In this document: in pieces, positions 1 to 30,429 of the stretch
Numbering within the stretch: the first letter of the stretch is position 1
Layout: the number at the start of each line of letters is the position of its first letter
Assembly (NCBI GenBank): GCA_964406195.1
Contig: CAYOQX010000004.1
Span: 1 to 30,429 of the forward strand
Direction: 5' to 3'
Length of the DNA: 30,429 nucleotides
DNA from: an uncultured Alkaliphilus sp.
Lineage (GTDB): Bacteria > Bacillota > Clostridia > Peptostreptococcales > Natronincolaceae
Translations under genes and position numbers: made by a program
Notes under the pieces: model-generated
The model's input: the letters and a program-made list of their open reading frames with translations, nothing else
The model's database searches: none
What the model was told of the DNA's origin: nothing

Positions 1-325
1 TAGAGGCGTTATGATGAGGTGATCTGAACGGCCTATTCTTAATTAAACCTTCTTTTTTTCTATAGGGACTATTATATCTCTAATATTTGCATCTTTTGCA
101 GCCATTACCATAGGAAGTACACCTGTACATGACCTCAGTTGGCCATTTAAGGACAGTTCACCTATAAATCCATACTTATGAATATCATTCGGTTTTATTT
201 GATTTGATTCTATAAGGAGTCCAACAGCCATAGCCAAATCAAAGTGCGAACCTCTTTTCTTGAGACTGCTGGGAGCCAGGTTAATAACTATTTTTTTCTG
301 TGGAAAGTTGAAATCTTTTTTATAA
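1..325 (-). pseudogene. comM: comM/yifB (Mg-chelatase-like AAA+ ATPase) relic; N-terminus missing, internal deletion, continues past the left edge
   Basis: ORF 43..369 encodes FNFPQKKIVINLAPSSLKKRGSHFDLAMAVGLL...FIGELSLNGQLRSCTGVLPM, the ChlI-like N-terminal region of YifB/ComM. A different minus-strand frame over 1..55 reads KEGLIKNRPFRSPHHNAS, matching the ComM RPFRSPHH motif that normally lies about 100+ aa further on, after Walker A. Confidence 0.85.
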
Positions 326-389
326 TCAAAAGAAAACAAACTTTTTTCTAACCAACAATTACTTGACACTATCTTTAATGCATTAACTA

Positions 390-418
390 TTTACATATTA
401 ATATTAATGGTGTATAAT
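390..418 (+). promoter_or_regulatory. sigmaA-type promoter for marR-RND1 operon
   Basis: TTTACA (390-395), 17 nt, TATAAT (413-418), about 60 nt upstream of the marR start. Confidence 0.6.
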
Positions 419-477
419 ATTATTTGGCATTAAATATATATATTAGTATAAGTTTCTAAATTAAGAGAGGTGAAATT

Positions 478-963
478 GTGGATTATTTAAAAAGTTTATC
501 AGAAAGTTATCAATGGGCAGATAAAATTTCAAATAAGGTTATAATAGAAATGATAAGAATAAATGATATGTTGACAGAAGTTCATGATAGGTTTTTTAGT
601 AAATATGACATTTCTAATGCCAGATTTAATGTTTTAGTAATACTATATAAGGGATCAGAACAGGAAAGGCATTTATCTAAAATTGGAGAACAAATGCTAG
701 TTTCTAGCGCTAATATTACTGGGTTAATAGACAGATTAGAAAAACAAAAACTTGTAAAGAGGGTAAGAAATGAAAAGGATAGAAGAAAAATAATTGCTAA
801 GATAACCGACCTAGGTAAGGAGATCATAGAAGAAATTATTGAAAACTATATTATATGGTCTAACAATTTAATGGGAATATTGGAAAGCGAGGAAAGAAAA
901 CAGCTTCTCGAACTATTAAAAAAATTAGAACAGGGTATTATTCGAACGGAATCAGAAGTTTAG
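478..963 (+). CDS. MarR-family transcriptional regulator
   Basis: 161 aa; winged HTH LSKIGEQMLVSSANITGLIDRLEKQKLVKR and DRR wing motif; RBS GAGGTG before GTG. Confidence 0.93.
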   Translation: MDYLKSLSESYQWADKISNKVIIEMIRINDMLTEVHDRFFSKYDISNARFNVLVILYKGSEQERHLSKIGEQMLVSSANITGLIDRLEKQKLVKRVRNEKDRRKIIAKITDLGKEIIEEIIENYIIWSNNLMGILESEERKQLLELLKKLEQGIIRTESEV

Positions 964-988
964 AAACTATAATTTAAAAAAGGAGTGC

Positions 989-2353
989 ATGGTAGTGTCA
1001 AAATTTAAAAAGACAGCAACATCAATTTTGCTATCTATTGTTATTTTCGCAGCTTCTATGCTCAATGCCTCAGCAAATAGCAAAGATATTCTTAGGCTAA
1101 ATATAGAGGATGCTGTAATAACAGGTATTGAAAATAGCATTTTACTAGAACAAGTGATAACAGAGATAGATTTAAGCGAGGTTTCGCAAAAAAGAGCAAG
1201 TTTTACAGCGAGAAAACTGGACAGGGGACGCAATAAACTGAGGGATTCTATCAGAGAACTTAATATAAAGGAAGGAGAGTTTGAAAGAATAAAAGACAAT
1301 TTACCGGAAGAGGTAGTGACACAGATGGAAAATCAATTTAAAATTGCAAGACAACAGGTAAATCAAGGTGATTTTAAAATTACAGATGCATTGCAAGAAG
1401 CTGGTGCCACTATATCAGACCAGCTTAACTTTGCTAGTTTAGATTCTCTAACTTTAGAAGGAACTAAAGATCTTTTAACTACTATGGCTGATGTAGCTTT
1501 TGAAGTTACTCAGGCTTCCTATGATATTTACAAAAATAATATTGCTATGCTGATTCAAAAAAGTTATTATGATGTATTGCATGCTGAAAAAATGTTAGAA
1601 GTGAAGAAAAAAGCAATGGAAAGAGGAAAAACCCAATATGAATTTGCAAATGCCAGTTATGAAGAGGGTTTAAAATCAAAAGATGACATGCTTTTAGCTA
1701 AAATATATTATAGGGGAACCCAGATAGAGTATGAAAAAGCTAAGGGCGATTATGAAAACGCATTTTTAGAACTGAAGAAAAATATAAGTGTACCACTTGA
1801 TACAGAGATAGAGCTCACCGGAGTTTTGGCAGAAGATATAGAAACATTAGATTTAGAAGAAGGATTGCTGAGCGGACTTAAAAATCGTTTAGAGATTAAA
1901 CAGTCCCTGGGCGAGGTTATTGTGTACGATTTAAACTTTACTGAAACGCAGCAAAAATATACACCCAATACTTTTCAATATAAAGAAGCAAAGCTATTGA
2001 AAGAAAAATCAAAACTGAATTTTGACCAAGTAAAGCTTGAGGTGGAAAATTCTATTCGCCAATCTTATAATACACTGAACAGTTTAGCTTATATGTTAAC
2101 TTCTACTAAAGAGATGGTAGAAGAAGCTAAAGAAACTCTTGCAATTGCAGAAGTAAAATATAAAGAAGGTTTTGGAATAGAAAATACTCTTCTTAAAAAG
2201 TTGGATCTTGAGTCGTCCTCGGGTACAATTGTGGAAGTGTTGGCAGCGGAAGAAAACTTAGCACAAATAGAAGAAAAAGTAGTTCAAATTACATATGGGT
2301 ATAATTTAGCTCGCATGAAATACTTTAATGATATAGGGCATTTTATATATTAG
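989..2353 (+). CDS. TolC/outer-membrane-efflux (OEP) family protein 1
   Basis: Signal peptide; LNIEDAVITGIENS start helix; YYDVLHAEKMLE, YEEGLKSKDDMLLAK and YKEG...EVLAAEENL repeats typical of the OEP fold; located between marR and the MFP. Confidence 0.85.
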   Translation: MVVSKFKKTATSILLSIVIFAASMLNASANSKDILRLNIEDAVITGIENSILLEQVITEIDLSEVSQKRASFTARKLDRGRNKLRDSIRELNIKEGEFERIKDNLPEEVVTQMENQFKIARQQVNQGDFKITDALQEAGATISDQLNFASLDSLTLEGTKDLLTTMADVAFEVTQASYDIYKNNIAMLIQKSYYDVLHAEKMLEVKKKAMERGKTQYEFANASYEEGLKSKDDMLLAKIYYRGTQIEYEKAKGDYENAFLELKKNISVPLDTEIELTGVLAEDIETLDLEEGLLSGLKNRLEIKQSLGEVIVYDLNFTETQQKYTPNTFQYKEAKLLKEKSKLNFDQVKLEVENSIRQSYNTLNSLAYMLTSTKEMVEEAKETLAIAEVKYKEGFGIENTLLKKLDLESSSGTIVEVLAAEENLAQIEEKVVQITYGYNLARMKYFNDIGHFIY

Positions 2354-2475
2354 TTAAACTGTGTCCTTCGTTAAATATTTAGCTATTTATTAGCGCAACG
2401 AGTTAAATTCGGGTTAAATTAATAAATAAAAACTGTTTTTGATTTTTAAAATTTAATATTGGGGAGGGAAAGATT

Positions 2476-3645
2476 TTGAAACGACAAAAAAAATTATTCG
2501 CTATAGTATTAACCCTTATGCTTATTGCAACATTGTTACCCGGCTGTACTAAAAAGACTTCAGCAGAACAAGAGGAAATATTGAAACCCGTAAACATACA
2601 GGAAGTACATATAGAGAAATATACGGATGACATTTCTATAAGCGGAAACATAAAACCCGCAAAAACGGTAAAAGTAGGTTTTAAGGTGCCGGGGGTTATA
2701 AGTTCCGTATATGTAGAAGAAGGAGATGCTGTGAGTGAAGGCCAAAGCCTTATGATGCTTGATCAGTATGACTATGAGTTAGGTGTTATAGCTGCAAAGT
2801 CCCAATACGATGCTTTAAATAAACAATTTGTCAGTTCTATTGCATCTGCTTTAAATCAGGCAGAGGCTAATCTAAATTTTGTTAAAACACAGTATGAGAG
2901 GGTAAAACGTCTCTATGAGAAAGGGGCAGTAGCTAAAAAAACAGTCGAAGAATTGGAAACAACGCTTGTAGTGGCTGAAAATAAGTATCAAGAAGCACAG
3001 GATGCCTACTCTATATCAGAATCACAGCTTAGGCAAGCGCAAGCCGGAATAGAATTGGCACAATCAAAGTTGAGTGACACTGTATTAAAGAGTCCTATCA
3101 ATGGGACAGTTGTAAAGAAGGTGTTTGAATCAGGGGAAACTGTTTCGCCTGGATATCCAGCTGTTGTTTTAGGCAGGTTAGATGAACTGGAAGTAGAAAT
3201 AGGTGTTTCTGATAATTTAGTAGGAAGTTTGTCTATTGGCCAAAAAGTAAAGGTTTTTGTTTATGGATTAGATAAAGAGGTAGAAGGAACAATTAAAAAT
3301 ATAGACACAGCTGCAGATACATCTACTAGAACATTTGGGGTAAATATATTAATAGATAATTCAGATATGACCATCAAGCCCGGCATGATTGCAAAAGTAA
3401 CTATTGAAGGTGGATCTTTAGAAACCATTTTGGTTCCTGTAAATAGTGTAATCAATAATCCGGATGGCTCTACAGTTTTTATCTGTGAAGAAGGTCATGT
3501 AAAAGAAAAAGCAGTAGAATTAGGAGAAGTGCTCGGGAATAGAATACAAATTTTAAAAGGCATAGAAGAAGGGGAAAAAATTGTAGTAGATGGTCAATAT
3601 AGACTCAAAGACGGAGATAAAGTAAAAGTGGGGGTTGAAGAATAA
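2476..3645 (+). CDS. RND efflux periplasmic adaptor (MFP), lipoprotein
   Basis: Lipobox LPGC; lipoyl halves (KVPGVISSVYVEEGDAV, LKSPINGTV), alpha-hairpin, beta-barrel (TRTFGV...IKPGMIAKV); stop overlaps the permease start. Confidence 0.93.
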   Translation: MKRQKKLFAIVLTLMLIATLLPGCTKKTSAEQEEILKPVNIQEVHIEKYTDDISISGNIKPAKTVKVGFKVPGVISSVYVEEGDAVSEGQSLMMLDQYDYELGVIAAKSQYDALNKQFVSSIASALNQAEANLNFVKTQYERVKRLYEKGAVAKKTVEELETTLVVAENKYQEAQDAYSISESQLRQAQAGIELAQSKLSDTVLKSPINGTVVKKVFESGETVSPGYPAVVLGRLDELEVEIGVSDNLVGSLSIGQKVKVFVYGLDKEVEGTIKNIDTAADTSTRTFGVNILIDNSDMTIKPGMIAKVTIEGGSLETILVPVNSVINNPDGSTVFICEEGHVKEKAVELGEVLGNRIQILKGIEEGEKIVVDGQYRLKDGDKVKVGVEE

Positions 3646-6600
3646 TGATAGCATGGTGCCTAGAACATCGAAATATAGTAGCAGTGCTTTCTATATTTAT
3701 ATTTATTGGCGGATTATTTATATATTCAGGCATGGAACGTCAAGAAAATCCGGATGTTGTGGCACCTGGGGCAACAGTCCAAGTAATATATCCAGGTGCC
3801 ACATCAGAGGAGGTAGAAAAGTTTGTAATCAAGCCGTTAGAGACTAAAATTAGTGAAATATCAGATATAAAATTAATGACAACTTATTCTTTAGATAATG
3901 TTGGTGTGATAGTTATTAGGTTAAAAGATATAAGTGATGCCAAGATTACGGAAACATGGAATTTGTTAAAGGACAAAGTGGATCAAACAGAGCTTCCGGA
4001 GCAAGCTCACGAACCCGAAATAGACACCGACTTAGTCGAAACTTATGGTATGCTCTTTACTGTTAGCAGCAACCGTTTAAGTTATAAAGAATTAAAAGAA
4101 ATAGCAGATGAAATGAAAGATAACATCGAGAAGCGACCAGGCATTGCAGAAGTTATTATAGATGGCTACGAAGAAGATGAAATACATATAGATTTAGATA
4201 TTTTAAAGATGAAACATTTTGACCTTTCTATAGATCAAATAATGACCGTATTAGCGGCGAGAAATGTAAATATACCCGGAGGGGCTTTAGAGTTTCATGG
4301 TACAAAAATTCCAGTCAGTACTACCGGGGAATATAAGACTATTGAAGATATAGCAAACACTGTTGTAGGTATGTCCTCAGAGGGGAATGTGATATATGTA
4401 AAAGATATTGCAAATATATATTCAACAGAGGCAAAGCGGGAGATTTTTGTAAACAGCAATGCGGAAAAAGCACTGCTGTTAAGTATCAAATATTCTGAAG
4501 GCCAAAATGTTGTAAAAACAGGCAACGAAATAGCTGCATATATCAAGGATTATCAAAACACTTTACCGGAAGATATTGTTCTCAGAATTATCACAGACCA
4601 AGCGTCTTATGTAAACGATGCGATTAAGACCTTTGAATCTAATTTGATATCGGCTATCGTACTCGTTGTGGTAGTTGTACTAATTAGTATGGGTCTTAGA
4701 AGTGCTGTTGTTGTATCTTCAGCTATTCCAATTACAGTTATGGCAACTTTCCTGTTTATGAGGATGTCAGGAATTATACTGCATCAGGTGTCTATTTCAT
4801 CGTTAATAGTATGTCTTGGACTTTTAGTTGCTAACGCTATAGTTGCCAACGATAGTATGTATTTGTATTTATCGAGAAAACCAAAAAACAAAAAGGATGC
4901 AATAGTACAGAGTATCAAAGAAATAAATATTCCCATACTTACATCAACATTAACTACTATAGCTTCTTTTCTTCCATTATTAATGATGCAGGGAATAGCA
5001 GGGAAATTTGTCAAAACATTGCCTATAATGGTAACTGTGGCATTGCTCAGTTCTTATTTCCTGTCCTTAACGGCTGTACCTGCTGTAGGCTACACATTAT
5101 TAAAAGTCGAAGAAGAAAAAGAGAAAAAAAGAAAAACAGGTCTTTTAAAAAACTTCTTTATAAAAACGTATGAAAAGATATTAAATGCAGTTTTAAAAGT
5201 TCCTAAAACCACAATCGTTACTGCTGTAGCGGTATTATTGCTGAGTGGGCTTTTAATTCCTACACTGGGGTTACAGCTCTTCCCATTTGTAGATAGGGAC
5301 CAATATGTGATAGATATTACATTGATGGAAGGAACAACAGCAGATAAAACTAAAGCTGTTGTAGAGCAAGTTGAAGGCATACTTTTAGAAGATTCGTCAG
5401 TTGACTCCTTTCTTTCTAAAGTGGGCGATGGGATACCTAAATTTTATACATCTTTTTTCCCAAATCAATTGGGAGCCAACAAAGCACAGTTGATTGTTAA
5501 CGGAGAGGCTGACGAAATCCCGAATATACAAAAAAAGCTGGAATCTACTATTGTAGGTGCACGTATAGAAGCAAAACAATTAGAAAATGCTGTTCCGGTA
5601 GGGCTTCCTGTACAAGTGAGAGTTAGTGGTGAAGATATAAATGTTTTAAGGTCTATATCAGAGGACATTAAGGAAATATTATATACAATAGATGAAGGGC
5701 AACATGTCCAAGACGATTTTGGGCTTGAAACATTAAAAATGATAGTAGATGTTAACCAAGATAAAGCTAGCATGGTAGGGTTAACTAATTATGATATTTC
5801 TAAAACTGTCCGTATGGTAGTAGATGGGTTAGAAATTACTAAGTTAAAACCAGATGATATTGATGAGGATATACCGGTTATGCTCCGTATTCCAACAGAA
5901 GACAAAGATACAGCTTCTATTTTAGAAAATGTTTATATAACTTCGCGAATTACAGGTAAAAATATACCTATTACCCAAGTAGCGCAAATACGGAATGAAT
6001 TTGTTATAGGTAGAATATTAAGAAGGGACCGTGAACGTACAATAACCACTGGTTTATATCCGAAACCAGGCTATTCTGCCGCGGAGGTTTTAGATATTGT
6101 GGAAGAAAAAATGGAAGGTTTTGAACTTCCCCCTGATTATAGATTAGAGTTTGGTGGAGAAAATGAGGACAGAACAGAAGCTTTTGAATCTCTAATAGGT
6201 CCTTTCTTTTTAGCAGGGGCTTTGATATATTTAATATTGATGTTTCAATTCAATGATTTAATAAAACCATTAATTATTATGGGTACTATACCATTATCCT
6301 TTATAGGTGTTATCTGGGGACTCAAAATTACCGGCTATCCTATAGGTTTTATGGCTTTGATGGGGGCTGTCAGTTTGATGGGTATAGTTGTTAATAATGG
6401 TATTGTTCTTTTGGACTACATCAGCATACTTGCAAGGGAAGGGCACACTGTTTTGGAAGCTATTAAAGAAGCGAGTGTCACTAGATTAAGACCTATTATG
6501 ATTGGGATGGTCACTACAGTGATAGGTTTAGTACCCATGGGGCTTGCAGGTGGAACTTTATGGGCTCCATTAGCTTATTCAATAATATTTGGATTGTTAG

Positions 6601-6719
6601 TATCCTCTATATTAACTATGTTGGTGATACCCGCCTCATTTATGGCTATTTATGGTAAAAAGGATAAAAAAGAGGGACAAAGGGATAAAAAGACTGTTGA
6701 AAAAGTTCCAACTTCATAG
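3645..6719 (+). CDS. RND (AcrB/AcrD/AcrF family) permease 1
   Basis: 1024 aa; two large extracytoplasmic loops and 12-TM pattern; YPGATSEEVE, RNVNIPGG, GIVVNNGIVLLD, TRLRPIMI motifs. Confidence 0.95.
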   Translation: MIAWCLEHRNIVAVLSIFIFIGGLFIYSGMERQENPDVVAPGATVQVIYPGATSEEVEKFVIKPLETKISEISDIKLMTTYSLDNVGVIVIRLKDISDAKITETWNLLKDKVDQTELPEQAHEPEIDTDLVETYGMLFTVSSNRLSYKELKEIADEMKDNIEKRPGIAEVIIDGYEEDEIHIDLDILKMKHFDLSIDQIMTVLAARNVNIPGGALEFHGTKIPVSTTGEYKTIEDIANTVVGMSSEGNVIYVKDIANIYSTEAKREIFVNSNAEKALLLSIKYSEGQNVVKTGNEIAAYIKDYQNTLPEDIVLRIITDQASYVNDAIKTFESNLISAIVLVVVVVLISMGLRSAVVVSSAIPITVMATFLFMRMSGIILHQVSISSLIVCLGLLVANAIVANDSMYLYLSRKPKNKKDAIVQSIKEINIPILTSTLTTIASFLPLLMMQGIAGKFVKTLPIMVTVALLSSYFLSLTAVPAVGYTLLKVEEEKEKKRKTGLLKNFFIKTYEKILNAVLKVPKTTIVTAVAVLLLSGLLIPTLGLQLFPFVDRDQYVIDITLMEGTTADKTKAVVEQVEGILLEDSSVDSFLSKVGDGIPKFYTSFFPNQLGANKAQLIVNGEADEIPNIQKKLESTIVGARIEAKQLENAVPVGLPVQVRVSGEDINVLRSISEDIKEILYTIDEGQHVQDDFGLETLKMIVDVNQDKASMVGLTNYDISKTVRMVVDGLEITKLKPDDIDEDIPVMLRIPTEDKDTASILENVYITSRITGKNIPITQVAQIRNEFVIGRILRRDRERTITTGLYPKPGYSAAEVLDIVEEKMEGFELPPDYRLEFGGENEDRTEAFESLIGPFFLAGALIYLILMFQFNDLIKPLIIMGTIPLSFIGVIWGLKITGYPIGFMALMGAVSLMGIVVNNGIVLLDYISILAREGHTVLEAIKEASVTRLRPIMIGMVTTVIGLVPMGLAGGTLWAPLAYSIIFGLLVSSILTMLVIPASFMAIYGKKDKKEGQRDKKTVEKVPTS

Positions 6720-6733
6720 AAAATGTTGAAAAT

Positions 6734-6756
6734 TTCATTCCGGGACGGACAGTATA
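6734..6756 (+). repeat. Partial copy of the REP-like long unit
   Basis: TTCATTCCGGGACGGACAGTATA matches the reverse complement of 24574-24596 at 20/23. Confidence 0.7.
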
Positions 6757-6787
6757 ATGTGTTTCTTGTGTTTAAGGAGAGGATATT

Positions 6788-7642
6788 TTGAAAAAATCAT
6801 TTAGTATTACCTATAATAAAGTACTGAATATATTTTTAGTTTTGTTGATATTGTTTATTAGCTTTTTTACCTTCAATCAACAAGCAGCAGCTCTGGAACA
6901 ACAGGCAGCAGCCCCGGAAAATCATAATGAAACTATTTCACCACAGCCGCATCCTCTAGTGGCTCATGCAGGTGGGGCTATATATGGATATAAGTACACT
7001 AATTCTTTAGAGGCAATGGAAGAGGCCTATAAAAATGGTTTTAGGTTGTTGGAGATTGATTTTGATTGGACCAGTGATAACGAGGTTGTTGCAATTCACG
7101 ATTGGACAGCTATGCCAAGAAGGCTGTTTATGATTGAACCAAGGGTTTTAACCCTGAAAGAGTTTAAAAACCCGGATACCTTTCAGGGTCTTACTCTGAT
7201 GGATATAAGGGGCATAGTTTCATGGCTAAGAATTAGGGAGGATGCTTACATTATTACGGATGTAAAAAACAGAAATATAGAATTTTTGGAATTATTGGCT
7301 AGGAACTATGCGGATATTAAGGGTCAAATAATTCCTCAAATATATTCGTTTGAAGAGTATACTGAGGTAAAAGCCATGGGTTACAACAACATAATTTTAA
7401 CATTATATCAAAACTACTATACGGATGATGAACTAGTTAAATTTGTTGGAAAAAACAAGGTATTTGCTGTCACTATGCCCTTGGAAAGGGGATATACCGA
7501 TTTGCCCATGAAACTAAAGGAAAGAAATATTCCCACATATGTGCATACGGTCAATGATTTACATATATTTGAGGCACTGCATAAAAATGGTGTCACGGGA
7601 ATATATACGGATTATTTCCATGCCAACAGATTGTCGTTATAG
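6788..7642 (+). CDS. Glycerophosphodiester phosphodiesterase (GDPD/PI-PLC superfamily) protein, N-terminally anchored or secreted
   Basis: VAHAGG...TNSLEAMEEAYKNGFRLLEIDF..TSD..VVAIHDW, IITDVK, and C-terminal VHTVND...GVTGIYTD TIM-barrel motifs; hydrophobic N-terminus. Confidence 0.85.
   Translation: MKKSFSITYNKVLNIFLVLLILFISFFTFNQQAAALEQQAAAPENHNETISPQPHPLVAHAGGAIYGYKYTNSLEAMEEAYKNGFRLLEIDFDWTSDNEVVAIHDWTAMPRRLFMIEPRVLTLKEFKNPDTFQGLTLMDIRGIVSWLRIREDAYIITDVKNRNIEFLELLARNYADIKGQIIPQIYSFEEYTEVKAMGYNNIILTLYQNYYTDDELVKFVGKNKVFAVTMPLERGYTDLPMKLKERNIPTYVHTVNDLHIFEALHKNGVTGIYTDYFHANRLSL
6878..6919 (+). repeat. 21-bp in-frame tandem duplication (QQAAALE/QQAAAPE)
   Basis: CAACAAGCAGCAGCTCTGGAA followed by CAACAGGCAGCAGCCCCGGAA. 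Confidence 0.85.
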
Positions 7643-7653
7643 GGGGTTGATGG

Positions 7654-8796
7654 CTAACTCACTACCCCCAATTGCACCGCCTTATTATATTCCAATATCG
7701 CCAAATTATAATTTGATACAGCACCGGAAAGAGCTAACTCTGCACCATATAGCTTTACAACAGATTCTTTTACATCCTGTATAGTCGCCATGCCCACATC
7801 ATATAATTGTTCTGTTATTCTGAGTCCTTCTTTTGCTCTTTCTACATTTGCTTCAGCCAGTTTTATCTGCCTATATGCGCTGTTTATAGAATCATATTTA
7901 TTTCTGATATCAAATTCTACATTCTGTTTGGAGGTTTCTAGCAGATTCTCTACTCTTAAAAGGTTGCATTCCTTGTATCTGTATTGATATGTATTAGGAG
8001 TATATTTATATGCATTGGTTTCAAAATCAAGTTTTACAAGCTCATAACCGTGCTGAATTTGAATCATATCAAACCTGGTTTCATATGCGTTTTTGATATC
8101 CTCATCCAGGTCAGTGGCAAAGGTTTTTTGTTTAAAATCAGAGGTCAATTCTAATTTTGTGTCTAAAGGATAATTTAAAATCATGTTTAGCGCCCTCAAG
8201 GCTCTTTGCATATCTTCCTTTGCTTTTTCCATATTTATATTGGTTTCGTTCAAAGCAATTTCCGCCATTAAAACGTCTGACTTGGAGACAAGCCCCAGTT
8301 CAAATTTTTTATCTATAATGTCCTTATTTCTTTGCATATTTTTTAAACTGTTTTTTGTTATATCTACATAGTCTATGGCTTGAAGTGCTCCGTAATAAGC
8401 AGATGTTACATTATGTTCTATATCCTTTTTCAGGTATTCTTTTTTAAGTTCTTCCTCTTCCAGGGCAAATTTTGCTTTTTTAGACATCATATTAGCCTCT
8501 AATTGAAAGCCTTCCACTGTACCTAAAGAAATACCAACCTTTTCATATTTCCTCTCTGTCCGGTGTGCTTCGCTCAATTCTGTTTTCTTTACTTTAATGT
8601 CCAGGTCGTTGATTTTAAGTTTAACAGAATTTTTTATACCTTCTTCTATGGCTTCTTCTAGGGAAAGAGATTTAGAGGTTTCTGTTATCCCACTGTTATT
8701 CAATTCGCTGTTATTTAATTCATCTGTACCATAGGAAAACGAAGAAGATGTCAACAGTATTGACACTAACAACATAGCTATAAGCATTTTTTTCAT
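7654..8796 (-). CDS. TolC/OEP family protein 2, divergent from the RND2 operon
   Basis: Signal peptide; LSLEEAIEEGIKNS; FELGLVSKSDVLMAE and YDVGMATIQDV repeats; shares KYTPNT(F/Y)QY with OMF1. Confidence 0.87.
   Translation of the reverse strand: MKKMLIAMLLVSILLTSSSFSYGTDELNNSELNNSGITETSKSLSLEEAIEEGIKNSVKLKINDLDIKVKKTELSEAHRTERKYEKVGISLGTVEGFQLEANMMSKKAKFALEEEELKKEYLKKDIEHNVTSAYYGALQAIDYVDITKNSLKNMQRNKDIIDKKFELGLVSKSDVLMAEIALNETNINMEKAKEDMQRALRALNMILNYPLDTKLELTSDFKQKTFATDLDEDIKNAYETRFDMIQIQHGYELVKLDFETNAYKYTPNTYQYRYKECNLLRVENLLETSKQNVEFDIRNKYDSINSAYRQIKLAEANVERAKEGLRITEQLYDVGMATIQDVKESVVKLYGAELALSGAVSNYNLAILEYNKAVQLGVVS
8692..8721 (-). repeat. 15-bp in-frame tandem duplication (ELNNS x2)
   Basis: Plus strand ACTGTTATTCAATTC then GCTGTTATTTAATTC, just after the OMF2 signal peptide. 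Confidence 0.8.
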
Positions 8797-8887
8797 GTTA
8801 CACAGCCCTTTCTATTTTTATATTTTAAAGTTTTTTACCTTTTGACGCCTAAATCATATTTCAAATATATAATCTTCAATATAAATT

Positions 8888-8915
8888 ATTATATCATTCT
8901 ATCGATTTTGTTCAA
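8888..8915 (-). promoter_or_regulatory. sigmaA-type promoter for OMF2
   Basis: Minus strand TTGAAC, 16 nt, TATAAT with extended TG (TGATATAAT). Confidence 0.55.
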
Positions 8916-8976
8916 TTACTATTTATTTTCATTATTGTTATCTTTTGATAATGTCATCTAAATGATAGGTTCATTG

Positions 8977-9095
8977 AGTTCCTTTGCGGGTCAAATTATA
9001 CTGCTCGTCTCAGGATGGCAAAACCGAGGGTGTCCTATTGCCCGTATTAGGATGATAGAACCGAAGGTGTCATTCTGAACGCAAGAGAAGAATCT
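8977..9095. repeat. REP-like cluster (long unit reversed, duplicated linker, short unit)
   Basis: 8977-9019 resembles the reverse complement of 14619-14664. The segment CGT..CAGGATG.CA.AACCGA.GGTGTC occurs twice (about 9005-9034 and 9043-9071), followed by ATTCTGAACGCAAGAGAAGAATCT. Confidence 0.85.
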
Positions 9096-9110
9096 CAAAA
9101 AGCTTAAAAC

Positions 9111-9141
9111 GTAGGGGCAGATGACTCTGTCTGCTTTTTTT
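9111..9141 (+). repeat. GTAG-tagged short palindrome or terminator-like hairpin
   Basis: GTAG-GGGCAGA-TGACTCTG-TCTGC followed by T7; resembles GTAG-type REPs. Confidence 0.5.
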
Positions 9142-9169
9142 AAAATATAAAAATTAAATATTTGTAATA

Positions 9170-9198
9170 TTGCATTAGGATATAAAATATAATATACT
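9170..9198 (+). promoter_or_regulatory. sigmaA-type promoter for MFP2-RND2-tetR
   Basis: TTGCAT (9170-9175), 17 nt, TATACT (9193-9198). Confidence 0.6.
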
Positions 9199-9207
9199 TA
9201 GTATTAT

Positions 9208-9227
9208 TACCGACTGACGGGTCGGTA
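9208..9227. promoter_or_regulatory. Candidate TetR operator
   Basis: TACCGAC-TGACGG-GTCGGTA: perfect 7-bp inverted repeat just downstream of the -10 of an operon that ends in tetR. Confidence 0.7.
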
Positions 9228-9315
9228 CATGCAGCTCAAGGCAGTATGTAAAAACCAAACCCAGGAAAAAAATTCAAATAGGACTTTAAAATTATAACCA
9301 ATTGAGGGGGATAAC

Positions 9316-10542
9316 ATGAATAAAAGATTAAAAATTATTATATTACTAGTTATAGTTTTGGCGGTGATAACGGGGCTAACACTATATTTTAGGAATTCTG
9401 CTACAACTGATCAGGCTCAAGAAGGTGGAAAATATACACCGGTAGAGGTAGATGAGGTCACCTCCGGGACTATTGAGAACAAGATCAAGATTAATGGTAA
9501 AGTAATTGCAAATGAGGAAATAGCGGTTATACCTAAAGCGATGGGTATAGTTACAAAGGTTAATGTTGAACTGGGAGATTTTGTTGAAAAGGGCAGTACC
9601 CTATTTATAATAGAACAAGATGATATTGGAAAAAGCGTTGAACAGGCAGCCAATGCTGTGCAGATGGCGGGCAACGGGGTAGCACAAGCCGAAAATGGTC
9701 TGCAGACCGCAAAACTCAATTATGAATTGAATAAAGAAAAAATGGAAAATGCTCAATTAAATCTGAAAAGGATTGAGGAATTATACAAAGAGGGAGCTGT
9801 GTCCAAGAGTGAATTGGAACAGGCACAGTTAGCAGCCAGCGAAAAAAATCTGGAAATATTGGCGAGTCAAGTCAATCAGGCGGAAGTCGCATACAATCAA
9901 GCTCTGAGCCAACTGAGGCAGGCAGAGATTGCACATGAGCAGGCACTGCTCGGATTTGATAATACAGTAGTTGAGGCCCCCATGAGCGGATTTGTATCCA
10001 CATTAAATGTTAAAGAAGGCCAGATTGCAACCAACAGTCAGCCTGCAGCTACAATTGTAGAGATGGATAAAGTGTGTATTCAGATCAATGTCGTTGAAAA
10101 TATAGTCAATAGATTGCAAATGGGGCAGGAAGTAGAGATCAACGTTCCCGCAGCCTTCGATGAATATGTCACAAGTACTATCAGTTACATTAGTCCAACG
10201 GCGGATGCAAGAACACAACTTTATATTGTAAAGATCTACATGGACAATTCTGACAAAAATATCAAGCCGGGTATGAATGGGGAAATAAAACTGAGCGTGG
10301 ATACTGTGGATTCTACAATTGTTATCAAGGGAAATGCTGTTTTGGACAAAGAGGACAAAAAAATAGTTTTTGTGGTAGAAAACGATACAGCTGTGGAAAA
10401 GGAGGTAACTACAGGCTTAGATACAGGGGATCATATAGAGATCAAAACAGGTCTCGAAAAAGGTGAACTTGTTATTGTAGAGGGACAGCATTATGTAGAA
10501 GATGGTGGAAAAGTGAAGGTAATAAGGGGTGATCAGCGTTGA
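9316..10542 (+). CDS. RND efflux periplasmic adaptor (MFP), N-terminal TM anchor
   Basis: GIVTKVNVELGDFVEKG, long alpha-hairpin, VEAPMSGFV, IKPGMNG; stop overlaps the permease TTG start. Confidence 0.93.
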   Translation: MNKRLKIIILLVIVLAVITGLTLYFRNSATTDQAQEGGKYTPVEVDEVTSGTIENKIKINGKVIANEEIAVIPKAMGIVTKVNVELGDFVEKGSTLFIIEQDDIGKSVEQAANAVQMAGNGVAQAENGLQTAKLNYELNKEKMENAQLNLKRIEELYKEGAVSKSELEQAQLAASEKNLEILASQVNQAEVAYNQALSQLRQAEIAHEQALLGFDNTVVEAPMSGFVSTLNVKEGQIATNSQPAATIVEMDKVCIQINVVENIVNRLQMGQEVEINVPAAFDEYVTSTISYISPTADARTQLYIVKIYMDNSDKNIKPGMNGEIKLSVDTVDSTIVIKGNAVLDKEDKKIVFVVENDTAVEKEVTTGLDTGDHIEIKTGLEKGELVIVEGQHYVEDGGKVKVIRGDQR

Positions 10543-13500
10543 ATCTATCGAGTTTAGCTGTAAAGAGACCTGTTACAATAACTATGATAGTTTTGGTTGT
10601 TGTTTTGCTGGGGGCAATCTCTTTAAACAGATTGCCTATCGATCTGTTTCCGGAGATAGAATTACCTATAGCTGTTGTATCTACTTCCTATACCGAGGCA
10701 GGACCTCAAGAGGTAGAAAATTTGATTACAAAGCGAATAGAGGGGGTCATTGCCACTGTGGGAAATATTGACTCCATAGATTCTATCACATCCCAGGGCA
10801 ATTCAATTGTAGTAGCCCAGTTTAATGAAGGAACAGATATGGATTTTGCGGCATTGGAAATGAGAGAAAAAATAGATTTAATAAAAGGTTTTTTACCGGA
10901 GGACGCATCAGAGCCGATTGTATTAAAAATCGACCCAAATATTATGCCAATACTACAGATATCTTTATCTACTAGTGGGGACTTGGCAGAGCTGCAGTCT
11001 TTGGCGGAGGATACCCTCAGCCAGAGGTTAGAAAGATTGGAAGGTGTTGCCTCCGTTAGTGTAGGCGGGAAATTTATAAACGAAATTCAGATAGAGGTAG
11101 AACAGAACAGTTTGGCTAGCTACGGTCTGAATATAAATCAATTGGCACAGATTATAGGCAGCAGCAATATGAACCTATCAGGTGGAACTGTAAGCAAAGG
11201 GGTCCAAAAATTATCTGTGCGGGTTGTGGGTGAATTCAGTACCGTTGATGAGATAAGGGATATGCCTATCACTTTGCCAACCGGTGAGGTTATTAAGCTG
11301 AGTGATATCGCTGCGGTAAAATTGACTAACAAAGATGTCAGTGCTATTTCACGGACCAATGGTAAGGACAGTATAAACATTTCTATACAGAAACAATCCG
11401 GGAAAAACACAGTGCAGGCAGCGGATTTGGTCAACAAGGAGATTGAGGAACTCAGAAAAGATTATCCAAATATAGACATTGATGTAGTGTTAGATAGCTC
11501 GACTATAATCAAGGATTCTATCAACAACTTGACAACAAACGCCGTTATAGGTTCGATACTTGCTGTTGTCATTCTGTATATCTTTTTAAAAAATATAAGA
11601 ACAACACTTGTTATAGGAACATCAATCCCTATATCTCTGATTGCATCGTTTACGCTGTTGTATATCAATAAAATAACATTAAATATGATGACCCTTGGTG
11701 GGTTGGCACTGGCTGTAGGTATGTTGGTGGACAGTGCTATTGTGGTGTTGGAAAATATATATCGCTTTAGATTGGAAGGATACTCTAAACAGGAAGCTGC
11801 TATAAAAGGTGCGTCTGAAGTGGGTATGGCCATCACTGCGTCTACTTTAACTACAATAGCAGTGTTTATTCCTATAGTATTTATAGAGGGAATGATAGGA
11901 ACTGTATTTAAAGATTTTGCTTTGACAGTTACTTTATCCTTAACTGCTTCGCTGTTGGTATCTTTGACATTTATACCCATGTTATCGTCTAAAATTTTAA
12001 CAGTAGATAATGGCGGACAGCATGATGATTGTCACCCTGAGCAGAGCGAACGGGTCTCAAACAATTTAAAATGCAGATTCTTCACTATGTTCAGAATGAC
12101 AAAAAAGACGTCCGGAAAGAAAAAACTAGAGTCTATTTCCAATATCCTTGATGATGTATTTAACAGAGTAGGGGATTTATATAAAAAGTTATTGTCTACA
12201 AGTCTCGAACGCAGAAAGACTGTTGTAATTGTTTCAGTAGTTATATTTGCTTTGAGTATGGCCAGTTTATTTGGTGTGGTTACGGAATTTTTCCCTACTA
12301 TGGATGAAGGGACTATATCTATTGATATAAATATGCCCTTAGGGACAAAAATTGAAAAAGTGGATAAGCTGGCCGGTGTTGTTGAGGAAAAACTGGCAGG
12401 GATTGATGAAATAGATGTGATATTTACCAATGTAGGTGCAGGAAATATTCTGATGGGCGGCAGTTCCGGCAGTGACAAAGGGACCATCTCGGTTAGATTA
12501 GTCAAATTGAGGGACAGAAAGAGAAGTACTGCTGAGGTTGCAGAAGAAATCAGGACCTTAGTGAAGGATATTCCGGGTGCGGAGATTCTGGTAGGGGTGA
12601 CATCAAGTATAGACATGATGGGAGGAGTAAGCACACCTATAAGCGTGAGTGTAAAAGGGGATGACCTGGGAGTATTAGAGGAAATATCTGATGATTTTAA
12701 ACAGATTATTGAATCTGTGGAAGGAACCAGGGAGGTCAAAACCAGTTTAAGTGAAGCGGTACCCGAAATTGAGGTTTTGATAGATAAGGATGTTGCCGCG
12801 ACTTATGGTCTGACGACAGCTCAGATTGCATCTGCTGTTAAAGGCGGGGCAACCGGATCCACGGTGACTAAGTATAAGGAAGAAGGCAAGGAGATAGATG
12901 TAGTAATAAAAGTATCGGGAGATATCACGGACAGCTTGTCTGATTTTGAACAGCTGAGCATAACCGGTCCGACCGGGGTAAATATACCGCTGACACAGGT
13001 GGCAGATTTAATCATAAAAAAGGGACCTATTCAAATAAGCCGAGAACAGCAGGAAAGAGCGGTGACCGTCACCGGTCAGATCGCAGACAGGGACATGAGC
13101 AGTATCACTGCAGATATTGCTAAAAAGTTACAAGAGTATGAGATGCCCAGAGGTTATCACTACAATATAGGCGGGGAACATGAAGATATGGTGGAGGCTT
13201 TTGAACAGCTCTTTTTAGCTCTTGCACTTGCGGTAGTGTTGATATACATGGTAATGGCCGCACAATTTGAATCGTTAATACATCCATTTATCATTATGTT
13301 TACTGTGCCTCTGGCCTTTTCCGGTGGAGTGCTGGCCCTATTTATAACTAGAAGGGCCCTGGGGGTAACATCTCTCATAGGGGTAATTATATTAGCAGGT
13401 ATTGTAGTGAACAATGGTATTGTACTGGTGGACTATATCAATGTATTGCGCAGCGAGGGCAAAGAAAGAACTGAAGCTGTTACTACGGCAGGGACGGTCA

Positions 13501-13733
13501 GATTGAGGCCGATTTTAATGACCACATTGACCACAATTTTAGGGCTTGTGCCGATAGCTCTTGGTATTGGTGAAGGAGCGGAATTGCAGGCACCAATGGC
13601 GACAGTGGTTATAGGTGGATTAACTTTATCTACAATTTTAACCTTAATATTTATTCCGGTACTGTACACAATATTTGATGATATTTCAGATTCCCTCAAG
13701 TCAAAATTTAGGAGAGCATCACAGAGTGCCTAA
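10539..13733 (+). CDS. RND (AcrB/SwrC-like) permease 2
   Basis: 1064 aa; AVKRPVT, LPIDLFPEIELP, GMLVDSAIVVLENI, GIVVNNGIVLVD, RLRPILMTTLTT. Confidence 0.96.
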   Translation: MNLSSLAVKRPVTITMIVLVVVLLGAISLNRLPIDLFPEIELPIAVVSTSYTEAGPQEVENLITKRIEGVIATVGNIDSIDSITSQGNSIVVAQFNEGTDMDFAALEMREKIDLIKGFLPEDASEPIVLKIDPNIMPILQISLSTSGDLAELQSLAEDTLSQRLERLEGVASVSVGGKFINEIQIEVEQNSLASYGLNINQLAQIIGSSNMNLSGGTVSKGVQKLSVRVVGEFSTVDEIRDMPITLPTGEVIKLSDIAAVKLTNKDVSAISRTNGKDSINISIQKQSGKNTVQAADLVNKEIEELRKDYPNIDIDVVLDSSTIIKDSINNLTTNAVIGSILAVVILYIFLKNIRTTLVIGTSIPISLIASFTLLYINKITLNMMTLGGLALAVGMLVDSAIVVLENIYRFRLEGYSKQEAAIKGASEVGMAITASTLTTIAVFIPIVFIEGMIGTVFKDFALTVTLSLTASLLVSLTFIPMLSSKILTVDNGGQHDDCHPEQSERVSNNLKCRFFTMFRMTKKTSGKKKLESISNILDDVFNRVGDLYKKLLSTSLERRKTVVIVSVVIFALSMASLFGVVTEFFPTMDEGTISIDINMPLGTKIEKVDKLAGVVEEKLAGIDEIDVIFTNVGAGNILMGGSSGSDKGTISVRLVKLRDRKRSTAEVAEEIRTLVKDIPGAEILVGVTSSIDMMGGVSTPISVSVKGDDLGVLEEISDDFKQIIESVEGTREVKTSLSEAVPEIEVLIDKDVAATYGLTTAQIASAVKGGATGSTVTKYKEEGKEIDVVIKVSGDITDSLSDFEQLSITGPTGVNIPLTQVADLIIKKGPIQISREQQERAVTVTGQIADRDMSSITADIAKKLQEYEMPRGYHYNIGGEHEDMVEAFEQLFLALALAVVLIYMVMAAQFESLIHPFIIMFTVPLAFSGGVLALFITRRALGVTSLIGVIILAGIVVNNGIVLVDYINVLRSEGKERTEAVTTAGTVRLRPILMTTLTTILGLVPIALGIGEGAELQAPMATVVIGGLTLSTILTLIFIPVLYTIFDDISDSLKSKFRRASQSA
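12029..12102. repeat. REP-like inverted doublet inserted in-frame in RND2
   Basis: TTGTCACCCTGAGCAGAGCGAACGGGTCT, 17 nt, AGATTCTTCACTATGTTCAGAATGACAA. The reverse complement of the right arm (TTGTCATTCTGAACATAGTGAAGAATCT) matches intergenic copies such as 19848-19874. Confidence 0.88.
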
Positions 13734-13756
13734 GAGTATAAAAACGAGGTGAAAAA

Positions 13757-14341
13757 GTGGGGTCATTAAAGGAGCAAAGGAAAATTGAAATTATTGAGGC
13801 TGCAATCAGGGTGTTTGGGGAATATGGTTATCATGAGGGTAAAATGGAAGAAATTGCAGACAAAGCGGGTATTGGAAAGAGCACTATATATGAATACTTT
13901 AGCAGCAAGAAAGAAATATTTCAGAAGATGCTACAGCATGTGTTTGAAACATATATAGAAGAGGTCCAAAAAGCTACTTTAAAGAAGAGCAGTGCGAGGG
14001 ATAAATTCATGGCGCTGTTAAATTATCACTGGAATTTTATTGATCTATATGTCGATACCATAGAGCAAATCTTTTTTCAGTTTAAAAATGTTTCAGATGA
14101 AATCAGTCCGTACATCATACGTGCGCATAAAAGCATGGTCGATTTTCTCTTCGGAATCGTTGCAGGGGGAATAAAGACGGGGGAGATTCGGACTAACATA
14201 GATAAAGAAAAGGCTGCTTTCATAATGTTGAGCATCGTTGCCGGCAGTAATTTTATGAGATGCTCCCCTAAAGATAAAAAATATGATGATATTGATGCTA
14301 TGCATATTATTGATATTTTGTTTGAGGGCTTGAGCGGTTAA
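13757..14341 (+). CDS. TetR/AcrR-family transcriptional regulator
   Basis: IIEAAIRVFGEYGYHEGKMEEIADKAGIGKSTIYEYFSSKKEI N-terminal HTH. Confidence 0.95.
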   Translation: MGSLKEQRKIEIIEAAIRVFGEYGYHEGKMEEIADKAGIGKSTIYEYFSSKKEIFQKMLQHVFETYIEEVQKATLKKSSARDKFMALLNYHWNFIDLYVDTIEQIFFQFKNVSDEISPYIIRAHKSMVDFLFGIVAGGIKTGEIRTNIDKEKAAFIMLSIVAGSNFMRCSPKDKKYDDIDAMHIIDILFEGLSG

Positions 14342-14368
14342 GGATAATAAAAAAATATTTCTCATCCG

Positions 14369-14424
14369 GGGAGATTGCATATATATATACATATATATAT
14401 GCAATCTCCCTATTTGTCTTTTTT
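14369..14424 (+). terminator. Intrinsic terminator-like hairpin with an (AT)n core
   Basis: GGGAGATTGCATATATATAT-AC-ATATATATATGCAATCTCCC (perfect 20-bp arms) followed by TATTTGTCTTTTTT, 27 nt after the tetR stop. Confidence 0.75.
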
Positions 14425-14565
14425 GTAGTAAATTAGCACCGTTTTTTTGCTATAATAGTGGAAATTGCTTGAAATAAAGACACAATTATATAATAATTAT
14501 ATGTAAGAGATTGTACGAGTGATACGCCGGACCGTATAAAAATTGCTATCTTGGAACTGACAGAT

Positions 14566-14591
14566 ACAGGAGCAGACCCATGTGTGTCTCC
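14566..14591 (+). repeat. Degenerate GTAG-type palindrome
   Basis: ACAGGAGCAGACCCATGTGTGTCTCC resembles 9111-9134. Confidence 0.35.
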
Positions 14592-14618
14592 GTGACCCAC
14601 GAAGTATCTTGATTTTAA

Positions 14619-14664
14619 GTCATCCTGAGACGGACAGTATATGTTTGGCCCGCGAAGGATTTCT
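14619..14664 (+). repeat. REP-like long unit
   Basis: GTCATCCTGAGACGGACAGTATATGTTTGGCCCGCGAAGGATTTCT; its reverse complement matches 8977-9019, 19603-19618 plus 19814-19835, and 24574-24596. Confidence 0.85.
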
Positions 14665-14716
14665 TATACAGTCCGGCATATTAGAAATTAAAATAATTAA
14701 TAAGGGGGTTTCAGTT

Positions 14717-14941
14717 ATGAAGTGTGAACATTTGCAAGCCTGTCCATTTTATATTTATAACGACAAAATGGATATAGAAAGTGGTATAGGTAAAATGTAT
14801 AAGAAACGATATTGTTTAGGAAACAAAGAGGAATGTGCACGGTATATAGTTAATAAAGAATTGGGTGCAGAATTTGTTCTTGTGAACCTTTATCCTAACA
14901 TGCACGGAAAAGCAGATGAAATTATTGCTCAAAGCAAATAG
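14717..14941 (+). CDS. Small Cys-rich hypothetical protein (74 aa)
   Basis: RBS AAGGGGGT before ATG 14717; MKCEHLQACPF...KRYCLGNKEECARY. The track start at 14582 reads through repeat DNA and is probably overextended. Confidence 0.8.
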   Translation: MKCEHLQACPFYIYNDKMDIESGIGKMYKKRYCLGNKEECARYIVNKELGAEFVLVNLYPNMHGKADEIIAQSK

Positions 14942-14967
14942 CATTAACATATTATAGGAGGGAAAAA

Positions 14968-16020
14968 TTGAAAAATAAAATATGCAAGAAAATAGTAGTA
15001 GTTATTATTGCTATCCTAATATTTAGTTTGTTCTTAGGCATAATAGCATCAGCAGATGATAATTTTAAAAATTTGAGGGCATGGTTTGGAAACATCAGTA
15101 TTTATAGGAATAACCAACAAGTGCATTTAGTTGGCGATGATAAGCCTTTTATTATTGATGGCAGGACATATGTCCCTTTAAGGGTGATGGCAAATATCTT
15201 CAATAAAGAGGTTGGTTGGAACGGTGCAAATTATAGAATAGATTTAAACGATAAGCCGGGTGATAATTTAATTTATCTGACACAACAGCTAACCGAGGCC
15301 CAGACAAAGGTTCGCAAGCTGGAAACTGAGGTTGCACAGTTAGAAAAAGAATTAGCAGACAGAGATAGATATGGCAAAAGAGGCAACATAAGAGAACTAG
15401 AATCATATTTAAATAGGCAACATGGTACATATAAGAAAATTGAATTTGACATCAATTTATATGAGGGAAAAAAGGACACAATAGAGGTAGATATATATGT
15501 AGATTTAGATTATTATGAATATGAGTGGGATAAACTGTCTAAATCAAATAAAAAAAGCTATCTTCAGGACATTGCAGACGATATATTATATGATTATAAA
15601 AATGCCGATGTGGAAGGTCTAATAATGGACAGTTCCACGAGTAAAAACAAAACATTAGTGTCATTCTATACAAAATCAAATGGTACTGTGGTGGTAGACA
15701 CTGACTATGAATGGGATAGTGGTAAGTATGGCAGTTTATATGATTTAGAAGATGATCTAAATGATTATTATAACAAGCATGAGGGTGTATATTTTGATAT
15801 AGAATTATATGGTGATAAGGATGATATCAGGGTATATGTTGTTGCAGAATATGATGATCTATATTATCTGGGCAAAAAAGAAATAAAAAAATATCTACAA
15901 GAATTGTATGATGAGATAATATGGGCATTTCCAAAAGCATATGTAGACGGATACATAGAAGATGATTATACAGAATATTACTTTTCTTTTGATAAATGGG
16001 GAGATGTATATTTAGACTAA
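14968..16020 (+). CDS. Secreted copper-amine-oxidase N-terminal (stalk) domain protein with a coiled coil and two acidic repeats
   Basis: Signal peptide; PFIIDGRTYVPLRVMANIFNKEVGWNG stalk motif; coiled coil LTEAQTKVRKLETEVAQLEKEL; two similar Tyr/Asp-rich C-terminal domains. Confidence 0.85.
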   Translation: MKNKICKKIVVVIIAILIFSLFLGIIASADDNFKNLRAWFGNISIYRNNQQVHLVGDDKPFIIDGRTYVPLRVMANIFNKEVGWNGANYRIDLNDKPGDNLIYLTQQLTEAQTKVRKLETEVAQLEKELADRDRYGKRGNIRELESYLNRQHGTYKKIEFDINLYEGKKDTIEVDIYVDLDYYEYEWDKLSKSNKKSYLQDIADDILYDYKNADVEGLIMDSSTSKNKTLVSFYTKSNGTVVVDTDYEWDSGKYGSLYDLEDDLNDYYNKHEGVYFDIELYGDKDDIRVYVVAEYDDLYYLGKKEIKKYLQELYDEIIWAFPKAYVDGYIEDDYTEYYFSFDKWGDVYLD

Positions 16021-16178
16021 AGGTGACATAGAGATGTCAGGCTGTGTGAAAATTGTCACTCTTACTATAAAAACAAAAAGGATCTTTGAAGGTTTGAGGG
16101 GTTCAGAAATCTTTGAAGGTCTTTTAATTTTCAACAAACAATTTAATGTTACGAGTATATTACAATTGATATGTTGTG

Positions 16179-16206
16179 TAAAGTGGATAATGATTTTTGC
16201 CGATAT
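16179..16206 (+). promoter_or_regulatory. sigma28/SigD-type promoter
   Basis: TAAA (16179-82), 16 nt, GCCGATAT (16199-16206); matches the SigD consensus TAAA-N14-16-GCCGATAT. Confidence 0.7.
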
Positions 16207-16346
16207 ATCACTATGAAGGAGTGTCCTTAAAAACCTAATACAGCTACAATAAAACAAGTGTTTTTATCCCGGTACATATTAGGATAAATAACGTTAACGA
16301 ATGATTTTTTAAGATCGACTCCAATCTATCCCGGGAGGAACATACC

Positions 16347-18357
16347 ATGATTATAAAAATGGGCAGAAAAGGGAGCATAATGGGTCTAACAATAACATTT
16401 TCTATTATTTATTTTCAATATATTTATAGCGCTTCCCGAATTTAGTTTTGGGCAATCAGGCAATTTTGTAAATTTAGATATAAAGGCAGTTTCGGACAAG
16501 GGCGAAATACCAAAAGGTGCAAAAGGTGTAGACTATAATTTGAGCTATATAAAATTAGTCTTCGATAAGAATTTTAGATTATCCGGTCCGGACAGAATAA
16601 ATGGTATTGCAATTATTCAAAACGGCAGACCGTTGGAATTGAACAATTATGAAAACTATAAATTTGGAATGAGTGATGCGGGCGGAGCCATAACCCTCAC
16701 ATTAAGGGACGGACCGCCATATGGAACCCATATGCATCCGTTGAGGTTGAGGACACATACCCTTATTTTATAACAAGGGGAGAGGGCGAGTTTCCTGTAC
16801 CGATAGCCTACTCTTCAGATATTAATGCAACTGATGATATACGGTATTTAGATCATGACAACAAAGAGATGATATTATCGGGGGATAGAATCACAAATTT
16901 AAGTTCGGGCGGAAGTGTTTTTATATATTTTGACAGGCCTATAAGAGCGGATAAACAAGTTGTAAGGCTATCTTTGTTGGATGCAACAAGACTGTATAAG
17001 TTGCCTAAGGCATATGTTACAAAATATGATAGTGTCGGTATTATTTATGATGAAAAAATGATCTATAACCTCCATGATTTTGGAAATAAAGGCAAAAAGA
17101 TATTTCCAAATGATAAAAGGCTCAGTAACAAAGACATGAACAACATTATATCCAATATCAAAAATGATAAAAATCCTTATGAGGTCGATAAGTTTAAAAT
17201 ATTGGAAGATTTAAACCGTTTGGATTCCGGCAAGGAACCTCTATTTATGGAGGAAATTCCTGTGGGCAGTGTAGAGATAGTAAACGGGAACATATTGAGG
17301 GTGACACCTCGATATGGATTTGAAGAATTAAATAAATACGGGCTGTGGGTAGACAAAAGGGTAATTGAGGATCTCAATAGATTCAATATGGAACATAATT
17401 TAAAATTAACTTTTTGGACTCGAGCGGATAACCAAAATACAGTTGCAAATTGGTTGGATCCTAATGATACCGGGGCAGGCGGTATATACGAAAACATTCA
17501 GGCATCATATAAGCAGTATACATTATTCGGGGCACCTCAGTACGGGCCTCAAAAACCTATGGTGTTAGATCCGGATAGGGAGGTAATACCAAACCCTATG
17601 CAGGCAGTTATAGAATAGTGCTTTACTTTAATAATCCATACGGAACATGGAGCGGAAGACAGTTAGAAAGAATAGAGACCGGATTGATATTTAATTTAAT
17701 ATCTAAAGGACATCCAAGAATCTTAGATAAGAGGCCGGCAGGTTATGCTGATATTTATTATAATGGAAACATTCCAACCTTTGCAATCAGTCTCAGGAAC
17801 ATAAACGGAATAGAAAAATATTTTTTTAGGGTAATTTTTGAGGATATAGACGGGAAACTGCAATTTAATACCTCGTCCGGGCTGACAAATTTGTTAAACA
17901 GCAAGATAATAGATGCCGGTTTTGGAGATAACTTTTTGGATACGGGCTTTATTTCGCAGGTAATGTCAAATATTTCTATGATAGGAGAATATATTTTCAT
18001 TAAAGACAGGCTGCTGAAAGAGGCTTATTTATATATTCCAGTAGAATATCTATATGCTAATGAGACATATATGGAGTCCTAAGCGTAGTGCTAAGATCAA
18101 GAAGTAGGGTACCAACGGAGGATAATAGAACCGGAATTATAACTCCCTATGGAACAGTTATTGGTAGGGGCCTAAGAAGGTTGGAAGCTATAAGACTGGA
18201 TTACAAGGAACCAGTCAAAGAAGAAACCTTGAGAAGACAATTGATGCAGTATATTTTAAGATCTCCAATTGTGCAGGTTGATGGCAGCGGCTATGGTACA
18301 TATATTTTAGAAATTCCGTATACAGGAACCCTTCTGAGGACTTTTATTTTTTGGTGA
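16347..18357 (+). pseudogene. Frameshifted, internally deleted paralog of the 19972..24465 surface protein
   Basis: RBS GGGAGG and ATG 16347; frameshift in the signal peptide. Segments in track ORFs 16540, 16869, 17618 and 18088 align in order to separate parts of the 1497-aa protein (41/55 identical in the ILRVTPRY...ANWL block). Confidence 0.9.
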
Positions 18358-18399
18358 GTAATTATAATATTACGAATATATTACAATCTGTAAATTATA

Positions 18400-18427
18400 T
18401 AAAGCAAATAACAGATTTTGCCGATAT
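18400..18427 (+). promoter_or_regulatory. sigma28/SigD-type promoter
   Basis: TAAA (18400-03), 16 nt, GCCGATAT (18420-27). Confidence 0.72.
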
Positions 18428-18466
18428 ATTACTAAAGGAGTGTCTTTAAATAAGGGGGGTCCCAAA

Positions 18467-19587
18467 ATGAGAAGAGTTATATTTAAAATAAATATATGGC
18501 TGATTATATTGTCATTAATGATAGTAGGTATTGTTGCGGTACAGCCGGTATATGCGACAGGCGTAGGAGAAGTGGAGGTCCAAAATTTATATAAAAATCA
18601 GGGTTACAGATATTTTCCCAAATTACCTAATGTTTCTGTAGATAAATTTTTTACAGTGAGTTTTTCTGAACCGATTAAATATGACACTATAAATAATAAT
18701 AATATTGAGCTTATAGAAAAACAAACCGGCGAGGATACCAGTTTAGTATTTGAAAAAATAGATGATGAGAAGGTAAGGGTTATACCCCAGCAATCTTTAA
18801 TAAAAGGAAAAAGTTATTATTTGATTATACACAACAGAATAAAAACAATGTAAACATACTAGAAGACAAAATGACATTATCTAATATAGATATAAATGGA
18901 GACATATACATATCCGGTGACAAGATTGTGCTTGAAAATGTAAATGCAAAGGGTACCATATATATCAATATAGGAAGTAAGGGCACCATACTTTTAGATG
19001 GGACAACAGCACCAAGGGTAGAAATAGTGCCGATAGTATATGCTATAAGTCCTGAAGACATTAACATTACTATAGAGAGCAGTAAAATAGGAACATTGGA
19101 GGATTTAAACATTCCTAGTCTTATAATCATAGACAATGATACTAAAATAGATAGATATTTAACAAATGTTACTGTAGATGAGCAGGAATCAAATCCGGAT
19201 TCAGGTGTAACTCAGGCGGTATATTTCAATGCTTTGCCGCCGGAAGTAAAAGCATTAAATAATACAAAACAAAGTTTTCAAATTTTAGTGCAGGTTACAG
19301 GTGCCACATTTAAGGAAGATTTAGATGGTTTTAGTTATGACAGGGCATTTAGAGTAGTCAGTGCGCCTACCGGTTTTGGTGTAGGTACATTGTCTAACGG
19401 GAAACCGGATGTATGGGCTGTGCGCAGGGTAAGTCCTAACATATTGAAAATAAGAATAGACGGAAGGTTTCCGCTGTATTTAGACGACAGAATAATATTT
19501 CAATTTAGTGAAAATGCTTTAAATGAGAGGGATAGAAATATTAAGCTTGAAAAAGATGTTGTATTTGTAAAATTGTTGGCAAAGTGA
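18467..19587 (+). pseudogene. Secreted SbsA-type Ig-like domain protein split into two frames (18467..18853 and about 18830..19587)
   Basis: RBS AAGGGGGG before ATG 18467; signal peptide; VSVDKFFTVSFSEPIK...VRVIPQQSLIKGKSYYLII (Big_5-like). The second frame is open upstream of ATG 18871 (QQNKNNVNILEDKM) and has no clear RBS. Two intact genes cannot be excluded. Confidence 0.55.
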
Positions 19588-19602
19588 AGGAACCTCGTTT
19601 TT

Positions 19603-19874
19603 AGATCCTTCGCGGGCCTCGTTTTTATGATCTAACCCAATCCGACATTCAAGTCTTTCAAATACAGCATCTTCCATCTGTTAGCATTTTTATTAAATCA
19701 AAGGTATCCTATTTATTATTAATTGAATGTTGGATTGATGGTAGGTCAAATGCAACCAAACATCAAATTTGCACAACCGAAGGGAATAAACAAATTTGCA
19801 ATGTTTGACTGCGATACTGTCCGTATCAGGATGACAACACCGAAGGTGTCATTCTGAACGCATGTGAAGAATCT
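19603..19874. repeat. REP-like doublet whose long unit is split by a 195-nt hairpin-rich insert
   Basis: AGATCCTTCGCGGGCC (19603-18), insert, ATACTGTCCGTATCAGGATGAC (19814-35), AACACCGAAGGT, GTCATTCTGAACGCATGTGAAGAATCT (19848-74); a further degenerate short unit lies at 19921-19942. Confidence 0.8.
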
Positions 19875-19971
19875 TTGTTGGTTATTCATTTATCGTGGTA
19901 TAAAAACAATATGTGTAAAATTTGAACGCAAATGAAGAATTCCATTAAATAATCCAGGGGGGAACCACAAC

Positions 19972-22900
19972 ATGGCCATAAATACAAACAAAAAAAAGAA
20001 CATAACAAATCTAGCACTAATATTTTTCATTATTTTTAATATATTCATACAATTTCCCGAACCCGGTTTTGGGCAATCGGTTAACGCTGTAGATTTATAC
20101 GTAAGGGCCTTTTCAGATAAAGGCGAAATATTGAAAGGTACAAAAGATATAGATTACGATATATCCTATATAAATTTACTTTTTGATACGGATTTTAAAA
20201 TAAAAGAAGCAGATTTAGCTAAGATTGAAATCATACAAAATGGCAGGCCGGTATCACTAAACAAAGAAAATTACAAATTTTATGTAGATGGTACAAACGG
20301 TGTTATAGCCATTACATTAAAACATGGGCCTCCTGATAAAACTCATATGCATCCGTTCAGGTTAAGGCCGCATACTTTATATAATATTTATATACCGGAA
20401 GGTATATTGCAAAATAACGAAGGGAAATACAATAAAGCTATTTATCATACTTTTGTAACCAAAGCAGAGCCTGGTAATACATACGCAAATGACATTCTAA
20501 AAAGGACAAAACCGGCACATAATGATATAGAAATAAATTTTCAAGAAGGGAAAATAGAATTTGAATTTGTAGATGATGTAAAACTGGTTGATGATTTTGA
20601 GAAAAACAAAGGCCAGTACTTGGAGATAATTTCAGAACCAATGGATCCCGGTATACCTTCTTATAATATGCCCCCAACATATCAATACACAGAAAACATA
20701 GATAGCTTTGACGTATATACTTCCGGAAATAAACTTGTACTCAAACACAAAAATGGTGCATTAAAAGACTTTGCAAAATATACGATCAGGCTAAAAGACG
20801 AGAGTTTATTTCTGAAAAATAGTGAGTTTTCAACCGGTCCAAATTCTAAGATATTTAATGCTGCCGAAAGAGGGGATATGAGCTACGAAGAAATAGTTTT
20901 TTATACAGATAACATGTTAGAAGAAACATATCCGAGAAACAATGCGGAAAATGTAGAAGTAGAATCTACTATAGAGTTTAGGTTCAAATATCCTGTTGAA
21001 TTTATAGATATAATTGAAAACGGAATTAAAAAATTAGGTAAAAACAAAGTAAAAATTTCATCAGATGGGAGAGAATTTGTTCTAGATGAAGGTGATATTT
21101 ATTTAAGTACAAGACCGGGAACTAATGATACTGTTTTAGTACTTAATGTTAATGATCATGAACCTAATAAAATATTTCCATTAAGAAGACATACAGTATA
21201 TAAAGTAACTATAGAAAAAGGAGCAATACGGTTTAAAGACTATTGGGATACAATTAATAATGAATCTATTTCTAATAAAGAAATTAATTTATATTTTATA
21301 ACCAGGGGAGAAGGAGAGTTCCCTGTGCCCATTGCCTATACATCAGCAGATAAGTATGGAAAAGATAACAAAGACGATATACGTTATTTAAATCATGATG
21401 ATAAAGAAATAATAATGCCGGAAGATAAGGTAACAGAATTAAGTACAGATGGAAGTATACTCATACATTTTGACAGGGACATACAAGCAGATAAACAAGC
21501 GAATATAGAACTGGACAAAGAGGGTGGACAATCCTTATTATTGGGTTTAACAAGGCTATATAAATTGCCTAATGCCTATACTATAAAATATGATAGTAAA
21601 GGCGAGGTTTATGATGAAAAAGTAATATATAAACTTTATAATTTCGATAATAAGGGAAAAAAAATATTTCCCAGAGATGAAAGAGCGAATATGAATAATA
21701 TCATAAATAATATTACAGTAAACGATAATATTTATGATATAGATAAATTTAGAATTCTAGAGGATTTAGGTTCATTGGATGTTTTTATTGGCAAAACAGA
21801 CCCTCTATTTATGGATGAGGTTTTGGTAGGAAATGTAGAAATTATAAATGGAAATATATTGAAGGTAACACCTAAATATGAACTTGAAGCATTAAATAAA
21901 TACGCACTATGGATAGATAAAAGAGCAATAGAAGATAAAAACAGATATAATATGGAACATAATTTAAAGCTAACTTTTTGGACAAAGACGGACAATAAAA
22001 ATACAGTTGCAAAATGGTTGAAACCGGAAGACACTAGGGCAGAGAATATAAAAAATCCCGAAAAAATCGAAGATATAAATAATTCGGATGAAATTGAAAA
22101 TATTAAAGAGGATTCCCATGCTCCCTACAAATCTTACACCTTATATGGGGTGCCGCAATATGGTCCAGGGGTGCCTATAGTATTAGATTTAGATAAAGAA
22201 GTAATACCAAGGGCACAAGACGATATTTTAGAACAAATACCGAATGATGCCAGAAACACTAGAAGAATAAGTTATGATGCATTAAAGGAGATTGAATTAA
22301 TAGATGTATATCCAACAGAAGTCAGTATTGAACAAGCTAAAAATACTAAAAAGGAAGCTTATAAAGAAGAAGCAAAACAAATAACAAGACAAGAGGCAAT
22401 AGACAAAGCAAGAGAAGAAGCAATAAAAAATGAAGAAGAATTTAGCGAGTTTGATTTTGATGATAATAAATTCGATGAAGATTTTGAAGAGATATATGAT
22501 GATTTGTTTGAAAAATTGTGGGAAGAAAAATTTTTAGAAGAAGAAAAAGCAAATATAGAAAAGGAGCTTGAAATAGATCAATATGAATTTTTCTATTATT
22601 TTGAAGATGGGGTTAAAAAGACAAAAATATATTTATATCCAAACAAAAAATTACAGAGAGGGAAATATTATAGATTAGAAGTTCCAAAAGATACCTTACA
22701 AACTAGGTCTGCTAATGATGTTGATGTATTATGTGTAGACTTTGTTGTGGAAGGTAAATGGGATAGTGATGATAAGGGAGTTTACTTTGCCGTAAATAAT
22801 CAAGTCAAAGTAACAGATATATGGTCTGAGAGGGAACATGTATTTAAAATATTTGGTCATAATTTTCATGAAAAAGTTGAGAAAGTGGAGCTCGTGCCTT

Positions 22901-24465
22901 TGGAGGGTAGAGTTACGGAAACCAGTCAGGGTGAACCTGTAGTTATAGAAAGAAAAGACATAGAATTTAGAAGCGTAACAGAACTTTGGATAAAAATACG
23001 GGGGGAAAATGCCAGAAAATTATCTACAGAGCCGTATACAGGTAGTTATAAAATAAATCTTTATTTTAAGAAGACAGATGGAACTTTAAAGGAATTAGAA
23101 GGTGAATTCGATTTAAAATTTTATGTAGTATCCAAAGGTCATCCCAAAATTTTACACAAAGAACCGGAAGGCAATGCTGACAAATGGTTTAATGAACACA
23201 ATTTGAGTTTAGAAATCAATCCCAAAATCATAAACGGTATAAAAAGATATTTCCTAAAAGTAACCTTTGAAGACATAGATGGTGAATTAATCTTTAACGA
23301 TACAAATGGAATTACAAATCTATTAGGAAGTGCAATATTATCTTCTAATTCTACGGTTAATTATTTAGATACAGATTTTTTACAGCAGGTATTATCTAAT
23401 CCTTCATTAATGGAACATATTTTTAACAAAGATAGAATAAAGCGAGAAGCATATTTATATATTCCTGTAGAACTTTTGGATCCACAGGCTACATATCAAG
23501 TTATTATTCCGGAAGGAGTAGTGGCTAATGATGCTGCCGAATCAGAAAGATATAATGAGTCTATACAATGGTCATTTACTACCAAGGCTGTACCTTCTGT
23601 TACAGAAGATGACATTATAATACAAAGTGTAATAGAGAATTATAATTCAGATGTACCTTTGATCATATACGGGGACCTGTTTTATGCGCCTACTGTGGAA
23701 GTTTATTTTAATGATATAAGGGCAGATTATGTTAGGCTGGTTGAAACCGAAGATGGCGAAAGATATTTAGAAGTATATCTTCCAAGCGGTAGGGACAGAT
23801 TAAGAACCGGGTTATACAACATAATTGTACAAAATAGTGAAAACCATCAGGTAGAGACTTTAGGCACTTTAAGTGTCGTACCTAGAGGGGGGCACATTCC
23901 ACAGGAAGGGATACGTATAAAAGAAAGCAACAGACGTGAGGAAGTAGTAGAAATAGTAGCTAGAAGTGAAGATACTTTAACTTTAAATAGATATGGCACA
24001 GATAGAAGCATAGAATTAGATTTAGATGAACTTATGGGTAATGATACATTAGTTAGGAAAATTCAATTTTTAGACGGTAGTAGTATAAGAGAACTGTCAA
24101 CTTATTCAAAATGGGCAAATGTTGATATTTATAATATTAGAGTATTGGGCGGCAGGAGAGAAGAAAATACCGTATATGTAGGTCGTACGGAAGCATTTTT
24201 AGCAGACAACTTAAAAAGAAACTTACAAAATTACAATATAAAATCCGATATTATTCAAGTAATCGGTGACAATGTGGTTTTTGAAAGCATATATATGGAG
24301 ATTCCATATACAACCGGGAACGAAAATAATTTCAAGGTTCTAAGATATGACCAAGCTTTAAGGAGCTGGACAGAAGAAGGTTTTTATATTAATAATATAG
24401 ACAAAAAAGTCATAGTTACAAGTTATAATCCGGGGATGTTTGTAGTAGTTGAGCCTAAGTATTAA
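19972..24465 (+). CDS. Large secreted protein with SbsA Ig-like repeats, an IPT/TIG-like domain and a C-terminal beta domain
   Basis: 1497 aa; signal peptide; repeated xxP..N...V..xxxIxFxF...LRxHTxYxIxIxxG units; IYGDLFY...GLYNIIVQN IPT-like segment; no SLH or LPXTG motif seen. Confidence 0.85.
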   Translation: MAINTNKKKNITNLALIFFIIFNIFIQFPEPGFGQSVNAVDLYVRAFSDKGEILKGTKDIDYDISYINLLFDTDFKIKEADLAKIEIIQNGRPVSLNKENYKFYVDGTNGVIAITLKHGPPDKTHMHPFRLRPHTLYNIYIPEGILQNNEGKYNKAIYHTFVTKAEPGNTYANDILKRTKPAHNDIEINFQEGKIEFEFVDDVKLVDDFEKNKGQYLEIISEPMDPGIPSYNMPPTYQYTENIDSFDVYTSGNKLVLKHKNGALKDFAKYTIRLKDESLFLKNSEFSTGPNSKIFNAAERGDMSYEEIVFYTDNMLEETYPRNNAENVEVESTIEFRFKYPVEFIDIIENGIKKLGKNKVKISSDGREFVLDEGDIYLSTRPGTNDTVLVLNVNDHEPNKIFPLRRHTVYKVTIEKGAIRFKDYWDTINNESISNKEINLYFITRGEGEFPVPIAYTSADKYGKDNKDDIRYLNHDDKEIIMPEDKVTELSTDGSILIHFDRDIQADKQANIELDKEGGQSLLLGLTRLYKLPNAYTIKYDSKGEVYDEKVIYKLYNFDNKGKKIFPRDERANMNNIINNITVNDNIYDIDKFRILEDLGSLDVFIGKTDPLFMDEVLVGNVEIINGNILKVTPKYELEALNKYALWIDKRAIEDKNRYNMEHNLKLTFWTKTDNKNTVAKWLKPEDTRAENIKNPEKIEDINNSDEIENIKEDSHAPYKSYTLYGVPQYGPGVPIVLDLDKEVIPRAQDDILEQIPNDARNTRRISYDALKEIELIDVYPTEVSIEQAKNTKKEAYKEEAKQITRQEAIDKAREEAIKNEEEFSEFDFDDNKFDEDFEEIYDDLFEKLWEEKFLEEEKANIEKELEIDQYEFFYYFEDGVKKTKIYLYPNKKLQRGKYYRLEVPKDTLQTRSANDVDVLCVDFVVEGKWDSDDKGVYFAVNNQVKVTDIWSEREHVFKIFGHNFHEKVEKVELVPLEGRVTETSQGEPVVIERKDIEFRSVTELWIKIRGENARKLSTEPYTGSYKINLYFKKTDGTLKELEGEFDLKFYVVSKGHPKILHKEPEGNADKWFNEHNLSLEINPKIINGIKRYFLKVTFEDIDGELIFNDTNGITNLLGSAILSSNSTVNYLDTDFLQQVLSNPSLMEHIFNKDRIKREAYLYIPVELLDPQATYQVIIPEGVVANDAAESERYNESIQWSFTTKAVPSVTEDDIIIQSVIENYNSDVPLIIYGDLFYAPTVEVYFNDIRADYVRLVETEDGERYLEVYLPSGRDRLRTGLYNIIVQNSENHQVETLGTLSVVPRGGHIPQEGIRIKESNRREEVVEIVARSEDTLTLNRYGTDRSIELDLDELMGNDTLVRKIQFLDGSSIRELSTYSKWANVDIYNIRVLGGRREENTVYVGRTEAFLADNLKRNLQNYNIKSDIIQVIGDNVVFESIYMEIPYTTGNENNFKVLRYDQALRSWTEEGFYINNIDKKVIVTSYNPGMFVVVEPKY

Positions 24466-24474
24466 AAACAATTG

Positions 24475-24635
24475 CGTCATTCTGAAAGGGACCGGGGGAC
24501 TGGTGCAGTAACCCATTGAACGATTGTTGAACTATCGTTAAACTGTTGTTGAACTATTGTTTAACCATTATTATATACTGTCCGTCCCAGGATGACAACA
24601 CCGAAGGTATCATTCTGAACGCATGTAAAGAATCT
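24475..24635. repeat. REP-like composite containing a 5 x 11-bp tandem array
   Basis: CGTCATTCTGA (24475-85), array 24516-24570, then 24575-24635, which is 57/61 identical to 19814-19874. Confidence 0.85.
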
Positions 24636-24686
24636 CATTTTATTATTTATTAGCAGGTCTGAACATTAGACAAGGGGGCGATCGGT

Positions 24687-27600
24687 GTGAAACAGTTGAA
24701 AAAAATAACTAGTGGTGTATTTAAAAAGGTTATAAGCATAATTTTAGTTTTGATAATGGTATTGGGAATTATGCCATTAGAAGGATTGTTTAGTTATGCG
24801 GATGATGAACCTCAAATTAATAATATTATAGTAAATAAAACCTATGAAAATCCAAGTGAACTAGGAACTTATTATATAACATTGCTTGGTAAAAATTTAG
24901 ATAAAGCAAGTGTACGAATAATAGATAGTGATGGAAATTTGGCTACACCTAAAAAAAGTTCTGAATCTACCTCAAATGTAGCACAATATACCTACCATGC
25001 AGCTGAAATAGGTGAAAAATTGTTTATAGGGGAATGTTTTTATTCACTTGGCGAAGAAATTATGCCTAGAATAACTAGTATATTGAATGAAAAGGAAGAT
25101 GGCAAATATAAAAAAGCTAGTGATAATATATTAGGAGAAGGACAAGATGCTATATTATATGGAGATGAAATATCTAATTTAAAAAAAAATAATAATGAAT
25201 GTACAATAAAGGCTTATTTTGTACAAAGTACAACTGAAATTCCAATAATAGATGATGATATTAAAGAAGAGGGTTTTATTGAAGAAAATGGTATTGAAGA
25301 AACTATTACTGAAAGTAATCCCATAATCAGAAAAAATTTAGGTACTTCATTAGGTAGCTATAGTCTTGTATTTAAACAAGAAATCGAGGAACATGGTGTT
25401 AATATCTCAATAGAGCATAGGTATAAAAATATAGTGAATAAAAGAGGAAAATTAAATATAACCGGGAATGTTTCAATGTTTCCAACTAAAGGTCCTGCAG
25501 AGACATTAGTAACTGTTACAGCAGATACTATAGAATCAAATATAAGTGTATTTCTCATGAAAAAGGGAGAAAAATATAAATATACTAAAGAAAATATGGT
25601 TTTAGATGACACTATAAAGCATAATAAAGATAACAATAAAGAAAATATAAGTTTTGTAATTCCAAAGGGAATAAAAAATGATAAATATGAAATAGTATTT
25701 ACAAATAAAGTATCAACTCCTGATGGAGATATAGATTCTCAAATAAATAAGTATAAAGTATTAGGAAATAGTGATGATGAAGAAAATTTTATTCCATTGG
25801 AATTTATAGTAGTTGATGGAAGGAGTTCAGTTGAATTAAGAGGCATAGATCCTTCTTGCAGTTCTATAAAAGGAACTGATGCAAAAATACATGGATTAAA
25901 CATAATAAGAATAAGTAATAATTTATATGAAGGTGGGAGATTAGATAGTTCAAACATAGCCTCTGATGGAGTAAAAGAACTTGAACTTACATATAAAGAC
26001 GGACAATATGATGGTAAAAAAGTGGATACTATAACTAGAAGGATAACAGTACAAATAGGAAGCAATGCTGCTATTATTGGTTATCAGTCTGTTGGAGGTG
26101 ATGTTTATGATTATCTTGATATTATAGTACCTGAAATTGATGATATGGAAAAGCCAAAAAAGGACGTTATAATTATTATAGAAGATAAAATAGAATTTGA
26201 AGATGAAACAAGTGTAGAATCAGTAGAAAGAGATATCATTGCAGGTGGATTTATTTATAAAGAAATCGACTATGAACCAAAGATAACTAGTGTAGTTCCA
26301 AGTATAATTTCTGTTGATAATTCCAATAAGATAGCAAAAGACATTGTAATTTCAATTACAGGGGAGAACTTCTTAAAGTATGGATATTTAGAAGATGGAA
26401 AATTAAAAATAAAGACACCGGAAATTAGTATAAATAATCAGGATGGGTCTAATAAATGGTTTGATAATGAAAACATAAGAATTTATGATAAAAACGGTAT
26501 AAAGCTAGAGGATAAATTAGAAGAACAATTAGGAAACATTGTAAAAATAAAGATTAAAAAAGGGAGTGATATACCGGATGCTATAATAGATACTACTGTA
26601 TCCCTACTGAAATTACAAAACCCACTTGCAGTTGAATCCGATGGAGATAGGGGTGCTAGCGATACTTGGGACATAAAGTTTGTAAAAGTTTCATCAGATA
26701 AGACACCAAGTATATCAGAAATAGTTCCAAACATCGTAACAATAGATGGAGAAAAAGATGTAAAAATAATTGGAGATAAATTTTATCCGGGGGTTAAGAT
26801 ATATATTGATGGTGAGGAAATAAAGAACATAAAAAGAAATGAGACCGGGACAGAAATAGCATTTGACGCTCCACCTAAGCCAGAAGGTTATTATCAAATA
26901 ATTGTACAAAATGAAGAAGGCGGTTTGGTAACTTATAATGATTTTCTTTATGTAAAAACCTATACCGATCCTAGAATTACAGATTTCAACCCTAAAAAAG
27001 GAACAGTAGGAACTTTAGTAACTTTAACAGGTGAGAATTTACTGCCACCGAACCCATCAGTGAGTGAGTTGGATGGTATAGGGATACACAAAATTATAGG
27101 CACAAGAGTGCTTTTAGGTGGAAAAGATATAAATGAATATAACTTAGAAGACGACAGGATTATATTAAAGGACTATGTAGTATCCGAGGATGAGGGAGAC
27201 AATATAGATAATATAGTCGAGATTAAAGATGGGAAACTTCAGTTAGCCGATTACTACCATAGTATTATTTTGCAAGAAAAAACTGGTGATAATTCTGACG
27301 GCTCATATTATAAAATATATTTTGATACCAAATTAGGAAAAATATTGTTGACTGATGGAGACAAAAATATATATGAGTTGCTGGTAAAGGATAGCGATAT
27401 TTATGGTAGAAAAGCAGGGCAGAATGAACAAAAATTGTTCATTAAAGACGGAGAGGTTACAATAGGTAATGGAAATGATGGAAATAAAAAGATTTTAGTT
27501 ATGAAAACACCTTATAAAACTAGTATGGTAGCAGAAAAAACAGGTAATGGAGAAGAGGTTGAAAAGAAAAAAATAACTGGGAACAGAGTTAAAGTGTTAA

Positions 27601-30429
27601 ACAACAACGAATTAATGTTTGAGGTACCATTCAAGGATTACGATGGCTACTATGATGTAACTATAATAAATCCAGACACAAAAAAAGATTCTAAAACAGG
27701 AGATAATGGTTTTTATTATTTTTCTAATCCACAAATTGTGCCCAAGATTACTGAAATAAAACCAAATGAGGGTTCTGTAAACGGGGAGTATTATATAGAT
27801 ATAATAGGTGATGATTTTGAAGAGTTTGCTGATGGTACAAAACCTACTGTTACAATAGGAGGAATAAATGTTGATGTTAATGATATAGAAGTTTCTCCAG
27901 ATGGCAAAAATCTAAGAGTTAAAGTGCCTAGATATCCGGGCAATCTTGAAAAGGAAACAGACATAGGCAAGAAAACAGTTGCGATAGTTGTTGTAAATCC
28001 AGGCGGTGGCAGTGCAAGCAAGGAAGATGGATTTACTTATATGATTCCAATAAGTTATCCTAAAATATATAATCTTGTATTGCCTAGGGGCTCGGCAGCG
28101 GGTGGTGAAAGTGTAATTATAGAAGGCTCGGATTTGAGGTTTTATGAACCATATGAGGATTTAAACAACAACGCACAGTGGGATGAAGGCGAACCATTTA
28201 GAAATTTAAATGATAATAAGAATGAAGATGATGGTAAACCAATATGGGATGATTTAAGATATTGGAGGAATGAAGGGCAAAAAGAAAAATATGAATATTT
28301 TTTAGAAAAAGAAAATGGTTGGAATGAGCTTATAAAACCTATATTGCCAAAAATATATTTTGGTGGAGAGCAGGTAGATATCATAAATTTTACAGCTAGC
28401 ACTATAGAAGTAGAAACACCTAAGGGTAGTAGAGGGCCTGTAGAGGTTTATTTGGTAAACAATGATTATGGAACATCTAACAAGGTTATATTTACTTACG
28501 AAACATTAAATCCTAGGATAAATACTATATTACCGGCAACAGGAAGAAAACAAGGCAATGAGAGGGTTGAAATAATAGGTGAAAATTTCAAGGAGAGCAA
28601 GGTTAATATAATAAGTTCCGAAAATTCTAAAAAAAATCAAACATTTCAGTTAGTTCAATTTGGTGACCTCAGGGATACTAACATTTCTAACAGGGATGTA
28701 TCTATAGATGCAATACAAAACTCAGGTAAAATAATGGATAACAAGTCCACAGTAAAAGTAGGTAATTTAACTGTAAAATATGATGCGACACAGGATGAAA
28801 AGAAACTGAATTTTATCATAGAAGAGGGTGTTGGTGAAAATAAAACAACCTATAAACTGGAAAATGTTGAATATGACGGTAGTGAAGTATTTTTACCGGT
28901 GAAATTTCTTAAAGATGATGATGGAAATAGTTATGATGGTTATGAATATGTGAGAATAATGTTAGAAAGGGTACCAGGGACCGGTACTATTAATAGACTT
29001 CGTGTAGACAGAGGTTTTTCTCCAAATGCTACATTAGAAAATCCGGCACATATAATTTTAAACACGCCAAGTTATTATTCCATAGGCGAGGTACCTATAA
29101 TCGTTACTAATCCTGATGGAGGTACGGCCACGGGAACTTTTGAATATGCAAATCCTGATAGTAATCCTAAAATTATTAATATAACAAGGGACGGACAACA
29201 GCCACAATTAGGGAACAATGGTGCTATTAAAATACTTACGGTTAATATAAAAGGTGGAAGCACAATTGTTGTTGAAGGTACTGATTTTAGGGATGTAGGG
29301 CTTATAGAAATAGGAAACATAGCTAAAATAGAACGTAAAGATATATTAGCAAATGAGTCTAACAGATTAGTATTTAAAATGCCAGAGGTTAATGAAAGTG
29401 TATTTATGTCACTACATACAGTATATGTAACAAATGAAGATAAAGCAACTGCTTCTTCAGAAGGGGCATCACCGCCAATATACATTCAGTTTATAAAAGG
29501 TGAGTCTAATCCTCATATAGATGAATTAGACCCTCCCAGAGGCCCTACTACAGGCGGGAATACTGTCACCATAATAGGTAAAGATTTCAGACAGGCTATG
29601 GAAGGGCACGAAGGAGGAAAACTCAGGGTATATTTCGACAATAAACAAGTTCCGGATAGCGATGTAACATTTATAGATTATAAAACTATTAAAGTCAAAG
29701 CACCCTCCGGAACCCCCGGGTCCGTAAAAGTTAAAGTAGAAAACCCGGATGGGGAAATATCTAATGAAGTAGACTATACTTATGCAAGCAGTCCCAGAAT
29801 AATATCCATAATCGATCCATTAGACAAAACCGAAAAATCAATAATTTCTACGGTATCTGTCGAAGGCGGAAATGAAATAAAACTAAAAGGTACAGGTTTT
29901 ATGCAGGGCGCTGAAGTGTACTTTGCTCCTAAGGTTACACCGGTTACAGGCAGCGAAGGAGGCACAGGAAAGATTATACACATAGAAGGCAAACCATATA
30001 CATTAGAAGTAGAGCCGGGCAGCCAAGGAGAAATTATTGACTTTAAAAATGAAGAAACCATAATTGTAAAAACACCTGCATTAAAAGCGGGAAGCAAGGG
30101 TGTAATTATAGTAAATCCGGATGACGGAGCAAGTCCGATATATACAAATTTAATTTATGGTTTACCGGAAATTGCGGCCCCTTCCTGGATAGCGGCGGAA
30201 TTGGTTTACGACAGATTTATCAGAGTACATTGGGGGGCGGTATCAGGTGCGGCTCAGTACGAAATATTTGTAGTAATAGATGATAGAACTACAGAATTAA
30301 TAGGTTCTACAGAACTTACTTCTTTCGCATACAGCGACTTAGAACCCAGAACGAGATATAAATTTGTTGTAAAAGCTGTAGGAGACTTTGGTTCTTCCAA
30401 ACCATCATTAGAGAGTAATACTGTAAGGA
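24687..30429 (+). CDS. Giant secreted IPT/TIG-repeat protein with an FN3 domain (>1914 aa, runs off the window; not in the ORF track)
   Basis: RBS AGGGGG, GTG 24687, signal peptide MKQLKKITSGVFKKVISIILVLIMVLGIMPLEGLFSYA; the same frame is open at the window end. About 9 clear IPT starts (EPKITSVVP, TPSISEIVP, DPRITDFNP, VPKITEIKP, YPKIYNL, NPRINTILP, NPKIINI, NPHIDELDP, SPRIISI), then FN3 (RVHWGAVSGAAQYEI...LEPRTRYKFVVKAV). Confidence 0.92.
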   Translation, partial: MKQLKKITSGVFKKVISIILVLIMVLGIMPLEGLFSYADDEPQINNIIVNKTYENPSELGTYYITLLGKNLDKASVRIIDSDGNLATPKKSSESTSNVAQYTYHAAEIGEKLFIGECFYSLGEEIMPRITSILNEKEDGKYKKASDNILGEGQDAILYGDEISNLKKNNNECTIKAYFVQSTTEIPIIDDDIKEEGFIEENGIEETITESNPIIRKNLGTSLGSYSLVFKQEIEEHGVNISIEHRYKNIVNKRGKLNITGNVSMFPTKGPAETLVTVTADTIESNISVFLMKKGEKYKYTKENMVLDDTIKHNKDNNKENISFVIPKGIKNDKYEIVFTNKVSTPDGDIDSQINKYKVLGNSDDEENFIPLEFIVVDGRSSVELRGIDPSCSSIKGTDAKIHGLNIIRISNNLYEGGRLDSSNIASDGVKELELTYKDGQYDGKKVDTITRRITVQIGSNAAIIGYQSVGGDVYDYLDIIVPEIDDMEKPKKDVIIIIEDKIEFEDETSVESVERDIIAGGFIYKEIDYEPKITSVVPSIISVDNSNKIAKDIVISITGENFLKYGYLEDGKLKIKTPEISINNQDGSNKWFDNENIRIYDKNGIKLEDKLEEQLGNIVKIKIKKGSDIPDAIIDTTVSLLKLQNPLAVESDGDRGASDTWDIKFVKVSSDKTPSISEIVPNIVTIDGEKDVKIIGDKFYPGVKIYIDGEEIKNIKRNETGTEIAFDAPPKPEGYYQIIVQNEEGGLVTYNDFLYVKTYTDPRITDFNPKKGTVGTLVTLTGENLLPPNPSVSELDGIGIHKIIGTRVLLGGKDINEYNLEDDRIILKDYVVSEDEGDNIDNIVEIKDGKLQLADYYHSIILQEKTGDNSDGSYYKIYFDTKLGKILLTDGDKNIYELLVKDSDIYGRKAGQNEQKLFIKDGEVTIGNGNDGNKKILVMKTPYKTSMVAEKTGNGEEVEKKKITGNRVKVLNNNELMFEVPFKDYDGYYDVTIINPDTKKDSKTGDNGFYYFSNPQIVPKITEIKPNEGSVNGEYYIDIIGDDFEEFADGTKPTVTIGGINVDVNDIEVSPDGKNLRVKVPRYPGNLEKETDIGKKTVAIVVVNPGGGSASKEDGFTYMIPISYPKIYNLVLPRGSAAGGESVIIEGSDLRFYEPYEDLNNNAQWDEGEPFRNLNDNKNEDDGKPIWDDLRYWRNEGQKEKYEYFLEKENGWNELIKPILPKIYFGGEQVDIINFTASTIEVETPKGSRGPVEVYLVNNDYGTSNKVIFTYETLNPRINTILPATGRKQGNERVEIIGENFKESKVNIISSENSKKNQTFQLVQFGDLRDTNISNRDVSIDAIQNSGKIMDNKSTVKVGNLTVKYDATQDEKKLNFIIEEGVGENKTTYKLENVEYDGSEVFLPVKFLKDDDGNSYDGYEYVRIMLERVPGTGTINRLRVDRGFSPNATLENPAHIILNTPSYYSIGEVPIIVTNPDGGTATGTFEYANPDSNPKIINITRDGQQPQLGNNGAIKILTVNIKGGSTIVVEGTDFRDVGLIEIGNIAKIERKDILANESNRLVFKMPEVNESVFMSLHTVYVTNEDKATASSEGASPPIYIQFIKGESNPHIDELDPPRGPTTGGNTVTIIGKDFRQAMEGHEGGKLRVYFDNKQVPDSDVTFIDYKTIKVKAPSGTPGSVKVKVENPDGEISNEVDYTYASSPRIISIIDPLDKTEKSIISTVSVEGGNEIKLKGTGFMQGAEVYFAPKVTPVTGSEGGTGKIIHIEGKPYTLEVEPGSQGEIIDFKNEETIIVKTPALKAGSKGVIIVNPDDGASPIYTNLIYGLPEIAAPSWIAAELVYDRFIRVHWGAVSGAAQYEIFVVIDDRTTELIGSTELTSFAYSDLEPRTRYKFVVKAVGDFGSSKPSLESNTVR

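Follow-up and report, generated by a model that had tools for sequence, protein, structure and literature searches.

An RND efflux permease gene of an uncultured Alkaliphilus sp. holds, inside its open reading frame, a palindrome of a repeat family that lies elsewhere in this genome only between genes. What this palindrome is, how it came to lie in frame, and what became of the pump that carries it are the questions raised by the locus, which was analysed within a stretch of 30,429 nt (the window). The permease gene, its neighbors, and the parts of the palindrome are arranged as follows.

9316–10542, plus strand: gene for the membrane-fusion (adaptor) protein of the permease operon (ORF; Pfam families taken from its identical L026 counterpart)
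10539–13733, plus strand: RND (HAE1/AcrB-type) efflux permease gene (ORF), 1064 aa, TTG start, intact
13757–14341, plus strand: TetR-family regulator gene 3′ of the permease gene (ORF; TetR_N on the L026 and L027 counterparts)
12030–12101, plus strand: inverted hairpin doublet, TGTCA...TGACA, 72 nt, in frame, permease residues 498–521
12031–12056, plus strand: unit A, 26 nt, with stem ACCC/GGGT, internal TGA/GAA, inner GC/GC stem, and loop AGA
12057–12075, plus strand: A/T-rich spacer, 19 nt, homologous to the extragenic doublet spacers of the genus (spacer comparison, alignment)
12076–12100, minus strand: unit B, 25 nt, with stem ATTC/GAAT, inner AC/GT stem, and loop ATA

An in-frame hairpin doublet in the TM6–TM7 loop

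Comparison of the permease with the PDB matched MdtB, MexB, and AcrB (E values from 1e-81 to 1e-116) over both halves of the protein. The Pfam family ACR_tran is present on permease homologues, including the 98%-identical P0003 (precomputed hits), and the secondary structure of the AF2 model agrees with the ACR_tran fold of 12 TM helices and two large periplasmic loops. The doublet encodes 24 residues, CHPEQSERVSNNLKCRFFTMFRMT, and is free of stop codons in the frame in which it is read. The preliminary description had placed a 74-bp inverted doublet at 12029–12102, in frame within an intact 1064-aa ORF; the doublet and its frame were borne out, since the ORF is open throughout and residues 498–521 are repeat-encoded, and its extent is one base less at each end. 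The unit fold and stem covariation across copies support unit A. The 72-nt doublet folds at −22.9 kcal/mol, with a hairpin z-score of −3.1 at the insert; the mRNA hairpin described earlier is real but is the weakest among the 14 doublets compared. No U-run follows the hairpin and no terminator is predicted there; terminator and promoter signals at the insert do not exceed shuffled expectation, and there are no RNA runs among the runs listed as holding the stretch.

The 24 residues are missing from about 30 aligned homologues (21 in relatives plus further database homologues), none of which has the same peptide, and five of the 21 gap-bearing homologues of relatives come from genomes of the same genus in which the repeat family is present. 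The orthologue gap of about 25 residues predicted for this site is therefore a gap of 24 residues exactly there. The nearest empty allele (L027/P0004, 88% identity) is exactly 72 nt shorter, and the host sequence picks up at AAAAAG directly 3′ of the insert (from 12102). Comparison of the filled and empty alleles revealed neither a target-site duplication nor any other footprint that would fix the mechanism.

The window genome is a fragmented MAG (320 contigs, 93% complete) and contigs of its relatives frequently end in these repeats, which could suggest that an assembler stitched the doublet into the gene. Against this, the junctions are identical in a second, independent NCBI assembly (L026), in which the insert is unchanged and nucleotide identity is 98.5% over 15.2 kb, and in insert-spanning Logan contigs of 4 runs from 4 metagenome studies, with 0 to 3 differences in runs X1, X3, and X6 and a contig of 7.3 kb in run X4. 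An intact ORF is found in all data sets, whose samples date from 2019 and 2024 and belong to separate studies, and the insert is neither absent nor frameshifted in the data of this lineage. The probability of an assembly or binning artefact is thus negligible, and the insertion is fixed in the species-level lineage of the window genome. A “skip 104” joint in some contigs, considered as an empty allele of the lineage, proved instead to be a 13%-divergent homeologue.

The insert lies between TM6 and the next helix, a position that corresponds to the TM6–TM7 loop of AcrB. This loop of AcrB is cytoplasmic and disordered. In the AF2 model, residues 489–530, between the helices 452–486 and 529–557, have pLDDT values of 31–37. 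Alignments with the PDB homologues (AcrB, MexB, and MdtB) stop at about residue 496 and restart near residue 531, with the insert within the gap, and the homologues have linkers of 7–12 variable charged residues at this site. The low-confidence loop and the alignment gap agree with the cytoplasmic linker after TM6 that had been proposed as the location, and the model predicts the insert site to be a tolerated loop or surface region that the fold can accommodate.

A widespread family and its copies in coding sequence

Further units of the family in the window are extragenic short units or belong to a long type.

9069–9094, plus strand: extragenic short unit within the composite array 8997–9100
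14619–14665, plus strand: long-type unit (window sequence)
19848–19873, plus strand: extragenic short unit, head-to-head with a long-type unit at 19814–19835
24609–24634, plus strand: extragenic short unit with ATCA as its first bases; its partner is a long-type unit at 24575–24596

A strict family pattern, GTCAYYCTGARC-N8-10-GRRTC, was scanned in 301 Clostridia genomes together with a reversed control. The pattern is present in 45 of the 301 genomes, with up to 125 matches per genome, whereas the reversed control has 0 matches in nearly all of them; the pattern is far beyond chance. One 25-mer of the family occurs exactly in many phyla, and in the same-genus genome G006 nearly all of the 92 copies are identical, which points to mobility. 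The best match of the RND doublet, 62 of 72 positions identical with equal length and layout, is a doublet in G011, which belongs to the same family but to another genus. This layout recurs in doublets of 64–74 nt, flanking T and A included, in G005, G006, G008, G011, G013, G030, and G326, and those of the same genus have similar spacers.

Both unit stems covary across copies. The unit stem, ATYC-TGA-GC / GC-GAA-GRAT, has 9 positions, two of which are G.A pairs; the head T-GTCA-YYC is present in 13 of the 14 doublets and in the window units; the loops are of 3 nt in most copies and of 4–5 nt in some; and the tail is CTC or CTT. The canonical unit core is GCGAAGC, and a G-N-A loop closed by C-G is kept in most variants. 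The same core characterizes the d(GCGAAGC) and GNA-triloop DNA mini-hairpins reportedly studied by Hirao, Yoshizawa and colleagues in the 1990s, and it favors folding as single-stranded DNA. These mini-hairpins, however, are a biophysical motif rather than a repeat family, and units A and B of the insert carry AGA and ATA loops. A search of Rfam gave nothing at gathering scores and, at E values up to 5, only chance miRNA hits on an unrelated palindrome. Full-text literature searches for the repeat, at the level of its DNA and of the peptides typical of it, gave no match, and the ORFs within 600 nt of units at 80 loci in many phyla include no recurrent neighbor family.

The RND insert is the only intragenic copy in the window genome, and all 45 units sampled from relatives and other Clostridia lie outside genes. 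A cross-phylum sample yielded 36 units in long open frames, in high-GC genomes, most of which are probably there by chance. Pfam scans of six of them placed five inside or splitting a real protein; in the sixth, a FadB-like case (L149), the units lie upstream of the first domain, and it was not counted. Coding cases elsewhere are in Bacteroidales, where the inserts are in UvrA, RsgA, the ATP synthase delta subunit, and a class-V aminotransferase, and in one Lachnospiraceae MAG. The preliminary description's proposal that the family as such adds protein sequence rests on the permease case plus those found in Bacteroidales and the Lachnospiraceae MAG, because the insert is the sole intragenic copy of its genome and the count among the sampled units is 0 of 45.

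Relation to known repeats and to Ssn-type genes

The behavior of the insert, a dispersed palindrome in frame in an intact gene whose orthologues have a gap exactly there, is that of the Rickettsia palindromic elements (RPEs; Ogata et al. 2000, as cited in PMC3733652), as had been supposed. Di Nocera et al. (2013, PMC3733652) described in-frame REP and RPE dimers that add 20–30 residues. CGTC-tagged REPs have an unpaired CGTC (or TGTC/CCTC) tag, a stem of 8–9 bp that starts A-T, T-A, a loop of 4–5 nt, and a short tail close to CCA (PMC3733652). The likenesses are that (i) CGTC REPs and RPEs are tagged short hairpins, often inverted dimers, which lie in frame, add 20–30 residues, and are missing from orthologues; and (ii) a TGTC tag is allowed and the stem starts with A-T and T-A, as in the window units. 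The differences are that (i) the window stem has 9 positions with a tandem G.A/A.G pair; (ii) the loop of the window family is mostly of 3 nt (GNA) and its tail is CTC, compared with CCA; and (iii) the host here is an RND permease, in contrast to repair and replication genes, and the 2013 survey lists no Firmicutes. Since RPE-4 and RPE-6 are themselves CGTC REPs (PMC3733652), the comparison with RPEs is probably one of kinship rather than analogy.

A second relationship is with genes for Ssn-type GIY-YIG proteins, which were scored by Pfam GIY-YIG (PF01541) and have no PDB relative. Units lie 4–130 nt from each of the 8 such genes or fragments, which come from 7 genomes. In relatives the unit-bracketed GIY-YIG genes encode about 95 aa. 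The pattern scan found inverted units within 4–60 nt on both sides in the cassettes of G011, G001, and G029; G006 and G320 also have inverted units on both sides once variant units read by eye are counted, and in G012 the units flank both sides in the same orientation. In G006 a long-type unit of the kind at 14619–14665 lies directly upstream of the Ssn-type gene (cassette L193). The window genome (G000) yielded no Ssn-type gene, its GIY-YIG genes being only UvrC and a 79-aa YhbQ-like gene, and tblastn with P0123, the Ssn-type protein of the genus, and P0124 found as its best hit (E 3e-7) the YhbQ-like gene; this absence is not proof, since the assembly is 93% complete. The YhbQ-like gene was rejected as the linked gene, as it has no flanking units and no NCBIfam match.

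An NTS-ssnA-NTS architecture with SsnA, a GIY-YIG single-strand DNA nuclease, has been published and likened to an insertion sequence, with mobility not demonstrated (Chenal et al. 2025, PMC11893778). An Ssn nuclease would be expected to belong to CDD cd10448 and to cut single-stranded DNA beside the hairpin. The NTS and the window family share (i) oriented hairpins whose head is (C/T)GTCATYC and whose end is GRATC (PMC11893778); (ii) a conserved unpaired 5′ head, CGTCATTC in NTS and T-GTCA-YYC in the window units; and (iii) tens to hundreds of copies and the inverted bracketing of a single-domain GIY-YIG gene of about 95 aa, here in relatives. They differ in that the window units escape the published motif and the window genome yielded no ssn gene; nor does PMC11893778 report in-frame insertions. 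The published degenerate SRM motif, as a regular expression, had 0 matches in units A and B, two extragenic window units, and the canonical 25-mer, and it matched an NTS-like string built from the published consensus as a control. The mismatch of the units is due to their TGA/GAA internal pairs. Judged by sequence, the units are assignable to a pan-bacterial class, that of CGTC/TGTC-tagged REPs or Ssn-related motifs, an assignment that the preliminary description had not made.

Alternatively, a REP-associated tyrosine (Y1, IS200-like) transposase (RAYT) might have moved the doublet, which would then be a REPIN. REPINs are two inverted REP units plus a spacer, hairpin-forming and non-autonomous (Bertels and Rainey 2011, PMC3116915; Nunvar et al. 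2010, PMC2817692), and the doublet resembles them in its paired inverted units with a spacer forming one long, non-autonomous hairpin, in the near-identical copies of some genomes, and in the lack of target duplication; the window genome moreover has three Y1_Tnp genes of 265–269 aa. These three genes, however, are flanked by other palindromes rather than by family units, just 1 of the 17 Y1_Tnp loci examined in five genomes rich in units lies within 1.5 kb of a unit, and the tag is TGTC rather than the GTAG of REPINs, whereas units stand beside every Ssn-type gene examined. The flank test largely refutes a REPIN origin, which we regard as highly improbable.

Origin of the insertion and fate of the pump

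The best explanation, to which we assign a probability of roughly 85%, is that a non-autonomous TGTC-tagged hairpin doublet of an Ssn-linked repeat class was inserted in frame in the TM6–TM7 loop of the permease. Two inverted units with their 19-nt spacer would have entered the coding sequence of this cytoplasmic loop. The gene stayed open and is now 24 residues longer because the 72-nt subtype has no stop in the frame used, and the added residues would lie in a loop whose counterparts in homologues are short, variable, and poorly ordered. Because units bracket a GIY-YIG gene of the Ssn kind in relatives, the doublet resembles an empty cassette. Its spread may have been driven in trans by a single-strand DNA nuclease of the Ssn type that acted on the hairpins in their folded state, and the window genome may have lost the nuclease gene, or the gene may be unassembled, with a few orphan copies remaining. 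To our knowledge, transposition by Ssn enzymes has never been shown.

Two other readings concern what the insertion did. It could have crippled the pump, leaving a young pseudogene that is still open, its task taken over by homeologous operons. The bin of the window genome contains two homeologous MFP-RND-TetR loci (C34 and C113), which could cover for such damage but may come from co-binned relatives rather than from the window genome. The two alleles that carry the insert have only 7 synonymous and 5 non-synonymous differences outside a probable recombination tract, and purifying selection since the insertion is barely measurable because so few substitutions have accumulated. Against damage stand the overall dN/dS of 0.08 (against L026, L027, and C34), the reading frame that is open across all data sets, and the disordered loop site outside the conserved TM and porter domains. 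We consider a crippled pump quite unlikely; from its sequence, the pump with the insert is most likely still made, with no sign of changed function.

The hairpin could also have been kept for a function of its own, either in the mRNA, where its structure would adjust how the operon is translated or how its transcript decays, or as an Ssn or recombination signal like the Neisseria NTS, which cluster round membrane-protein genes and modulate transformation (PMC11893778). Consistent with this are the hairpin z-score and the fact that this 30-kb contig carries 8 of the 11 family units of the assembly, set among genes for efflux and surface proteins; contigs, however, tend to break at repeats and so give a biased view of copy locations. 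A tract of raised divergence (dS 0.32 compared with 0.014) ends 22–140 nt 5′ of the insert, but this boundary is away from the insert itself, and a tract ending at the insert was rejected because the dense part stops about 140 nt upstream. The hairpin is also the weakest of its kind, it lacks terminator or promoter signals above expectation, and the Ssn gene was not found in the 93%-complete assembly. We judge retention for a function very unlikely, and return to the insertion of a mobile, non-autonomous doublet.

An extension of this explanation is that the GCGAAGC-core TGTC hairpins form a pan-bacterial SRM clade missed by the published motif, and that the empty doublets of 69–72 nt are deletion derivatives of unit-ssn-unit cassettes, moved by Ssn in trans. 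We put it forward tentatively and lean somewhat against it. If it is true, the inserts in the RND permease, UvrA, RsgA, the ATP synthase delta subunit, and the class-V aminotransferase would be footprints of a GIY-YIG-driven single-strand DNA transposition that is as yet undemonstrated.

The kind of event is already known, and this is not a new kind of system. The locus is a clean, dated case in which a hairpin repeat became part of a membrane transporter protein, with the filled site, the empty site, and extragenic relatives all available. It joins the literatures on RPE-type coding insertions, on CGTC-tagged REPs, and on the Ssn nucleases of 2025, and it reveals that a very widespread hairpin subclass evades the published SRM motif yet has the same association with a nuclease gene. 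For annotation, peptides like CHPERSEGS, ILRFAQDD, and SFASLRMT within conserved proteins become recognizable as repeat-derived.

The in-frame doublet and its empty site

The RND permease gene carries a doublet of two hairpin units (TGTC-tagged, ~25 nt each), arranged as follows.

10539–13733, + strand: RND permease ORF, 1064 aa
12030–12101: doublet TGTCA...TGACA, 72 nt, in three pieces
12031–12056, + strand: unit A, 26 nt
12057–12075: A/T-rich spacer, 19 nt
12076–12100, − strand: unit B, 25 nt

The 72 nt encode, in frame, residues 498–521 of the permease, which match exactly the peptide quoted for the insert in the preliminary description. Both units form a small hairpin of their own (ACCC/GGGT in unit A, ATTC/GAAT in unit B), and the 2 units pair with one another. 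The 72 nt fold with −22.9 kcal/mol, and with −28.5 kcal/mol (z = −3.1) when 15 nt are added at either end, in agreement with the mRNA hairpin proposed earlier, which might affect the mRNA. No terminator or promoter signal was associated with the insert.

In a search of 40 related genomes, almost every homologue was split into 2 matches (query residues 1–~491 and ~525–1063). As the preliminary description had expected of orthologues, 21 aligned homologues, including 2 homeologues from the same bin and 5 same-genus genomes, had a gap of 24–27 columns over the 24 insert residues; the same gap extends to database homologues down to ~60% identity. The repeat family is present in all 9 same-genus genomes (8–92 copies each matching the strict family pattern); therefore, the gap in their RND orthologues does not stem from absence of the repeat. 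P0004, from Logan contig L027, is the closest protein free of the insert (88% identity), and the genes differ in length by exactly 72 nt. The KKTSGK directly past the insert is host sequence homologous to KKSAGQ of P0004, which places the insert boundaries between GAT and TGTCA and between TGACA and AAAAAG; no target duplication was found at these boundaries in the comparison with P0004/L027.

An identical insert is present in P0003 (98% identity), encoded on a 137-kb contig (locus L026) of an independent NCBI metagenome assembly. The 2 loci are 98.5% identical over 15.2 kb, with zero differences within 12029–12102. The stretch was found in 6 runs from 5 studies (bioreactor, 2019; anaerobic digesters, 2024). 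Reads lacking the insert had been raised as a possibility; in the 4 runs examined, contigs with 0–3 differences span it, one of them 7.3 kb long. Contigs skipping 104 nt were rejected as empty alleles of this lineage: they have 23 other letters, are ~13% divergent, and are homeologues. The insert is real rather than artefactual and has become fixed; the data show that a doublet of the family inserted in frame and is specific to this lineage.

The dN/dS of the RND gene is 0.08 against L026, L027, and C34 (a homeologous contig of the same bin). Between the 2 insert-bearing alleles, most differences lie in one tract (codons 154–490, dS 0.32). With just 12 changes elsewhere in the gene, selection since the insertion is barely measured. 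The differences between the window and L026 are bunched: a 475-nt part of the RND gene (11414–11888) has ~66 substitutions (dS 0.32 vs 0.014 elsewhere, dN/dS 0.06), and further bunches lie at 14113–14315 (TetR gene, 3′ end) and 15675–15787 (just ahead of the synteny end). Run X1 holds both variants of the 11414–11888 tract. This bunching looks like recombination between related strains.

The bin contains 3 homeologous MFP-RND-TetR loci with 74–82% DNA identity (window 9500–16000, C34 1–12456, and C113 1–5701), and the synteny of C34 with the window reaches well past the operon. The C34 and C113 loci may be paralogues or contigs from co-binned relatives (contamination estimate 4%). Just 3′ of the TetR gene lies a perfect inverted repeat (14369–14410; 20 bp, 2-nt loop) that is unrelated to the hairpin family and is probably the terminator of this gene; in L026, the repeat has 2 additional loop bases.

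Location of the insert in the pump

Solved RND pumps (MdtB, MexB, AcrB, and others) align to query residue 489–497 and resume near 531. In an AlphaFold2 model computed from a 30-sequence alignment (mean pLDDT 70.8), the pLDDT is 31–37 across residues 489–530, between the helix 452–486 (TM6) and the next confident helix (529–557). Homologues have charged, variable linkers of 7–12 residues at the insert site, and the matching AcrB loop (~residues 499–512) is cytoplasmic and could not be resolved in the earliest crystal structures. The alignments and the predicted structure show the insert in a putatively disordered cytoplasmic loop, which is the sort of place that tolerates extra residues, and we infer that the pump is still functional.

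The doublet and its repeat family

Genomes G005, G006, G008, G011, G013, G030, and G326 have doublets of the form unit(+)-spacer-unit(−) with a bordering T and A; their lengths of 64–74 nt include these 2 bases. Same-genus doublets have similar spacers and are often nested in another 16-bp inverted repeat, which the RND-gene copy does not have. The usual genus form, of 71 nt, would shift the frame; the 72-nt subtype does not. The doublet closest to the RND-gene copy (62/72 identical) comes from the complete genome G011, which belongs to a different genus; it is built from the same two types of unit (26 nt and 25 nt) and has equal total length. Its hairpin is likewise weaker (−25.6 kcal/mol); thus, the weak hairpin common to both copies is a mark of the subtype, not of decay.

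The strict pattern was found in 45 of 301 Clostridia genomes, which represent 31 genera, and reached 125 copies in a genome; counts for MAGs are underestimates because many copies lie at contig ends. A reversed control pattern gave essentially zero matches. Same-genus G006 has 92 copies, almost all of them identical, an indication of recent proliferation. In G104 and G192 (one genus), all 24–25 strict units lie on one strand; the 13 matches listed for G104 are all inside one 36-kb stretch (C5:155948–191770), which suggests a local, co-oriented array there, and the G192 matches are on C2.

The consensus unit consists of the TGTC tag, ATCC-TGA-GC, the loop GAA, and GC-GAA-GGAT. Both the outer stem (TCC/GGA, TTC/GAA, CCC/GGG, CTC/GAG) and the inner stem (GC/GC, AC/GT) covary, and TGA opposite GAA can form one T-A pair and 2 G·A pairs. 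The core GCGAAGC, the classic, very stable DNA mini-hairpin, argues for a repeat acting as single-stranded DNA. The exact consensus 25-mer occurs in at least Acidobacteriota, Bacteroidota, Bacillota, Chloroflexota, Gemmatimonadota, Nitrospirota, Verrucomicrobiota, Planctomycetota, Patescibacteria, Bdellovibrionota, and Pseudomonadota, among others.

The window's own assembly has 6 strict copies, 4 of them on the window contig, and 5 long-type units. The latter (GTCATCC-TGAGACGGACAG...GAAGGAT) share their head with the short units, and 4 of them lie in the window at:

14619–14665
6735–6753
19814–19835
24575–24596

The window contig (30.4 kb of the 1.98-Mb assembly) thus holds 4/5 long units besides 4/6 strict short units, which are interspersed with two efflux operons and genes for giant surface proteins. 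The clustering recalls the Neisseria NTS repeats, which gather near genes for membrane proteins; contig breaks at repeats elsewhere may also contribute to it.

Candidate enzymes and known intragenic repeats

The window's genome has 3 RAYT-like Y1_Tnp genes (265–269 aa, with a C-terminal extension; C48:5386–6183, C153, and C233:203–1000; L023–L025). A RAYT-type transposase for the TGTC units was rejected here, each of these genes being bracketed by a different palindrome; for 2 of the 3, these are G/C-rich inverted repeats particular to the gene and without relation to the TGTC hairpins. The link also failed in 5 unit-rich genomes, where a unit lay within 1.5 kb at only 1 of 17 Y1_Tnp loci. No recurring neighbour-gene family was found beside units across phyla.

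SsnA, a small GIY-YIG enzyme, cuts single-stranded DNA next to a hairpin, the NTS repeat (CGTCATTCCCGCGMAVGCGGGAATCYRG); 71% of ssnA homologues have such a repeat (SRM) nearby and 42% on both sides, and NTS-ssnA-NTS has been likened by its authors to an insertion sequence (PMC11893778). In relatives, units lie 4–130 nt from all Ssn-type genes examined: P0123 in G006 and P0124 in G320 (~95 aa), and homologues in G011 (two), G001, G012, G029, and G009. By pattern scan, inverted units flank the gene on both sides in G011, G001, and G029 (16–18 nt upstream, 7–57 nt downstream); G006 and G320 have the same arrangement if a unit recognised by eye, of long type or variant, is included, and in G012 the units on both sides share one orientation. 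In G006 (L193), the long-type unit is directly upstream of the gene and a short unit just past its stop codon. These arrangements show a linkage, in relatives, between the repeat family and Ssn-type genes. When applied to the TGTC units tested, the degenerate SRM motif from the publication matched none, although it did match an NTS-like string, so this subclass would escape the published search. No Ssn-type gene was found in the window's genome, whose sole small GIY-YIG gene is YhbQ-like (79 aa) and without flanking units. The doublet would be an empty cassette, moved on folded single strands by an Ssn-type enzyme that this genome may have lost.

CGTC-tagged REPs, whose tag is sometimes TGTC, have 8–9-bp stems starting with A-T, form dimers, have no linked transposase, and have been equated with Neisseria dRS3 repeats and Rickettsia palindromic elements RPE-4 and RPE-6; over half of the intragenic ones are dimers or groups encoding 20–30 residues, and Firmicutes are absent from the listing (Di Nocera et al., PMC3733652). 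The RND insert fits this description, with a new lineage and host gene, and its likeness to the Rickettsia elements is probably kinship. NTS are seldom intragenic (2% in N. meningitidis; PMC11893778). Among 184 units at 120 loci from many phyla, in-frame units were found in 5 real proteins, all encoded on the − strand.

L084:2–1210, −: RsgA, array of several units; Bacteroidales/Bacteroidia MAG (rumen or gut)
L150:3373–3999, −: ATP synthase delta subunit; Bacteroidales/Bacteroidia MAG (rumen or gut)
L161:2–2833, −: UvrA; Bacteroidales/Bacteroidia MAG (rumen or gut)
L187:3533–4774, −: class-V aminotransferase; Bacteroidales/Bacteroidia MAG (rumen or gut)
L105:4947–5993, −: phosphomethylpyrimidine-kinase-like protein; Lachnospiraceae MAG

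The earlier proposal that this repeat family adds protein sequence holds for the RND insert and for the 5 proteins listed; 0 of 45 units sampled in relatives and other Clostridia were intragenic. The RND insert is a well-documented further case of a known phenomenon rather than a new kind of system.
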